Shown: positions 1 to 64,000 of the stretch, piece by piece
Numbering within the stretch: position 1 is the first letter of the stretch
How the letters are laid out: each line of letters opens with the position of its first letter
Origin: an uncultured Rhodospirillales bacterium
Lineage (GTDB): Bacteria > Pseudomonadota > Alphaproteobacteria > Rhodospirillales > UBA2165
Direction of reading: 5' to 3'
DNA length: 64,000 bases
Assembly (NCBI GenBank): GCA_905614355.1
Contig: CAJQSN010000014.1
Span: forward strand, 10,276 to 74,275
The notes under the pieces: model-generated
What the model was told of the DNA's origin: nothing
Seen by the model: the letters and a program-made list of their open reading frames with translations, nothing else
Database searches by the model: none
Program-made: the position numbers and the translations under genes

Positions 1-1
1 T

Positions 2-145
2 CCTACGGCTGTGGCAAACCCAGAATTTAGTGCATGGAAGTGGGCTAATATTAACAAAATAGAAAAAATGGCAGTTCCATTTAAACGTATAGTCTATCAA
101 CGTGTTGTAACTGAATTTTCTCGATTCGCAAAAGTGCATGAATAA
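2..145 (+). CDS. rppH: 3' end of an upstream gene, probably NUDIX RNA pyrophosphohydrolase (RppH-like) C-terminus
   Basis: The frame is open from the window edge to TAA at 143..145. The tail ...PEFSAWKWANINKIEKMAVPFKRIVYQRVVTEFSRFAKVHE resembles the alphaproteobacterial RppH C-terminus (EFDAWRW...PFKR.VY..V..EF) from memory. The fragment is partial. Confidence 0.4.
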   Translation, partial: PTAVANPEFSAWKWANINKIEKMAVPFKRIVYQRVVTEFSRFAKVHE

Positions 146-476
146 ATTTCAACCAAAAAATATCTTTGCCCCATTGAGTGTAATATAGTCAAAACTGTTG
201 TCTAAATAGAACCTAAAAGTAGCCATTTTGCCTAATATTTTAAGGCTTATTATGTATATTCTTATGTTTGCTCAGTACAATTTCCTATGATATTAAAAAA
301 ATAACTTTTCATTAGTAAATATTTATATATCGTTCAATTTAGCAAGATCTATATTCATGAGTACAAGTAATGAAACCTTCAAAAAAAAATGTGTCTAGCG
401 GTAATTAATTTAACCAGTGAACACAGCGCTAAGTTGCACCATCAATTATACAACAAAAATTGGGAGTTAGACTAAG

Positions 477-2345
477 ATGGAAGGATCGATAGCTGTCACA
501 GTGGAAGGGGCCATTCGTGAACAGGTAGAAGATGTAGTAGTTAGATTTGCCGGTGATTCGGGTGATGGTGTGCAAATTACCGGTGGACAATTTACACTCA
601 CCACTGCATTGGCGGGCAATGATTTATCAACATTTCCCGATTTTCCAGCAGAAATTAGAGCTCCACAAGGTACCACCTTCGGCGTATCAGCATTTCAGAT
701 TCACTTTGGATCACGAGAAATCCGTACCGCAGGCGATGCTCCAGACGTATTAGTAGCACTTAATCCAGCAGCCTTAAAAGTTAACCTCGCCGACCTTAGC
801 AAAGGCGGGCTAATTATAGTCGACAGTGGCTCATTCACGGAACGAAATCTTAAAAAAGCAGGCTACGATGATAATCCCATTGAAGGCGATTCTGTTGATG
901 GCTTCCGTCTTATAACAGCTGATATAACAAAGAATACCCTAGAGGCAGTGCAGGAATTTGGTCTTTCCCAGAAAGAGGCTGTCCGCTGTAAAAATATGTA
1001 CGCGCTTGGTCTGGTTTACTGGCTATATAGTCGTGAGCGGGCACCAACAACAAGCTGGCTTAAAGAAAAATTTGGCAAACGCCCAGAAATTGCCAACGCT
1101 AACATAGCAGCAGTAAATGCCGGACATGCATTTGGAGAAACCATCGAAGCATCAGGCGAAACCTCGTCCTACGAAGTATTACCTGCTGCAATTGAGCCCG
1201 GCCTATATCGAACAATTACCGGTATTGAGGCCATCTCATACGGTTTAGTTGCAGGTGCGCAAAAGGCAGAGCTTCGAATGACATTTGCTGGTTATCCAAT
1301 TACTCCTGCTTCAGCTATTTTACATACTTTGTCAAAACTTAAACAATTTGATATTATTACTTTTCAAGCAGAAGACGAGATAGCGGCAGTCGGTGCCGCG
1401 CTTGGTGCGTCCTACGCAGGCACCCTTGGTGTCACAGCAAGCTCTGGTCCAGGCATAGCTCTCAAAACAGAAACTATTGGACTGGCTATATCTGTCGAAT
1501 TGCCACTCATAGTCATCAACGTTCAACGCGCGGGGCCCTCAACTGGCCTGCCAACTAAAACAGAACAATCTGATCTGTATCAAGCTGTATTGGGTCGTAA
1601 TGCAGATAGTTCATTGGTGGTAATATCAGCAAGCACACCTGCCGATAACTTTGAAGTTGCCATTGAAGCTGTGAGACTTGCAACAAAGTATATGACACCA
1701 GTTATGATATTGACAGATGGTTACCTTGCCAACGCTTCAGAGCCCTGGATTATACCTGATGCAGATAAAATCCCTAAATTCCCCGTTAACTTTTTAAGTG
1801 ATGAGACAGAATTCAGTCCTGTCAAAAGGGATCCAGTAACACTAGCGCGGAATTGGCCTATCCCAGGAACTCCCAACCTTGAACATCGAATTGGCGGCAT
1901 AGAAAAATCATATGATACAGGAAATATTTCATATGATGCTGCCAATCATCAAAAAATGACTGATGTCCGTAAAAATAAAATAGATAATATAGCAAATGAC
2001 ATCCCAGAACAGAAAGTTGCACGCGGTGATGATACAGGAGAAATTGCTGTGGTCGGTTGGGGCTCAACCTTTGGGCCGATAACACGTGCAGTTCAAAAAA
2101 TTAGGGCTGATGGTTACAAAGTATCACATATCCATTTAAGGCATATCTGGCCGCTGCCTATAAATCTAGGGTCCCTTTTAAATAACTTCAAAAAAATAAT
2201 CGTAGCGGAAATGAACACCGGCCAACTGATTACCATCCTTCGCAGTGAATATTTGGTGGACGCCCAAGGACTTAATAAAATATCTGGCCAACCTTTTAAA
2301 GTTTCCGAAGTCGAAGAAGCTATCCGAAAGAGTATGGGAAATTAA
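477..2345 (+). CDS. korA: 2-oxoglutarate/2-oxoacid:ferredoxin oxidoreductase, alpha subunit
   Basis: A 622-aa ORF with a GGGAG SD upstream of the ATG. It shows an oxidoreductase gamma-type N-terminus (FAGDSGDGVQ) and a pyrimidine-binding core (QAEDEIAA, RAGPSTGLPTKTEQSDL). It is directly followed by the TPP-binding beta subunit. Confidence 0.9.
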   Translation: MEGSIAVTVEGAIREQVEDVVVRFAGDSGDGVQITGGQFTLTTALAGNDLSTFPDFPAEIRAPQGTTFGVSAFQIHFGSREIRTAGDAPDVLVALNPAALKVNLADLSKGGLIIVDSGSFTERNLKKAGYDDNPIEGDSVDGFRLITADITKNTLEAVQEFGLSQKEAVRCKNMYALGLVYWLYSRERAPTTSWLKEKFGKRPEIANANIAAVNAGHAFGETIEASGETSSYEVLPAAIEPGLYRTITGIEAISYGLVAGAQKAELRMTFAGYPITPASAILHTLSKLKQFDIITFQAEDEIAAVGAALGASYAGTLGVTASSGPGIALKTETIGLAISVELPLIVINVQRAGPSTGLPTKTEQSDLYQAVLGRNADSSLVVISASTPADNFEVAIEAVRLATKYMTPVMILTDGYLANASEPWIIPDADKIPKFPVNFLSDETEFSPVKRDPVTLARNWPIPGTPNLEHRIGGIEKSYDTGNISYDAANHQKMTDVRKNKIDNIANDIPEQKVARGDDTGEIAVVGWGSTFGPITRAVQKIRADGYKVSHIHLRHIWPLPINLGSLLNNFKKIIVAEMNTGQLITILRSEYLVDAQGLNKISGQPFKVSEVEEAIRKSMGN

Positions 2346-2349
2346 AATT

Positions 2350-3375
2350 ATGAATAAAGTAACACCTCTGGAAAAATTAACCGTTAAAGATTACGCATCA
2401 GATCAAGAAGTCCGCTGGTGTCCTGGTTGCGGGGACTACTCAATTGTTCGAGCTATGCAAAAAACCTTAGCCGACCTCCAATCCTCCCCTGAAAAAACTG
2501 TTTTTATTTCTGGTATTGGATGTGCTGCACGTTTTCCTTATTACATGGCGACCTATGGCTTCCATACAATCCACGGACGTGCTGCTGCCATTGCAACAGG
2601 CACCAAGCTAGCTAATCCGGACCTCGATATTTGGGTTATTTCAGGTGATGGAGATTCACTTTCAATAGGCGGAAACCATTTAATGCATGTACTACGTCGC
2701 AATGTAGATTTGCAATATATTCTATTTAATAATGAAATATATGGTCTTACTAAAGGTCAATATTCGCCAACTTCAAAAATTGGCACACGATCACCATCAA
2801 CACCGATGGGATCATTAGACAGTCCTCTCTCTGCTACTCTATTCGCACTTGGCTGTGGCGCTAGATTTGTTGCCCGCGGGATCGATACCCAACCCAAATA
2901 CCTACCAGAGGTTTTTAAGCGCGCCCAAGCTCATAAAGGCGCTTCCTTCGTTGAAGTGTTCCAGAATTGTATCGTCTATAACGACGGTGTATTTGATAAT
3001 TTTACAGCAAAAGATGTGGCTGCTGACCGACAGATTCAAGTTGAGCACGGAAGACCCCTCATATTTGGTAAGGAACAAAATAAAGGTCTACGTCTGAAAG
3101 CTGGTAAGATAGAGTTAGAAGTCATAACAATCGATGAAAACGGCACCACGGAAGAAGATGTATTGTTACATGATGAAACCAATAAAATTTTGGCCACCCT
3201 TTTAGCTCAAATGGAAGGACCCAATTTCCCAGTTGCTATTGGTGTACTTTACTGTGACCCATCAGACACCTACGAAGATGCTGTTCATGCTCAACTCACT
3301 GCCGCAAAAAAAGAAAATCCGTCTCCCAACGTTAATGATCTGTTGCGAAGCGGAACAACATGGACTGTTGTTTAA
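2350..3375 (+). CDS. korB: 2-oxoglutarate/2-oxoacid:ferredoxin oxidoreductase, beta (TPP-binding) subunit
   Basis: Motifs WCPGCGDY, GIGCA and ISGDGD..IGGNH are typical of KorB/OorB. ATG 2350 lies 4 nt after the korA stop and is preferred over the ORF-track start 2245, which overlaps korA. Confidence 0.9.
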   Translation: MNKVTPLEKLTVKDYASDQEVRWCPGCGDYSIVRAMQKTLADLQSSPEKTVFISGIGCAARFPYYMATYGFHTIHGRAAAIATGTKLANPDLDIWVISGDGDSLSIGGNHLMHVLRRNVDLQYILFNNEIYGLTKGQYSPTSKIGTRSPSTPMGSLDSPLSATLFALGCGARFVARGIDTQPKYLPEVFKRAQAHKGASFVEVFQNCIVYNDGVFDNFTAKDVAADRQIQVEHGRPLIFGKEQNKGLRLKAGKIELEVITIDENGTTEEDVLLHDETNKILATLLAQMEGPNFPVAIGVLYCDPSDTYEDAVHAQLTAAKKENPSPNVNDLLRSGTTWTVV

Positions 3376-3461
3376 GTTTCTGCATATGTCCACTAATGGT
3401 TGAAAAAAAGAGCTTTATTTACTAATTATGGATGTGCTCTAGATTCCTAGCTGAAAAGGAT

Positions 3462-4286
3462 ATGAATTTAATAAAGCATGTTTCTAGAATGAAATACATA
3501 CTGTTTTATCTGGTAATCATCACGTCCAGCGCTATCGCAAAGGAGCCAGAAAAATCATTGCACCCGGGCACAATTTTCAGAGATTGCCTAGTATGTCCTG
3601 AAATGTCCATCATTCCGTCTGGAACATTCATGATGGGATCGACAAAAGGTAAAAAACGCGAATTACCGGTTACCCTAATTAGTATCGCAAACGCTCTTGC
3701 TGTTAGTCGTTATGAAATAACCTTCGATGAATGGGATGCCTGTCATAATGCTGGAGGTTGTTTAAGGATGCCTTCCGACCGGGGTTGGGGCCGCGGTAAA
3801 CGTCCAGTTATCAATATTCTTTTAGAAGAAATTATTGAATACCTGCGATGGTTAACAAAAAAGACAGGTCATACTTATCGCCTACCTTCGGAATCTGAAT
3901 GGGAATACGCGGCTCGGGCTGGCTCGCAAACTGAGTTTAACTGGGGAGATAAAATGCTCATTGGAGCTGCCAATTGTCGTGGCTGTGGGACAGAGTGGAG
4001 TGGCATTAAATCAGCACCGGTTGGCCAATTTAGGCCTAATGCATGGGGTCTCTATGATATGCACGGTAATGTTTTAGAATATGTGACCGATTGTTGGACC
4101 ACAAATCACTATAAACTGCCATACGATGGCTCACCAATACTGACTGAGAATTGCTTAAGTAAAGTCGTTAAGGGAGGGGCTTGGTATTATCTACCAAAAG
4201 TTTCTCGATCAGCTTCACGGGTGCGAAATGATAAACGAATTTCAGGATATTTTATCGGCTTTCGAGCTTTTCGGGAATTAGATTAA
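3462..4286 (+). CDS. formylglycine-generating enzyme (SUMF1/FGE) family protein, secreted
   Basis: An N-terminal hydrophobic signal-like segment is present. FGE-family motifs are RLPSESEWEYAARAG, GLYDMHGNVLEYV and GGAWYY...SASR. The start is uncertain (3432, 3462 or 3489). Confidence 0.75.
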   Translation: MNLIKHVSRMKYILFYLVIITSSAIAKEPEKSLHPGTIFRDCLVCPEMSIIPSGTFMMGSTKGKKRELPVTLISIANALAVSRYEITFDEWDACHNAGGCLRMPSDRGWGRGKRPVINILLEEIIEYLRWLTKKTGHTYRLPSESEWEYAARAGSQTEFNWGDKMLIGAANCRGCGTEWSGIKSAPVGQFRPNAWGLYDMHGNVLEYVTDCWTTNHYKLPYDGSPILTENCLSKVVKGGAWYYLPKVSRSASRVRNDKRISGYFIGFRAFRELD

Positions 4287-4535
4287 CTCAAAATTTTGCA
4301 AGCATAGAAAATAATTACAAGTATTTTTCTAATCATGCTATTTAATTATATTTGAAAAATTAGACTTAATCCAATTTCACTGGAAAATGTTGACCCAAAC
4401 TAGCTCAGTATTTTAGGCCTAACGTTAGATCGAGTTATATAAATGGATGCAAAAACAAGTTTTACCTATAATTAACATTCATGTTTTTAGGCTACACACT
4501 AAGTAATAATACAAAACCATTAATATAAATCCTAC

Positions 4536-5162
4536 TTAAGATTTTTTAAGTAAGAATATTGCCTGTTCACCGCGGAGATTAGCAAAAAACATTCCAGAAC
4601 GCCCTATTTCTCGCGTTCGCCCAACACGATCCAAAGCAATACCATTTTCAATCTCAATTCCCAAGGAATCGCAAAGAACAATAAAATCAGTAATAGTGCA
4701 GAAATGAATATTGGGTGTATCGTACCAATTATAAGACAAAGCTTCTGTTTGCGGCATCTTACCAATAAACATCAAACTCGCACGTATACGCCAATAACCA
4801 AAATTTGGAAAAGAGATAACTGCACGTTTGCCAATACGCACAAGATTCATTAGCACATTGTGGGGTTCTCGTGTTGCCTGCAGAGTTTGGCCCAGAATGG
4901 CATAATCAAACGCCTGATTTGGATAATCATCTAAGTCTTGATCTGCATCCCCTTGAATAACTGACAGACCGGAAGAAACACAAGCGTTAACTCCATCAGA
5001 GCTAAGTTCAATTCCACGACCATCGACGTTTTTTTCATAATTCAGATAATCCAATAACGCTCCATCGCCACAACCCACATCAAGAACTCGGCTACCTGAA
5101 TCTATCATTTTTGCAATAAGCTGGAGTTCAATGCGTAGCTTTGGCTTTTGTACATAGGTCAT
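4536..5162 (-). CDS. metW: methionine biosynthesis protein MetW
   Basis: A methyltransferase-like fold (VLDVGCGDGALL) with a typical MetW length. Its start overlaps the stop of metX by 1 nt, the classic metXW pair. Confidence 0.9.
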   Translation of the reverse strand: MTYVQKPKLRIELQLIAKMIDSGSRVLDVGCGDGALLDYLNYEKNVDGRGIELSSDGVNACVSSGLSVIQGDADQDLDDYPNQAFDYAILGQTLQATREPHNVLMNLVRIGKRAVISFPNFGYWRIRASLMFIGKMPQTEALSYNWYDTPNIHFCTITDFIVLCDSLGIEIENGIALDRVGRTREIGRSGMFFANLRGEQAIFLLKKS

Positions 5163-6304
5163 TATTTTTTAGTTAATCCATATTTGTCAGCAGCACCTTC
5201 TATAAAACCAGAAAGAACTCTCCAAAACTCTGGTTCCTCTAGCAAAAATGCATCATGACCTTTATCCGAATTAATTTCTGCAAAACTGACATTAGCAGCC
5301 ACAGCATTTAGGGCCTTAACAATGATCCGGCTCTCTGCAGTTTGATAGAGCCAGTCACTAGTAAATGATATAACACAAAATCGAGCTTTTACTTCACGAA
5401 AAGCTTCTGCGAGAACACCGCCACCGTGACGCTCGGCAAGATCAAAATAATCCATTGCTCGCGTTATATACAAATATGAATTGGCATCGAAACGATCAAC
5501 AAATGTACTGCCTTGATAGCGCAGATAACTTTCAACCTGAAAATCAGCCTCAAAACCAAAGGTGATTTCTTCTCTATTTTGCAATCGACGGCCAAACTTA
5601 TTCTGCAAAGCAGGTTCTGACATATAAGTGATATGGGCAATCATTCTGGCAATGGCAAGCCCACGCTGAGGGTAACAATCATATTTTAGATAATCACCAT
5701 TTTTCCAATACTGATCGGCCATAATAGCTTGTCGCCCGACTTCATGGAATGCGATATTTTGGGCAGAATGATGGGATGCAGTGGCAATCGGGACCGCTGC
5801 AAAAACACGATCAGGAAAAGAGACTGCCCATTCAAGAATTTGCATTCCTCCCATAGAGCCACCAATTACACAGAATAATTTTTCTATTTCTAATAAATCC
5901 AGCAAGAGTGCTTGAGCTCGCACCATATCGCTAATCGTAATACCCGGGAACTGGAGCCCCCAACACTCACCTGTATCAGCATTAATTTCTTTTGGGCCTG
6001 TTGATCCCATACAACCACCCAGTATATTGGGACAAATAATAAAATAACGATCAGTATCCAAAACCTTTCCAGGGCCAATAAGTAAATGCCACCAGCCAGG
6101 TTTGCCAGAGATAGGATTAGTATCACCAGCAAATTGATCACCGCTAAGAGCATGACACACCAATATAGCGTTGGTTTTATCATAGTTTAGTTTACCGTAA
6201 GTTTGATACGCTTGTTTAAGATTTGAGAGCTGAACGCCACAATCGAGTATAAAAGGTGTATCAACGCCAAGAATGGCCTCTTTACCAATATCCTTTGTCA
6301 CCAT
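5162..6304 (-). CDS. metX: homoserine O-acetyltransferase
   Basis: A 380-aa alpha/beta hydrolase with nucleophile motif GGSMGGMQ, an [12 protein letters not shown] region and a C-terminal GHDAFL motif. It is coupled to metW. Confidence 0.92.
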
Positions 6305-6554
6305 CTTATTTTTAGCCTTTTCAATGCGGCTACCCGTATTATCATGGAAACGTGTTTACTTTAATTTAGTACGTAACTAATAGTCATTAATATAGAAAAA
6401 TTAGAAAAAAATGGTTAATATAAGAGCCATAGCTATGAACCAAATGGTAATCTGTCAATCTTTTCTTTGATTTTAGTTGTTTAGCAGACTATCACTAACT
6501 GCCTAACTAACATAAAATATATAATAACTGATTTAGAGAATATTTAGTCAAAAA

Positions 6555-7487
6555 ATGGCCGATAATAAATTAAAACAAATACGAAAACGAATCGACACTA
6601 TTGATGTTGAAATTCAAAGTCTGTTGTCTCACCGAGCCCAACTTTCGCTTGAGGTTAAGGAAATAAAAAAAACGGACCATGCAAAATTAAAACCTGGCCG
6701 TGAAGCACAAATTTTACGTGATCTAATAGAACGGCACAGCGGCCATTTCCCTAAGCTTGGATTAATAAGGATTTGGCGGGAAATTTTAAGTGCCTCATTA
6801 CAATTACAAGGTCTTCTAGTGTTAGCAGTCTACAAACCTGCAAATAAAAATAACGATGACTGGGGATATATATCGTCTGCTCGCGAACATTTTGGGTCCA
6901 ACACACCCATTACTACCTATCCGTCACAACGCCGAGTTATTGAAGCTATCCTCGAGAATGAATGCTCGGTCGGCATCTTACCAATTCCAGTAAGAAATGA
7001 AAAAGATCCTTGGTGGCGGCACTTGGCTGTGCAGGGTAATACAGCTAAAAATGGCATCACCTCAAAACCCGCTAGGATCATTGCTAAGTTGCCATTTTTT
7101 GCGCCTAGAATAGAACACGGCCCCTCCAAAAGCGAGGCAATTGAGTGCGTAGTTATTTCTAAAATTGAAGCGGATCCATCAGGAATTGATGAAACCTATA
7201 TTGTACTCGATTTTTCAGAAAATATTCCTGACACGCGAATTGACACGCGATTAGCTGAAAATAATATGGTTGGTTCAACTGTGTCAATTTGGCATGATTC
7301 GGAAGCACCTCAAAGGTGGTTGTGCTTGATACGTATTAGCGGATTTATTTTATCTAATAATGTCAAATTAGATAGATTAAAAGAAGGTTTTAGTGAAATG
7401 TTAAATCAAGTAACTATAATAGGTTGCTTCGCTACACCTCTTAACACAGAAGTGTTAAGTTTAAATAATAGTTTAAAAAGAGATTGA
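6555..7487 (+). CDS. chorismate mutase family protein (N-terminal CM type-2 domain with a C-terminal extension)
   Basis: The N-terminus LKQIRKRIDTIDVEIQSLLSHRAQLSLEV is a canonical CM_2 helix. The gene sits upstream of hisC-tyrC, as in many alphaproteobacteria. Confidence 0.7.
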   Translation: MADNKLKQIRKRIDTIDVEIQSLLSHRAQLSLEVKEIKKTDHAKLKPGREAQILRDLIERHSGHFPKLGLIRIWREILSASLQLQGLLVLAVYKPANKNNDDWGYISSAREHFGSNTPITTYPSQRRVIEAILENECSVGILPIPVRNEKDPWWRHLAVQGNTAKNGITSKPARIIAKLPFFAPRIEHGPSKSEAIECVVISKIEADPSGIDETYIVLDFSENIPDTRIDTRLAENNMVGSTVSIWHDSEAPQRWLCLIRISGFILSNNVKLDRLKEGFSEMLNQVTIIGCFATPLNTEVLSLNNSLKRD

Positions 7488-8587
7488 TGATGGCAACACC
7501 TACTCCACTTGCCGGTCTACAAAATATTGCCCCTTATGTAGCCGGCGAATCTGAACTTACCGGATTTGATCGGGTTGTAAAACTTGCTTCCAATGAAGGT
7601 GCATTTGGGCCAAGCAAGAAAACACTTGAAGCCCTGGTATTCAGCGCCCATGATTTTTCTCGTTATCCTGATGGAGACTGTACCGAACTACGTGAATTAT
7701 TAGCACATAAAAATAAGCTATCTAAAAACAATATTATTTGTGGAGCTGGATCAGATGAACTTATAAATTTACTTTGCCGTTCTTACGCGGGGCTTGGAGA
7801 TGAAATTCTCTACTCGGCTCATGGTTTTGCAATGTACCCTATATATGGCCGTACCGTTCGCGCAACCGTTGTTGCCGCACCTGAAAACGACATTACGGTT
7901 GACGTTAATCAATTAATAAGATGCGTAACAGATAAAACAAAATTATTATTTATTGCTAATCCTAATAATCCAACAGGCACTTATATTTCAAAGTCTGAGA
8001 TCCAGCGATTAATAGACTTACTTCCTAAAACTGTATTACTTGTCCTTGATGCTGCTTATTCAGAGTTTGTTGATCGTAAAGATTACTCAGATGGCATAGA
8101 ATTTGTTTTAGCCAATGAAAATGTCGTGATGTTGAAAACTTTCTCTAAAATCTATGGTATGGCTGGCTTGCGACTAGGTTGGATGTATGCTCCAGATAGC
8201 GTAGTAGACATCATCAACCGAATGCGCAGCCCTTTTAATGTTTCATATTCTGCGATAGCCGCGGGCATGGCAGCTACCAAAGATGATGAATTTCTGCGTA
8301 TGTCGCAAGAGCATAATAAAAAATGGCTTCAATGGACGACAGATAATATTCGGGCTTTAGGACTAGAGGTGCCTGACAGTGTTTGTAATTTTGTGCTGGT
8401 CCGCTTTCCGCAAAATAAAAAGGCAGCTACGACCGCAGAAACAGCGGATATTTTTCTTAAATCTAAAGGTATTATCGTGCGCCGTATGGGTGGTTATGGT
8501 TTGCCCGATGCCTTACGTATCTCAATTGGGACTGGCGACGAAATGAAAATTACCATTAATGCACTTAAAGAATTTATGAGCCACTAG
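7487..8587 (+). CDS. hisC: histidinol-phosphate/aromatic aminotransferase
   Basis: Class-II aminotransferase features: LASNEG, NPNNPTG, the PLP-lysine context TFSKIYGMAGLRLGW, and LRISIG. ATG 7487 overlaps the preceding stop. Confidence 0.85.
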   Translation: MMATPTPLAGLQNIAPYVAGESELTGFDRVVKLASNEGAFGPSKKTLEALVFSAHDFSRYPDGDCTELRELLAHKNKLSKNNIICGAGSDELINLLCRSYAGLGDEILYSAHGFAMYPIYGRTVRATVVAAPENDITVDVNQLIRCVTDKTKLLFIANPNNPTGTYISKSEIQRLIDLLPKTVLLVLDAAYSEFVDRKDYSDGIEFVLANENVVMLKTFSKIYGMAGLRLGWMYAPDSVVDIINRMRSPFNVSYSAIAAGMAATKDDEFLRMSQEHNKKWLQWTTDNIRALGLEVPDSVCNFVLVRFPQNKKAATTAETADIFLKSKGIIVRRMGGYGLPDALRISIGTGDEMKITINALKEFMSH

Positions 8588-8588
8588 A

Positions 8589-9497
8589 ATGCCCAATAAA
8601 ACATCAGCTTTAATATTTGAACGAATAGCATTAATCGGCATCGGATTAATTGGTTCGTCAATAGCCCGTCGCATCAAACGCGATGGTCTAGCCAATCATG
8701 TTTCAGTTTCTGCCCGTAGCCAGCAAAGTTTAGATAAAGCTCTAGAACTAGGATTTGCTGATTCAGTGACCCTTGACCAAAAAGAAAGTGTAAAGAATGC
8801 AGATTTAATAATAATTTGTTCCCCCGTCGGAACCTACAGCAACATCATACAAAATATCAAATCAAACCTAAAGCTAGGGGCTATTATAACTGATGTAGGG
8901 TCTGTAAAACAGGCAGTTATTCGCGATCTAGAGCCCCATATCCCAGAAGGCGTTCATTTGGTTCCCGCTCACCCGGTTGCAGGAACAGAGCGATCTGGAC
9001 CGGAAGCCGGCTTTGCGGAGTTGTTTGAAGATCGCTGGTGTATCATCACACCAACTAGCCAAACAGAAAAAAAATCAATTAAGCAAGTGACCGAATTCTG
9101 GAAATCTCTTGGTTCTAATGTAGAAATCATGGAGCCCAAACACCATGACTTAGTAATGGCTATGACTTCACATTTACCCCATTTAATTGCATATACTATT
9201 GTTGGTACAGCAACTGATCTGGAAAAATCACTGACCAACGAAGTAATAAAATTCTCGGCTGGCGGTTTTAGAGACTTCACCCGAATTGCTGCATCTGATC
9301 CAACTATGTGGCGTGATGTGTTCTTAAACAACCGTGATGCTGTCCTTGAGATGTTGCAAAGATTTAGCGAAGACATTACGGCTCTTCAACGCGCTATTCG
9401 TTGGGGTGAAGGTGATACCTTGCACGAGCTATTTTCACGCACCCAAGAAGTACGGCGAGGCGTGATTGAAGCTAAACAAGAAAAAATGTATGATTAA
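8589..9497 (+). CDS. tyrC: prephenate/arogenate dehydrogenase
   Basis: A Rossmann N-terminus (IALIGIGLIGSS), the motifs HPVAGTE and SHLPHL, and the DPTMWRD motif of the TyrA family. Confidence 0.85.
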   Translation: MPNKTSALIFERIALIGIGLIGSSIARRIKRDGLANHVSVSARSQQSLDKALELGFADSVTLDQKESVKNADLIIICSPVGTYSNIIQNIKSNLKLGAIITDVGSVKQAVIRDLEPHIPEGVHLVPAHPVAGTERSGPEAGFAELFEDRWCIITPTSQTEKKSIKQVTEFWKSLGSNVEIMEPKHHDLVMAMTSHLPHLIAYTIVGTATDLEKSLTNEVIKFSAGGFRDFTRIAASDPTMWRDVFLNNRDAVLEMLQRFSEDITALQRAIRWGEGDTLHELFSRTQEVRRGVIEAKQEKMYD

Positions 9498-10660
9498 TTA
9501 GAAACATTACTCCAATTGATAGATGGCAACGTCATCAACGTTACAGGGCCAACAGATAGTTTTCTATTTTGGATTGAAAGGGGTAAACCGACACTCAGCC
9601 TACCATTTTGCAAGCGTTTTGAAATGCCTCCAAAAATAACTTTGGCCAGTATTGCAGTATTAGATCGGATAAAGCCTGTTTTATTTAACCTATCTATGAA
9701 GGGTATTATACCCTCAAACTTCGCAGACATTGCTAGTAAAGGTTGCAAATTTTGATCAAGCGCTAACGTGCCCTTCGCACTTGTTTTTAGGCTTCCCACG
9801 ATACCCTCGAATGAATCAATATCAATAATGCCACCAGCGTCTCGCCATTCCATTAGATGTTGTAAACTTAAAATGGGGTTTAGTTTTTTAGAAATTTTTA
9901 ACTCCATAAGAATTTTTTCTACATAATTATCTATAGGCCACTTCAGTTCTTTTGGTAAATAGATGCCTTTTAATTCTATTTTATAAACCCGGTTCTGGTT
10001 TTTTTCTGTTGAAGAAACTCCTGGTTCTTCAGTCAACAGTGCGTCAGTACTAAAGAAAGCCGCCTCCATAGAGATATCTACTTTTTTTATTTTTTCCGAT
10101 ATTTTCATCTCTTCTACCTTAATTTTAAATTTTTTTGGCAAAGTATCAAAAAATATTTTAGTCTCGATATTTATTAATTTTGTTTCAATTACGAAGTTAT
10201 AAATGACCTCCTTGTTCTTAAAAATAACTCTATTTGAACCGCTTAAATCAAGCTTAATAGTATTAAAATCCCATGGCCTTAGCGAGACCACAACGCGCTT
10301 TCCCTGCCAAATCCATTCTTTTTTTCTTACCGGTTTCTGATAGTCACTAGTACCAAATGGTATCTGTAATTGGAGATCATTTAAACGAATACGGAAATTT
10401 ACAGGAAAACCAGTAATTTTCATCTTACTGTATGACAGTTTGACACCCTTATCAGTTTGGTGACTTTTCCAATCTTCTATTATATTCTCTAAATATATAG
10501 CCATACTAAACCAGAAAATTGTGTAAATTACAGCTACAAAACCTATAACAAAAAAGCTAATTAAGAATTTTCTATTTACTACATTAGAAAATATAAAATA
10601 ATCACTCTTTAGGATCATATGTCGTATTAATTTTAAAAATGCTCTAAGCCCCATTACCAA
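9494..10660 (-). CDS. membrane-anchored hypothetical protein (possibly DUF2125-like)
   Basis: A long ORF with an N-terminal TM segment (FFVIGFVAVIYTIFWFSMAIY) and a position convergent with tyrC. The family call is from memory of alphaproteobacterial synteny only. The start is uncertain. Confidence 0.45.
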   Translation of the reverse strand: MVMGLRAFLKLIRHMILKSDYFIFSNVVNRKFLISFFVIGFVAVIYTIFWFSMAIYLENIIEDWKSHQTDKGVKLSYSKMKITGFPVNFRIRLNDLQLQIPFGTSDYQKPVRKKEWIWQGKRVVVSLRPWDFNTIKLDLSGSNRVIFKNKEVIYNFVIETKLINIETKIFFDTLPKKFKIKVEEMKISEKIKKVDISMEAAFFSTDALLTEEPGVSSTEKNQNRVYKIELKGIYLPKELKWPIDNYVEKILMELKISKKLNPILSLQHLMEWRDAGGIIDIDSFEGIVGSLKTSAKGTLALDQNLQPLLAMSAKFEGIIPFIDRLNKTGFIRSNTAILAKVIFGGISKRLQNGRLSVGLPLSIQNRKLSVGPVTLMTLPSINWSNVSN

Positions 10661-10797
10661 CCCCGGGTCCTTTCACTGGTGAACTGGTTAACTGAGTAAA
10701 TAACGCTATTCCGATAAACTTAAAATACCAAAATATTTCTCATATCCAAAACTCTTGATAAGTTGATGTGAATTAGAAACTAAGAAAGTAAAGTAGG

Positions 10798-12423
10798 CTA
10801 CTTGAGAACTGCACCCACTTGTCGACTTTCAGCTATATCTCTTAAAACAAAACGCTGTAATTTACCTGTCGCAGTTAGCGGCATCTCATCAAGAAAATAT
10901 ATTCGCCGAGGACATTTATAAATTGATAGGTTAGCTTTTAGTGATGAGGTCAGTTTCTTTTCGAACTGCTCCGTTGGACCAGACAACCCCGGGACTACGA
11001 TAAATAGAGCAAGTCGAATAAGGCCATCTTCATTTAGCACCCCAACAATAGCAGCCTCAGACACTGCTTTATTTTTTAGAACCTCGGCTTCAATTTCAGC
11101 GGGGCTGACCCATTGGCCCGAAATTTTAAGAATATCATCTACACGCCCTTGGTACTCGTAGTAACCGGAAGTATTAAACGTACACATGTCATTAGTACAA
11201 TACCAACCATCTTTGAAAACTTCAATTGTCCGTTCTTTCATATTCCAATAACTCGAAGCCACTGAATCCATTCTTACCCACAAAACACCTGCTATATTTG
11301 GCTCAGTGACTATTACACCATCGTTATTGACTAATTTGACCTCGGTTCCTGGTGTTGGCACACCGCAAGTCCCCACACTTATGTTATCTGGACGGTTTGC
11401 TAAAAATAAAAAGCAGGTTTCAGTAGCCCCGATTCCGTCCAGAATGGGACGACCGGTCACCTCCATCCATTGATCAAAAAGATTCTTCGGAAGTTTCTCA
11501 CCTGCAGCAAGATAATAGCGTACATTTTTAAATTCCGGTTTATTTACAATACCTGCACGAAGCATATTGCGATAAAAAGTTGGGACACTGAGTAAGATAG
11601 TTGGTTTATGTTTTTGAACAACAGTCGCCACAGATTCAGCATCCGGCCATTCTGGATAAAGGATTACAGCCGCCCCCAATTTAATCGGTGCCAAGAAACA
11701 ATGAGCCAAAGAAAACGCAAAAAATAGTTTGGAGGATCCATATATCCGATCGCCCGGCCCAACATTTAAAACCTGTCCCATTAAATTATCTGATGCTAAA
11801 ATAGATTTCTGACTGTGTATAACACCTTTAGGTTTACCAGTGGTCCCAGACGAATACATCCAAAATGCTGGGTCTTCTAATTTTAATGCAACAGCATTTA
11901 ATTTCGAGGCAGCGACCTCCATTATGCTTGGAAGATAATACGAACCTCTACGTTCAACATCAGTATTTATTATTATTGATCTCAGGGTAACGTTTTTTGC
12001 AATATTTTGATAACCTGAAAAAAATACATCATCTAGGATAATAGCCCTAGCTTGACTATCGTTCATCGTATAAGCCACATCAGCAGGATTCAGACGTAGA
12101 TTAATTGCGATTGGTACGGCACCAATTTTCATCAGGCCCAGATAAACATAAAAGAATGCAGGGGTGTCACGCACCATCAGTATAACTCTGTCACCGATGG
12201 AAATCCCTAATTCTAAGAAAGCGTTCCCCGCCTGGTTTACGCGAACCCACAATTGGCTATAAGTAACTGTCTCGTCATTATAAATAAGGGCCACGTCATC
12301 ATCTTGACCACGGAATTTTGATGGGGCTAAAATAGTCTCAGCCATATTGATTAAATTTTCTTCAGGCCCGTTAGCTATTGACACTTGTATTTTCCCAAAT
12401 CTAAAAAACTGAATATTATGCAC
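10798..12423 (-). CDS. AMP-dependent acyl-CoA synthetase/ligase (benzoate-CoA ligase-like family)
   Basis: The AMP-binding signature MYSSGTTGKPKGV, a later YRTGD-like region (WYCTNDM), and the C-terminal LTATGKLQR motif. Confidence 0.8.
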   Translation of the reverse strand: MHNIQFFRFGKIQVSIANGPEENLINMAETILAPSKFRGQDDDVALIYNDETVTYSQLWVRVNQAGNAFLELGISIGDRVILMVRDTPAFFYVYLGLMKIGAVPIAINLRLNPADVAYTMNDSQARAIILDDVFFSGYQNIAKNVTLRSIIINTDVERRGSYYLPSIMEVAASKLNAVALKLEDPAFWMYSSGTTGKPKGVIHSQKSILASDNLMGQVLNVGPGDRIYGSSKLFFAFSLAHCFLAPIKLGAAVILYPEWPDAESVATVVQKHKPTILLSVPTFYRNMLRAGIVNKPEFKNVRYYLAAGEKLPKNLFDQWMEVTGRPILDGIGATETCFLFLANRPDNISVGTCGVPTPGTEVKLVNNDGVIVTEPNIAGVLWVRMDSVASSYWNMKERTIEVFKDGWYCTNDMCTFNTSGYYEYQGRVDDILKISGQWVSPAEIEAEVLKNKAVSEAAIVGVLNEDGLIRLALFIVVPGLSGPTEQFEKKLTSSLKANLSIYKCPRRIYFLDEMPLTATGKLQRFVLRDIAESRQVGAVLK

Positions 12424-12564
12424 GAAAAGTCTTTGAAATAAAGATATATTCTACAGGACTATTGACTGTTTACAATCAAGGATAAACACATGTCAGATCT
12501 GAAAAAATAGTTTAGAGTGATAGCTAATATGATTTAACTAGCCAATGGCCATGATTAAATAACG

Positions 12565-12918
12565 ATGGGAATAAACACTATAAGTGACCAAGTAGATGAT
12601 AAAAAACTATCAGTAATCAGGATTATTATTTTTAATTTTAGTTTAGCGCTAGTTTTAGTGGGCTGCAGTAGCAAACATGCTGAATGGCAAAATCAAAGAA
12701 AATCAATAGATTTTTGGTATGAGGATATATTAAAATGCAAAAATTTCTCTGAAACACAGCTCATACGACAGCTTGATATTGAGAATGATGCGAATTTCAA
12801 CGATAAGACTGATCTGCAAATACAATTTAAGAAGTACGATGCCCAAAAAAAATTTAATTCCTACTATGCCAACTGCATGACCGATGCTGGATATTATAAA
12901 ATTTTAAAAAATAATTAA
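12565..12918 (+). CDS. small hypothetical lipoprotein
   Basis: A hydrophobic leader ending in the lipobox-like LVGCSS. I recognise no family. Confidence 0.45.
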   Translation: MGINTISDQVDDKKLSVIRIIIFNFSLALVLVGCSSKHAEWQNQRKSIDFWYEDILKCKNFSETQLIRQLDIENDANFNDKTDLQIQFKKYDAQKKFNSYYANCMTDAGYYKILKNN

Positions 12919-12938
12919 CATGAATATAAAGAGATAAT

Positions 12939-14993
12939 ATGAATAATACGGATAACAAATTACTTTCTTCGCTTCTCCTAGAATCTAATATTGATCAATC
13001 TGCAGAATCCATCATTGAAATTATTAAAGGTGTTGCAGCAGGGCCAACGCCAGAGAGCTCTACGGCTGTCTCTAACGCCTGGCTTGAGCTTATATCGCCA
13101 GACATGACAGAAGCTTTAGTTGAACTATTAAATGCTGAATTAGAGAGGTTTATATGCATTGACGATGGATTAAATAATAATCTAGGTTCTAAATCTTTTA
13201 ATGGAAGGCTTGCCGACCTTCGCCGCGAAATCAAAGCCAGTGAAATTTCTGGTTTCATAATTCCTTTGGCAGATGAACACCAAGGCGAATATGTCCCCAA
13301 AAATGCCCAAAGGTTAGCATGGCTTACGGGGTTTACAGGTTCTGCGGGAATAGCCGTTGTTCTTGAAAAGAAAGCTGCTATTTTTATTGATGGCCGCTAC
13401 ACATTGCAGGCGCAGCAACAAGTAAATCAGAATTTATTTGAAATCAATGATTTGAATATCAACGCTGTTGATGATTGGATAATAGCATCACTAGTCCCTG
13501 GAAACATACTTGGATTTGATCCTTGGCTACATACTTCTGATGGTGTTGTTAAAATTAAAAAAGCAACGGAAAAGGCCGGTGGTAAACTAAACGCTATCAA
13601 AAAAAACCCCGTCGATACAGTCTGGCAAAATAGACCACGGGCTCCTCTTACACCCGTCATGGTAATGGATTATGCTCTTACAGGGCAAACTTCCGCAGAC
13701 AAACGAGCCGAAATTTTAGAAATATTAAAAAAAGAAGATTTAAAATCATGCGTCCTTACGGCCCCAGATTCTATCGCTTGGCTGGCTAATATTCGCGGGA
13801 GTGACGTACCATATACGCCCTTTTCCCTATCCTTTGCGATTTTTTATGCTGATGGTAGTCTTAATATTTATAATGATACTAGAAAATTTTCCATAAGAGT
13901 GCGTAAAAAATTAGAAGTAGGCATCTCCATATTTCCCCGTAATAATTTTCTACCCACGCTCAGTGCCCTAGGAAAAAAGAATGAAAAAATTGGTATTGAT
14001 CTCTCATCTTCAGCGGAAATCATTGTAAAAACCCTAAGAGATGCCGGTGCGCAAATACATAGATTTTCTGATCCTTGCCAACTACCGAAAGCTAGAAAAA
14101 ATTCAGTTGAGTTGAATGGTATGAGGCAAGCCCATCTGAGGGACGGCGTCGCGCTGGTAAAATTTTTAGCTTGGCTAGACAAAAACTCGCCAAATGGCAA
14201 TCTAACAGAGTTATCTGTTGCAGATAAATTGGAGAGCTTCCGTCGAAAAGGGAATAACATAAAAGGTTTAAGTTTCCCAACAATATCTGGAAGTGGTCCA
14301 AATGGGGCCATTGTTCATTATCGTGTAACACAAACAAGTAATCGTAAGCTCGAGAAAAACTCTCTATATCTAGTGGATTCTGGAGCTCAGTATCTAGATG
14401 GTACTACCGATGTAACCCGGACAATCTCTATTGGCACGCCGAGCCCTGAAATGAAGGATCGTTTTACTAGGGTTCTTAAAGGTCATATAGCATTAGCAAT
14501 GGCGGTTTTTCCAAAAGGAACTTGTGGATCACAACTTGATGCACTCGCACGCGCACCACTCTGGAAAATTGGTCTGGATTATGAACATGGAACGGGGCAT
14601 GGAGTTGGAAGTTATCTAAGCGTTCATGAAGGACCTCAACGGATCTCAAAATTGCCTAACCGAATAGCGCTTGAGCCTGGCATGGTGGTGTCAAATGAGC
14701 CTGGATATTACAAAACAGATGCATACGGAATTCGAATTGAGAATTTAGTTGCGGTTGTAAAGGCACCAGAAACACTAGTAGCTTTGAACGTCGACCAACA
14801 ACCTTTTTTATGTTTTGAGACACTAACTTTAGCACCAATAGACCTAACACTGGTAAAAAAAAACCTCCTAAGTTATGCGGAGATTAATTGGTTAAATGAA
14901 TATCATCGAAGAGTTAGAACCTCACTACTGCCCTTATTAGACAAAAAAACACAAAATTGGCTTGAGTTTAATTCTAGAGACTTAGATACCTAG
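12939..14993 (+). CDS. pepP: Xaa-Pro aminopeptidase (aminopeptidase P, M24B) with an N-terminal extension
   Basis: M24 metal-ligand motifs: YLVDSGAQY..GTTDVTRT, HGTGHGVGSYLSVHEGP and SNEPGYY..G.RIEN. The creatinase-like N-domain starts near RLADLRRE. About 85 extra residues precede it. Confidence 0.85.
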   Translation: MNNTDNKLLSSLLLESNIDQSAESIIEIIKGVAAGPTPESSTAVSNAWLELISPDMTEALVELLNAELERFICIDDGLNNNLGSKSFNGRLADLRREIKASEISGFIIPLADEHQGEYVPKNAQRLAWLTGFTGSAGIAVVLEKKAAIFIDGRYTLQAQQQVNQNLFEINDLNINAVDDWIIASLVPGNILGFDPWLHTSDGVVKIKKATEKAGGKLNAIKKNPVDTVWQNRPRAPLTPVMVMDYALTGQTSADKRAEILEILKKEDLKSCVLTAPDSIAWLANIRGSDVPYTPFSLSFAIFYADGSLNIYNDTRKFSIRVRKKLEVGISIFPRNNFLPTLSALGKKNEKIGIDLSSSAEIIVKTLRDAGAQIHRFSDPCQLPKARKNSVELNGMRQAHLRDGVALVKFLAWLDKNSPNGNLTELSVADKLESFRRKGNNIKGLSFPTISGSGPNGAIVHYRVTQTSNRKLEKNSLYLVDSGAQYLDGTTDVTRTISIGTPSPEMKDRFTRVLKGHIALAMAVFPKGTCGSQLDALARAPLWKIGLDYEHGTGHGVGSYLSVHEGPQRISKLPNRIALEPGMVVSNEPGYYKTDAYGIRIENLVAVVKAPETLVALNVDQQPFLCFETLTLAPIDLTLVKKNLLSYAEINWLNEYHRRVRTSLLPLLDKKTQNWLEFNSRDLDT

Positions 14994-15265
14994 TAATATT
15001 CCTAGATAAAAATAAAGACTCTATTATATTTAAATTATTTGATAAAAATCTGAGAGTTTATTAATCTGAGTGACTAAGTTATATAATAAAGAATTAAATT
15101 AGATATTTTCTACTTCTTGTAGTCATTTGATATATAAAATGAATTATAAATTATAGAAGACCAAATGACTATCAATCCATATTGCTTGATTGATAGTAGG
15201 ATTTAGCGAAAATAGCTGAATCTATAATGAAACTAAATATTATTATAAGTAATTTACGGTAGGCC

Positions 15266-16677
15266 ATGAACAATAAACTGCAAAAGAAAAAATCTGCTAG
15301 CCCAATCTGGGGGGGGGGCGTTTTGACGGCAGTCCATCGGAAATCATGGAACAAATTAATGCTTCTATTAATTTTGATAAAAGGTTGTATTCACAAGACA
15401 TAACTGCATCAAAAGCTCATGCCGCAATGCTTGTTAAACAAAAAATTATCTCCGCTAAGGATGGGAATGAAATTAAAGGGGGACTGGATCAAATCTTTAA
15501 TGAAATCGAAAACGGTTCATTCGAGTTTAAAACCACTCTTGAAGACATCCATATGAATATTGAATCAAGGCTTAAGGAAATAATTGGTGATGCGGCTGGA
15601 AAACTGCATACTGCTAGGTCAAGGAATGATCAAGTTGCGACAGATTTTAAACTTTGGGTCAGACAGGAACTAGATCAATTAGATAGTGCATTAAAAATGC
15701 TACAGGAAACTTTCATTAATCAGGCAGAGGACCACGCATCAACCATATTGCCGGGCTTTACTCATCTTCAATCAGCCCAACCCGTTACTCTTGGTCATCA
15801 TCTGCTCGCATACGTTGAGATGATCGGCCGGGATAGAGGTCGAATTAAAGATTGCCGAAGACGCTTAAATGAAAATCCACTAGGCTCTGGCGCTTTAGCT
15901 GGAACATCGTTTCCTATTGATCGAGATGCAACGACAATAGCCCTTGGTTTTGATCAACCTACGTCTAATTCATTAGATGCCGTGTCTGACCGCGACTTCG
16001 CTCTCGAATACCTATCATTGGCGTCAATTTTATCGGTTCACCTCTCTAGGCTAGCAGAAGAAATCGTCGTCTGGGCAAGCTCACCATTCTCTTTTATTAA
16101 TTTACCCGATTCTTTTTCAACCGGCAGTTCTATGCTTCCGCAAAAAAGAAATCCTGATGCAGCAGAACTAATACGTGCTAAAACAGGCCGAGTAATAGGT
16201 AATCTAACGAGCCTCCTCATTACAATGAAAGGTTTACCCTTAGCCTATAGCAAAGATATGCAAGAAGACAAAGAATCAGTCTTTGAGACGGCGGATACAT
16301 TGGCCCTAACGGTCAAGGCAATGACTGGGATGTTTGGAGAAATAACCTATAATATTGATAAAATGTTAGCTATGGCCAAAAATGCAAATTCCAACGCGAT
16401 CGATTTAGCAGACTGGTTAGTTAAAGAACTGGATAAACCATTCCGCGAGGCACATAGTATTAGTGGTAAACTGGTCAAACTAGCAGAAAAACAAAACATA
16501 TCTCTAGAAAACCTATCCCTAACCGACATGCGAAGAATAGAACCGGCTATCAATGAAGGTGTTTTTAACGTCCTTAATATTAATACTGCTTTAAACGCAC
16601 GAAGCAGTTTTGGTGCTACGGCACCAAAGAATGTTAGAAAAGCTTGCACTCAAGCGCGTCGCAAGTATCTTAAATAA
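15266..16677 (+). CDS. argH: argininosuccinate lyase; the 5' end is frame-disrupted inside a G10 tract (intact ORF only from 15346)
   Basis: ORF 15346..16677 has lyase-1 motifs ([30 protein letters not shown]). The conserved N-terminal WGGRF box is encoded upstream, but it is split between the frame of ATG 15266 ([18 protein letters not shown]) and the frame of the main ORF ([15 protein letters not shown]). Confidence 0.85.
15309..15318 (+). repeat. G10 homopolymer at the argH frame break
   Basis: Counted directly: ctGGGGGGGGGGcg. Confidence 0.95.
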
Positions 16678-16697
16678 CCAAATGTGGATTTAGTGTA

Positions 16698-16847
16698 ATG
16701 ACACGTAGTCGATTAAAAATTTTAATATTGACGCTATTAGTTGTATTAATGACAATTCCAATATTATCTTCTTGTGGAAAAAAAGGTAACCCACAACCTC
16801 CGCAGGGTAAAGAATCCGATTTTCCCCGCCAATATCCCAGCTATTAA
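16698..16847 (+). CDS. small lipoprotein (49 aa; LptM/YifL-like position upstream of lysA)
   Basis: Hand translation gives MTRSRLKILILTLLVVLMTIPILSSCGKKGNPQPPQGKESDFPRQYPSY, with the lipobox LSSC followed by a Pro/Gly-rich tail. It is below the ORF-track length cut-off. The 82-aa minus-strand ORF overlapping it looks spurious. Confidence 0.6.
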   Translation: MTRSRLKILILTLLVVLMTIPILSSCGKKGNPQPPQGKESDFPRQYPSY

Positions 16848-16879
16848 TCATCTCAAAAACTGTTTGAACAGAATAAAAT

Positions 16880-18142
16880 ATGGAATATTTTGAATATAGG
16901 AATGGAACACTTGTTGCCGAAGATGTCACCGTCTCCAAAATAGTAGACGAGATTGGAACACCTTTTTATTGCTATTCAGCGACGACCATCGAAAACCATT
17001 TTTTAGATCTAAAAAATGCACTTGCAGGGCTTCCGGCAACCATTTGTTATGCAATCAAAGCTAATTCAAATATCGCCGTGATTAAAACACTCGCCGACAT
17101 GGGTGCGGGTGCCGACGTTGTCTCATCAGGTGAATTAACTCGCGCGCTGAAAGCAGGCATCCCAGCAAAGAAAATTGTGTTTTCGGGGGTTGGAAAAACA
17201 TCAGAAGAACTTGCCCATGCCCTTAAAGAGGATATTCTACAAATCAATATTGAATCTGAACCTGAGCTCAATGAGCTTAATAAAATTGCTAGTGCTATGA
17301 ATAAAAAAATAGAGGTTGCGCTACGCATAAACCCAGATATTGATGCAAACACGCACGATAAAATTTCAACGGGTCGATCTGAAGATAAATTTGGTATTGA
17401 ATGGACACGCATAAAAGATGTTATAAGCCTAGCCCAAAAATTAGATAATGTTAAGATAGTTGGACTGGCTATGCACATCGGGTCTCAACTGACAAAACTG
17501 GATCCTTTTAGAGAGGCATTTATCCGGTTAGAGACGCTTGTGAAAGAACTGCGCCTAGAAGGTTATGAAATTTCACGGCTTGATCTTGGTGGAGGCCTTG
17601 GTATTTCTTACGATGGACTACCCACTCCAACCCCTGCAGAATATGGGAAAATAGTCAAAGCGGTTTTCAAAAGCCTAAACTGCGATTTAATATTTGAACC
17701 TGGGCGCTTTATTGTTGGCAATTCAGGTATATTAGTAACCCAAGTTATTTACGTAAAACAAGGCGCAACTCGCCGTTTTTTAATCCTAGATGCCGCAATG
17801 AATGACCTAATGCGACCATGCCTTTATGATGCCAAACACAGCATTGTATCCCTTAAAGAACCCAAAGACGGTGATAATCTAGAGAGGGTTGATGTAGTTG
17901 GCCCAGTGTGCGAGACAGGGGACACTTTTGCCACTGAAATAGATTTGCCAGCGACAGTATCTGGTGATTTTCTCGCGATTCGGTCGGCAGGAGCGTATGG
18001 CGCTGTAATGTCCTCAACTTATAATAGCCGTTCCCTTATTCCAGAAGTAATGGTTAAAGGAAATAATTTTTCAGTTATTCGTCAACGAATAACGCCAGAA
18101 ATTATGATTAATTACGAAAATTTTCCAGAGTGGTATACTTAA
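16880..18142 (+). CDS. lysA: diaminopimelate decarboxylase
   Basis: PLP-lysine context (YAIKANSN), a GGGLGI motif, and the EPGR and CETGD motifs of the Orn/DAP/Arg decarboxylase family. Confidence 0.92.
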   Translation: MEYFEYRNGTLVAEDVTVSKIVDEIGTPFYCYSATTIENHFLDLKNALAGLPATICYAIKANSNIAVIKTLADMGAGADVVSSGELTRALKAGIPAKKIVFSGVGKTSEELAHALKEDILQINIESEPELNELNKIASAMNKKIEVALRINPDIDANTHDKISTGRSEDKFGIEWTRIKDVISLAQKLDNVKIVGLAMHIGSQLTKLDPFREAFIRLETLVKELRLEGYEISRLDLGGGLGISYDGLPTPTPAEYGKIVKAVFKSLNCDLIFEPGRFIVGNSGILVTQVIYVKQGATRRFLILDAAMNDLMRPCLYDAKHSIVSLKEPKDGDNLERVDVVGPVCETGDTFATEIDLPATVSGDFLAIRSAGAYGAVMSSTYNSRSLIPEVMVKGNNFSVIRQRITPEIMINYENFPEWYT

Positions 18143-18395
18143 GTGTTTATAGTTAACAGATAAAAACTAGACCACGAGCCGCATATAGAATTAACGGGGA
18201 TAAATAATCTAATTTATTTACTCGTTCCCTAGAAATGGGCCCTGGTATTAACCTTTACATATTCTACAAAATTCTATGCCACTAGATTAGAAATAGGGTT
18301 AAGTACCAGACAGTTAGATAAAGCAAAAATTTATTATTAGCATTCCACTCACGCAGGCTGGAATATTATTCCAGAATCCAGGAAATACTAGGCCC

Positions 18396-19613
18396 TTAAT
18401 CTTCACTTTTTCCAGGCTTAGAGAATTTTTTTGAATTTCCCTTTGCCGGTGCATCAATTTTGTTCTTAGTTGATTTGCTATCACCCTCTGAAACAAATAA
18501 ACCATATGCAATATCTAGCCTCTTTGCCGTCTTTGGAAGTTTTTTAAATACGCCCGTAAATTTTACGAACTTGCCTGGAGCAAGGGTTAACTTTTCAGGC
18601 TTTATCTTCTGGACTTGAACAACTTGATCTTTTCCATCAATTGCTTGTAATAATATGTTTGGAACCCGTTGGACCAAGTTAGAAACATTCGTGATAACAC
18701 CCTTGATGACAGTTACTTTAACGCCATCACGTTCTTCCTGGACTGGATTTTCCGATTTAATTCTAAGGCCTTCACCTGGAACTAGCACCCTAAGACCTAT
18801 TAATTCAAAGGCAATATTAGAAATAGGAAGAAGATCTACGACCACAACCCTTTTATAGACTGCACCCGCCCCCACACCTCCAATTATCACTGCGAATATT
18901 AAAAGCCAAATAATTACTTTTACTAGACTACTTCTTTTCTTTTCCTCTGTATCCGGCTCAGCATCAAAAGATGCCACCTCGAACGGTTCCGGATCTGGAA
19001 TATCGTCTGGATTAGTTTCTTCAACTTTTTCATCGTTTGGCCCATCAGATGCCAAACCGCCAATAGGTTCAGGGTCTTCCATATTTTCTAAATCATCAAC
19101 GCTAATGCTTTCAGCCTCATCAACCTCATTGTTTTCAAGTATACTTCCCACAGCTTCCGAATCATTAGGCCCAAGCATTACTTCCAATTCTTCATCTGAA
19201 GGTAAATTTTCTTCAACTGGCTCGGAAATTAGCTCAGGAACTGATACTGGAGTTGGCTCAGGAACTGGCTCGGAAATTGGCTCAGGAACTGATACTGGAG
19301 TTGGCTCAGGAACTGATACTGGAGTTGGTTCGGAAACTCGCACTTGACCAACAGGGGGATTAAAGGCAGAACCCTGCTGAGCGAACGGATATTGCTGTTG
19401 AGGAGTAGCAACACTGCCTGCCTGAGGCGTTGTAACAAATTGCCCTGGCGACAGATATTGTACTGGCACATACTGCTCTTTTATTTGTGGCGGTAACGGG
19501 TGTTGATGCCAAGTATGGTTGCAATTAAAACAGCGAACGGTTTGGCCGCTAGTTCCAATTTCAGAACCAGAAACGCTGAATGAGGTCGAACAAGAAGGAC
19601 AATAAATATACAT
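18396..19613 (-). CDS. MJ0042-type zinc-ribbon protein with a Pro-rich repeat linker, a TM segment and a C-terminal DUF3426-like domain
   Basis: The N-terminus is CPSC...RCFNCNHTW (two CxxC pairs). Then come EPTPVSVP repeats, an acidic region, the TM segment VIIWLLIFAVIIGGVGAGAV, and a beta-rich C-terminus. It is divergent from ftsEX, as in many alphaproteobacteria. Confidence 0.7.
   Translation of the reverse strand: MYIYCPSCSTSFSVSGSEIGTSGQTVRCFNCNHTWHQHPLPPQIKEQYVPVQYLSPGQFVTTPQAGSVATPQQQYPFAQQGSAFNPPVGQVRVSEPTPVSVPEPTPVSVPEPISEPVPEPTPVSVPELISEPVEENLPSDEELEVMLGPNDSEAVGSILENNEVDEAESISVDDLENMEDPEPIGGLASDGPNDEKVEETNPDDIPDPEPFEVASFDAEPDTEEKKRSSLVKVIIWLLIFAVIIGGVGAGAVYKRVVVVDLLPISNIAFELIGLRVLVPGEGLRIKSENPVQEERDGVKVTVIKGVITNVSNLVQRVPNILLQAIDGKDQVVQVQKIKPEKLTLAPGKFVKFTGVFKKLPKTAKRLDIAYGLFVSEGDSKSTKNKIDAPAKGNSKKFSKPGKSED
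19220..19339 (-). repeat. imperfect 12/24-bp tandem repeat encoding (E-P-T-P-V-S-V-P)n
   Basis: The unit gctcaggaactgatactggagttg occurs three times, interleaved with the 12-bp relatives gctcggaaattg and gctcaggaactg. The repeat is in frame within the zinc-ribbon gene. Confidence 0.85.
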
Positions 19614-19753
19614 TGGCTACCAAAGTAATTATATTATATCTTATTTATAGAAAAATGCTGTTCTGAACGCAAGCCATGCTGTACGAAAGGCTATCCAGCG
19701 TGCCATTCTTGGCTTGATATTAAATTAAAAAAAGGGCTGGTGGGCTATTTATC

Positions 19754-20500
19754 ATGACTGAAGTTGTTCGATTTGAGAATGTTGGATTGCGCTACGGACT
19801 AGGCCCGGAAGTTCTACAAGACATTACTTTTGGTCTCGAAGCCGGGTCATTCCATTTTTTAATAGGCCCTAGCGGTGCTGGAAAATCGTCACTTTTACGT
19901 CTCTTGTACCTCGCTCATCGCCAGACACGCGGGTTAATTTCTTTATTTGGCCAAGATACTGCTGACCTATCGAGAGAAAAACTCCCCAATATCCGCCGGC
20001 GCATCGGCGTTATGTTTCAAGATTTCAGATTATTGCCGCACCTAAGTGCTTTTGACAATGTTGCCCTGCCACTTCGAGTCGCGGGTATCCGGGAATCAGA
20101 AATTAAACGCCATGTCGAAGAATTACTCGTATGGGTAGCATTAGAAAATCATATGGATGTTCGGCCGCCTACCATGTCCGGTGGACAACAGCAACGTGTT
20201 GCAATCGCTAGGGCAGTTATTTCTAGACCAAAAATTTTATATGCTGATGAGCCTACTGGTAATGTTGATGATCGAATAGCAGCAAGACTAATGCATTTGT
20301 TTGAAGAACTTAATAAGCTAGGAACAACCGTTGTTATTGCAACTCATAACGAATCAATAGTTAACGAGTTTGGCCGCCCCGTATTAAGGATTGATGCAGG
20401 AAAATTAAAAATTCCACCACAAGAGGGCCCCCACATTAGAAAAAACGAACCTAAAATAAATATACGACCAAATTCGCTTAACCAAAAAGAGACAATATAG
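19754..20500 (+). CDS. ftsE: cell-division ABC transporter ATP-binding protein FtsE
   Basis: Walker A GPSGAGKSS, ABC signature MSGGQQQR and Walker B ILYADEP. It is followed by an FtsX-like permease. Confidence 0.9.
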   Translation: MTEVVRFENVGLRYGLGPEVLQDITFGLEAGSFHFLIGPSGAGKSSLLRLLYLAHRQTRGLISLFGQDTADLSREKLPNIRRRIGVMFQDFRLLPHLSAFDNVALPLRVAGIRESEIKRHVEELLVWVALENHMDVRPPTMSGGQQQRVAIARAVISRPKILYADEPTGNVDDRIAARLMHLFEELNKLGTTVVIATHNESIVNEFGRPVLRIDAGKLKIPPQEGPHIRKNEPKINIRPNSLNQKETI

Positions 20501-20502
20501 GA

Positions 20503-21384
20503 ATGCGCTTTAATCGCTCTAATTTAGCTCTAAAAAAAGATGATACTAATCGTTTTTTACCCTGGATAATAGCATTTATGACTTTATTAGCAGCCCTCTC
20601 AATCGCAGGCCTACTGATGCTAAAACAGATTTCGCAAGTCTTTGAATATAATAGTCAAGATAGTATAACAATCCAAATTCCAGCTGGAGAAAGTTCTGAT
20701 GATGATGAGCAACGTACTAGTAAAATGCTAGTAGCTCTAAAGAAAGTAGATGGTGTCGTAGAAACAACCAGGGTCTCCAATGCTGAGATAAAAAAACTGC
20801 TAGAGCCATGGCTCGGTCAAACTGCTGGTTCTGAAACAATACCTTTACCTCAAATTATTGATATTAAAATAGATCGCACATCTGATTTAACAGCTGAGAA
20901 ATTGACCCGTATACTAGGAGAAATAGTCCCTGGCACAATGGTTGATGACCATAGTCAATGGCTAGCCAACTTGGTTAACACTCTGAAATCAGCAGAACTA
21001 ATTGCACTATGCATCGTCTTTTTAATCGCATTGGCAACCATAGGTACCGTGATATTCACTACCCGTACTGGTATGGGCATACACTGGCAGACACTGGAAG
21101 TGCTTCACTTTGTCGGAGCTCATGATGAATTTATAGCGCGACAATTTGCTACACGGGCATTCATCGTTGGCTTGCAAGGAAGCGCCGGCGGAATTCTCCT
21201 GGCCACACCCATTCTTTATGCTTTTGAGTATATTCTGAAAAACCTAGGGTCAGGACTATTGCCAAAAGCTAGTCTAAATAGTTCGATTTGGATCGGTGTT
21301 AGCTGTATTGTTCCAGTTGTCGCTATAATAGCAATGATGACCGCACGCTCTACAGTGATAAAGACATTGAAAAAAATGGTGTAG
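20503..21384 (+). CDS. ftsX: cell-division permease FtsX-like
   Basis: One TM segment, a periplasmic domain and three C-terminal TM segments. It starts 3 nt after ftsE. Confidence 0.8.
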   Translation: MRFNRSNLALKKDDTNRFLPWIIAFMTLLAALSIAGLLMLKQISQVFEYNSQDSITIQIPAGESSDDDEQRTSKMLVALKKVDGVVETTRVSNAEIKKLLEPWLGQTAGSETIPLPQIIDIKIDRTSDLTAEKLTRILGEIVPGTMVDDHSQWLANLVNTLKSAELIALCIVFLIALATIGTVIFTTRTGMGIHWQTLEVLHFVGAHDEFIARQFATRAFIVGLQGSAGGILLATPILYAFEYILKNLGSGLLPKASLNSSIWIGVSCIVPVVAIIAMMTARSTVIKTLKKMV

Positions 21385-21387
21385 GCG

Positions 21388-22044
21388 ATGACCTTTAGGT
21401 ATAAACTGAAGAAATTATTTGACTTAAATAAATATTTAAAATTTGCTATACTTCTTCTGCCGATAATAGCTATTCTATGGTTTTATGGATTATTAAATTT
21501 CTTACAAAAAATTCCTGAACGAATAACAAATAAAAACCCTACTTCAGACGCTATCGTTGTATTAACAGGCGGAAGTGGCAGACTCAAAAAAGGGCTACAA
21601 TTACTAACTAGGAAAAAAGCGAAAAAATTATTTATTTCGGGTGTATACCGGGGCAATGACGTTCAACGCTTGCTACAAGTTCAAAAACACAGCCCCGCGG
21701 AAGTTTTATGCTGCATAAACCTTGGTTATGCAGCTACTTCCACAGCAGGTAATGCCAGAGAAACTGCAGATTGGATTAAAAAACATGGTTTTAGTTCAAT
21801 CATATTGGTTACAGCAAATTACCATATGCCGCGGAGCCTAATATTATTTAGGCACACCATGCCTGAAATTGAAATAGTCCCGCACCCGGCTTTTCCTCCG
21901 CAATTTGAACCAGCACAATGGTGGGCTCGGCCTAGAACAGCATCACTCATTACTAGTGAATATATAAAATATACTATAGCATCAACTATAATCTGGTTTG
22001 AGCAACAGTGGGGGAACTCCATACACTGGTTTGATACAAAATGA
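21388..22044 (+). CDS. YdcF/ElyC (DUF218) family protein
   Basis: An N-terminal TM segment, the DAIVVLTGGSGR motif and the later TANYHMPR motif of DUF218. Confidence 0.75.
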   Translation: MTFRYKLKKLFDLNKYLKFAILLLPIIAILWFYGLLNFLQKIPERITNKNPTSDAIVVLTGGSGRLKKGLQLLTRKKAKKLFISGVYRGNDVQRLLQVQKHSPAEVLCCINLGYAATSTAGNARETADWIKKHGFSSIILVTANYHMPRSLILFRHTMPEIEIVPHPAFPPQFEPAQWWARPRTASLITSEYIKYTIASTIIWFEQQWGNSIHWFDTK

Positions 22045-22790
22045 AATATTTGCGCTCTGGTCTCTTTAATTTTTTATTCTTTTTCTGGACTGCTGCAGTT
22101 ATTCTTTTCCTTTGGGTTACAATTTTTCTCTCCGCCTCGAAATTTCGTAGCGTCATCTCTATCTGGCCAAAAGGCTGTTTTGCCCTCCTCAAAATTATTG
22201 GGATTACTTTTGAAATAAGAGGATTAGAAAACATCCCAAAGTTTCCAGTCCTATTCTCGGTTAAACACCAATCAGTATGGGAAACCATATTTTTTCTCTG
22301 GCATCATAAAGATAATGCTTATGTTATGAAGTCAGAACTCAGGCGTATTCCTTTTTGGGGCTGGTATATGAAAAAAAGCGGCCATATTTTAGTTGACCGA
22401 ACTGGCGGCATAAAATCAATGCGTGACATGATTGGAAAAGCTAGAGAAATCATGGGTGATGGTCGTTCAATAGTTATTTTTCCAGAAGGCACCCGTATTC
22501 CATCAGGCCAAATGGGCAAATTTCATCCCGGTGTTGCAGCAATTTACACACAATTAAATACCACTGTAGTTCCAGTTGCGGTTAATTCCGGTTTATTCTG
22601 GCCACGCCGTGAATTTATAAAAAAACCTGGTAAAATTATAATTGAATTTTTACCACCGATTGAACCTAGTCTCGACCGAAAACCATTTATGTTGCTATTA
22701 GAAAACAGAATGAGAATAGCTACTGAGCAACTAGAAAAAGAATTGGACTTAAACCCTAGAAAAGAGACCTCTAAGGAAAAGTCACGTTAA
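22041..22790 (+). CDS. plsC: 1-acyl-sn-glycerol-3-phosphate acyltransferase
   Basis: The acyltransferase H(X4)D-type block KHQSVWET (a variant) and the FPEGTR block. It overlaps the upstream gene by 4 nt. Confidence 0.8.
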   Translation: MKYLRSGLFNFLFFFWTAAVILFLWVTIFLSASKFRSVISIWPKGCFALLKIIGITFEIRGLENIPKFPVLFSVKHQSVWETIFFLWHHKDNAYVMKSELRRIPFWGWYMKKSGHILVDRTGGIKSMRDMIGKAREIMGDGRSIVIFPEGTRIPSGQMGKFHPGVAAIYTQLNTTVVPVAVNSGLFWPRREFIKKPGKIIIEFLPPIEPSLDRKPFMLLLENRMRIATEQLEKELDLNPRKETSKEKSR

Positions 22791-22879
22791 TATTACCCTA
22801 AATAGTAATATTGGGAGCAGTTCAGAATTTCGACGGGGCTATAGAATAATGATAATTATTAGTAATTTACGACATATGG

Positions 22880-23539
22880 TTACTCTATAGTATTATTAGC
22901 AAAAATAATCGGTTTGTCACCGGACTGCCAGGCTGGGTATTTATTCATAATCTCAGTAAATTGGTTATTCGTCAGAAGATTGTCTAACCACTTTTGAAGC
23001 GAATTATAGCCTAGCGCATCAAACCAATTGCGTTCTGTATTAGCGAATTGCCGGATGAACGGTACTATTGCATAGTCTGCCAAAGTAGGTTTTGTGCCAA
23101 ATAAATAATTATACTGGCCTAAAATCTTATCTAATATTTTTAAAAAAATTTCTCCCTCCGTTCGATGAAACAGTGGATCAACATTTTTATAGCGTTGAAC
23201 ATATTTATAATGATCAAGGTTATATTTAAAATCTCCATCGGCTTTTTTAATCAGTTCAAGCATATCACCTAACGTACCATATTCAGGGTCTAACCAACCG
23301 AGTGGATCATTTTTTTCTAGTGCCCAACGCATAATATCAAGACTTTGCTCAAAAATTTGACCAGTTACTAGTTGTAAAACAGGTACTGTAGCTTTCGGGG
23401 ATAAATCGATCAGTTCTCGCGGTTTTTTGCTCAAAACCACTTCACGTATTTCGCAAGTCTGGCCACTTGCTGAGAGGGCCATTCTAGCCCGCATTGCGTA
23501 TGGACAGCGTCGAAAGCTATAAAGAACTGGATAACCCAA
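22880..23539 (-). CDS. glutathione S-transferase-like protein
   Basis: A thioredoxin-fold N-terminus (PVLYSFRRCPYAMRARMAL, ATVPVL) and a helical C-domain. The start appears to be TTG. Confidence 0.7.
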   Translation of the reverse strand: MGYPVLYSFRRCPYAMRARMALSASGQTCEIREVVLSKKPRELIDLSPKATVPVLQLVTGQIFEQSLDIMRWALEKNDPLGWLDPEYGTLGDMLELIKKADGDFKYNLDHYKYVQRYKNVDPLFHRTEGEIFLKILDKILGQYNYLFGTKPTLADYAIVPFIRQFANTERNWFDALGYNSLQKWLDNLLTNNQFTEIMNKYPAWQSGDKPIIFANNTIE

Positions 23540-23570
23540 AACTAGACCCCCTCATCTACCGCACTACACA

Positions 23571-24500
23571 TTATTTTAATCTGGAACGTGTTTTACTTCC
23601 AATATGAATTTCATTCCGCGCCGCAGCCAAATCCATTTGTTTTTGCCGTTCCGTAAACCTCTTTTTTTGATCGATAGAGGTACTTTGAAAACACTTTGGA
23701 CAACTAATGCCCAATTTGAACAAAGGTGAGGCCTTATCTTTAGTGCTGATGGCATGACGACACGCATGACACAGATCATAGTTGCCAACTCCTAAATCAT
23801 GACCAACCGACACTCGTTCGTCAAAGACGAAACAATCACCTTTCCATAGGCTATGTTCTGGAGAAGTCTCTTCAAAATATTTTAAGATACCACCCTCAAG
23901 ATGATATACTTCTTTATAGCCCTTTTCTTTCAAATAGGCTGTCGATTTTTCGCAGCGTATTCCCCCGGTACAAAACATAGCAATTTTTTTATTACTTAGA
24001 AGGGAATCGTTTTTACTCACCCACTCCGGAAACTCTCGGAACGATGTTGTCTTTGGATTGACAGAATTACTAAAGCTCCCAATCTCTATTTCATATTCAT
24101 TCCTAGTATCAATAACAACTACATCTGGATCGGATATCAAATTATTCCAATCTGCCGGCTTCACATAAGTTCCAACTATGTTTGCGGGATTAATATCGGG
24201 GACGCCCATAGTAACAATTTCTTTTTTCAAGCGTACCTTCATTCGTAAAAAAGGTCGCTTCTCAGTATAGGACACTTTATGCACTAAATTAAGCAGCCGG
24301 TAGTCAGACCGAATATAATTCAAAATATTTGCTATATTTTCCTCTGAACCCGCAAGCGTTCCATTAATTCCCTCTCTTGCTAGCAACACTGTACCCATCA
24401 TATCTTCACTTAAGCACTCCTTAAGTAACCGGGGTTTAATCTCTTTATAATCATCTAATCTAGCAAAATGGTAGAACGCTGCTACACAAATAGTACTCAT
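23571..24500 (-). CDS. trhO: rhodanese-domain tRNA uridine(34) hydroxylase (UPF0176/YceA/TrhO)
   Basis: A UPF0176 N-terminus (AAFYHF), the rhodanese active-site loop CTGGIRCEK, and a C-terminal Cys-rich zinc-finger-like tail. Confidence 0.85.
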   Translation of the reverse strand: MSTICVAAFYHFARLDDYKEIKPRLLKECLSEDMMGTVLLAREGINGTLAGSEENIANILNYIRSDYRLLNLVHKVSYTEKRPFLRMKVRLKKEIVTMGVPDINPANIVGTYVKPADWNNLISDPDVVVIDTRNEYEIEIGSFSNSVNPKTTSFREFPEWVSKNDSLLSNKKIAMFCTGGIRCEKSTAYLKEKGYKEVYHLEGGILKYFEETSPEHSLWKGDCFVFDERVSVGHDLGVGNYDLCHACRHAISTKDKASPLFKLGISCPKCFQSTSIDQKKRFTERQKQMDLAAARNEIHIGSKTRSRLK

Positions 24501-25351
24501 TTCAGCGCATCACCAGAAATAGCCAGTTTAATATCAGCATTTGCTTTTTTTAGAGTTTCTCCCCATCTGCCCGATGTTGCACCCCCATCAATAATTAGAT
24601 CTTGAGCTGTAATAAAACTTCCTTCATCACTGCATAAAAATAATACAGCATTTGCAATATCTTCAGGTTTGCCCGCTCGAGGGATTGGTTGCCGGCTCGA
24701 AAAAAGTTTTTCCACTCGACCTGCAACCATGTCTGCATCTGCATCACTCATGCCTCTACTCTTTCCAAAAATACCTGTGGCAATCCCACCAGGAGAAACT
24801 GTATTTACCCTAATATTATCTTCAGCAACTTCAATTGCGACGCTACGCGATAAGCTTACAACCGCTGCTTTAAGAGCACTATAAAAATGAGATGAGAACC
24901 CCCCTAAAGTAGCAGCTACACTAGCATTTGCTACAATTGAGCCACCGCCATTAAGCCGCATTTGGGTAGTGACATGCTTAAAACAGAAGAAAACATTTTT
25001 TAATAAAATATTCACAGAACGATCAAATTCTAACGCGTCAATCTCTGAAATCTTTTGTAACACTCCACCTGCGCCAGCATTACAAAAAAATGCGTCAATC
25101 TTACCAAAACGCTCAACAGAAAGCTCAATTAAACTGGCTATTTCTTCTTCAATCAAAACATCTGTTTTGACGAACATTGTGTTGACACCAAGCCTTTTTT
25201 CTATGGCTTTACCTTCTTCAACCCGTCGTGCAGCTAATACAACAGACGCTCCCTCAGCTGCAAAAAGCTCAGCAGTTTTCAATCCAATACCGCTTGTTGC
25301 TCCCGTTATCAGTGCCACTTTCCCCTCAAGACGACCCATAACCAACTCCAA
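24497..25351 (-). CDS. SDR-family oxidoreductase
   Basis: TGATSGIG cofactor motif, NAG motif and catalytic YSALK. Confidence 0.85.
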   Translation of the reverse strand: MELVMGRLEGKVALITGATSGIGLKTAELFAAEGASVVLAARRVEEGKAIEKRLGVNTMFVKTDVLIEEEIASLIELSVERFGKIDAFFCNAGAGGVLQKISEIDALEFDRSVNILLKNVFFCFKHVTTQMRLNGGGSIVANASVAATLGGFSSHFYSALKAAVVSLSRSVAIEVAEDNIRVNTVSPGGIATGIFGKSRGMSDADADMVAGRVEKLFSSRQPIPRAGKPEDIANAVLFLCSDEGSFITAQDLIIDGGATSGRWGETLKKANADIKLAISGDALK

Positions 25352-25405
25352 TTTACATTAATAAAGTACTTGTTTACTAGAATATTGGACTATTTCAATA
25401 GAAGT

Positions 25406-25624
25406 TTAATAATGAGGTGGCGGCTTTTCTACATAATTGTCCTGGGCTTCTTCCTCGAGGTTTACAATTTTATCCCTAAACAACCTAACTGACCCTAACA
25501 AGGTATCAATAACCTCCCATTGCTTAGCAACACCATCACTTAAATCTTGAATTATAATCTCTTGATGAGCAAGGTGAGCCTCAAGCTCAACCACCCGCTG
25601 CTCTATATTTTTGCTACTTTCCAT
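25406..25624 (-). CDS. slyX: SlyX-family coiled-coil protein
   Basis: 72 aa with the typical SlyX pattern (RVVELEAHLAHQEIIIQDLSD...). Confidence 0.7.
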   Translation of the reverse strand: MESSKNIEQRVVELEAHLAHQEIIIQDLSDGVAKQWEVIDTLLGSVRLFRDKIVNLEEEAQDNYVEKPPPHY

Positions 25625-25860
25625 TTACGCCACCTCTAATAAAATATTCGATACAGTTATAGGTATCGAGCATTGTCTAAACAAATTAGACGGTTATTAA
25701 AATTAAAATAGATTTACATAGACAACTAGTCTAGCCTTTGCCACGATAAACCTAGTAGATTTTCTTATTGAATAACTGTAATAATTTTGGCGAGTAGATT
25801 TAGGCGTAAAATTACGCTTCAACACATAAAAAAAGAAGATAAAACTCTGGAATTAAAGAA

Positions 25861-26718
25861 ATGGATCCAACAAAAAAGCGAGAATATTTTCGTTCTCTTA
25901 TGAATAAAAATAAATGCTACCATCCAGGATCAGTTTTTGATCCCATCTCGGCCCGTATTGCAGAAGATCTAGGCTTTGAAATTGGGATGTTTGCAGGTTC
26001 AATTGCTTCAATGACAGTTCTGGGAGCACCTGATTTAATTGTCCTTACCTTATCCGAATTTTGTGAGCAGGCACACCGAGTTTGTCGCGCTAGCGGTTTG
26101 GCATTATTGGTCGATGCTGACCACGGTTACGGTAATGCTCTCAGCGTTAAACGAACTGTTGAAGAACTCGAAACAGCGGGCGTTTCAGCGCTAACGATTG
26201 AAGACACCAGATTACCCAAAACTTATAGTAATGAAAAGACTACTGCTCTCTTATCTCTTGAAGAGGGCGTTGGTAAAATGAAAGCCGCACTTGAGGGACG
26301 CAGTGATAATAGCCTTATAATTACAGCCCGCACTAGCGCCTTTAGCATGACCAATGACGAAGATGCTCTAGTTCGTGCCAAAGCATACGAAGCTGCTGGC
26401 GTTGATGCGCTTTTCTTTGCTGGGATTAGTACTAGAGCACAAATAGAACTGCTCAATGCTAGTATATCTATCCCTATATTTATTGCGCCAAAAGGTAATG
26501 AAGTTATGGACCTAACCTATCTCGCCGATAAAGGGGTTAAAATTTGTTTACAGAGCCATCAGCCATTTTCAGCTTCTGTACAAGCCATATATACAACTTT
26601 AAAAGCCCTGAGAGAAGGTACCACCCCGTCTAACATTAAAAACATAGCTTCTAATGAGTTAATGAAAGAAGTTACACGTAGTGAAGAATACGAGCGATTA
26701 ACAAAAGACTATTTATAA
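25861..26718 (+). CDS. isocitrate lyase/PEP mutase superfamily protein, oxaloacetate decarboxylase-like
   Basis: GSVFDPISARIAEDLGFE, LLVDADHGYGNAL and SALTIEDT closely match the PA4872-type oxaloacetate decarboxylase pattern as I remember it. Confidence 0.8.
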   Translation: MDPTKKREYFRSLMNKNKCYHPGSVFDPISARIAEDLGFEIGMFAGSIASMTVLGAPDLIVLTLSEFCEQAHRVCRASGLALLVDADHGYGNALSVKRTVEELETAGVSALTIEDTRLPKTYSNEKTTALLSLEEGVGKMKAALEGRSDNSLIITARTSAFSMTNDEDALVRAKAYEAAGVDALFFAGISTRAQIELLNASISIPIFIAPKGNEVMDLTYLADKGVKICLQSHQPFSASVQAIYTTLKALREGTTPSNIKNIASNELMKEVTRSEEYERLTKDYL

Positions 26719-26746
26719 ACTATAGCCACCTTACTAGACTATCGTA

Positions 26747-26998
26747 TCATTTATTATCTACTCGGTAACTAGGGATATATGTTTTTGTAATTTCACCGCC
26801 AGCCTTTCGACGGTCTTTAGCTTGAGCAACTGTTTCAGCCTCCCTAGCAATTTTTAAACCAAGCTTTCTATCAGTTGGATAAGGACCAAGAAAGTCATCT
26901 AGCCAAATAGCTATGGGCGCTAGGATAGGTTTTAACCAAGTAACATTAATCCCTAACCAACTTCCAACCTGATGCGTTATGGGACTATCCCACGTCAT
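26747..26998 (-). CDS. hypothetical protein (may be the downstream part of a stop-interrupted 110-codon frame)
   Basis: An 83-aa ORF of no recognised family. The same frame continues upstream across a single TAA into a 25-codon ORF carrying a CGRCVKVCP motif. Confidence 0.3.
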   Translation of the reverse strand: MTWDSPITHQVGSWLGINVTWLKPILAPIAIWLDDFLGPYPTDRKLGLKIAREAETVAQAKDRRKAGGEITKTYIPSYRVDNK

Positions 26999-27259
26999 AT
27001 CTTTTTATAATGGACAAACCTTGACACAACGACCGCAAGCTAAACCCTTAAGATTTGTTGCCCACTCAATAGTGAGTTTCATCTAAACCGTTGTTTTTGT
27101 TATTTTTTATTTTTACTATGTAAGTACTTTGTAAGTCTTTTCTCATTTTTAGTACATCTTCACATTTTCAAATCATCAACAAACACAATGATTACAGCAA
27201 AAAGCAGTTACAAAGTTTGTATGTAGTTTTTGCTACTAACTTATATGTCGAGCTCTTAA

Positions 27260-27960
27260 TTACTTCCTTTCGCTTAGGCATTCTATGCCAAGTTTAAAAT
27301 ACTCATTAGAATTTCCACATGCTATTAATCCAGCGGTATCTTTATTGAGAGAAGCCAACGCTTTTCTCCACATCAAAACCCTTTCTGCATATCCCTCCAA
27401 CCATTGAAAGTCCCATACATTATCTAATGCCACAACAAACCTAAGTAGGTTCTCATTCATTAAGTTAATCCATTTTTTCTGGAGATTATTGTCTTTATCA
27501 AATAAATTAATCCAACCTGTTTGGAATTTAACGTTTGTATCTTTATTTAGTATGTTATTTTGCGTTTCATTATCTGCATGAGATGTCATGAAATGGATAT
27601 TTTTGTGTTTTTTCTAGTATCAGCTTGGCCTCAGAAAATTCCACTTGACCCATATGAATCAATAAGAAATTACTTTCTGGGTGTCGAGTACTCAATTCTA
27701 ATAATTGACTGATAACTCTCTTCGAGTCCTCCTCATAATCATTTAACTCAACGTGCAAAATTACTGGTTTTTTATTCTTGAGGATAATATTAATAGTTCT
27801 AAGTATTTTTCAGATTTTAGATTAAGATTTATTCCTTTAAATTTAAGCCTCTTATGTTCATGAGGTGCGTATTGTACAATGACTTCTTGGAAGCCAACAT
27901 AATCGATTTTACGTTTTTTAGCTCCTCGCAATAAAACGTTTAATCGTTTTAAAGCTTTGT
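27260..27960 (-). pseudogene. decayed amidohydrolase-like gene (at least two frame breaks)
   Basis: Three consecutive minus-strand frames read ...YAPHEHKRLKFKGINL.., then ..PVILHVELNDYEE..LLIHMGQV..FHDIS, then ..RFVVALDNVWD...ACGNSNEYFKL. This resembles the order of motifs in TIM-barrel metal-dependent hydrolases. The surroundings are AT-rich. Confidence 0.4.
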
Positions 27961-28442
27961 CACGTGCTATCCAACTAAACTGGCAAAGCCTTTATAAAAT
28001 AATTAGGGCTAAAAAACTTCATCTTTGTAAAATCGTAAATATGACTAACCATAAGTCAGCATAATTAAACCCCAGGAACAAATATCATAAGCATGGATAG
28101 TAGAATACATAAACATAAATAGAAGTATTAAATCCTTGCCTAGCGGCGGTATGATTCAAAAAACTATAAAAAAAACATTTACTCGATAGAGAAATTCTCC
28201 CCATCGTTAATAATTATTACTATCAATTTATTGAAAATTTAAGTAAAAGTAAAATGAAGAGCTTGCATATAACATTATTTGAAATGATCAATCATATTGA
28301 TATAAAAGCTAAGTGGTATGCGTGAGAATCAACTTAAACTCTTGTTTCCATCACAAATACTGAGAAATAACGCTATGATTTTTAATCATCACTCACTAAT
28401 ATGAACTATAGTTCATTCAAAATTTAATAGACATATAGAATA

Positions 28443-28919
28443 ATGAACCTTGCTAAAACCATTCAACTCGATGTTTCAGACAATCATATATATGAACACC
28501 CAGCTAATCCGCAGGAGTGGGCAATTGCAGGAACATTTTCCTTTGTCGATAGTGATCCAGACAATTGGTCAAAAAAACACAGATTTGCATTTCAATCAGC
28601 TTGGCTTGGTCTTAAAAATTATGGTAACTCGACGTTTGTTCAAATTACAGAAATACCCAAACATGAATATGAGCTTATTATCGTCTCACTCGCAGAACAC
28701 TTAATTAAAAATTATAATGCACCTAGCATGGAAGACGCAATACATGCTTCAAAAAAGGAAATTAATGATATGGCAGTCCTGTGTAACCATTTACCTGGCA
28801 CCTTATTGTCAATTGAGCGTAGTTTAGTTGAGAATGGTATTAAAGAAAGAACGCGTGTAATAAAACCAACAAAAGGACGGGGTGACGGTGAAGTCTGGAA
28901 TATTTCTCACGATGAATAA
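28443..28919 (+). CDS. conserved hypothetical protein (possibly DUF6505-like)
   Basis: A clean 158-aa ORF. The N-terminal pattern IQLDVSD..Y..PANPQEWAIAGTFSF and the later CNHLPGTLLSIERS recall a proteobacterial DUF family from memory. This is unverified. Confidence 0.5.
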   Translation: MNLAKTIQLDVSDNHIYEHPANPQEWAIAGTFSFVDSDPDNWSKKHRFAFQSAWLGLKNYGNSTFVQITEIPKHEYELIIVSLAEHLIKNYNAPSMEDAIHASKKEINDMAVLCNHLPGTLLSIERSLVENGIKERTRVIKPTKGRGDGEVWNISHDE

Positions 28920-28964
28920 AGTGTATTATAGCGCGAGAATTTTATTAAAATTGATATGAAAAAT

Positions 28965-29013
28965 TGGTGGCAGAGGGAGAGACTTAAACTCTCGATACCC
29001 GGGGTATGATGCC
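28965..29013 (-). repeat. diverged partial copy of the tRNA-Met 3' half (distal att-like remnant)
   Basis: TGGTGGCAGAGGGAGAGACTTAAACTCTCGATACCCGGGGTATGATGCC aligns by eye, with roughly 10 mismatches or indels, to the 3' 48 nt of the tRNA at 39138..39214. It is in the same orientation and retains the CAT anticodon-loop context. Confidence 0.6.
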
Positions 29014-29154
29014 ATATCTCTGCATAGTTTTTAGTTTTTCTTACCTTCTATAGCTTTGAAATTTCGTATTTTACAATATTTTATCATTCCTCGACCACAC
29101 CTTCAATTTCCTGTATAGTGGTAACTCAAAGTGAACTCACTATGGATTAAGTAG

Positions 29155-29691
29155 ATGAAACTTTCCAAGACTACAATTAAGACAAGCGGCAACGAGAAGG
29201 CCAATAATAAAGCTGATCTACTGTTAGATGATGAAACTCGTGGTTTTGGTATTAGGGTCTACCCGTCCGGTCGCAAGTCTTTCTTTGTGTATTACCTAAA
29301 TAGCTCAAAAACAAAGAAGCGTAATCACGTATTTCCTACACTCGGTCTTAGGAAACTAGCGGAAATTACCATTCGACAGGTTCAGAACATCCAGACTTCC
29401 ATTAAAAAGAAGCTATGCCCTTCAACAGCCAACCGAGTTACTAGATTGATTAAGCAATTATTCATTGTGGCAGATAAATGGTTCCTGATTGCTGAAAATC
29501 CCTCAGAACATTTAACAATGTTCCGTGAGCCAGCACCAAAAGATATTGTTCAATCGCCAGAAAATTACCGTAAGTTAATAGATGGTTATGACAAAGATGA
29601 TCACTTATTCTACTTAATGTACTTCTTTATAACGAGCGAGTGGAATTTGCGAGGTAAACCTTTGACCGCGCAGGGTCGACCTGTTATTTAG
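29155..29691 (+). pseudogene. tyrosine integrase (P4-like), N-terminal fragment only
   Basis: An arm-binding DUF4102-type N-terminus (LLDDETRGFGIRVYPSGRKSFFVYY) and part of the SAM-like core-binding domain. The frame ends where the catalytic domain should begin. Confidence 0.8.
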
Positions 29692-29735
29692 CAAATGGTC
29701 AAAAGGTTATTTGAAAATATGCAGGATTCTGCTTG

Positions 29736-30872
29736 ATGTACGAACCCACAAAACATCCAAGAAATAAGATCTTCACTTATTGGATTGATATTGTCGGCAC
29801 CTGCAATTTGAGATGTCCAACTTGTCCAACAGGTAATTTTTTAGATTCTGAATTTTCTGTTGGACGCAACCCGACCGGGTTTATGGATCAAGACCTTTAC
29901 AAAAAAATTCTTGAAAAGATAAAAAGCGATAACGTATCGGACCGAATTGAAATTCACCTGTATACTTGGGGGGAGCCATTGCTCCACCCAAAAGTAGCAG
30001 AGTTCGTGACTATGACTAAAAAAATGGGTTTTTTCTGTGGACTTTCCAGCAATCTGAATTTAGACAAGAATCTGAAGGAGGTTGTCAAAGCTGGCCCTGA
30101 CTTTTTCCGAATTTCGCTATCTGCATTTTATCAGGGCAACTACAAATTAACACATAAACGTGGTGATATTCGGATAGTTAAAAGTAACATGTACCGATTG
30201 AGAAATTTACTCGACCAAAACAAAAGCAATATAACGGTGCAGGTACTTTATCATGTTTACAAGCATAATGCGAGTGATGATCTTGCGATGATGATGAAAT
30301 TGTGTGAAGAATTGGAGTTTGATCTGGATCCTGTGTGGGCGTTTTACATGCCGTTAGAAAAGAGTTTGGATTACCTGAATGGAAAAGTTTCCGATGAGGA
30401 TAAAAAAACCATAAATATGCTCGCGATGGACCCAACCGATGTCTCGAAAGCGGCCCTACCCTACAGGGATGAAGACTGTAGTCTTCGAAAAACTCAAGTT
30501 ACGCTCAATATTGATGGGTCAGTTCAACTTTGTTGTGCCACCTTTGATCAAGCCTATGTCGTGGCCCCGAGTTTTATCGATACTCCTCATGCAGAATTAC
30601 AACGGCGGCGCTATTCAAATGACATGTGCGGACCTTGTATGGATAAAGGGCAACACATTTATTTCAGTTATGCCGTTGGTAAAAAACTAGATGATTTAGG
30701 CGAACAAAATTTAAGTAAAAAAGATTCCAAATTTATTTTTAAACAATTTTCAAAACCCAGTTTGGTTCTCAGAAGTAGCGAGAATGCCGACCCAATTGTG
30801 CTCCCACGTGCAGCAAAGAAAAAACAAGGTCTCAGTTTGTATCGTTTCAAGAATAAACTTCTTGGCAGGTGA
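29736..30872 (+). CDS. radical SAM protein with a partial SPASM/twitch-type C-terminal Cys motif
   Basis: CNLRCPTCP (CX3CX2C) at residues about 24-31, a GEPLL glycine-rich motif, and a C-terminal CX12GX4C (CSLRKTQVTLNIDGSVQLC) followed by CGPC. Confidence 0.85.
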   Translation: MYEPTKHPRNKIFTYWIDIVGTCNLRCPTCPTGNFLDSEFSVGRNPTGFMDQDLYKKILEKIKSDNVSDRIEIHLYTWGEPLLHPKVAEFVTMTKKMGFFCGLSSNLNLDKNLKEVVKAGPDFFRISLSAFYQGNYKLTHKRGDIRIVKSNMYRLRNLLDQNKSNITVQVLYHVYKHNASDDLAMMMKLCEELEFDLDPVWAFYMPLEKSLDYLNGKVSDEDKKTINMLAMDPTDVSKAALPYRDEDCSLRKTQVTLNIDGSVQLCCATFDQAYVVAPSFIDTPHAELQRRRYSNDMCGPCMDKGQHIYFSYAVGKKLDDLGEQNLSKKDSKFIFKQFSKPSLVLRSSENADPIVLPRAAKKKQGLSLYRFKNKLLGR

Positions 30873-31137
30873 CTTCTGGGATCATTTGTTTGACGCTATC
30901 GGTTACATGTCTGCCTTTGGCTATTAGGGGTCTCTTGCCGCATCTTTGGAGTAGTATTCAGCCTTTGGCGTAATTCATAACACACCTCATTTGAAAAAAA
31001 ATAGTAAAATATTTAAAGAAAGCCGGGCCTAAATGAACTAAATTGACTGGGAATTGAGTTATTTAATTCAATGAACAGTTAGTATATTATTACCTCTACA
31101 TTGCCGTTATTTTAATAATATTTTACAGTAGAATTTC

Positions 31138-32184
31138 ATGAAAAAATTTATATTTGCCGCCCTGTCCATAATCCTTGCATCCGTTATTTCGGTGTTTGCC
31201 ATGGAATATGTCGTCCGAATGGCTATTCCCGCATACGACCCTTCCGGTCATGTGAAATTTGTTGTCGGCAAAGCCTCTACAATGGAACAAGTCGGCTACC
31301 CCTTAGATCAAATTGGTCGCCCAGATTCAGTACAGCGACAAATAAAAAATACTGGGGATTATGATGTCCTTATTCGATTTAACAAATATGGGTTTAGAGA
31401 CACCAAAGATCTGTCCGAATCAACGCCCAAAGATTTTTTTGTACTGGGAGATTCATTAAGCTTTGGGTGGGGAGTAGACGCAGATAAAAACCTTTCCGAA
31501 CAATTGGGAAAAATTACAAAAATACAATTTTATAACATCGGCATTCCAGGTGACTTAGTGTTTCAAAAAACCCTCATAGATTACGCTAAAAAAAAAGGTG
31601 CATCTATTAAGAACCTGATCATTCTATTTAGCAATGAAGTTCGTTTAAAAAATTATGAAAAAAAAACCGTGATTAAGGCCTCTATGGAAACGGGTTCTAG
31701 TCTTATGAGCGTGAAAATGTATTTGATGTCTCATTCTGCATTATATTTTCTTGTCACATCCTTTATCCATCGCACTCCAACTCTCAAACAAATTGCTGTC
31801 GATTCAGGCTTTCTCATCCCGAATTTAGAAGGCTTTCAAGAGCGCGAATATGATCCCTTAGCCGTCAAATCATCATCTCGCAAACTCGCGAATATTGCCA
31901 AAGATTATGCATCGTTAGTCGTCCTATCTCCCTCTCGTGGGATATGGTCCGGCACTAAAAGGGAATCTGTGAAGAAAAATCATACTGAGCTCATTCGAAG
32001 CCTAGAGAACTTGGGCGTAAAGGTATTAGACTTGATCCCCGCGTTTGAAAAAGACGGTGCCCCGCTACAAAAATTTTTCAAAAATGATGGCCATTGGAAA
32101 GCTGAGACGCATGTCTTAGTTGCAAAACTGGTGGCCCAATATATAAAAAATTATCCTGCTATCTTTCCGCTCAGCAAGCCTTAA
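31138..32184 (+). CDS. membrane-anchored SGNH/GDSL hydrolase-family protein
   Basis: An N-terminal TM segment (FIFAALSIILASVISVFA), block I FFVLGDSLSFGWG and block V NDGHW. It is a paralog of the next gene (RFNKYGFRD versus RTNKNGMRG). Confidence 0.75.
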   Translation: MKKFIFAALSIILASVISVFAMEYVVRMAIPAYDPSGHVKFVVGKASTMEQVGYPLDQIGRPDSVQRQIKNTGDYDVLIRFNKYGFRDTKDLSESTPKDFFVLGDSLSFGWGVDADKNLSEQLGKITKIQFYNIGIPGDLVFQKTLIDYAKKKGASIKNLIILFSNEVRLKNYEKKTVIKASMETGSSLMSVKMYLMSHSALYFLVTSFIHRTPTLKQIAVDSGFLIPNLEGFQEREYDPLAVKSSSRKLANIAKDYASLVVLSPSRGIWSGTKRESVKKNHTELIRSLENLGVKVLDLIPAFEKDGAPLQKFFKNDGHWKAETHVLVAKLVAQYIKNYPAIFPLSKP

Positions 32185-32281
32185 CCTGCTAGCTAAAATT
32201 GAAACATGATGTTAACAATAATTTACTATGATTTCAGAGCGTCTTTTACAGGCCTCATTTTTTTCATAGAGTGTGATTACG

Positions 32282-33252
32282 ATGAATGAAAATACAACAA
32301 AGTCGATAGTTTTTAGCATAATAGTCACGGCAATAACGCTGGTATTCTGCTTGTTTGCAGCCGAGGTTTTACTGCGTGTAAAAAACAGCGATGGGAAAAA
32401 TTATCATATTGAGATGTGGAAATATTCACGTGATCTCAAGCAAGCATCACAAAACCCGATTCTAGGTCACGAGCATCTCCCCAGCAGCCAAGCCAAATTG
32501 CAAAATGTAATTATTCGCACCAACAAAAATGGAATGCGCGGGGCAGCAATTACGCCTGTTAAAAGTGGCCAGCGTAGAATTTTATTACTCGGCTCCTCGG
32601 CGACACTGGGGTGGGGAGTCGAAGAAGAAGAGACGATGTCCTCTCGTCTACAACTTAGCCTTGGAGAAGGGGCCGTTGTGATGAATGCTGGTATCGGTAA
32701 TTATAATACCAAGCGATATGTTGAACTATTTTTAACCAAGAACAGGAATGTTACCCCAACAGATATTATTGTGAATTACTACCTCAATGATGCTGAAGTC
32801 CTTAAACCTGGAGGGGGGGGGTCCTCATTCGTAATAGTGAGCTTGCGGTTACTTTTTGGATTTTATTTAACCGTTTCTTCTCTAAAACCGGTGAGGATGT
32901 CCTCCTCAATCACTACAAAGCGATTTATGATCCTGAATTCAAAGGTTTGATAGAGATGAAACAATCGCTCAAGAACCTGGCCGATTACTCTAAACGTCAC
33001 AACATAAACCTTATCCTTATGATGATGCCTGAGGTTCATGATCTAAAAAATTATAAATATCAATTTGCACATGATATTATGGCTAAGACTGCTAAGACAT
33101 TAGGTTATAAATTTGTGGATGGGTTGCCCGCATTGCAGGATGTTAAATCAAGCCAGGATCTTTGGGCCATGCCAGGAGATCCACATCCAAACGCCCTGGC
33201 TCACAATCTATTCGCTGATGCTGTCTATCTTTTTTTGATGAATAAGAAATAA
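32282..33252 (+). pseudogene. membrane-anchored SGNH hydrolase paralog, split by a frame break in a G9 tract
   Basis: The upstream frame has an N-terminal TM segment and blocks I-III (LLLGSSATLGWG, NAGIGNY, NYYLNDA). The downstream frame is open from the G tract and carries block V (GDPHPNALAH). One extra G would fuse them into about 327 aa. Confidence 0.75.
32813..32821 (+). repeat. G9 homopolymer at the SGNH frame break
   Basis: Counted directly: ctggaGGGGGGGGGtcc. Confidence 0.95.
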
Positions 33253-33261
33253 CTCAGGTAA

Positions 33262-34668
33262 GTGCTTTTTACCTCCAACATATTTCTCTATGCATTTTTG
33301 CCAGCAGTGGTAGCTCTGTTTTTTGTTCTGGCGCGAGCGGATCACAAAACACGGATTGCAATTTTATTCTTAATCTTAAGTTCCTTTATTTTCTACGGCT
33401 ATAAAAACCCCGCAAACATCACATTGTTGATGGGGTCTATTTTGGGCAATTTTGCACTCGCCTCTCAAATTCGTCGCCACCAGCAAAAAGCAGCTATTTT
33501 TATACTCGGGATTCTCTTCAATATTGGAATACTTGGCTACTTCAAATACACCAATTTTCTATTGGAGAATTTTAGTTTAATTTCTGGCGACAGTTATACC
33601 CCTCTTTCTATTGCTTTACCGCTGGCAATCTCATTTTACACTTTCCAACAAATTGCTTTTCTCGCCGATACCAAGAATGGAGAGATTGGGGCCGTTTCCT
33701 TTCGAGATTACATGTTATTTGTCACCTTCTTCCCTCAACTCATCATTGGACCGATTGTCCATCATAAAGAGATGATGCCTCAATTTTCTATGGCAAATTT
33801 TGGGCGTTTTAATTGGCAAAATTTTCAAACTGGATTTTGCTACTTAATGAGCGGGGTGATAAAGAAAGTTTTTCTATCTGATGCATGCGCACTGGTCGTT
33901 AACTCCGTGCATGGTGACATTGGCAATGGGGTGAGCATAGGGTTTGCTGATGCATGGGTTACCGCATTTGCGTTTTCACTCCAGATATATTTTGATTTCT
34001 CTGGTTATACTGATATGGCCATTGGAATTGCTAAAATGCTTGGCATTGACCTGCCTTTTAATTTCAACTCGCCCTATAAGGCTAGGAATGTCGGCGAATT
34101 TTGGCGACGCTGGCACATTACATTATCCCGATGGCTACGTGATTACCTCTATATACCATTAGGAGGCAATCAGTCGGGGTTTAAACGTACTGCGATTAAT
34201 GCAGTTATTGTTTTTTTACTCGGCGGCCTCTGGCATGGTGCTGCATGGACCTTTATCGCCTGGGGATTGGTGCAAGGCATTGGGGTTGTATGGGCTCATT
34301 TGTTGAAAACATTGAAAATATGCCTTCCTACATCAATAGCCATTTTATTTACATTTATTTTCATCACTCTCTCGTGGGTATTATTCCGCGCTCAAAATTT
34401 GGAAAATGCGTTAGACCTTTATAAAGTGATGAGCGGCGTGCAAGGTTTTGACTTAACCTTGAGAGAGAGCATTAACCTACCAGTTATGGCAATCGGTGTA
34501 GTCATAATTTTCGGTTTGCCCAATTCACATACCCTAGTTCCATGGCTTCAAACACGTATAGCAAACCTTCCAACAGCGCCCGTTGTGGTCGTCATGGTAG
34601 TCTCTTGGTTAGCCCTCGCAGCTTTCGATCTCGATAGCTCGGCAGCTTTTATCTATTTTGATTTCTAA
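33262..34668 (+). CDS. MBOAT-family membrane-bound O-acyltransferase (AlgI/DltB/PatA-like)
   Basis: A typical N-terminus (MLFTSNIFLYAFLP), a polytopic membrane protein, FWRRWHITLS..WLRDYLYIPLGG and the catalytic-His region GGLWHGAAW. The start is GTG. Confidence 0.9.
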   Translation: MLFTSNIFLYAFLPAVVALFFVLARADHKTRIAILFLILSSFIFYGYKNPANITLLMGSILGNFALASQIRRHQQKAAIFILGILFNIGILGYFKYTNFLLENFSLISGDSYTPLSIALPLAISFYTFQQIAFLADTKNGEIGAVSFRDYMLFVTFFPQLIIGPIVHHKEMMPQFSMANFGRFNWQNFQTGFCYLMSGVIKKVFLSDACALVVNSVHGDIGNGVSIGFADAWVTAFAFSLQIYFDFSGYTDMAIGIAKMLGIDLPFNFNSPYKARNVGEFWRRWHITLSRWLRDYLYIPLGGNQSGFKRTAINAVIVFLLGGLWHGAAWTFIAWGLVQGIGVVWAHLLKTLKICLPTSIAILFTFIFITLSWVLFRAQNLENALDLYKVMSGVQGFDLTLRESINLPVMAIGVVIIFGLPNSHTLVPWLQTRIANLPTAPVVVVMVVSWLALAAFDLDSSAAFIYFDF

Positions 34669-34824
34669 TTGTATAATAAGGTCGAATAGAAGAAGGCCTC
34701 AATCAACCGCTAATCGCTCAAAAAAAGGAATTTAATGTTGGCAGATGGATGGAAATCGAGTAAGTCAACTTAAAGTTCTGGCGCCCTTCAGCCTAACTCT
34801 GTTAGCCAACTGTGAGAAATATCA

Positions 34825-34980
34825 ATGATGATATCTTTTTTTATAGAATTTTTTGAATTTTTAAAAGCTCGAAAGAAATTTTGGTTAATGCCAATTATGG
34901 TGGTCATGTTTTTTCTTGGTGGGCTGATTTTACTGACCCAGGGCACTGCTGTCGCTCCGTTCATCTATACAATATTCTGA
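34825..34980 (+). CDS. DUF5989 / SxtK-like small membrane protein (51 aa)
   Basis: Hand translation gives MMISFFIEFFEFLKARKKFWLMPIMVVMFFLGGLILLTQGTAVAPFIYTIF. This closely matches the family pattern I recall (..LRxRKKxWLxPI......LGGLIVLTQGSAVAPFIYTLF). It is absent from the ORF track (under 60 aa). Confidence 0.7.
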   Translation: MMISFFIEFFEFLKARKKFWLMPIMVVMFFLGGLILLTQGTAVAPFIYTIF

Positions 34981-35001
34981 GTTTGCTGGGCTAGTGTAGA
35001 G

Positions 35002-35439
35002 GTGAAAATGGTAATAGATAATTCCCACGAGAAAATAGGTCGATCCGCTGAGATTAAAAGTGGTTCTAATCGTGCCTTTGGCGTTGTCTTTGCTATAGTC
35101 TTTTTATTGGTTGGCCTATTTCCACTTATAAAGGATGACCCTATACGTCCATGGGCTGTCATAACCGCCATAACTTTACTCGTAATTTCCCTTACCGTCC
35201 CAAGTATTTTATCACCGTTTAATTGGATCTGGTTTAAGTTTGGGCTCCTTCTCCACAGAATTATCTCCCCGGTCATAATGGGCATATTATTTTATCTAAT
35301 AGTAACCCCAATGGCCCTTATTATGGGCATTTTAGGCAAACGCCCATTATCCCTCTCATTTGACAAAACGGCTAAGTCCTATTGGATCCATCGAGATCCT
35401 CCCGGCCCGGAGCCAAAATCAATGGAACGTCAATTTTGA
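35002..35439 (+). CDS. SxtJ-family membrane protein
   Basis: 145 aa with three predicted TM segments. The SNRAFGVVFAIVFLLVG start, the size, and the position between DUF5989 and a carbamoyltransferase match the SxtJ-like family. The start is GTG 35002 or ATG 35008. Confidence 0.65.
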   Translation: MKMVIDNSHEKIGRSAEIKSGSNRAFGVVFAIVFLLVGLFPLIKDDPIRPWAVITAITLLVISLTVPSILSPFNWIWFKFGLLLHRIISPVIMGILFYLIVTPMALIMGILGKRPLSLSFDKTAKSYWIHRDPPGPEPKSMERQF

Positions 35440-35536
35440 AAAATAGGATTAAATGGGTGCTCTTTTTAAAAAAGGTAATTTTCATTGATCTACTTTAACT
35501 ACATTTATATTTCTATTTTTTTAGAGAGAGTTTAAT

Positions 35537-37372
35537 TTGCGTATTCTTGGAATTTCAGCCTTTTATCATGATAGTGCTGCTACGCTTATTGAAGATGGTA
35601 GAATCATTGCTGCAGCTCAGGAAGAGCGTTTTTCGCGAATAAAACAAGATGCCAACTTTCCAATAAGAGCTATCGAATATTGTCTGGACGAATCTGGCGG
35701 CGCTCTCACAAACATCGATTATGTTGCATTCTATGATAAGCCTTTTCTGAAATTTGAAAGGCTCCTGGAGACTTACCTTTCCTTTGCTCCCAAAGGATTC
35801 GAATCTTTCAACAAGGCCATGCCAATTTGGCTGAAAGAAAAGCTTTTTCAAAAAGATATGCTCCGAAAAGAGTTTAGAAAAGTCGATGCTAATTTTGACT
35901 GGCAAAACAAACTCCTTTTCACTGAACACCATCAAAGCCACGCCGCCAGTGCTTTTTTTCCCTCCCCATTTGAAGACGCTGTCATCTTAACCATGGATGG
36001 GGTTGGGGAATGGGCAACCACTTCAGTGGCAATAGGTTCAGCCAATAAGCTAAACGTCACCAAAGAGCTTCACTTTCCTCATTCTCTAGGCTTACTTTAT
36101 TCTGCCTTCACCTACTATACGGGTTTTAGAGTGAATTCAGGAGAGTACAAAGTCATGGGCCTTGCACCTTACGGTGAGCCCGTTTACGCCCAGAAAATTT
36201 TAAATAATATCATTGATCTCAAAGAGGATGGTAGTTTCAGATTAGATCAATCCTATTTCGATTATTGCACGGGCCTGCGTATGACTAATGAAAAATTTGA
36301 TCATTTATTTGGTGGACCAGCTCGTAAATCAGAAGACTTACTGACAGACCGTGAAATGAATTTGGCCGCTTCTATTCAAGCTGTAACAGAAGAGGTAGTT
36401 CTGCGCTTAACCCGATCCTTAGCGAAAGAAACAAATAGCAAAAATCTCTGCCTTGCTGGAGGTGTTGCACTCAACTGTGTGGCCAATGGCAAAGTATTAA
36501 GAGATAACGCATTTGAAAATATATGGATTCAACCGGCAGCAGGCGATGCGGGGGGCGCGCTTGGTGCGGCTTTAGCAGCCTATTATGTATATCAAAATCA
36601 GCCTCGCGAACGGACGGAATCTAGAGATACCATGCAAGGGGCGTATCTTGGCCCATCTTTTTCCGATGAGGATATTGTTGAAAGGCTAGAGAAAATTGGC
36701 GCGATCGTCGAGCGCCACAGCCTTGACGAGATGACAAACATTGCCGCCCAAGCTCTGGCAGATGGAAAAGCTGTCGGCTGGTTCCAAGATCGGATGGAAT
36801 TTGGTCCAAGGGCTTTAGGAAACCGTTCAATATTGGGTGATCCTCGATCATCAACAATGCAGAAAACACTCAACCTTAAAATTAAATACCGAGAATCCTT
36901 TAGACCTTTCGCTCCCTCGGTCAGGCGTGAAGATGTCGCTGACTGGTTCGATATGGATACAGATAGTCCCTATATGCTGCTAGTCGCCGATGTAGCAAAG
37001 AAGCGCCAAATTAAAATGAGCGAAGCAGATCAAAAGCTATTCGGCATTGAAAAATTAAATGTTAAGCGCTCGGAAATACCTGCGGTCACTCATGTCGATT
37101 ACTCAGCGCGGATTCAAACAATAGAAGCTGAAATAAATCCGAAATACCATACCCTTATCACCCGGTTTAAAGAACTGACCGACTGTCCTGTTGTCGCTAA
37201 TACCAGCTTCAACGTCCGAGGGGAGCCAATCGTTTGCGCTCCGGAAGATGCCTTCTACTGCCTGATGGGTACAGAGCTAGATATGTTGGCTATTGGAAAT
37301 TGTATCCTCAAAAAAGAATCCCAGAACCCAGAATTAAAGCTCGACTATAAGGACGCATTTGAACTGGATTAA
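35537..37372 (+). CDS. carbamoyltransferase (NodU/CmcH/TobZ/SxtI family)
   Basis: N-terminal MRILGISAFYHDSAA, EHHQSHAASAF, GGVALNC and a C-terminal domain with NTSFNVRGEPIV. The start is TTG. Confidence 0.9.
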   Translation: MRILGISAFYHDSAATLIEDGRIIAAAQEERFSRIKQDANFPIRAIEYCLDESGGALTNIDYVAFYDKPFLKFERLLETYLSFAPKGFESFNKAMPIWLKEKLFQKDMLRKEFRKVDANFDWQNKLLFTEHHQSHAASAFFPSPFEDAVILTMDGVGEWATTSVAIGSANKLNVTKELHFPHSLGLLYSAFTYYTGFRVNSGEYKVMGLAPYGEPVYAQKILNNIIDLKEDGSFRLDQSYFDYCTGLRMTNEKFDHLFGGPARKSEDLLTDREMNLAASIQAVTEEVVLRLTRSLAKETNSKNLCLAGGVALNCVANGKVLRDNAFENIWIQPAAGDAGGALGAALAAYYVYQNQPRERTESRDTMQGAYLGPSFSDEDIVERLEKIGAIVERHSLDEMTNIAAQALADGKAVGWFQDRMEFGPRALGNRSILGDPRSSTMQKTLNLKIKYRESFRPFAPSVRREDVADWFDMDTDSPYMLLVADVAKKRQIKMSEADQKLFGIEKLNVKRSEIPAVTHVDYSARIQTIEAEINPKYHTLITRFKELTDCPVVANTSFNVRGEPIVCAPEDAFYCLMGTELDMLAIGNCILKKESQNPELKLDYKDAFELD

Positions 37373-37462
37373 AAAAATTCAGCGGGTACTGGCAAAGGGG
37401 AAATCTATTTTAACGGTTTTTCTTGGTTCTTATGACCTATGAGTATGAAGAATTGTAATCCC

Positions 37463-37663
37463 TCATGCCACTATGAGACATTGCCGGTTGGCCTTCACGT
37501 TGTAACAAACATACCCCGCGACAATAAACACCGGATGCCCCAAACGATTCTCCCACAAAAAATCCATCTCTGAGCAAGCTAACCGAACCAATTCCATATC
37601 TTCATCACACAAAGTTTTCCAATTCCGCTGATAAATTTTAACCCAGTCATTATCCAACTCCAT
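37463..37663 (-). CDS. hypothetical 66-aa ORF (doubtful)
   Basis: Supported only by an open frame. It abuts the integrase C-terminal remnant, and I recognise no family or SD. Confidence 0.2.
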   Translation of the reverse strand: MELDNDWVKIYQRNWKTLCDEDMELVRLACSEMDFLWENRLGHPVFIVAGYVCYNVKANRQCLIVA

Positions 37664-37975
37664 AGAGAATGCCAGCGAAACCGAACATCGCCATCAGATG
37701 GAAAATCGTTCCGCAGAGCTGGGTTAGAGCCAGAAATTATTACTCACCACGTCATGTGACATACCGCTATCACTAAACTAGTCAAAGCTGGCGTCGATCT
37801 TCCGACTATTCAACGGATCAGTGGACACAAGACATTGGCAATGGTTCTCCGATACGACCATGTTCACGGCTCTCACGTCAATCAAGCCATTTTCTGTATT
37901 AGACTTAGCCTACCAGACCATAACTGGAACACCATTTCTCAAAAGCGTGGTAATTTGAAGGTGATAGGTGAATAA
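37664..37975 (+). pseudogene. tyrosine integrase, C-terminal fragment with an in-frame TGA
   Basis: The frame reads ..FRRAGLEPEIITHHVM*HTAITKLVKAGVDLPTIQRISGHKTLAMVLRYDHV.. This is the H-x-x-R box (the Arg codon is replaced by TGA at 37757..37759), GH, and the catalytic-Tyr RY box of tyrosine recombinases. Confidence 0.75.
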
Positions 37976-38055
37976 CCAACTGACATGACCAAACCAGAAT
38001 TACACACACGTCGGACACATACCGGTTCCAAACATAGCTAAGTCATTGAAAAGAA

Positions 38056-38107
38056 TGGTAGTGACGGAGAGACTTGAACTCCCGACACCCGGATTATTAT
38101 TCCGACG
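38056..38107 (-). repeat. partial direct copy of the tRNA-Met 3' half (att-type repeat)
   Basis: TGGTAGTGACGGAGAGACTTGAACTCCCGACACCCGGATTATTATTCCGACG matches 39138..39189 with about 5 mismatches over 52 nt, in the same orientation. Confidence 0.85.
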
Positions 38108-38160
38108 TACGAGTATATTATATAGTTTATATTCATTTATTTATGATACTTTTCTTATTT

Positions 38161-38284
38161 GTGTCTAAGTGATTATATCTAACTTTCAAATTTAATTTAT
38201 TTATAAATCTATCTAATAAACGTCTAAGTTCCGCTAGTTATAGTTTTTATCTTAAAAAATATGTGTCTAAGTTCGTGTCTAAGT
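38161..38284 (+). repeat. four direct copies of the (G/C)GTCTAAGT motif in AT-rich DNA next to the att copy
   Basis: GTGTCTAAGT occurs at 38161, 38263 and 38275, and CGTCTAAGT at 38221, all in the same orientation. I did not see the motif elsewhere in the window. Confidence 0.6.
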
Positions 38285-38479
38285 ATTTCCACCAACAGGA
38301 TATGTAGCTCCGCTATCAACTTAAGATAAAAAAACCTTTTGAGTGAATTCTTCTAGGTGGATATTTTTTCGATCCAGTAAAGTATAAAAATTAAATTTTT
38401 TTTGGTTGTTGACCTCGATCATTACCATTTTAATGGTATATTAACGCCGAAGTTATCAATATCAACAAAGGAGATTCAA

Positions 38480-39010
38480 ATGTTTTCGAATGTAACAAAC
38501 AAACAATTCTATTTTTTCATATTTCTATTCTCCGTGGCAACTATTCTTTTTCAATCTTCTGCTTTTGCAGCAGGTGACCATAAAATTTCTCTTATGGATC
38601 CGATATGGGATGGTAAAAAGATACCAAGTGGAATGCAATGCTCTAGGCAAGGGGGGAAAAATCCTCATACACCGAAACTTAAAGTTACTAATCTACCAAA
38701 AGGAACCTCATATCTTCGCATGGTCATTACTGACGAAAGTTACGGGGGTGAAGGATTTCACGGTATTTTTAAAATAGAGGTTCCGACAGGTGCGTCAGAA
38801 ATCGTAATTCCGAGAATATATGAACAAACAGAACAATTGCCGGCAAGTATTGAACTAGAAAAAGGGAATGGAAGTCCTGACGGTGGAAAAGGTCATTATC
38901 TTCCACCGTGCTCTGGAAATGGCAATCACAACTACTTTGCTGAAATCCTCCCTTATAATGATAGTGACGAAAAACTAAAAGAAAATTATATCGACTTCGG
39001 CAGATATTAA
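38480..39010 (+). CDS. secreted hypothetical protein (weak PEBP/YbhB-like resemblance)
   Basis: An AGGAG SD lies 7 nt upstream of ATG 38480. A signal peptide (FYFFIFLFSVATILFQSSAFA/AG) is present. GGKNPHTPKLKV.NLPKGTSYLRMVITD loosely recalls the PEBP motif G.N.SP.L.W..P.GT......DPD. A terminator follows the gene. Confidence 0.6.
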   Translation: MFSNVTNKQFYFFIFLFSVATILFQSSAFAAGDHKISLMDPIWDGKKIPSGMQCSRQGGKNPHTPKLKVTNLPKGTSYLRMVITDESYGGEGFHGIFKIEVPTGASEIVIPRIYEQTEQLPASIELEKGNGSPDGGKGHYLPPCSGNGNHNYFAEILPYNDSDEKLKENYIDFGRY

Positions 39011-39050
39011 TACCACAACGATAATAATCGTATTTTAAATACTTCTTATT

Positions 39051-39089
39051 ACACCCTCAATAAAAATTCGCCATTGAGGGTGTTTTTTT
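39051..39089 (+). terminator. rho-independent terminator
   Basis: An 11-bp perfect stem (ACACCCTCAAT / ATTGAGGGTGT) with an 11-nt loop, followed by T7. It lies 40 nt after the stop of the 38480..39010 gene. Confidence 0.75.
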
Positions 39090-39137
39090 ATAGGGAGGTT
39101 TTACGCAGACCCATCCCAGTTTTAGGGGTGAAAAGTA

Positions 39138-39214
39138 TGGTAGCGGAGGAGAGACTTGAACTCCCGACACCCGGATTATGATTCCGATGCTCTAACCAGC
39201 TGAGCTACTCCGCC
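39138..39214 (-). tRNA. tRNA-Met (anticodon CAT; elongator Met versus Ile2/lysidine not distinguishable by eye)
   Basis: The reverse complement is GGCGGAGTAGCTCAGCTGGTTAGAGCATCGGAATCATAATCCGGGTGTCGGGAGTTCAAGTCTCTCCTCCGCTACCA. It folds as a 77-nt cloverleaf with a 7-bp acceptor stem, a GCTC/GAGC D stem, an ATCATAA anticodon loop, a GTTCAAGT T loop and an encoded CCA. Confidence 0.9.
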
Positions 39215-39591
39215 ACAATAAGTCGTTATCTAGCACGACTATTACCAAAATAGTCCTCTTATTTAAGTTAAAAAGGACACCGGTGTATATTTTTTGACAA
39301 CAGTTAAGTCAAGAGATTAAAATAGAGAAACTTAATAAATTTTATAAGATTAATTATCGCCGCCAACTTTAAAGTTCATACTTATTTTATGGAGATAACA
39401 TAATACGTACTCACCAAATTGTCCATCAACACTGTCAGATTTCCTGGTTATCACTTTAATATCATTAGAAATTTCGTTCGTTAGCCCACCCGCAGGTTCA
39501 AAAGCCAAGCTTTATGTTTCTAATTCTTTAAATTGAGAAATCAATTTATTCTTCCCTTAGGTAATATTTTATTTTCAAGAGCCTACTCATT

Positions 39592-40698
39592 CTAATTTGG
39601 TCGCACAATCCACCCACCGCCAAGCATCCGTTCGTCATTATAAAAGACACAAGCCTGGCCTGGCGCAATGCCCGCATAAGGGGTATACAGAATTACTTCT
39701 CCACGACCCTCCCCTATTGAGCGTAATGTTGCTGGGAGTAGGGGGGTCATTGAACGAATTTTCACAGTAATTTCTATTACATCATCACTCAGAGGTTCAT
39801 CGCCTAGCCAGTTTATTTCATTCAACACTATTGATTTTTGTAATAAAGCCTCTTTTGGCCCCACAGTTACGGTTTTTGTATTTGGGTCCAGCTTCAACAC
39901 GTAAAGTGGATCGCCACCTCCTATATTTAAACCACGGCGCTGACCAATGGTAAAATTGATAATCCCCTCATGATCACCAAGAACAATACCCGCTTGATCT
40001 ACAATTTTACCAGGAGAAATCGCATCAGGGCGCATCTTTTTTATAACGTCCGCGTAATTTCCATTGGGAACGAAACAAATGTCTTGGCTGTCTGGCTTAT
40101 CTGCTACAGAAAGGCCAAGACGCTCGGCCTCTTCTCGAGTCTCCTCTTTGGTCATACCGCCTAATGGGAACCGTAAAAAATCCAACTGCTCTTGGGTCGT
40201 AGCAAAAAGAAAATAACTTTGATCTTTTAGTTGATTAGCACCACGATGAAGTTCAGATTTTTTTGTTCCAGAAATATACTGGACATAATGACCAGTAGCT
40301 AAAACATCCGCCTCGAGTTCTTTGGCTCGTGATATTAGATCACGAAATTTTACGGTCTGATTACAGCGCACACATGGAATAGGTGTCTCACCCGCCAGAT
40401 AGGTGTCAGCAAAGTCTTCCATCACATCTTCACGGAAACGATCCTCGTAATCCAAAACGTAGTGTGGAAAACCCTTAGTATCAGCAACTCGCTTGGCATC
40501 ATAAATATCCTGGCCTGCACAGCAGGCGCCAGGCCGTGCAATTGCATTACCATAATTAAAAAGCTGTAGAGTTATACCTATAACATCATACCCCGCCTCA
40601 TACAGCAACGCCGCTGTCACAGAACTGTCGACACCACCCGACATAGCTACAACAACGCGGGTATCTTTGGGATCCTTATTTATTCCGAGACTATTCAT
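39592..40698 (-). CDS. mnmA: tRNA 2-thiouridine(34) synthase
   Basis: PP-loop [10 protein letters not shown], the catalytic-Cys contexts (CVRCN, KDQSYFL) and a typical length. Confidence 0.92.
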
Positions 40699-40836
40699 TT
40701 TTTTTCTTCATATTAACTTTAATCTCTGCATTAATTTCTAACCTTATCTACTTAGCCGCGGAAAATACGGCTGAACCTTATTTTTATTTCCCTGTTATCC
40801 ACTTTGGACATAAATTAAACACAGGATCTATACGAC

Positions 40837-41487
40837 TTATTCTACGTTTAAACCCATCTGCCAAAAAGCAGTCTCCAATTTTGTTGCTTGATTGAATATT
40901 TTTGAAAGACTCTTGAAACGTCCTTCACCTCCTCGGTTACCCATTAGTATATCTAGCTGATCAATTTCAGCACTAGCTATTGCCTGATACTCATCAGAAG
41001 CATACATTTCAATCCAAGCGCCAAAAGGATTACTCCTAATTTGGTCCTTAAACAAATTACCAATTTCTGCATACCCGATTATACATGGGGCGAGTGCAAC
41101 ATGAAGGTCCAACAAATCACCAGACGAACCTTTTTCGAGTACGTAACGAGTATACGCCATGGTTTCAGCAGCCTCAGGTAACGCCTCCATATTAGACTCG
41201 CTTAAATCCCAGTCAGAGCAAAATTTAATATGAAGATCCATTTCAGTGTTGATTATCGCATTCAAACCATCAGTGGCCTGTCTAATATCTGCCAAATTAT
41301 CAGATTTATACGCTGCTAATGCGTAAGCCCGGGCAAAGTGAATGAGAAATAAATAATCTTGGCTTAAATAGTATTTGAAACTCGATTCCTTAAGCGTTCC
41401 ATTAGCGATCTGCTTCACGAATTTATGGCTGGTATAGGAATCCCAAATTAATTCGTTATCACCTTTAAGGCGTGCAAACAATGTCAT
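40837..41487 (-). CDS. tenA: TenA-family aminopyrimidine aminohydrolase (thiaminase II)
   Basis: H.F...I..GTL, YLSQDYLFL and the active-site Cys context ALAPCIIGYAEIG. It overlaps the upstream ferredoxin gene by 4 nt. Confidence 0.8.
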   Translation of the reverse strand: MTLFARLKGDNELIWDSYTSHKFVKQIANGTLKESSFKYYLSQDYLFLIHFARAYALAAYKSDNLADIRQATDGLNAIINTEMDLHIKFCSDWDLSESNMEALPEAAETMAYTRYVLEKGSSGDLLDLHVALAPCIIGYAEIGNLFKDQIRSNPFGAWIEMYASDEYQAIASAEIDQLDILMGNRGGEGRFKSLSKIFNQATKLETAFWQMGLNVE

Positions 41488-41813
41488 ATCATCAAGTTAT
41501 GGGTCTCAGAAGGCAAAGTTATCACTAGGCCATCCAACTCCTCACTCATAAGAAGTTGGCAACTCAATCGAGATGTTCGAGTTAATCCATACGCTAAATC
41601 AAGCATGTCAGTCTCTTCCTCTTCCGCTGGTCGCATCCTTCCATACCACTCAGGATCAACAATAATATGACAAGTTGAACAAGCTAAAGAGCCTTCACAA
41701 GCCCCCTCGACATCAAAGTCATTAGCCTGCGCAATATCTAAAATACTCTTCCCTACTGGTGCATCCACTTCACGGGACAGTCCATTAAGCTCAATAAAAG
41801 TAATCTTAGGCAT
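41484..41813 (-). CDS. fdx: 2Fe-2S ferredoxin (adrenodoxin/Fdx type)
   Basis: GACEGSLACSTCH...SCQ cluster ligands, 109 aa. Confidence 0.85.
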   Translation of the reverse strand: MPKITFIELNGLSREVDAPVGKSILDIAQANDFDVEGACEGSLACSTCHIIVDPEWYGRMRPAEEEETDMLDLAYGLTRTSRLSCQLLMSEELDGLVITLPSETHNLMI

Positions 41814-41827
41814 TATTCTTCAAATCT

Positions 41828-42181
41828 TTAACCCACACTAAAAGATTCACCGCATCCGCAGCGGCCCGTCTCATTTGGGTTATCAAACACGAAACTCGAC
41901 TGCATACCATCTTCCACATAATCCATGGTAGAACCAAAAATATACATCATAGCTAAAGGATCCACGAATATGGTAACACCGTCTTGCTTGATAATATCCT
42001 CTAAAGGTTTCTGAGCGTCAGCATATTCCACGACGTAACTGTGACCATTACAGCCCATCGTCGTAACCCCAACACGCAAACCCAATACAGGCTTATCTGA
42101 GGCCCCCATTAATGTTTTAACCCGCTTAACGGCTGCATCCGTTAATGTGATAGAATTACCCTGAGTATCAGATATGGTCAT
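41828..42181 (-). CDS. sufA: A-type Fe-S cluster carrier (SufA/IscA/HesB family)
   Basis: A GC.G motif mid-protein and the C-terminal CGCGESF signature. Confidence 0.85.
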   Translation of the reverse strand: MTISDTQGNSITLTDAAVKRVKTLMGASDKPVLGLRVGVTTMGCNGHSYVVEYADAQKPLEDIIKQDGVTIFVDPLAMMYIFGSTMDYVEDGMQSSFVFDNPNETGRCGCGESFSVG

Positions 42182-42220
42182 TAGTACTTCCTAATCCTAA
42201 AATAATTTTATATTAAAAAC

Positions 42221-42694
42221 TTAGAACATACCAAGCGCTAGTTTAGCATCTTCAGACATTTTATCCATATCCCACGCTGGTTCCCAAACTAAATAAACTT
42301 CGACCTCACCAGTGCCATCAACCGATGCAGCGGCATCCGCTACTTGTTGCGGCAGAATACCCGCAACAGGGCAACCCGGCGCCGTTAACGTCATCTGGAT
42401 GTTAACACCACCACCTTGCGAAACATCAAGTTCATAAATTAAACCTAGTTCATATATATCTACAGGGATTTCCGGATCATAAACTGTCTTCAAAGCTTCG
42501 ATGATTACATCTTTTGATCTGACAATGGTACCCTCTTCATACGGTTCCCCAGCCTTACCTACAAGCCCCCCATTTTCAATAATATCAGGATCAAGTCCTC
42601 CGCCATCAACTGGGGCACCGAACCCAGGAGATCCTGTGGGCCCATGAGGGCCCGTATCCGGTGTATAATTTGGTGGTAAATTATCATCATTCAT
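42221..42694 (-). CDS. sufT: SUF-associated DUF59/MIP18 protein (SufT-like)
   Basis: DPEIPVDIYELGLIY and TLTAPGCP motifs, plus a Gly/Pro-rich N-terminal extension. Confidence 0.75.
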   Translation of the reverse strand: MNDDNLPPNYTPDTGPHGPTGSPGFGAPVDGGGLDPDIIENGGLVGKAGEPYEEGTIVRSKDVIIEALKTVYDPEIPVDIYELGLIYELDVSQGGGVNIQMTLTAPGCPVAGILPQQVADAAASVDGTGEVEVYLVWEPAWDMDKMSEDAKLALGMF

Positions 42695-42712
42695 AATTTT
42701 AATCTCATTCTG

Positions 42713-43183
42713 CTATTGATTATCACTTGAGACAGTGTGTTCGCCATGAACAGCCGCATTAATTGTGTGCCAAGCCAAAGTTGCACATTTAACACGCATT
42801 GGAAATTGCTTTACGCCAGATAGAACCATTAATTTCTCTATATCATCTTCAAATTTTTCAGGCGTTTCGCCAACTTCTTCGCCCTTACACATTTTATGAA
42901 AAATTCCAAACAATGCATCTACCTCAGAAATCTTTTTTCCTATGACAATATCTGTCATCATAGATGCCGACGCAACCGAGATTGCGCAACCACGGCCCTC
43001 AAATGCTGCATCTTCAATGTTTTGACATGCTCCAACTTTAACAAACACCGTCAACTTATCACCACACAATGGATTATTACCATTAGCCTCAGAGGTTGCA
43101 TCCTCAGGATGGCGGAAATTGCGAGGATTTTTTCCATGATCTAAGATGACCTCTTGATATAGTTCGCGGATATCATCTTCCAT
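42713..43183 (-). CDS. sufU: SufU-type (NifU N-terminal-like) sulfur-transfer/scaffold protein
   Basis: NPLCGD, GCAIS and the third Cys in VKCATLAW, with the SufU-type insertion between Cys2 and Cys3. It lies directly downstream of sufS. Confidence 0.8.
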   Translation of the reverse strand: MEDDIRELYQEVILDHGKNPRNFRHPEDATSEANGNNPLCGDKLTVFVKVGACQNIEDAAFEGRGCAISVASASMMTDIVIGKKISEVDALFGIFHKMCKGEEVGETPEKFEDDIEKLMVLSGVKQFPMRVKCATLAWHTINAAVHGEHTVSSDNQ

Positions 43184-44442
43184 TAGCTAAATATTTCCTT
43201 TACATAGTTTAAAGCATCAACAAGTTGATCGATATCATCTGTATTATTGTACATAGCCAGCGACGCTCGGGCCGTTGCAGCCAGTTCATAACGATCCATC
43301 AATGGTTGCGCACAATGGTGCCCTGCCCGAACAGCAACACCCTTGCTATCAATAATGGTACCAATATCGTGTGGATGCACACCATCCAACACAAAAGATA
43401 TAATGGGAGCCTTATGATCGGCCTGACCAATAATCCGCAGACCATCAATCTGAGCAAGCTCATTAGTTGCATAAGTTAACAGCTTGCTCTCATGGTTCGC
43501 TATTTTTTCAAGACCAATACTTGTCACATAATCAATTGCAGTAGCCAAGCCAACTGCTTCAACGATTGGTGGTGTACCAGCCTCGAACCGAGCCGGAGCT
43601 TCGCGATAAGTTGTTTTTTCGAATGTTACATTTTCAATCATATCACCACCACCTTCGTAAGGTGGCATCTCGTTCAAGAGATCAAGTTTGCCCCACAGAA
43701 CCCCAATTCCAGAGGGACCATACAACTTGTGGCCCGTGAAAGCATAAAATTCGGCATCTAAATCTTGAACATCCACACTCTCATGAACTATCCCCTGACA
43801 GCCATCTATTAATACATGTGCGCCAATATTATGAGCCTGCCGAACAATTTCCTTAATGGGAAGAATTGTACCCAAAACATTAGACACTTGTGTTACGGCA
43901 ACTAATTTAGTTTTTGAACCGAGTAATTTTTCAAACTCTTCCATTAAAAAATTACCGCGGTCGTCGATCGGTACAACCTTGATTTCAATTCCAATAGCAT
44001 CTCTCAACAATTGCCAAGGCACAATATTGGCATGATGCTCCATATGACTGATAATAATTTCATCACCAGCACGCAAGAATGTGCGACCATAGGAATACGC
44101 TACCAAATTAATTGCAGCCGTAACATTTCGTGTAAATATAATCTCATCTGGTGTTTTTGCATTTAAAAAATTTGCAACTGTTATGCGTGCATTTTCATAA
44201 TTGTCGGTTGCCAGTTGGCTCAAAGTGTATGCGCCCCGATGAACGTTTGCATATTCAGATCGGTAAGCCCGATCCATTCTATCTAATACCTGGATGGGCT
44301 TTTGCGCAGAAGCACCGCTATCCAAGAATGCTAGAGGATAACCATTTATTTCGAGACTTAGAGCAGGAAAATCTGCGCGCACAGAACTAACATTATAATC
44401 TATTTCGCTATCGAGCTTTAAAATCATATTTGAAGCAGTCAT
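43183..44442 (-). CDS. sufS: cysteine desulfurase, class II
   Basis: PLP-lysine context FTGHKLYGPSG, RAGHHCAQP with the catalytic Cys, and the SufS N-terminal FP..... pattern. Confidence 0.92.
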   Translation of the reverse strand: MTASNMILKLDSEIDYNVSSVRADFPALSLEINGYPLAFLDSGASAQKPIQVLDRMDRAYRSEYANVHRGAYTLSQLATDNYENARITVANFLNAKTPDEIIFTRNVTAAINLVAYSYGRTFLRAGDEIIISHMEHHANIVPWQLLRDAIGIEIKVVPIDDRGNFLMEEFEKLLGSKTKLVAVTQVSNVLGTILPIKEIVRQAHNIGAHVLIDGCQGIVHESVDVQDLDAEFYAFTGHKLYGPSGIGVLWGKLDLLNEMPPYEGGGDMIENVTFEKTTYREAPARFEAGTPPIVEAVGLATAIDYVTSIGLEKIANHESKLLTYATNELAQIDGLRIIGQADHKAPIISFVLDGVHPHDIGTIIDSKGVAVRAGHHCAQPLMDRYELAATARASLAMYNNTDDIDQLVDALNYVKEIFS

Positions 44443-44443
44443 T

Positions 44444-45739
44444 CTATCGACCCATCCATTCCGAAATTCTATTTATAAAAATACCTCTAAAATCCTCATC
44501 AACCCCCGAATCTATTGCGTCTGTTAGAAAACCTTCAACAAGCATTGAGCGGGCCAAGGCATCTGATATACCACGCGACCGAAGGTAAAAGAGGGCTTCT
44601 TCATCCAACTCACCTGCAGTAAAACCATGGGCGCACTGCACGTCATCAGCATAAATTTCGAGTTGCGGTTTAGCATCAATTTCAGCATCATCAGAGAGTA
44701 GCAAGGTTTTATTGCTCATGCGCCCATCAGTGCCATCGGCGCCATCGGCCACAATAATTGACCCTTGAAAAACACCACGCGCCTTATCGTCTAATGCCCC
44801 TTTATAACTTTCATTGGAGGTCGTATTAGGTACCAAATGTTCAATCAGCGTTGTATGATCCATGTGCTGGTTAGCACAGGCGATATAAACACCATTGAGA
44901 TTAGTATGTGCACCCTCGGCCTGACAAGCTACATGAACTTCGCTGCGGCTCAGGCGACCCCCTACCGACAAGATAAAACTATCGTAGGTTGCATCTTTAC
45001 CAATCCTGGCATTAACAGTTGATAAGTTAACACCCCCACTACCATCTTCTAACATGCGATAATGTTTTACGTAAGAACCACCATCAACTATGAACTCAGA
45101 AACATTGTTAGAAAAATAAGTATCATCTCCAATTCCAATATGCCGTTCTAAAATAGTCAGACTCGAGTTATTTTTTGCTACGATTAAATTACGCGGATGA
45201 TAACTTGTATTTCCACTACCTTGCGATACGTATACCACCTCAATGGGTTTATCCAATATTGCGTTTTCGATCAATACAACAAGCCCATCATCAATAAACG
45301 CTGTATTAAGGGCCAAGACCGGTAAATCCTCAACTGAGCCAATTTGACCAAGGTAACCCTCAATCAGAGCTGGCTCAGTAGCAAGCACCTCAGATAGAGA
45401 CAACACCTTTATACCTTCACCAAACGGACCAATTGCCGAGAGGCCTTTATCAAAACAACCATTAACGAATACTAATTTATGAGTTTCAAGACCTGCCGGC
45501 AACCAATCCAAATCCACCTGATCTACATCCAAAACGCCGTTATTGCCATTACCTATATTATCTAGCACCTTAAGACTTGTATATTTCCATTCCTCAACAT
45601 TAGGCGTTGGCAAACCATTAACCGAGAAATTTTCAAGGCCACTTTTTCGCAATTGTTCAAGCCAGGGTTCAGAACAAGAAAACTCTATAGCTTTGTTCTG
45701 TTTAATAAAAGTCTGGCTGGATTTTGATAGGTTTCCCAT
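44444..45739 (-). CDS. sufD: Fe-S cluster assembly protein SufD
   Basis: A beta-helix family member with the C-terminal motifs LLLSDDAEIDAKPQLEIYADDVQCAHG and ALFYLRSRGI. It sits between sufC and sufS. Confidence 0.88.
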   Translation of the reverse strand: MGNLSKSSQTFIKQNKAIEFSCSEPWLEQLRKSGLENFSVNGLPTPNVEEWKYTSLKVLDNIGNGNNGVLDVDQVDLDWLPAGLETHKLVFVNGCFDKGLSAIGPFGEGIKVLSLSEVLATEPALIEGYLGQIGSVEDLPVLALNTAFIDDGLVVLIENAILDKPIEVVYVSQGSGNTSYHPRNLIVAKNNSSLTILERHIGIGDDTYFSNNVSEFIVDGGSYVKHYRMLEDGSGGVNLSTVNARIGKDATYDSFILSVGGRLSRSEVHVACQAEGAHTNLNGVYIACANQHMDHTTLIEHLVPNTTSNESYKGALDDKARGVFQGSIIVADGADGTDGRMSNKTLLLSDDAEIDAKPQLEIYADDVQCAHGFTAGELDEEALFYLRSRGISDALARSMLVEGFLTDAIDSGVDEDFRGIFINRISEWMGR

Positions 45740-45741
45740 AT

Positions 45742-46491
45742 TTAAGCCGCTGCCTCTGCATAACGTGCATAACCATTTTTTTCTAATTTAATAGCTAGCT
45801 CCTTATCACCAGTATCTACAATTTTCCCGTCAGCGAGCACATGCACTACGTCAGGAACAATATAATCAAGTAAACGTTGATAGTGCGTAATTACAAGCAT
45901 ACTGCGCTCCGGTGATCTTAATGCCGTAACACCTTCACCCACGATACGGAGGGCATCCACATCCAGACCACTATCAGTCTCATCCAATAAGGCTAAAGTA
46001 GGCTCAAGCACTGCCATTTGAAGCACTTCTGCACGTTTTTTCTCACCACCTGAAAATCCAACATTGACAGCTCGCTTTAACATATCATCACCAATGTTTA
46101 GAACCTTAGTCTGACGGCGAACAAACTTTAGAAAATCCATCGCATCAAATTCACTTTGACCACGATATCGCCTAACAGAGTTTACCGATGCTTTCAGAAA
46201 ATTCATCGTCGATACGCCTGGAATTTCTACCGGATATTGAAACGCCAAGAAGACCCCTTCGCCGGCGCGTTTTTCTGGTTCCATATCAAGTAAATTCTTA
46301 CCTTGATAGAGAACCGTACCACTCGTAACCTCATAGCCTTCACGACCCGAGAGAACATAGGAAAGCGTAGATTTACCGGCTCCATTAGGCCCCATAATCG
46401 CATGAACCTCTCCTGATCCTATAGTCAAATCAAGACCCTTGAGAATTTCTACCTCACCAACTCTGGCGTGAAGATTTTTAATTTCTAACAT
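45742..46491 (-). CDS. sufC: Fe-S cluster assembly ATPase SufC
   Basis: Walker A GPNGAGKST, signature FSGGEKKR and LDETDSGLD. Confidence 0.95.
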   Translation of the reverse strand: MLEIKNLHARVGEVEILKGLDLTIGSGEVHAIMGPNGAGKSTLSYVLSGREGYEVTSGTVLYQGKNLLDMEPEKRAGEGVFLAFQYPVEIPGVSTMNFLKASVNSVRRYRGQSEFDAMDFLKFVRRQTKVLNIGDDMLKRAVNVGFSGGEKKRAEVLQMAVLEPTLALLDETDSGLDVDALRIVGEGVTALRSPERSMLVITHYQRLLDYIVPDVVHVLADGKIVDTGDKELAIKLEKNGYARYAEAAA

Positions 46492-46514
46492 TAATTTTTT
46501 CTTTCCAATACATT

Positions 46515-47975
46515 TTAACCAACACTACCTTCTAAACTAATCCCAACTAGCTTCTGAGCTTCAACAGCGAATTCCATAGGAAGTTCTTGCATTACATCAC
46601 GACAAAAACCGTTAACTATCAAAGCAACAGCATCTTCTTCCGAGATACCGCGTTGGCGACAATAGAACAATTGATCGTCAGCAATTTTAGACGTTGTCGC
46701 TTCGTGCTCAATCTTAGCTGACTTATTACGGCTTTCAATATAAGGTACCGTATGAGCTCCACATTCCTTACCTATTAACAACGAGTCACATTGCGTATAA
46801 TTTCTAGACCCTTCTGCCTTCGGCATCATCTTAACCAGCCCACGATAGGTGCTTTGCGATTTACCGGCTGAGATACCCTTCGCAATGATCTTAGAACTTG
46901 TATTTTTACCCAGATGGATCATTTTGGTGCCGGTATCAGCCTGTTGGTGGTTATTGGTGATAGCCACTGAATAAAACTCGCCAACTGAATGATCACCTTG
47001 CAAAATACAGCTTGGGTATTTCCAAGTAATTGCAGAGCCTGTTTCGACCTGTGTCCACGACACCTTGGCGTTCCGACCTCGGCATGCCGCACGCTTAGTA
47101 ACAAAGTTATAAATACCACCCACACCATTTTCATCACCTGGATACCAATTTTGAACGGTAGAATATTTAATATCTGCATCATCAAGAATAACCAACTCAA
47201 CGACGGCCGCATGAAGTTGATTTTCATCACGCATCGGCGCTGTGCAGCCTTCAAGATAACTCACCTTGGATCCTGCATCAGCAATTATTAATGTGCGTTC
47301 AAATTGCCCAGTATTTGACGCGTTGATCCGAAAGTAAGTTGAGAGCTCCATCGGACAGTTGACCCCTTTTGGAATGTAAACAAAAGAACCATCTGTAAAA
47401 ACAGCAGAATTTAGAGTGGCAAAATAATTATCGGAATAAGGAACAACCGAACCAAGATATTGCTTTACAAGATCTGGGTGTTCTTTTACGGCTTCTGAAA
47501 TGGGGCAAAATATTACGCCTTCCTTTGATAAGGCCTCTTTAAAAGTTGTTGCGACGGAAACACTATCAAACACAGCATCAACGGCAACATTCTTAACACC
47601 AGCCAGCACTTCCTGTTCGTGAAGTGGGATACCAAGCTTTTTATACGTATCTAATATCTCAGGATCCACATCTCCAAGGCTATCGGGCCCATCGTCCATC
47701 GATTTTGGTGCGGAATAATAGTATGAATCTTGGTAGTCAATTGGCGGATAACCTACCTTAGCCCAATTGGGTTCTTTCATAGTCAACCAATGTGCATATG
47801 CTTTTAATCGCCAATCGAGCAACCAACTCGGCTCTTCTTTCTTGGCGGAAATAAACCGTATAATGCCCTCGTTAAGACCTTTAGGAGCTTGGTCGGACTC
47901 AATATCGGTCACAAAGCCATATTTATATTTTTCAACTAATTCAACTTGATCAACTGTTTCTGTAACTGCTACCAT
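46515..47975 (-). CDS. sufB: Fe-S cluster assembly scaffold SufB
   Basis: Highly conserved SufB blocks: [15 protein letters not shown] and HEA.TSKI..DQLFY...RG. Confidence 0.95.
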
Positions 47976-47992
47976 TTATCCTACTCTATTCT

Positions 47993-49189
47993 TTATTCTG
48001 CCGCATCTACCAACAAAATTTGCTGGTTTTTACGTATGTTTCTAATTTCCTCAATCAGCCGGTGGGCTGCATAATCAACTTCTTCTTCTAATGTAAACCG
48101 TCCAATTCCTATTCTTAAACTACTTTCAGCCAAATTAGTCGAGGTTCCGATCGCCTTTAAAACATAGGACGCTTCAGAAGAAGCCGACGAACACGCAGAC
48201 CCGGAAGAGAACGCCAGATCAGGTAGTGCAGCCATTAAGCTTTCTGCATCAACACCTTCAAGACTTACGTTCAAGTTGCCCGGAACACGATGGTTCATAC
48301 CCCCATTTACATGCAATCCAGATAAATTATCATCTAAATTGCTCAACAACCCATCTCTCATCTGCTTAAGACGTTTAGCCTCGCTCTCAACCTCGGCCCC
48401 AGCCAATTCACAAGCTTTACCAAAGCCAACACAGAGCGGCGTCGGCAGAGTTCCAGGTCGGATAGACTTCTCTTGACCGCCGCCACTAAACAGCGGTTTA
48501 ATTTTAACTCTAGGTTTTTTAGTTAGGTATAGCGCTCCACATCCCATCGGCCCATATGCTTTATGGCCTGTTATACTCATCAAATCTATGTTCATTGCCT
48601 TTACGTCTAATGACATTTTGCCCAATGCCTGGGCAGCGTCTGTATGTAAAAGGACTTCATGCTCATGGCATAACTTACCAATTTCCGCTATCGGCTGCAC
48701 AGTACCCAATTCATTTTGCACAGTCATGATCGAGACTAACACTGTATCATCAGTGATAGCATCTCTTAGGCTACTAATATCTATTAACCCATCGGAGCCC
48801 ACTTCTAGAAAAGTTACGCGGGTCCCCTCACTTGCAAGTTCATTAGCAGAATCTAAGATACAGGGATGTTCCGTAACACATGTAATTATGTGGTTTTTCT
48901 TCTCTCTATAAAAGCGAGTAATACCTTTAAGGGCGATATTGTTAGCCTCTGTTGCCCCAGATGTAAAATAAATTTCCTCCGAAGAGGCACCTATAGCACC
49001 GGCGACTTGCTCACGCGCCAACTCAACAGCGTCAGAGGCTTCCCACCCATAGTAGTGGCTGCCAGAATGTGGATTACCAAAACTATTACTGAAATAAGGT
49101 AACATCGCATCAACCACACGCGGGTCCGTCGGGGTAGTCGCATGATTATCTAAGTACACTGGTTTACTTCGTATTTTATTTGGTAACAT
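47993..49189 (-). CDS. cysteine desulfurase, class I (NifS/IscS-like)
   Basis: ITGHKAYGPMG (PLP-Lys) and SSGSACSS (catalytic-Cys loop). Confidence 0.85.
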   Translation of the reverse strand: MLPNKIRSKPVYLDNHATTPTDPRVVDAMLPYFSNSFGNPHSGSHYYGWEASDAVELAREQVAGAIGASSEEIYFTSGATEANNIALKGITRFYREKKNHIITCVTEHPCILDSANELASEGTRVTFLEVGSDGLIDISSLRDAITDDTVLVSIMTVQNELGTVQPIAEIGKLCHEHEVLLHTDAAQALGKMSLDVKAMNIDLMSITGHKAYGPMGCGALYLTKKPRVKIKPLFSGGGQEKSIRPGTLPTPLCVGFGKACELAGAEVESEAKRLKQMRDGLLSNLDDNLSGLHVNGGMNHRVPGNLNVSLEGVDAESLMAALPDLAFSSGSACSSASSEASYVLKAIGTSTNLAESSLRIGIGRFTLEEEVDYAAHRLIEEIRNIRKNQQILLVDAAE

Positions 49190-50310
49190 TAGGCAACTTC
49201 CATAAACTTACTAGCATTTGCACTCAAATAAATCTTTTCCCATTCTTGGACAAAATAATCAACATCATCCATAGTGTTTACGTTACCAAGACTTATCCTG
49301 ATCACATTTGAAGCAACACTATTATCAATGCCCATAGCCCTCAACACATGAGAAGGTTGAACCTTACCCGAAGAGCAAGCAGAACCTGCACTGATCATGA
49401 TTCCTTTAAGGTCAAATTTCATAATTTGAGTTTCACTACTCACGCCCGGCATAAAAATACAGCTTGTATTGGGCAATCGGTCAACATTTCCGCCAAATAT
49501 AATTATTCCCGGTGCTATTCTTTTGATAGACGACTCCAATGCATCCCGTAATTTTCTAGTCTTGGCAACATGCGAACGGCTCTCTACAAACTCTACTGCA
49601 ACACCAAAACCAGCTATCCCTGAAAGATTTTCCGTGCCGGCTCGTCGACCCCGCTCTTGACCACCACCTCTCATTAGGGAATTTAATTGAACTTCTTCAT
49701 TTACAATTAACGCTCCAATACCTTGAGGCCCTCCGATTTTGTGAGCTGATAAGCTGATAAAATCTACGCCAAGCTCCTCCCTATCCAACTTAATTTTACC
49801 ACACGCTTGTACGGCATCAGTATGGACCAATGCCCCATATTTTTTTGCAATTTTTGACACTTCAGCAACAGGCTGGATAACTCCAGTTTCATTATTAGCC
49901 AACATTATGGAAACTAAAACTTGCCCTTCAGTTTTATCAAGCCGCTTTTCAAAAGCCACCAGGTCAATTATTCCATTTTCATCTACTGCAAGGCACTCAA
50001 TATTTTCAGCTGCATCCAATACAGAATCATGCTCAACCGTAGAAGCCATGATGTGTTTACATTTAATCCCACGAAGAACCAAATTATTAGCTTCGGTACC
50101 ACCACTTGTAAAAACAACCTCAGATGCGCGTGCTCCTACCAATTTAGCAATTTTATCGCGTGCATCTTCAACCTTTTGACGCGCTAACCGGCCAGCAGCA
50201 TGAATTGAAGACGCATTGCCACCAACAACCAAGGTATCAGAAATCATATTAGCAACGCCAACCGTCATTGGTGTCGTCGCATTATGATCAAAGTAAACAA
50301 ATTGGTTCAT
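49189..50310 (-). CDS. cysteine desulfurase-family aminotransferase, class I (second tandem copy)
   Basis: LSAHKIGGPQG (PLP-Lys) and SAGSACSSG. Its stop overlaps the start of the downstream copy. Confidence 0.85.
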   Translation of the reverse strand: MNQFVYFDHNATTPMTVGVANMISDTLVVGGNASSIHAAGRLARQKVEDARDKIAKLVGARASEVVFTSGGTEANNLVLRGIKCKHIMASTVEHDSVLDAAENIECLAVDENGIIDLVAFEKRLDKTEGQVLVSIMLANNETGVIQPVAEVSKIAKKYGALVHTDAVQACGKIKLDREELGVDFISLSAHKIGGPQGIGALIVNEEVQLNSLMRGGGQERGRRAGTENLSGIAGFGVAVEFVESRSHVAKTRKLRDALESSIKRIAPGIIIFGGNVDRLPNTSCIFMPGVSSETQIMKFDLKGIMISAGSACSSGKVQPSHVLRAMGIDNSVASNVIRISLGNVNTMDDVDYFVQEWEKIYLSANASKFMEVA

Positions 50311-50325
50311 TAAAATATTCCCAAG

Positions 50326-50832
50326 TTACTCTGCAGCATGATAATCAGTTTCCTGCAAAATTGATGTGCTACAATCTGTGATAAAACTCGGTGGAAATAA
50401 ATGCCTTCCACTTGTACCAACAATTTTATTATTAACAACATCGGCTAATGAAACAGAGCTCAAATATAGCAAAATCTGATTACCCAACTCAGACCACAAA
50501 TCATGAGTGAGGCAGCGTGAATTATCAGCAACACAGCCTTTCGACGAGCCTACTGAACAGCGCGTTGTCTGAATTGGCTCATCAACAGCAATCATGATAT
50601 CGGATATTTTGATTTGATCGGCACCACGAGCCAATAAATAACCACCGCCTGGCCCGCGAACAGATTTTACTTGTGCACCTTTTCTTAATTTGCCAAACAG
50701 TTGCTCCAGATAAGAAACAGAAATATCTTGCCTGAGCCCAATATCAGCCAACGCGACAGGTGTATCTTTATTTTGACAGGCCAAATCTACCATTGCCATT
50801 ACTGCATATCTGCCTTTGGTACTAAGTTTCAA
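50326..50832 (-). CDS. Rrf2-family transcriptional regulator (IscR-like)
   Basis: MKLSTKGRYAVMAMVDLA winged-helix N-terminus, followed by three spaced Cys residues (C..x..C....C). It is the first gene of the suf operon. Confidence 0.85.
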   Translation of the reverse strand: MKLSTKGRYAVMAMVDLACQNKDTPVALADIGLRQDISVSYLEQLFGKLRKGAQVKSVRGPGGGYLLARGADQIKISDIMIAVDEPIQTTRCSVGSSKGCVADNSRCLTHDLWSELGNQILLYLSSVSLADVVNNKIVGTSGRHLFPPSFITDCSTSILQETDYHAAE

Positions 50833-50881
50833 AGTTATTCTCCTGTTCTCATGTTTTCACTTAGAAAATTCTCTAAATTAT

Positions 50882-51610
50882 TTAATTACCAGATCTTGAT
50901 ATTTTATTTTTTTCTTCATTTTCTATTTCAGCATTATTATTCGCTAATTCAGTCTCTAGTTTGATCACCCGCTCCCCTAATATATTTAGTTGATGGCGTA
51001 AACTTTCAAAACTACGAGCGATCGGATCCGGCAGATCATCTACTGGCGTGCCGTAGGCACAAAATTCATTTTCAAGCGCCTTATCCCTTCCCATTACAAT
51101 TTTAGCGGGTATGCCGACCATCGTAGCGCCTTGAGGGACGTCTTGTAGAACAACAGCATTTGCACCTATACGGGCACCGCTACCAACATTCAAAGGCCCT
51201 AAAACTTGTGCGCCCGAACCAATAATAACTCCATCTCCGATTGTTGGGTGCCGCTTACCTCTCTCCAATGAAGTTCCACCCAAAGTAACTCCCTGATAAA
51301 GCGTGACATCATCTCCAACCTCGGATGTTTCTCCAACTACAACACCCATGCCATGATCAATAAAAAACCGTTGGCCAATTTCAGCGCCTGGATGAATTTC
51401 TATACCCGTTATAAAGCGACCTAAATTAGAAATTAGGCGGCCTATAAGATAAAATTTTCTTCGCCAAGCAAGATTTGCGAACCTGTAAAAAAGAATTGCA
51501 TGATACCCCGAATAACACAGAATTACTTCAATGCGGGAGCGAGCAGCTGGATCACGAACCATGTAGGAATCAACATCTTCCGTTAGACGCCCAAAAAAAG
51601 TATCCTTCAT
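50882..51610 (-). CDS. cysE: serine O-acetyltransferase
   Basis: The DPAARS N-terminal motif, hexapeptide repeats ([28 protein letters not shown]) and a coiled-coil C-terminal tail. Confidence 0.85.
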
Positions 51611-51840
51611 TCAATTAATTTCCGTGCATTATTTCATTTAACGTATTAAAAAGCTCTTCTCGAATATGAAGCTCAATTAAAATGCCGTTTTTAATTTTAA
51701 GTTTCGATTTGTATATAGTATTCCTGAGTAAACTAGTCAAGTATTGAGAAAAAACATAAGTAATAAGCCATATTATAGCATAGTAAATTTATATATACGC
51801 ACACTTTTAACCCATATTAAATAGGCAAATTATAAGAACC

Positions 51841-52524
51841 ATGCCGGATGTAATTTTCAATGGACCAGATGGGCGCTTAGAAGGCAGATACCATCAAAGC
51901 AATCAAGTTGATGCACCAATAGCTATTGTGCTTCATCCTCACCCACTTCATGGCGGGAATATGAATAATCGTATTGTTTATACTATGTATAACGCTTTTT
52001 TAGATAGAGGGTTTTCAGTCTTACGATTTAATTTTCGAGGAGTGGGCCGTTCCCAAGGAGTTTTTGACGGTGGGGTTGGAGAATTGAGTGATGCAGCTTA
52101 TGCCTTTGACTGGATGCAGCAATTTAATAAAAATAGCCGTTATTGCTGGATTGGAGGCTATTCTTTTGGCGCGCTAATCTCTATGCAATTAATGATGCGG
52201 CGACCCGAGATTGAGGGCTTCATATCTGTTTCACCACCCGCCAATACCGAGGACTTCTCATTTCTTGCCCCCTGCCCATCTTCAGGCCTAATTTCCCACG
52301 GCGACTCTGACGATCTAATCCCTATTGAAACAGTATCAAAGCTAGCATCTAAACTTGGAGCACAGAAAAACATTGAAGTTAAATTTACAGCCATAAAAGG
52401 TGCAAACCATTTTTATAAAAATAAAATAAACCTCTTAAATACAGAAATTTGTCGATACCTAGATGAATCATTAGCGCCTAAGAAAGAGGAAAAAGCTGAC
52501 AAAAAAAAATCAAAAAAGAAATAA
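51841..52524 (+). CDS. alpha/beta hydrolase-fold protein with a Lys-rich tail
   Basis: HPHPLHGGNMNN, the nucleophile elbow GYSFGA and a late GANHF motif. The precise family is not assigned. Confidence 0.7.
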   Translation: MPDVIFNGPDGRLEGRYHQSNQVDAPIAIVLHPHPLHGGNMNNRIVYTMYNAFLDRGFSVLRFNFRGVGRSQGVFDGGVGELSDAAYAFDWMQQFNKNSRYCWIGGYSFGALISMQLMMRRPEIEGFISVSPPANTEDFSFLAPCPSSGLISHGDSDDLIPIETVSKLASKLGAQKNIEVKFTAIKGANHFYKNKINLLNTEICRYLDESLAPKKEEKADKKKSKKK

Positions 52525-52529
52525 ACTTA

Positions 52530-53612
52530 TTATTGGCTATAAAAATCACCCCCACTTAATTCTGTAACTACACCCGTGGTATTGGGAAAGCTTAACGGAA
52601 GGTTTAGAATAGAGCGGACGGCCAAAAAAGCAAAGGCTTGCGCTTCTAAAGCATCACCATTCCAACCAACGTCTTCAACTGGTATCACTTTAGTCCTAAG
52701 ACGTCTTGATAACTCGTCCATCATAAATGAATTGTGGCGTCCACCTCCAGTTACCAGCCACCGTTTAGGAGAATCAGGCAAATACTTTAAAGATCGAACT
52801 ATTGCCTTAGTAGTAAAGGCAACCAGTGTTGCCGCTGAATCTTGAATTGATAACTTTGCATTATTAGAAAAATTAAATTCATTTCGATCAAGGGATTTGG
52901 GGGGTGCCTCATTAAAATACGAGTGGTCTAATAAAGCGGTTAAGACGTCTTTATTAACTCTCCCCTGCCGAGCTACTCTACCATCGGCATCAAAAGATTT
53001 TCCTAGCTTTCGTTTTATCAAGTCATCGATCAGTGCGTTTCCAGGTCCAGTATCAAATGCGAGCAAGCAAGCATCACTGATAAAACTTATATTCGTGACA
53101 CCTCCAATATTAACAATCATGGTAGGGTCTGAGTTTTTTTTCACTAACGCCCGATGATAAATTGGCGTTAAGGGAGCACCCTGCCCGCCGGCATTAACAT
53201 CCGCACTTCTAAAATTATTCACAACCGAAATGCCAAGCAGTTTTGCCAACAGCGCACCATCCCCAATCTGTAATGTAAAATGTTCTTTAGGATTGTGGTG
53301 GATTGTCTGACCATGAAAACCAATAATATCAATTTCTGAACTTAAAAGGTCATATTTAGAAAATAAATCCTCAACAAGCTCTGCATGTAAGTATGTAAGG
53401 TCTTTTTGTAGAGCTAGTGGTATTTTTTTATTGCCAAGTTCTGCTCTTAAACGATTCTTAAATTTATCACTAAATTGCTTAGTCTCAAAAGCACCAAAAT
53501 GTTTAACAGTGTGACCATCAGTTTTTATAATAGCAGCGTCAATTCCATCTAAAGAAGTCCCACTCATTAACCCGAGAGCTGTATATATCCTGCGCTTAAA
53601 CATAAATCCCAC
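52530..53612 (-). CDS. anmK: anhydro-N-acetylmuramic acid kinase
   Basis: N-terminal GLMSGTSLDGID, NIGG..N and DTGPGN motifs. Confidence 0.9.
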   Translation of the reverse strand: MGFMFKRRIYTALGLMSGTSLDGIDAAIIKTDGHTVKHFGAFETKQFSDKFKNRLRAELGNKKIPLALQKDLTYLHAELVEDLFSKYDLLSSEIDIIGFHGQTIHHNPKEHFTLQIGDGALLAKLLGISVVNNFRSADVNAGGQGAPLTPIYHRALVKKNSDPTMIVNIGGVTNISFISDACLLAFDTGPGNALIDDLIKRKLGKSFDADGRVARQGRVNKDVLTALLDHSYFNEAPPKSLDRNEFNFSNNAKLSIQDSAATLVAFTTKAIVRSLKYLPDSPKRWLVTGGGRHNSFMMDELSRRLRTKVIPVEDVGWNGDALEAQAFAFLAVRSILNLPLSFPNTTGVVTELSGGDFYSQ

Positions 53613-53769
53613 TATATTGACAAAATTTTTAATAATTAAAATTACATATAGCTAATAAATTGTGGCCCAAGCGTGATTATGCTACATGATCCTGATAAAT
53701 ATTTGGCTAAAAATGATCCTGCTCTTTAAATATCATTTCACAACTTACAGTGAGAGTGCTTAACAAATC

Positions 53770-55026
53770 ATGGTTAATTATAATTCAGAATTTTTAAATG
53801 TAATTACAAAACGCGGTTTTCTTCATCAATGCACAGATCTTGAAGCATTGGACAAACGCGCTTCATCGGAAGTTATACCTGCCTATATTGGCTTTGATTG
53901 CACAGCTTCCAGTCTCCACGTAGGCTCTCTCCTACCAGTAATGCTACTCAGATGGCTTCAGAAAACTGGACATAAACCTATCGTGCTTATGGGCGGTGGT
54001 ACCACTAAAATTGGTGACCCATCTGGTAAAGATGAGAGCCGTAAGCTGTTAACAGAAGAAAAAATTAATTCTAACATGGAAGGTATTAAAACTATTTTTT
54101 CTAAATACCTTAATTTTGGTAAGGGTCCAAGCGACGCCGTAATGGTGAATAATGCCACCTGGCTAGATGAGCTAAATTATATAGACTTTCTCAGAAGCTA
54201 CGGACCTCACTTTACTATCAACAGGATGATGACTTTCGATAGTGTGAAACGACGACTTGAACGAGAACAAGCTCTAACCTTTTTAGAATTTAACTATATG
54301 ATCCTCCAAGCATACGATTTTCTAGAACTTTCAAGACGTAATAAGTGCATTATGCAAATGGGAGGATCAGATCAATGGGGCAACATTATTAACGGTGTGG
54401 AGCTTGGCAGACGCTCAGATAACAAGCAACTTTTTGGACTCACAACACCGCTGATGACAACATCATCGGGGGCCAAAATGGGGAAAACAGCGGCAGGTGC
54501 GGTCTGGCTCGATGCGGAGCAATTGTCAGTCTACGATTTCTGGCAATACTGGCGTAACACAGAGGATGCGGATGTGGGCCGATTTATGCGCCTATTCACA
54601 GAATTACCACTTGATGAAATTAAAAAATTAGAAGCTCTAGAAAATGCAGAAATAAACGAAGCAAAAAAAATTCTAGCTGATGAAGTAACAAAACTTTGCC
54701 ATGGAGAAGCAGCGGCAAAAACGGCCTCCACAACTGCCGTGGAAACTTTTGAAGGAACCGGTATCAGCACCAATCTCCCTACACTTGAAGTATCAAAAAA
54801 TGATCTTAAAGCTGGCTTTACTGCATTTGACCTATTCCGCCAAGCAGGTTTAGCAAACTCAAATGGCGAAGCAAGAAGGCTTATAAAAGGTAATGGGGCG
54901 CGACTTAATGATGTTATAATTACTGACGAGACTCAATTAATTTCCTCAAAAGATAAAGATCAAAAAAATCTGATAAAACTATCTGCCGGAAAAAAACGCC
55001 ACGTACTAATTCGAGATATTGACTAA
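53770..55026 (+). CDS. tyrS: tyrosine--tRNA ligase
   Basis: HIGH-type motif (SLHVGSLL), KMGKT (KMSKS) and a C-terminal S4 domain. Confidence 0.93.
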
Positions 55027-58000
55027 TTTGTAGTGAGCTCTTTAATGGGCTCATCAAATATTCTAAATAATTGTCTCAAAAAACCAGGAGCCAGCACTGA
55101 AAGTGGGTTGGTTGATATATCGGGATCCTTAGGGTTGCCGGTCATTGTATAATTTGCAGCGAATACACCACCATATTTTTCACCTCCCGATAATATCGCT
55201 CCTATAATTGGGATACGGGTCAGCGCTGTATTTAGCATATAGGCAGGTACTATGGTGCCTTTAAGATTCACAGTTTCCAGTTTAGAATTAATTTTCCCCG
55301 TTGCCGTCATACCCAATGAAAGACCTGAAACAGATGCATCCTTTACTATTATAATATCCTTTCTGCTTTCAAAGGGGGCATCTAGCCTGCTAAATCCTAT
55401 ACCTACACCGCCCAAAAGCTCGTCCACAATACCAGTAATTGAAGCTACGTTAAGTAAATTTGCCAATATAGGAGCATTGATTACACGAAAATCATCAATT
55501 TTGGCGCGACCGGAGAATTTACTCTCTGGTAACATTCCATCATATTCACCACGAAGGTATAATTGCCCACCAATCAAGTTATCATAGTAGTCAAAAATCT
55601 TAAGTATAGAACCCGCATTTTTTGCCTTTATCCGAAGAGACCTTTTACCATTTTTGGGAATCAGTGTAATATCGAGAGCCTTATTTACGCCTCGGCCACT
55701 TTTGATATCCGCTGCTTTCCATACCAAACCGTCAAAAGAAATTATGCCATTAACATCCATAAGGCTCTTATTGGGATAAAGCTTTATCGCGTCTAGATTA
55801 AGATGAAAGGTGAGAGGCATACCCCTTACTTTTTCCGCAACCAGATCTTCGCTGGCCATCCACTCTATTAAATCTAACTCCTTACCTGACACATGAATAT
55901 TCCATCCTTCATTCTCAGGATCACTGTGTGGAGCTAAAATAGCCTTAATATCTGTCTGGCCAAAGTTTATGCGATTTATAACAACTTGATTAAGCGCACC
56001 ATCATTTTTGAACGACGCATTGGCATTTAAGTTAAGTCCACCACCTTTATAATTAATCATAGAAATAGATTTGAATTCATCCCTTAAAAACGCGGCAGCA
56101 ATAAATGCACTGGCTGCTACTTTTTTTGGCTTATACCAGCCCATCCTTGGAAGAGTGATCAACGTGTCTTTAAGATCAAGGTTAGCTTCAAGCTCTCCGG
56201 AGCCGTCTTCGCTCACCTTCACTGAAACATCTGCGCCAATCAAACCATTCGTATAAGTTTTATTAAAAGGCGGGAAATTTAATTTAAGCTTTTCACGCCA
56301 ACTTCGATCCCCAACAGTTGCCTTGAGCCGGTATTTACGACGATATTGCCCCATGTTGATAAAATTTTCATGCCACTCCACCTCAGTTTCAACACCCGAA
56401 AGTTGCCCGGTGCCCTTGATCGACATACTCTCATTATCCGCGGTTAAAATGAGATTTCCGTTTGTTAAGTTAAGGTCGAGGCCGATTTTTGGAATACTTA
56501 CTTTCTTTAAAACAGCTTCGGTGGACACTTTTATTTTATCCAAGGTTAAATTTCTTTCTAGCAAGAAATTTAAATTTATTTTCGACGTAAAATCTCCCTT
56601 AATAAGACCGGGGGCAAATCCAATGGACTTCACAAGTCTAAACGGTTTGCTATCGGCAATTTTAATAATTGACCCTAATGATCCGTCAATTTCAAGTTGC
56701 ACATCTGCATGTTGATCAACTTTATCAAGATCAGTGAGCGTTACGTGACCATTTCGGATCAATAAACCACCTGATTTCCCATTCATGATTTCTATGTCAA
56801 CATTGTCGCCGTCAAACTTTATTTTTCCTTTTCCATCAGTAATCTTAGGCATTGGAGTTAAATAATTGACCGTCATATTCTCATAATCCAGAACTCCCTG
56901 AATTGTTGAAACTGCAAAGCCATTCGTCTGACTATAATGTCCTGTTATATTTACTTTTACTGAAGGAATAATACCGCTAACTAAACTCTCAGTCGTCCAT
57001 TCTCTTGCAGGAGCAGCCAACTCTTTAGGCCAAACCGTTAATATCTGATTAATAGAAAGGTCACTAGATTTTCCATCTAACTCAAAAGAAATTTTATCAT
57101 TAAATTTTTGGATAGTTGCTGATGCCGTTACTGTTAATTCTTTAGTAAAAAAATTTACTTTTTCAACTGTAAGTCGGTTAAAATCGAAGTCGTAATCACC
57201 TGATAAAGATATTTTCCTGCCTGGCCACTCATGATTGAACGGCACAGGTAATTTTAATGCACCATCTTTATCCAAGTTCAACGTTAAATTTTCAATCTGA
57301 AGTCGTTGTGCCGCCTTATCATATTGACCAAGAAATTTCATTTCCTCCACTATAACACTGGCCCGCGTGGGTTCTGAAAATACAATCTGGCCCCTACCAC
57401 TTGACATATCAAATTTAAATTTATTAATTTCTCCACTCTTTGTAATAACGAGGTCTACGTCTCCGCTCAGAGGTAAGTTAAAATGTTTTAACGCAGTAAA
57501 TTCTGAAAAAAGTGGCGATACTACAGCTGGATTAAGATCAGAAAATCCAACAGTGACCCTAGCCACGCTTTTATCAATATCATAATAACCTCTCAGATTA
57601 ATGGCCGCTGTTTCGCTAACCAACGAATCGCTAGATTTTAGATCGAGTTCTGCAGATACGCTTACTTTTCCCTCTTTCTTAGTGAGGACCAAATCGGTCT
57701 CAGGGGCTCTCCATTTTCCACCAAACTGACGATCATCAATCATGACATCTGCACTAATAATATCTATCTGACGCAAATAGCCAAGAGATTGGCTAATATC
57801 TATTGGGGATAATAATTGACCAATAATTCCGTCAATTAAATTTTTATTTATGGCTTGCCCATCCTCATTATCACCCACGAAATTGGTTACCCCTAATTCC
57901 AACTTGCCAAATTTCGTCCGAACAATATTTAAACTAGGGCCAAATATCGTTATATTTTTAAGTCCTAATTCACCCTTTAATAGTGCTTCACCACTCAAAG

Positions 58001-58298
58001 AAATCGCCAACTCGGGGATCATGGCAATTACTTGACCACCAGCCGAAACTGCTCGAATACCATGTAATTTTATACTGAGGTTCTGGTCCTTTTGGACCCA
58101 GCTTAGATTTGTATCTTGCAGTTTAATTTCAAAACGATTATCGCTAAATTTAAATGCTGATTCAAAATAAGGAGTCAGAAACGAAAGCGATATTGGCCCA
58201 ACATTAAGGCGCCAAAATATAATTCCCAAAAATACAGAGAACCCGATTGCAAGAACACCAATTAGTTTAACAAAACTGCGGAATATCCGCTTAAACAA
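55023..58298 (-). CDS. large AsmA/YhdP-like envelope protein (DUF3971 plus AsmA-like C-terminus)
   Basis: 1091 aa with a single N-terminal TM segment, a long beta-rich repetitive body and a conserved-looking C-terminus (GTIVPAY..N..L..IP..G). Its stop overlaps the tyrS stop convergently. Confidence 0.65.
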
Positions 58299-58425
58299 TT
58301 TCTCATCTCCATTTAATTTCTATTTACTATTTTTTTATAGTATTTACCAAAATTTAATCTCCACCTCTACTTATAACTAGAGGTAACTAAGACCCATTAC
58401 CATTCGTAACAAGACAGATTCAAGG

Positions 58426-59530
58426 TTAACTTACCTCAATACGTGCTGCGAGCGCTGCCACCATAAACATATCGAGATCCCCATCAAGAACCCCCTGTGT
58501 ATTTGAAGTCTCCACCTCAGTTCTTAAATCTTTGATCATTTGGTATGGTTGCAAGACATACGATCGAATTTGATGACCCCAGCCAATGTCCGTTTTAGCG
58601 TCATGTTCTGCTTGAGCAACATCTTCACGTTTCTGCAACTCTACTTCAAACAAACGGGCCCGCAACATTTCATATGCTGCGGCACGGTTACGGTGCTGCG
58701 ACCTATCATTTTGGCACTGGACAACTATGTTAGTAGGTATGTGAGTAATTCTGATAGCTGAATCCGTTTTATTTATATGCTGTCCACCGGCACCAGATGC
58801 TCGATAAGTATCAATACGCAAATCTTTTTCTTCCAACTCAACTATAATATTTTCATCAATCACAGGATAAACCCAAACGGAAGCAAAACTTGTGTGACGA
58901 CGAGCGCTAGAATCAAACGGTGATATCCGCACTAGGCGATGCACGCCACTTTCAGTTTTAAGCCAACCATAAGCATCGGCTCCATTTACACGCAACGTTA
59001 CTGACTTAATACCTGCTTCTTCTCCAGAACTTTCTTCAAGCCACTCAAGCTTATAGCCATGTTTATCTGCCCATCGACTATACATTCTTAGCAGCATAGC
59101 AGCCCAATCTTGCGCTTCAGTGCCCCCTGCTCCTGGATGAATCTCAATATAGCAATCATTAATATCCGCTTCACCAGATAGTAGAGCTTGGACACGTGCT
59201 ATTTTAACTTTTTCACTTAATTCTTGAATAGCTCGTTCAGCTTCGCGAACAATTCCAACATCTTCTTCTAAGATACCAAGCTCAAGAAGTTCAACATTAT
59301 AGCTTAAACCATTAGCGATTTCATCAACCGCCCTCACCCCATCTCCAAGTTTTGTATGCTCTCTCATGAGGCCTTGTGCTTTTATAGGAATGTCCCAGAA
59401 TGTTGGGTCTTCTATTAGAAAGTTTAATTCATCAATTCGCCTAACAGCGTTATCATAGTCAAAGTCGCCTCCTTAGCAGCTTTATTGACTGCCCAATCTC
59501 AGACACTTGATTTTCGATTTCTACACGCAT
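58426..59530 (-). CDS. prfB: peptide chain release factor 2, requiring the programmed +1 frameshift
   Basis: ORF0 is [23 protein letters not shown], ending at CTT TGA C. The +1 frame continues [12 protein letters not shown]... into the 313-aa track ORF. The SPF-region and GGQ motifs ([14 protein letters not shown]) are present. Confidence 0.92.
59458..59473 (-). promoter_or_regulatory. prfB autoregulatory +1 frameshift site
   Basis: On the minus strand: AGGAGG, 3 nt, then CTT TGA C. This is the canonical internal SD plus slippery CUU-UGA-C. Confidence 0.9.
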
Positions 59531-59658
59531 TAAAATTACTCTCCTGAGGATTCACACAGATTATTTTTAACCGTTTCACCAAATATCTACAAGGCTTCAC
59601 CTCTAAATTTAGCGATTTAATTGGAAAATATTAGTTCAGTGTTTAAAGCAAAATTAGG

Positions 59659-62076
59659 TCAATAAAGACCGCCTATACCAACCGTTGGCAAAGATTTTAG
59701 CATATTTTCGTATCCATCCAGAACGCGTGTTTCACCCTTTGGTACAGTTCCCGGTTTAAAGGCTTCTAGTATAATGCGCCTGTCACCTGGCCGAGCAAGC
59801 CTTCCCGTTTCCGCATCCACGCGCACTAAGCGTATACCTGGCGGAATACGGAAGGGAATTGACGGCTTATTAGATAGAGCATTTTTCATAAATTCTTTAA
59901 ATATTGGAGCTGAAACACTTGCACCTTGTTCTCGTTTCCCGAGCGAGCGCGGAGCATCGAAACCAACAAAAACGCCTACGGCTAAATCAGGTGAAAAACC
60001 AATAAACCATGTATCGAAAGCCTTATTCGTAGTACCAGTTTTACCAGCCAATGGCTTGCCTAGAGTTCGCATACTGCGTCCAGTGCCACGTTGAACCACC
60101 CCTTCTAGCATTGAAACCATTTGATAGGCACTCGCTGGATTTACTAATTGCTCTCGGTGGTCCGGTATTATAGGCACTAACTGTTGCTGCCAAACACCCG
60201 GGCGACACTTAGCGCAACTCCTAGGATCATGTTTAAACACAGTTTTTCCATGACGGTTTTGAATACGATCTATGAGCGTGGGCTCAATAAGCTTACCGCC
60301 ATTTACCAACATTGCATACGCGGTAGTTAATCTTAATAGCGTCGTCTCTCCAGCACCTAACGACATTGACAATTGATTTGGTAACTTATCGGATATACCA
60401 AATTTCTGCGCATAATCTGCAATTGTCTCTATACCAATAGTTTGAGCTAGTCGCACAGTCATTAGATTTCTTGATTTTTCTATACCAAGACGCATTGTAC
60501 TGGGACCATAAAATTTTTTCGTATAATTGGCTGGTCGCCATTTCGGCATACCCGGCCCCTGATCAATCACAAAAGGTGCATCAAGTATAAGTGTAGATGG
60601 TGTAAAACCCCTATCCAATGCAGCTAAATACACAAAAGGCTTGAATGCCGAACCTGGTTGACGGCGAGCTTGGATTACCCGGTTAAACTGGCTCCGCTCA
60701 TACGAAAACCCGCCAGACATAGCTAAAATTCGACCTGTATGCGGATCCAAAGCCACAACAGCCCCGTCAATTTCCGGGATTTGTCGTAAATGATACATTC
60801 CACTCGGATAAGCTGACCCATCCTTTGCAAAAGGCGCTAACTCAACAGGAACTACATCACCCACTCGCAATACATCCTTAACGGTTTCTACTATGGGGCC
60901 TAAGAGCTGACCTTTCGCCCAAGGGCGGGCCCATTTTATTTCAGCAAAGGCGATCAAGCCAACACTCCCATCATCAATAACAATTTCTACACTTTCAGAA
61001 AGAATCTTCGTAACAACAGCCAGTCGCCAAACACCTAATGCTTTAGGCGGAGATACTTTAGACAACGCATTGAGCCAACCTTCCAAAGGCTTAATATTAG
61101 CGAGCGGCCCACGCCAACCATGCCGCCTATCATACGCTAGCAAGCCATCACGTAATGAGTTGTCAGCAATACGTTGATATTTTGGATCAAGCGTTGTTCG
61201 GACAACCAATCCATCGCGATAAAGACCAGTCTCACCGTATCGTTGCCCCAACTGCCGCCGAACTTCTTCTGCAAAATATTCTGCTGTTACATATTCTGTT
61301 TTTTGACGTTTACGGGTAATTAGGGGCGTTGCAGTGGCAATCTCCGCGTCCTCTGCTGTTATTGATTCATCGTTTAGCATACGCCTAATCACCCAATTAC
61401 GACGATCGCGGGCAGCTTTTGGATGATTAAACGGATTATAATTATTAGGGGCTTTAGGTAATGCCGCTAAAAATGCGGCCTCAGCTAGCGTTAGTGTATC
61501 TAAAGATTTATTGAAATAATTGAGTGCGGCCGCAGCTACACCATAAGACCCAAAACCTAAATAAATTTCATTTAAATAGAGTTCAAGGATACGATTTTTT
61601 TCAAGAGCCCTTTCTATTCTGAATGCCAAAATGGCTTCTTTTATTTTACGTTCAATTGTAACATCGGAAGTTAATAAAAAGTTTTTAGCAACCTGCTGGG
61701 TTATTGTAGAAGCACCAACGAGCCTGCGGCCCGAAAGAATATTCTTAAAATTAGAGACAATCGCGCGAGCAACCCCCATAGGATCAACACCAGGATGGTA
61801 AAAGAAATTTTTATCCTCAGCTGATAAAAATGCTTGGACAACAAGGCGGGGCATCACGTCTTGTGGGACAAAAACACGTTTCTGTTCAGCATACTCGGCT
61901 AATAAACGTCCATCTCCCGCATGCACACGGGTCATTATCGGCGGCTCATAGTCTACCAATTGTTTATAATCTGGCAAACCACGACCAAATTTATAAAAAA
62001 CATACGCTCCACTGCCAACTCCAACGAGAATAGTAAATATCACTATACTTAGGATGATGGCTAGTGTTCGAAGCAT
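59659..62076 (-). CDS. mrcA: penicillin-binding protein 1A (bifunctional glycosyltransferase/transpeptidase)
   Basis: GT51 motifs (EDKNFF.H.G.D, GASTITQQ, RKI.E, KNRILELYLN) and transpeptidase SAFKP, SRN and KTGT. Confidence 0.92.
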   Translation of the reverse strand: MLRTLAIILSIVIFTILVGVGSGAYVFYKFGRGLPDYKQLVDYEPPIMTRVHAGDGRLLAEYAEQKRVFVPQDVMPRLVVQAFLSAEDKNFFYHPGVDPMGVARAIVSNFKNILSGRRLVGASTITQQVAKNFLLTSDVTIERKIKEAILAFRIERALEKNRILELYLNEIYLGFGSYGVAAAALNYFNKSLDTLTLAEAAFLAALPKAPNNYNPFNHPKAARDRRNWVIRRMLNDESITAEDAEIATATPLITRKRQKTEYVTAEYFAEEVRRQLGQRYGETGLYRDGLVVRTTLDPKYQRIADNSLRDGLLAYDRRHGWRGPLANIKPLEGWLNALSKVSPPKALGVWRLAVVTKILSESVEIVIDDGSVGLIAFAEIKWARPWAKGQLLGPIVETVKDVLRVGDVVPVELAPFAKDGSAYPSGMYHLRQIPEIDGAVVALDPHTGRILAMSGGFSYERSQFNRVIQARRQPGSAFKPFVYLAALDRGFTPSTLILDAPFVIDQGPGMPKWRPANYTKKFYGPSTMRLGIEKSRNLMTVRLAQTIGIETIADYAQKFGISDKLPNQLSMSLGAGETTLLRLTTAYAMLVNGGKLIEPTLIDRIQNRHGKTVFKHDPRSCAKCRPGVWQQQLVPIIPDHREQLVNPASAYQMVSMLEGVVQRGTGRSMRTLGKPLAGKTGTTNKAFDTWFIGFSPDLAVGVFVGFDAPRSLGKREQGASVSAPIFKEFMKNALSNKPSIPFRIPPGIRLVRVDAETGRLARPGDRRIILEAFKPGTVPKGETRVLDGYENMLKSLPTVGIGGLY

Positions 62077-62183
62077 TTACTACAGGACCTATTTTTGCAT
62101 GATAATCGCCAGTATTGCCCACCTGATATGGCGCATTTATAGCAAATAGCAATGCAAAAATCACTGGTTATCTTGACTAAGAA

Positions 62184-63518
62184 TTAATTATGTGAAAAAT
62201 AATCATCTACGGCCTTTCCAATAGAGCGGGCAAGTTGAGCCCTGTACCTGGGATTAAGTAGCGCCTTCTCATCCGCACGGTTAGACAAAAAACCCATTTC
62301 GATTAGAATCGATGGAACATCGGGAGACTTAAGAACAGCAAATCCCGCAAAACGGTGAGCTTTAGGGAGTGTCTTAGTTACTTTTCGAATGTGTTCCACC
62401 AGTCCAACTGCAAATTTAGAGGACTCATTCATAGTATTCCGCTGGCGCAAATCAATAAGAATATCGCTTACTACGGGAGATTCTGCGGACAGATCCACAC
62501 CCGCAATCACGTCGGCTTTATTCTCTTTTTGCGCCAAATCAGCTGCTTCCTTATCCGATGCTTTTTCAGACAGCGTATAGACAGACAGCCCTCTAATTCG
62601 TTTATTTTTTATCGCGTCGGCATGAAGTGATATAAATAATTTGGCTCCAAGAGATTTAGCAATAGCAATACGTTTTCTAAGCCTTATGAATTTATCATTT
62701 TTACGGGTAAGAAAAACTGTGTACCTCCCAAGCTTTTTTAGATGTGATTTAATTACTTTCGCAGCGGCGAGGGTAATATGCTTTTCAAAGACGCGTCCAC
62801 TCGTTGAGCCTGGATCAATTCCACCATGCCCAGGATCAATGACAATAACAGGTTTTATTTTACCAATTGTAATAAGACTTTTAGAGATTTTATCTCTTGC
62901 TCGCTTTTCTATAATAGGCGCTTTAGCAGGTGACTGAGTATTTAAATTTAATGTAGACCTATGTTTTCTTTTTGTTACTATTCTTTTGGATCGCCTAAGT
63001 TTTGATTTTTTAATCGAATTTAAAAAAAACTTCCGCGTAGTTTTAACTAGATCGATAACAAGTCTATAATTTTTGCCCTTGGCAGGCGTTATAATAAAAG
63101 CAGATTTAATTCTTATTGGATTTTTCATATCAAGCACTACGCGAGAAAGCCCTGGCCGAAAATAACCATAGCGAAAGTTACTGATCAAACTTCTTTTCTC
63201 CGAAAGATTCCGCTGAATAACATCAACAGGTAAACGCCAGACCATCTCTGGAAGGTCAACAACAATTCGATAAGGATCAGAAAGAGTAAAAATTCGAAAT
63301 TCTATATTGTCCGATATGTCTATGACAAAACGGGTTGTCGCAGAATTTTTTCCAATTCTAATATCCGTTGCAACAGGCTCAGCCGCATTAACTGATACAG
63401 TTGAACAAAAAAATATAATACTCATAAAAATTAATCTGATTTTTAGAAGTCCTATATACGACCTAAAAGACAAAATGATACCTAGAATATAACGATTATA
63501 CAGAAAAACACTAAACAT
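62184..63518 (-). CDS. amiC: N-acetylmuramoyl-L-alanine amidase (AMIN domain plus Amidase_3)
   Basis: An AMIN-like N-domain (TRFVIDIS..YRIVVDLP) and an amidase_3 core (VIDPGHGGIDPG, SLHAD, E.GF.SN). The true start is probably Met at 63425 (MSIIFFCSTVSVNA signal). Confidence 0.85.
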   Translation of the reverse strand: MFSVFLYNRYILGIILSFRSYIGLLKIRLIFMSIIFFCSTVSVNAAEPVATDIRIGKNSATTRFVIDISDNIEFRIFTLSDPYRIVVDLPEMVWRLPVDVIQRNLSEKRSLISNFRYGYFRPGLSRVVLDMKNPIRIKSAFIITPAKGKNYRLVIDLVKTTRKFFLNSIKKSKLRRSKRIVTKRKHRSTLNLNTQSPAKAPIIEKRARDKISKSLITIGKIKPVIVIDPGHGGIDPGSTSGRVFEKHITLAAAKVIKSHLKKLGRYTVFLTRKNDKFIRLRKRIAIAKSLGAKLFISLHADAIKNKRIRGLSVYTLSEKASDKEAADLAQKENKADVIAGVDLSAESPVVSDILIDLRQRNTMNESSKFAVGLVEHIRKVTKTLPKAHRFAGFAVLKSPDVPSILIEMGFLSNRADEKALLNPRYRAQLARSIGKAVDDYFSHN

Positions 63519-63967
63519 GATACTTTGGCGGTGTTTATCATAGATTTAACACAAATTTTTACTAATATTCTAGCACGAAATAAACTATTATAAGCCACCG
63601 GTGTGCTATTTAAAAATAATATAAATGTGATTGTCGAATCAATTTCGTGGCGCTATGGTAACTCATTAGTATAAGTGTATAAATATAAATCAAGTTATTG
63701 ACTAGCGCCTGCCAAACAAGACAGTTACTGTAGGTCGGAGATGTTAATTAATTAAATCACTTAATAGAAATAAACTGGAATTTTCCATGCTTGCGAGAGC
63801 GGCCCGTACAAATAAAGCTAATTTTTTGCAGTATTTAGTATTGTTAAGAAACATACCTGCAATTTACTGTGTGTCCGATGGCCCCGCAAGATTTACCCAC
63901 AGAGCTATACAAAACGTTCAGGTCTTAATAGATCAGAGCCTTTTGTACATTCGGAGTTTAGAATTTA

Positions 63968-64000
63968 ATGGCTACCAAAAAAATGTTAATAGATGCCGCC
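63968..64000 (+). CDS. rne: 5' end of ribonuclease E (partial)
   Basis: MATKKMLIDAA matches the conserved RNase E/G N-terminus (M.K.MLIDA). It follows a long upstream untranslated region divergent from amiC. Only 11 codons are in the window. Confidence 0.5.
   Translation, partial: MATKKMLIDAA

Follow-up and report, generated by a model that had tools for sequence, protein, structure and literature searches.

Seven same-strand genes lie between the remnants of two integrases in a tRNA-Met island, as the original prediction had it. They occupy a small part of the window, i.e., the whole 64-kb stretch of DNA analyzed here (Table 1). In order, they encode a radical SAM enzyme (rSAM), two SGNH proteins, an MBOAT, a DUF5989 micro-protein, an SxtJ-family membrane protein, and an O-carbamoyltransferase. 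HMM searches support these assignments; for SGNH-1 the matches are weak, and the predicted fold is SGNH.

Table 1. Features of the tRNA-Met island and its cargo (window coordinates).
Feature	Position	Strand	Basis or remark
tRNA-Met 3′ half, degenerate copy; outer att-like repeat, left border of the island	28957–29015		68% identical to 38047–38105
Integrase A remnant, limited to the N-terminal arm-binding and core-binding domains	29155–29691	+	Arm-DNA-bind_3, Phage_int_M
Radical SAM enzyme, one Twitch/partial-SPASM auxiliary cluster	29733–30872	+	PF04055, 2.4e-12
Mosaic junction, rSAM piece/six-gene block	30869–30925		L105 homology stops at 30868, L104 homology starts at 30925
SGNH-1, N-terminally anchored, ALGX-like D-x-H-W	31138–32184	+	Weak ALGX/GDSL matches; predicted structure
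SGNH-2, anchored SGNH paralog, split in two ORFs by a frameshift	32273–33252	+	ORFs; intact L100 ortholog
G9 homopolymer at the SGNH-2 frameshift	32813–32821	+	G10 or G7 restores the frame
MBOAT, AlgI/PatA class, catalytic His325	33262–34668	+	MBOAT domain, 5.8e-31
FIYFDF, fused acyl-shuttle hexapeptide, MBOAT C-terminus	34648–34665	+	FxYxxF motif
DUF5989 (SxtK-like) micro-protein, 51 residues	34825–34980	+	DUF5989, 4.4e-23
FIYTIF hexapeptide, DUF5989 C-terminus	34960–34977	+	Matches FxYxxF shuttle motif
SxtJ-family membrane protein, four TM, basic C-terminal tail ending in invariant QF	35002–35439	+	SxtJ, 5.9e-9
O-carbamoyltransferase, NodU/TobZ/NovN type	35537–37372	+	Carbam_trans_N 2e-106, Carbam_trans_C 3e-72
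Integrase B remnant, C-terminal catalytic end	37682–37975	+	In-frame stop at 37757–37759
tRNA-Met 3′ half, second copy; inner att-like repeat	38047–38105		Reference copy for repeat comparison
tRNA-Met (CAT), integration target	39138–39214	−	tRNA prediction

The tRNA's own copy of the repeat (39129–39187) is 92% identical to the inner att-like copy. The two integrase remnants belong to different families. Remnant A displays 50–65% identity to residues ~126–227 of integrases of 377–388 aa, and remnant B 91% identity to residues 308–401 of P0312. The island does not stand out by its GC content, suggesting that it has long been resident. As had been predicted, the cargo is limited to decoration functions: no glycosyltransferase, flippase, export, or other glycan-synthesis gene is found in the island, nor in the rest of the window.

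The unit that recurs elsewhere comprises six genes, namely those for SGNH-1, SGNH-2, MBOAT, DUF5989, SxtJ, and the carbamoyltransferase. A locus from another sample, L100, matches window positions 32044–37104 at 88% DNA identity with gene order unchanged. The seven-gene set was not found together outside this genome in neighborhood searches, while the six-gene block was, at L100. A set of SGNH-1-like, SGNH-2-like, and MBOAT genes is also found within a full polysaccharide cluster (L101). Every gene shows a dN/dS of 0.07–0.33 against copies that are ~12% divergent, indicating purifying selection.

Both SGNH proteins are anchored, as had been proposed for the paralogs, but the split of SGNH-2 at the G9 run had gone unnoticed. 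SGNH-1 has a TM segment at residues 1–30 and a predicted SGNH fold (pLDDT 93), with residues G104-D105-S106, D317, H319, and W320 invariant. It is a predicted periplasmic acyl transferase, and its fold neighbors are mostly esterases. SGNH-2 and its orthologs retain a GSS block I and the TM anchor, as well as a D-P-H close to the C-terminus. The L100 ortholog is intact at 326 aa, and the two halves in the window have dN/dS values of 0.16 and 0.11. The only other G/C run of at least 7 in the window, a G10 at 15309–15318, disrupts argH too. Thus, the SGNH-2 frameshift is probably a sequencing error, the gene being intact in the cell.

Among solved structures, the closest relative of the MBOAT is DltB (E = 1.8e-25), whose FWHG His aligns with His325. 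The C-terminal hexapeptide of the MBOAT belongs to a published tyrosine acyl-shuttle motif, FxYxxF, which functions in other envelope-acylation systems (PMC12148441). This ending is found in 72 of 76 complete MBOAT homologs. The MBOAT–SGNH logic of the original prediction is thus borne out by the fused tail and the catalytic His.

A new observation is that the MBOAT and DUF5989 both terminate in the FxYxxF shuttle motif. DUF5989 consists of an RKK cluster, one TM helix, and an exposed C-terminal tail. The motif is present in all 15 DUF5989 homologs of the examined loci and is terminal in 120 of 150 family representatives; a near-invariant PFIY(T/A)(I/L)F at the C-terminus is the most conserved feature of the family. 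Endings of the FxYxxF type occur in only 2 of 947 window segments, and outside DUF5989 the motif is confined to MBOATs. The DUF5989 family may already be catalogued in the original acyl-shuttle paper. By the positive-inside rule, the DUF5989 tyrosine is periplasmic. No homology between the window protein and DltX is detectable, as searches of Pfam return only its own family and searches of the PDB return no match. The link to DltX therefore rests on architecture, motif, and neighbors.

The carbamoyltransferase has no TM segment and is soluble and predicted to be cytoplasmic. Its relatives in structure databases are NovN (4e-96), GdmN, and TobZ. The subfamily always travels with SxtJ and DUF5989: the triad is kept at all nine genome loci where it is visible and also at plasmid loci. 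An anchored SGNH protein lies beside SxtJ/DUF5989 at 8 of 15 independent loci (3 of 10 genome and 5 of 5 plasmid loci). The other seven lack an adjacent SGNH, several of these being in housekeeping contexts. The triad-associated SGNH proteins fall into several divergent subfamilies, none close to SGNH-1 or SGNH-2, and are TM-anchored, like DltD and PatB. DUF5989 also occurs without the carbamoyltransferase, with MBOAT and SGNH at L101 and with SxtJ and SGNH in Planktothrix. At another locus (L014), an AT3-SGNH acyltransferase takes the MBOAT's place beside the triad. Related modules are found in clusters for polysaccharide or capsule (L101, L012, L013, Leisingera), and lipid- or metabolite-type genes are among the neighbors in Planktothrix and Methylosinus. 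Dividing the block into an MBOAT/SGNH pair and a separate triad, as originally proposed, overlooked what links them, i.e., the DUF5989 shuttle motif and SGNH as the triad's usual fourth partner.

On balance we favor a reading in which the block encodes two tyrosine-shuttle-to-SGNH decoration systems, for acetyl and probably carbamoyl groups, acting on an envelope acceptor made elsewhere in the genome. In the same reading, the island of this marine alphaproteobacterium would be decayed, composite, and tRNA-Met-targeted, the remnants of two different integrases marking at least two integration events. In the first system, proposed from homology with PatA/PatB and AlgI/J/X, the MBOAT would charge the tyrosine of its own FIYFDF tail, on the periplasmic face, with an acyl group that is probably acetyl derived from acetyl-CoA. 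The acyl group would next move to the catalytic Ser of an anchored SGNH protein, which would pass it to an exported polymer. The second system would be the widespread quartet of carbamoyltransferase, SxtJ, DUF5989, and SGNH. The carbamoyltransferase would dock on SxtJ and activate a carbamoyl group. DUF5989, acting as a free-standing DltX-like shuttle, would receive the group on its invariant C-terminal tyrosine. From there an SGNH transferase would take it over and O-carbamoylate an acceptor outside the cytoplasm, either that of the first system or a different one. We infer this carbamoyl relay with less certainty than the first system. The DUF5989 tyrosine and the carbamoyltransferase are predicted to lie on opposite sides of the membrane, and the SxtJ alignment has no invariant His and no other obvious catalytic residue, which leaves the passage of the carbamoyl group across the membrane without explanation.

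A conventional cytoplasmic carbamoyltransferase, acting on a soluble or lipid-linked acceptor, is unlikely but has to be taken seriously. SxtJ and DUF5989 would then only tether or regulate the enzyme at the membrane, the DUF5989 tail would be structural, and the SGNH proteins would be partners of the MBOAT only, or would act as esterases taking off carbamoyl or acetyl groups. All characterized relatives, TobZ, NovN, and GdmN, carbamoylate a substrate hydroxyl directly, and SxtL is annotated or proposed as a decarbamoylase (PMC2679770). The esterase neighbors of SGNH-1, the lack of an obvious catalytic residue in SxtJ, and the triad loci without an adjacent SGNH point the same way. However, an exact match to the published shuttle motif at the extreme C-terminus of DUF5989 is then unaccounted for, as are the occurrence of DUF5989 without the carbamoyltransferase and the DltD/PatB-like anchors of the adjacent SGNH proteins.

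The original prediction treated all seven genes as one co-adapted cassette of the seroconversion type, in which rSAM and the acyl and carbamoyl systems would act together on one glycan. The genes are intact or nearly so, on one strand, and bounded by att-like repeats; rSAM itself shows purifying selection, with a dN/dS of 0.10 relative to L105, and its relatives lie in glycan clusters. Its predicted motifs, CX3CX2C, CX12GX4C, and CX2C, show no variation among 40 homologs (C24/C28/C31 and C249/G262/C267/C299/C302), although the Pfam SPASM model finds no match on the protein. The rSAM orthologs (58–75% identity; nine loci and a tenth place without DNA) all lie in dTDP-sugar/GT2 clusters, and none of the six block genes occurs there. 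The partner that they keep is a GT2 directly downstream, which is not found in the window. In a near relative of the island, L104, the tRNA-half repeat directly precedes SGNH-1 with no rSAM between, whereas rSAM is the sole gene that L105 shares with the window; the two homologies meet at the mosaic junction. For these reasons rSAM is judged, from the comparison of loci, to be a separately acquired passenger of the nucleotide-sugar type, outside the six-gene block. The analogy to phage seroconversion finds no backing either, as no relatives were found in viral contigs. A single seven-gene cassette is thus improbable.

Comparison with known enzymes places rSAM near sugar chemistry. Its best fold matches are DesII and BlsE, with TM-scores of only ~0.5 and 14–16% identity, and its best sequence match is BtrN. 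Like the Twitch enzymes, it has a single auxiliary Cys cluster. DesII, BlsE, and BtrN act on (nucleotide-)sugars, and the rSAM orthologs adjoin dTDP-sugar genes. In the island, the usual GT2 and isomerase neighbors of these orthologs have been lost.

It is quite improbable that the block tailors, by carbamoylation or acylation, a small secreted metabolite rather than an envelope polymer. The carbamoyltransferase's best solved relatives are antibiotic-tailoring enzymes, the quartet is also found in the saxitoxin cluster, and lipid- or metabolite-type genes occur in the contexts mentioned above. Against this, core biosynthetic genes are absent from the island and the window, AlgI/PatA-class MBOATs with a fused shuttle and anchored SGNH partners act on polymers (PMC12148441), and related modules are part of clusters for polysaccharide or capsule. 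That the cargo is inert, decaying DNA, as the integrase remnants, the SGNH-2 frameshift, and the long residence might suggest, is highly improbable given purifying selection on every gene, intact catalytic residues, and a frameshift that is probably technical.

Among known systems, the closest to the MBOAT half of the block are PatA/PatB (peptidoglycan O-acetylation) and AlgI/AlgJ/AlgX (alginate), MBOAT–SGNH systems with a fused tyrosine acyl shuttle (PMC12148441). Shared features are an MBOAT with a conserved His and a C-terminal FxYxxF, and an N-terminally anchored SGNH protein with Ser/Asp/His. The presence of two SGNH-type proteins per MBOAT recalls AlgJ plus AlgX, but the sequence match of SGNH-1 to AlgX is marginal (E = 0.04), and AlgX and AlgJ are not in its top 50 fold matches. 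Unlike those systems, the block is island-borne, has no polymer-synthesis genes nearby, and is joined to a carbamoyltransferase module.

DltB/DltX/DltD, of teichoic-acid D-alanylation, offers the parallel for DUF5989: a single-pass micro-protein of ~50 residues that ends in FxYxxF and whose gene adjoins those for a membrane partner and an anchored SGNH-type transferase (PMC12148441). In contrast to Dlt, DltA and DltC are absent here, the organisms are Gram-negative, and DUF5989 at most loci travels with SxtJ and the carbamoyltransferase, not with an MBOAT.

The carbamoyltransferase resembles TobZ, NovN, GdmN, and NodU in having full-length Carbam_trans_N and Carbam_trans_C domains with strong matches, but it scores 143 bits against a NodU equivalog cut-off of 1000 bits. 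The cyanobacterial saxitoxin cluster, in which sxtL, a GDSL protein, is listed beside sxtIJK (PMC2679770), likewise brings together a carbamoyltransferase, SxtJ, a DUF5989-type micro-protein, and a GDSL/SGNH protein of ~426 aa. The window differs in lacking the core sxt biosynthetic genes and in its gene order, and the block also has an MBOAT and one more SGNH protein. SxtJ, SxtK, and SxtL have only putative functions (PMC2885083, PMC2679770). If the favored reading is correct, the long-unexplained SxtJ and SxtK genes would gain a testable role.

The island in the window carries seven plus-strand genes, located as in the original prediction, and HMM searches confirmed every domain assignment made there. 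As one cassette the seven genes fail. What stands is a six-gene block, running from SGNH-1 to the carbamoyltransferase (CT), on a decayed composite island. In keeping with this, the seven-gene set was not found together outside this genome, but the six-gene block was, in the same order, at the related locus L100. Pfam searches of the small island ORFs and most of the larger window ORFs returned only housekeeping genes besides the block, the remaining right-side ORFs reading as the Suf operon and neighboring housekeeping genes. As no glycan-synthesis or export gene was found among these ORFs, the label "decoration-only" stands.

Features of the island and its borders (window coordinates)
Feature	Coordinates	Strand	Basis or remark
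tRNA-Met 3′-half repeat, degenerate	28957-29015		outer copy
Integrase remnant A, N-terminal	29155-29691		arm-domain integrase type
Radical SAM (Radical_SAM)	29733-30872	+	HMM
SGNH-1, N-terminally anchored	31138-32184	+	HMM
SGNH-2, N-terminally anchored	32273-33252	+	HMM
MBOAT	33262-34668	+	HMM, PF03062 5.8e-31
DUF5989	34825-34980	+	HMM
SxtJ	35002-35439	+	HMM
CT, full-length NodU/TobZ-type	35537-37372	+	HMM, Carbam_trans_N 2.3e-106, Carbam_trans_C 3.2e-72
Integrase remnant B, C-terminal	37682-37975		P0312-like type
tRNA-Met 3′-half repeat	38047-38105		inner copy
tRNA-Met	39138-39214	-	island border

The island setting was likewise upheld: a border tRNA-Met, direct repeats of its 3′ half, and integrase remnants are all present. 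The two remnants are of different kinds. The N-terminal remnant matches arm-domain integrases of 377–388 aa at 50–65%, whereas between their C-termini and the second remnant the match is only ~32%. The latter instead shows 91% identity to the end of P0312, an integrase of another type with 401 aa, the N-terminus of which has no match to remnant A. A single integrase split by the cassette is thus ruled out, and the sequence comparison points to two integrase genes and at least two integration events. Since only remnants of two different integrases are left, the island is probably immobile. Its cargo varies among relatives, as a comparison of locus L104 with the window indicates. The GC content of the block is 0.41 vs 0.40 for the core, and a promoter and terminator scan gave the same counts as shuffled sequences. 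No contig spanning the empty site was found among relatives; the sister contig L106 stops short of the site. A phage-borne module was also considered and rejected, as no CT relative was found in viral contigs.

Two further stretches adjoin the island. Immediately to its left is a second variable spot, window 26719–28442, with 1.7 kb of low-GC DNA (0.32) and small ORFs lacking family matches; it is missing from L106, where the PEP-mutase-like gene adjoins DUF6505. On the other side, a single gene for a PEBP-like protein (38402–39010, GC 0.34) occupies the 1 kb that separates the inner tRNA-half repeat from tRNA-Met. The protein begins with a hydrophobic segment, and the stretch looks like a separate mini-island.

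The gene that does not belong to the block is that of the radical SAM enzyme (rSAM). Its orthologs, at 58–75% identity, were found at nine loci and at one further place for which there is no DNA. All belong to clusters of dTDP-sugar or O-antigen-like type, and none is accompanied by an MBOAT, a CT, or an SGNH-1/2-type protein. Two relatives of the island mark the seam. At L104, where SGNH-1 is 84% identical, the tRNA-half repeat is followed by ~190 nt and then by the SGNH-1 upstream region, with both the integrase remnant and rSAM missing in between. At L105, where rSAM is 81% identical, the match to the window is confined to 29615–30868. As for the enzyme itself, the predicted cysteine motifs (CX3CX2C, CX12GX4C, and CX2C) proved invariant in 40 homologs. 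Pfam SPASM was not matched; the four conserved auxiliary Cys (CX12GX4C...CX2C) are consistent with a single auxiliary cluster of the kind found in Twitch enzymes. A predicted model (pLDDT 89.5) has DesII and BlsE as its nearest fold matches, with anSME and BtrN also matched, and BtrN is the best match in sequence. Based on the ortholog clusters, the DesII/BlsE fold, and the BtrN match, rSAM is probably a nucleotide-sugar enzyme that lost its usual partners in the island. A GT2 lies within two genes downstream of rSAM in every one of the closest relatives (73–75%); no GT2 remnant was found 3′ of the window gene. The ortholog loci (L001–L009; e.g., L007 5960–12911) hold a conserved, uncharacterised sugar unit, which in the closest relatives has the order dTDP-sugar isomerase, rSAM, GT2, and to which several loci add a second rSAM/SPASM protein, a Methyltransf_13/14 C-methyltransferase, and a TylF-type methyltransferase. 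Many members of the rSAM family are fused to TPR repeats.

The six-gene block itself recurs. L100 has 88% DNA identity to window 32044–37104 and encodes, in order, the end of SGNH-1, SGNH-2, MBOAT, DUF5989, SxtJ, and CT; dN/dS is 0.07–0.33 for all genes. Distant SGNH-1 relatives (42–44%) are again partnered with an SGNH-2-type protein, and the two types are always found together. At L101, an SGNH-1-like protein, an SGNH-2-type protein, and an MBOAT lie inside a full polysaccharide cluster. A metagenome scan with the MBOAT as query gave relatives of only 33–47%, none with a CT beside it.

In the assembly, SGNH-2 consists of two ORFs, with a frameshift at a run of nine G (32813–32821). L100, which comes from another sample, has one base more at this run and an intact SGNH-2 of 326 aa. 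The window has only one other G/C run of at least 7, ten G at 15309–15318, and this run splits an otherwise intact argH (argininosuccinate lyase) exactly at the conserved WGGRF start, so that the parts on either side (window 15309–15346) are in different frames, the second being ORF 15346–16677. The argH break is probably a homopolymer error of the assembly. Given that argH, too, is broken at the one other long G run, and that both halves of SGNH-2 have low dN/dS against L100 (0.11–0.16), such an error is probably the most economical account of the SGNH-2 frameshift as well. The same two observations make phase variation or true pseudogenisation of SGNH-2 less likely.

The MBOAT/SGNH half of the block is the more familiar. 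An FxYxxF motif at the very C-terminus serves as an acyl shuttle, carried either by a micro-protein, DltX, or by MBOATs to which it is fused, as in PatA. The motif Tyr accepts the acyl group and then hands it to the Ser of an SGNH partner; non-Dlt pathways do without a DltX-type micro-protein (PMC12148441). The island MBOAT ends in FIYFDF, and 72 of 76 complete MBOAT homologs have an FxYxxF end. In alignment, its His325 (within LWHG) falls on the catalytic His of DltB (within FWHG). Both SGNH proteins have TM anchors. SGNH-1 has an invariant GDS and D-x-H-W and a predicted SGNH fold (pLDDT 93); SGNH-2 has GSS and D-P-H. With a catalytic His and shuttle tail on the MBOAT and an adjacent anchored SGNH partner bearing a Ser/Asp/His triad, this half is assigned by its sequence motifs to the PatAB/AlgIJX class. 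By homology, and with good confidence, the MBOAT would acylate the Tyr of its own tail, probably with acetyl, and the group would then be transferred by an anchored SGNH protein to an exported polymer. Matching SGNH-1 or SGNH-2 to either the MBOAT or DUF5989 by similarity failed, as the SGNH proteins found with CT, SxtJ, and DUF5989 elsewhere are too divergent and SGNH-1 and SGNH-2 are inseparable.

The other half is a triad of adjacent genes: CT, SxtJ, and DUF5989. The CT is full length, with Carbam_trans_N and Carbam_trans_C, and matches NovN (4e-96). It is not NodU, scoring 143 bits against the cut-off of 1000 of the NodU equivalog NF041651. Saxitoxin clusters have the same CT-SxtJ-DUF5989 adjacency, but Pfam found no core sxt biosynthetic genes in the island or window, and the block is not a toxin cluster. 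In saxitoxin clusters, sxtI, sxtJ, sxtK, and sxtL (a GDSL lipase) are listed consecutively, and J and K are called uncharacterised (PMC2679770, PMC2885083). The CT half is a widespread sxtIJKL-type module, the function of which is so far uncharacterised.

Ten genome loci have a CT 64–78% identical to that of the island. SxtJ and DUF5989 are kept wherever the contig allows, and none has an MBOAT. In three (L014, L018, and L019), a sensitive HMM search and Pfam identified an SGNH protein with a TM anchor immediately next to the triad; ORFs of ~430 aa upstream of SxtJ in five others (L010–L013 and L017) were rejected as SGNH candidates, being RsmB or an unrelated protein. Each of the five plasmid loci examined (S. 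meliloti pSymB, Methylosinus, Rhodobacteraceae SC52, Leisingera, and Planktothrix) likewise has an anchored SGNH protein beside SxtJ/DUF5989. Across these loci, the triad contexts range from capsule clusters to housekeeping loci.

Several of these neighborhoods deserve description. In the Stappiaceae MAG (L014 2–11839), an AT3-SGNH acyltransferase fusion takes the place held by the MBOAT in the window, accompanied by another two SGNH proteins, a PglD-like acetyltransferase that carries a lipoyl domain, and E1 alpha/beta subunits. Here a different acyl-donor system lies beside the same triad. Planktothrix agardhii plasmid p1 (L111 7007–8846) has SxtJ, DUF5989, and SGNH with no adjacent CT; the neighbors are a sterol-desaturase-family protein, a methyltransferase, and an amidase. 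On the plasmid of Leisingera sp. S132 (L112 1–4790, with L109), a further gene encoding a CT C-terminal domain comes after the quartet of triad and SGNH protein, which sits within a capsule-type cluster (YjbH/YjbF, ManC, and flippase genes). In Methylosinus sp. C49 plasmid pMSC49c (L108 5362–11424), SGNH-SxtJ-DUF5989-CT is immediately preceded by genes for an AMP-binding enzyme and for a 79 aa product that matches no family; the two resemble a DltA/DltC-style activating pair.

SxtJ is a four-TM protein in which S-x-R-x-FG and N-x-x-W-x-x-x-G are invariant; the alignment shows neither an invariant His nor another obvious candidate for a catalytic residue. Its homologs end in an invariant QF following a conserved SYW..R basic tail, and this end may be a docking motif.

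The DUF5989 micro-protein of the window has 51 aa, with an N-terminal KARKK cluster, one hydrophobic segment (residues 17–45), and a short tail. The positive-inside rule alone suggests an N-in/C-out topology. The protein ends in FIYTIF, and all 15 DUF5989 homologs of the loci end in PFIY(T/A)(I/L)F. The family comprises 2,600 clusters at 50% identity; in a sample of 150 representatives, 120 have an exact FxYxxF end, and among those 120, P-7, F-6, Y-4, and F-1 are invariant. Out of 947 stop-to-stop segments in the window, only the MBOAT and DUF5989 end in FxYxxF, and among 4,367 ORFs from all loci, the end is confined to DUF5989 members and long ORFs, nearly all of MBOAT length.

With its RKK cluster, single TM helix, and short FxYxxF tail, the protein has the layout of DltX. 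No link in sequence was found: at E up to 10, the window protein matches DUF5989 alone, with no PDB chain matched, and the L101 protein gives two extra matches at chance level, neither of them DltX. Since no homology is detectable, DUF5989 is not placed in the DltX family; by analogy, our claim is that it would work like DltX. It is encoded with MBOAT and SGNH in the window, L100, and L101, and at L101 a true DUF5989 (Pfam 1.4e-15) lies beside these two with both CT and SxtJ missing. Elsewhere, it is found with SxtJ, with or without CT, usually with an SGNH protein, and with no MBOAT. The order DUF5989 then SxtJ occurs in the window (34825–35439) and L100 (2787–3398), where DUF5989 is directly 3′ of the MBOAT, and is reversed in 13 other loci.

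Our tentative proposal, which we consider more apt to fail than to hold, is that DUF5989/SxtK is a free-standing Tyr shuttle for carbamoyl, loaded by CT/SxtJ and serving an extracytoplasmic acceptor through SGNH. The steps would be as follows. The cytoplasmic CT would dock on SxtJ and load carbamoyl onto the C-terminal Tyr of DUF5989; the anchored SGNH protein would take the group onto its own Ser and pass it to the acceptor. Gene content, motifs, conservation, and neighborhoods are what the data show directly; we have moderate-to-low confidence that CT, SxtJ, DUF5989, and SGNH form such a relay, with the DUF5989 Tyr as carrier. Its weak point is topology, as the Tyr is predicted to be periplasmic whereas the CT is cytoplasmic. 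Serine hydrolases are known to accept carbamoyl from aryl carbamates, and the Tyr-to-Ser step is therefore chemically plausible. A search of the accessible literature found no published link of the shuttle to carbamoyl transfer or SxtK.

O-acetyl and O-carbamoyl groups on surface polymers alter phage adsorption, antigenicity, and resistance to lytic enzymes. It is thus plausible that a portable decoration-only block drives surface diversity in abundant marine bacteria. The main value of the locus is the lead offered by the shuttle motif. DUF5989 members and SxtJ have been called uncharacterised since saxitoxin clusters were described in 2008–2010. That the acyl-shuttle motif is the most conserved feature of DUF5989, and an anchored SGNH protein a recurrent neighbor, yields a specific hypothesis that is open to testing, and in a tractable organism, since the quartet is present on S. 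meliloti pSymB. If true, the carbamoyl relay would give sxtJ, sxtK, and sxtL a joint role in group transfer, in place of the labels "unknown, unknown, decarbamoylase". The Tyr-shuttle principle would then no longer be limited to MBOAT and AT3 systems, and envelope decoration would gain a third extracytoplasmic route besides these two, the first for carbamoyl.

Follow-up and report, generated by a model that had tools for sequence, protein, structure and literature searches.

A split SGNH gene in a conserved cassette

The window, by which we mean the whole 64-kb stretch of DNA that was analysed, carries a same-strand cassette in which a membrane-anchored SGNH/AlgX-like gene is followed by a second gene of the SGNH type, split by a run of nine Gs, and then by a gene for an MBOAT membrane O-acyltransferase, with the MBOAT start located 10 nt past the SGNH stop (Table 1). 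An MBOAT gene adjacent to a membrane-anchored SGNH partner is the arrangement of the MBOAT/SGNH pairs, and the MBOAT is the probable partner of the SGNH proteins encoded here. Systems that combine an MBOAT with an SGNH protein for the O-acylation of extracytoplasmic polymers include AlgI/AlgJ/AlgX, PatA/PatB and DltB/DltD. The cassette resembles these systems in that two N-terminally anchored SGNH-type genes are followed immediately by its MBOAT gene, but the split gene shows weak or no sequence similarity to AlgX or DltD, and the cassette also includes radical SAM, SxtJ-like, DUF5989 and carbamoyltransferase genes. Because of the pairing of MBOAT and SGNH, it is reasonable to propose O-acylation of an extracytoplasmic glycan as the role of the cassette.

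The same order of genes (348-aa SGNH-like, 323-aa SGNH, MBOAT, SxtJ-like, carbamoyltransferase) is also found in further contigs from marine metagenomes (L013-L018), in which the 323-aa gene is intact, and the cassette shares 87.6% nucleotide identity with contig L013 over 5.1 kb. Judged by sequence comparison, the segment from 31138 to 37372 is a conserved unit. The cassette is flanked on one side by the truncated N-terminus of a tyrosine integrase and on the other by tRNA-Met, and these two features around it are consistent with a decayed genomic island.

The G9 run, its position read directly in the sequence of the 64-kb window, is exactly nine bases long. The upstream reading frame starts at ATG 32282 or, less likely, at GTG 32273; it ends within the gene as ...NDAEVLKPGGGG / ...YYLNDAEVLKPGGGG and then continues out of frame until a stop at 32950. 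The -1 frame is uninterrupted between the G tract and the stop at 33252 and reads GGVLIRNSELAVTFW...WAMPGDPHPNALAH..., with GDPHPNALAH in its later part. The frames on both sides of the run are two halves of one gene of about 323 aa with an SGNH fold, and they would be fused by ten Gs (323 aa) or by seven (322 aa). The original prediction had stated that a G9 tract splits an SGNH gene and that ten or seven Gs would unite the frames, and both statements are borne out by the sequence and by the two frames. It had also regarded the split gene as a paralog of the upstream gene, but a close paralogy is not supported: the two are distant relatives that share 26% identity across 133 residues at the N-terminus (E = 8e-7).

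There are two G/C runs of at least seven bases in the window, namely the G9 run of the SGNH gene and a G10 run in argH, and about 0.01 such G runs are expected by chance in random sequence of the window's length with a G content of 18.3%, in agreement with the earlier claim that a G9 run is improbable at this composition. The contrast that had been drawn between A and G tracts was likewise reproduced in a check of the open reading frames: the A9 tracts at 14855, 31588, 31658 and 52501 lie in frame within long ORFs, whereas neither of the two long G tracts keeps the frame.

Table 1. Features of the cassette and its flanks, and G/C runs of at least nine bases in the assembly (positions without a prefix refer to the window)
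Feature	Position	Strand	Run	Description
Truncated tyrosine-integrase N-terminus	29155..29691			Arm-binding and central domains only
Same-strand cassette	29733..37372	+		radical SAM, two SGNH, MBOAT, DUF5989, SxtJ-like, carbamoyltransferase (Pfam)
Membrane-anchored SGNH/AlgX-like, 348 aa	31138..32184	+		PF16822 ALGX, E = 1e-6; distant relative of the split gene
N-terminal SGNH part	32282..32821	+		membrane anchor, block I (GSSATLGWG), NAGIGNYN, YLNDAE
G9 homopolymer, breaking the SGNH gene	32813..32821	+	G9	covers codons of the conserved Gly-Gly-Gly motif
C-terminal SGNH part, -1 frame	32821..33252	+		VLIRNSE...GDPHPNALAH...stop; invariant D300-P-H302-P-N motif
MBOAT membrane O-acyltransferase (DltB/AlgI-like)	33262..34668	+		PF03062, E = 5.8e-31; TIGR04091 DltB, E = 1.3e-48, below cut-off
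tRNA-Met	39138..39214			other flank of the cassette
Gene-breaking run, nuoG	C13:12347-12355		G9	8 fits CDQGGECDLQ; cut inside PF10588 (Pfam)
Gene-breaking run, argH	15309..15318	+	G10	8 fits; across the conserved WGGRF box
Gene-breaking run, ammonium transporter (amt)	C28:25762-25773		G12	11 fits HWIWGGGF
Gene-breaking run, AMIN/beta-barrel outer-membrane protein	C25		C10	
Gene-breaking run, HlyD-type (RND) adaptor	C41		G10	
Gene-breaking run, GST	C78		C9	
In-frame runs	C52:43448-43457; C62:10771-10779; C99:7426-7434			
Runs in the last few codons of an ORF	C37; C109			
Runs in non-coding sequence or directly before a start codon	C48 (two runs); C69; C112			

For the 323-aa protein read through from ATG 32282, 1019 homologs were found at E <= 0.001; with few exceptions they are 320-340 aa long, and the best share 88% and 72% identity with it. 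PF13472 (GDSL-like) matches the read-through protein across the tract, over residues 103-308 (E = 7e-5), with a score of 23.8 bits that is below the Pfam gathering cut-off of 32.9 bits; the separate halves gave no Pfam match. The alignment of homologs reveals G104, S106, N135, G137, N140, D170 and D300-P-H302 as invariant residues, with a final motif of the form D-x-H as compared with the canonical D-x-x-H. The tract itself encodes a motif, situated past the NDAE block and ahead of the helix that follows, with the consensus L-x-x-G-G-G-N-[FV]-L-I-R-N-S, in which G177 is invariant and G179 nearly invariant, and which has the same length in all 17 of the aligned homologs.

The AlphaFold model of the intact 88% ortholog, rather than of the broken gene in the window, has a pLDDT of 90.4 and presents an alpha/beta/alpha SGNH fold after a long N-terminal helix (residues 3-37). 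Foldseek assigned this ortholog model a probability of 1.0 to many SGNH structures, TesA and acetyl-xylan esterases among them. The top match, CgnD (8a2n; E = 2.5e-11, TM 0.59-0.63), belongs to crocagin biosynthesis and is placed ahead of the TesA-type esterases as a structural neighbor of the ortholog. The split gene is best explained as one for a membrane-anchored SGNH-fold esterase or acyltransferase. Because the catalytic-type D300-P-H302 motif is carried by the downstream half, the N-terminal fragment, as assembled, would not be expected to be active.

The best ortholog of the SGNH gene, at 88% identity, is intact and lies in a syntenic locus. In comparison with it the window gene shows 88.6% DNA identity and a single gap in 972 columns, which falls at the tract; six of the nine tract bases differ between the two, forming the densest cluster of mismatches in the gene. 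At the tract, the orthologs at 88% identity read CCT GGA GGG GGA AAC TTT CTC ATT, which contains a G5, and those at 72% read GGC GGC GGA AAT TTC. Measured against the intact ortholog, dN/dS is 0.15 for the part of the gene that precedes the tract and 0.11 for the part that follows, with no decay downstream of the point at which the frame is lost. An error, a very recent mutation and a reversible switch are all equally compatible with this, and the gene alone does not decide among them. Scans of metagenome contigs with patterns taken from the flanks of the tract, for the SGNH gene as well as for argH, gave no match and no second assembly of the same species, and an exact-product look-up of the broken N-terminal product returned no other record. 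The closest argH among 5.8 billion proteins has 95% protein and 93% nucleotide identity, indicating that it belongs to a different species.

Long G/C runs in the assembly and in its relatives

The assembly comprises 2.0 Mb in 119 contigs, the smallest of 2019 nt, and is estimated to be 57.5% complete and 0.09% contaminated. The number of G/C runs drops about five-fold (to about 0.2-fold) with each additional base up to a length of 7 and then levels off, with 46, 20, 8, 6, 1 and 1 runs at lengths 7 to 12, respectively. Extrapolation of the drop seen at lengths 5-7 leads to an expectation of 2-3 runs of at least nine bases, and 16 are observed: seven break genes, three are in frame, two are unjudgeable, and four lie in non-coding sequence or just before a start codon (Table 1). 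The proportion of judged coding runs that are out of frame, seven in ten, is close to the two-thirds expected if run length is random modulo 3. Under strict criteria, five of six coding G/C runs of at least nine bases break the frame, compared with 2-6% of G/C runs of 5-8 bases, the latter figure representing a background from gene junctions. The long runs show no preference for surface or contingency genes; nuoG, argH, amt, the RND adaptor and GST are hit as well. In the case of amt, the two halves match positions 1-141 and 135-399 of the 399 positions of the Pfam model, placing the cut at about 138. A second amt paralog (59% identity; C52:2059-2766) is intact in the same assembly.

The picture for A and T is different, in that A/T runs of 9-10 bases are nearly all in frame and most of the shift-like A/T cases are ordinary gene junctions. 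A few A/T runs are nevertheless real breaks: an A9 run at C41:25912-25920 splits ppx/gppA, and when one base is removed from this gene, PF02541 matches across the junction.

Relatives go by the name of uncultured marine Rhodospirillaceae or Rhodospirillales. Both nuoG and argH are single-copy in the assembly. Among the 11 congeners searched, nuoG is intact in nine and truncated by a contig end in a tenth, argH is intact in nine, and amt is intact in all 11. Conserved single-copy genes that the relatives keep whole thus show breaks of the same kind as the SGNH gene, which is the pattern looked for under a miscall of run length. At the corresponding sites the codons of the congeners are G-rich but interrupted (CAG GGT GGA GAG, TGG GGT GGT CGT and TGG GGT GGT GGT TTT), and one congener has an in-frame G8 at the argH site. 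The nearest argH ortholog, at 93% DNA identity, reads TGG GGA GGG CGT, from which the argH of the window differs by an A-to-G change plus two extra Gs.

Matches to a G9 pattern occur about 13.5 times per Mb in the draft and 0.3-4 times per Mb in the 11 congeners. Coding runs of at least nine bases in three of the congeners are divided into five that are in frame and three that are shift-like. In a congener assembly that is 98% complete, a G12 run (G001:C8:34730-34741) lies between open frames of 330 and 197 codons, and frame breaks at long G runs are hence not unique to this draft.

Causes of the frame break

We put at roughly 60% the probability that the lengths of long G/C runs are unreliable in this assembly and that the split of the SGNH gene is technical, and we infer this cause from the pattern of the sequences. 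The lengths of long G/C homopolymers would have been miscalled through sequencing, amplification or consensus error, and the gene would then most likely be intact in the organism, with G10 as the true state, reading ...PGGGGVLIRNSE.... Ten Gs is likely to be the true length, because it preserves the spacing of the Gly motif, which is invariant, and gives the length found in every homolog. A surface switch does not predict broken nuoG, argH and amt, while a problem with G/C run length does, and the SGNH split may thus be regarded as one instance of such a problem. Draft, metagenome-assembled and single-cell assemblies with homopolymer errors likewise contain breaks at long homopolymers in conserved single-copy genes, independent of gene function and with the relatives intact; here, in contrast to these, hardly any but the G/C runs of at least nine bases are affected, and A/T runs of equal length are nearly all in frame. 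As the A/T runs of 9-10 bases are nearly all in frame, a general homopolymer problem, such as that of long-read or flow-based chemistry, was rejected, and a G-specific cause is favoured over it. Variation in homopolymer length is a recognised artefact risk in high-throughput data (PMC4746626). Illumina sequencing produces direction-specific miscalls after G-rich motifs, with miscalled bases copying the preceding ones (PMC3141275), and miscalls of this type are a candidate source of the pure G runs.

Several observations do not sit easily with miscalled lengths. In six of the seven broken genes the run seems one or two bases too long, whereas that of the SGNH gene is best read as one base short (G10); a G7 would take a residue out of a stretch whose length is the same in all 17 aligned homologs. 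The error would have to be strongly G/C-specific, and several of the sites are pure G where the relatives are interrupted. Pure G at these sites, together with the six of nine mismatches in the tract, could reflect real growth of the runs. If run lengths were indeed miscalled, any G/C run of at least nine bases in this draft, and probably also in similar low-coverage drafts, would have to be treated as uncertain in length, and the "pseudogenes" at such runs, including nuoG, argH, amt and the SGNH gene, should not be taken as biology.

Long G/C runs are mutational hot spots, and a recent and real slippage without adaptive role, which would make fresh pseudogenes of the SGNH gene and the other broken genes, is a possible but rather unlikely explanation. 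The run is present and of a length that permits slippage, the gene has no lesion other than this break and the absence of decay after it suggests that it is recent, the +2 state of argH resembles a run that drifts after inactivation, and a G12 run between two open frames is found in one congener as well. The loss of a gene is also plausible in a decayed island with a truncated integrase next to tRNA-Met. However, slippage would require simultaneous fresh knock-outs of nuoG, argH, amt and at least three other genes within 57% of a genome, and no support was found for a loss of mismatch repair. Both mutS and mutL are absent from this assembly, and mutS is present in all 11 congeners; however, none of the approximately 25 ORFs that flank mutS in two congeners (a 16-kb neighbourhood) was detected in the assembly in a search that included a positive control. 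With the whole neighbourhood of mutS missing too, the absence of mutS and mutL points to the incompleteness of the assembly and not to loss, and loss of mismatch repair was rejected as a cause of slippage.

Poly-G tracts switch surface-modification genes in Campylobacter, Helicobacter and Neisseria, and the phase-variable poly-G loci of Campylobacter jejuni include capsule, LOS and flagellar-glycosylation genes. In an evolved contingency locus of this kind, slipped-strand mispairing of the G run would toggle the SGNH enzyme on (G10) and off (G9) and vary the acylation of a surface glycan, a scenario that we consider improbable. The G9 run does have the anatomy of a contingency locus, being a slippage-prone repeat inside an ORF in which the gain or loss of one G toggles the frame of a gene for a putative glycan-modifying enzyme of the acyl-transfer type, in a glycan-decoration cassette and beside an MBOAT gene. 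Both halves are under purifying selection, as would be expected if the gene were switched on from time to time; the run is lineage-specific and located in the densest cluster of substitutions in the gene, and a precedent exists in pglI, a glycan O-acetyltransferase gene of Neisseria that is phase variable (PMC5445459). Unlike the known poly-G loci, the present case is found in a free-living marine alphaproteobacterium, and the run covers a conserved Gly motif in mid-gene, at about codon 178 of 323, much as do the accidental runs of nuoG, argH and amt. The long G/C runs of this genome break housekeeping genes just as often as surface genes, with no enrichment in the latter, and the comparison of orthologous loci, which the original prediction had proposed, went against the switch, as the closest orthologs carry a G5 or no run. 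The choice that the original prediction offered, a phase-variable switch or a homopolymer error, is therefore retained in part: the anatomy it gave, one SGNH gene split by a G9 run, is right, and the gene sits in a glycan-decoration cassette, but a dedicated switch, towards which it leaned, is disfavoured by the housekeeping genes that are broken likewise, and these breaks, together with the closest orthologs without a long tract, favour homopolymer error or, failing that, a plain slippage mutation. There is also a small chance that G9/G10 is a genuine O-acylation switch within a lineage-specific expansion of G/C runs, in which many genes, metabolic ones included, would be stochastically variable; the draft contains 3-40 times more G9 matches per Mb than the congeners. 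Should the run lengths prove to be truly mixed, this free-living marine alphaproteobacterium would offer a rare example of homopolymer phase variation, which would be of moderate interest. Very improbable, in our view, is a recoding of the G9 message, with the full-length protein made through an extra G added by slippage of RNA polymerase or through a -1 ribosomal shift. The downstream frame is indeed the -1 frame, and the homopolymer should permit tRNA-Gly to re-pair after a shift, but the other broken genes need opposite or two-base shifts, so that no single mechanism rescues them all, and the run is not conserved in orthologs. We know of no stimulatory element for G runs.

G runs outside reading frames

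Two of the long runs lie immediately upstream of genes. At C69:3285-3293 the sequence AAAAAAGGGGGGGGG-ATG places a G run directly before a gene for a GntR-like regulator, and at C112:15324-15334 a G11-A-ATG precedes a gene for a LigA-domain protein. If these two runs are real, a change in their length would affect the ribosome-binding region but leave the reading frame untouched. A single intergenic region, at C48:17822-17932, contains a C8, a G7 and a G9 run clustered within 110 nt.
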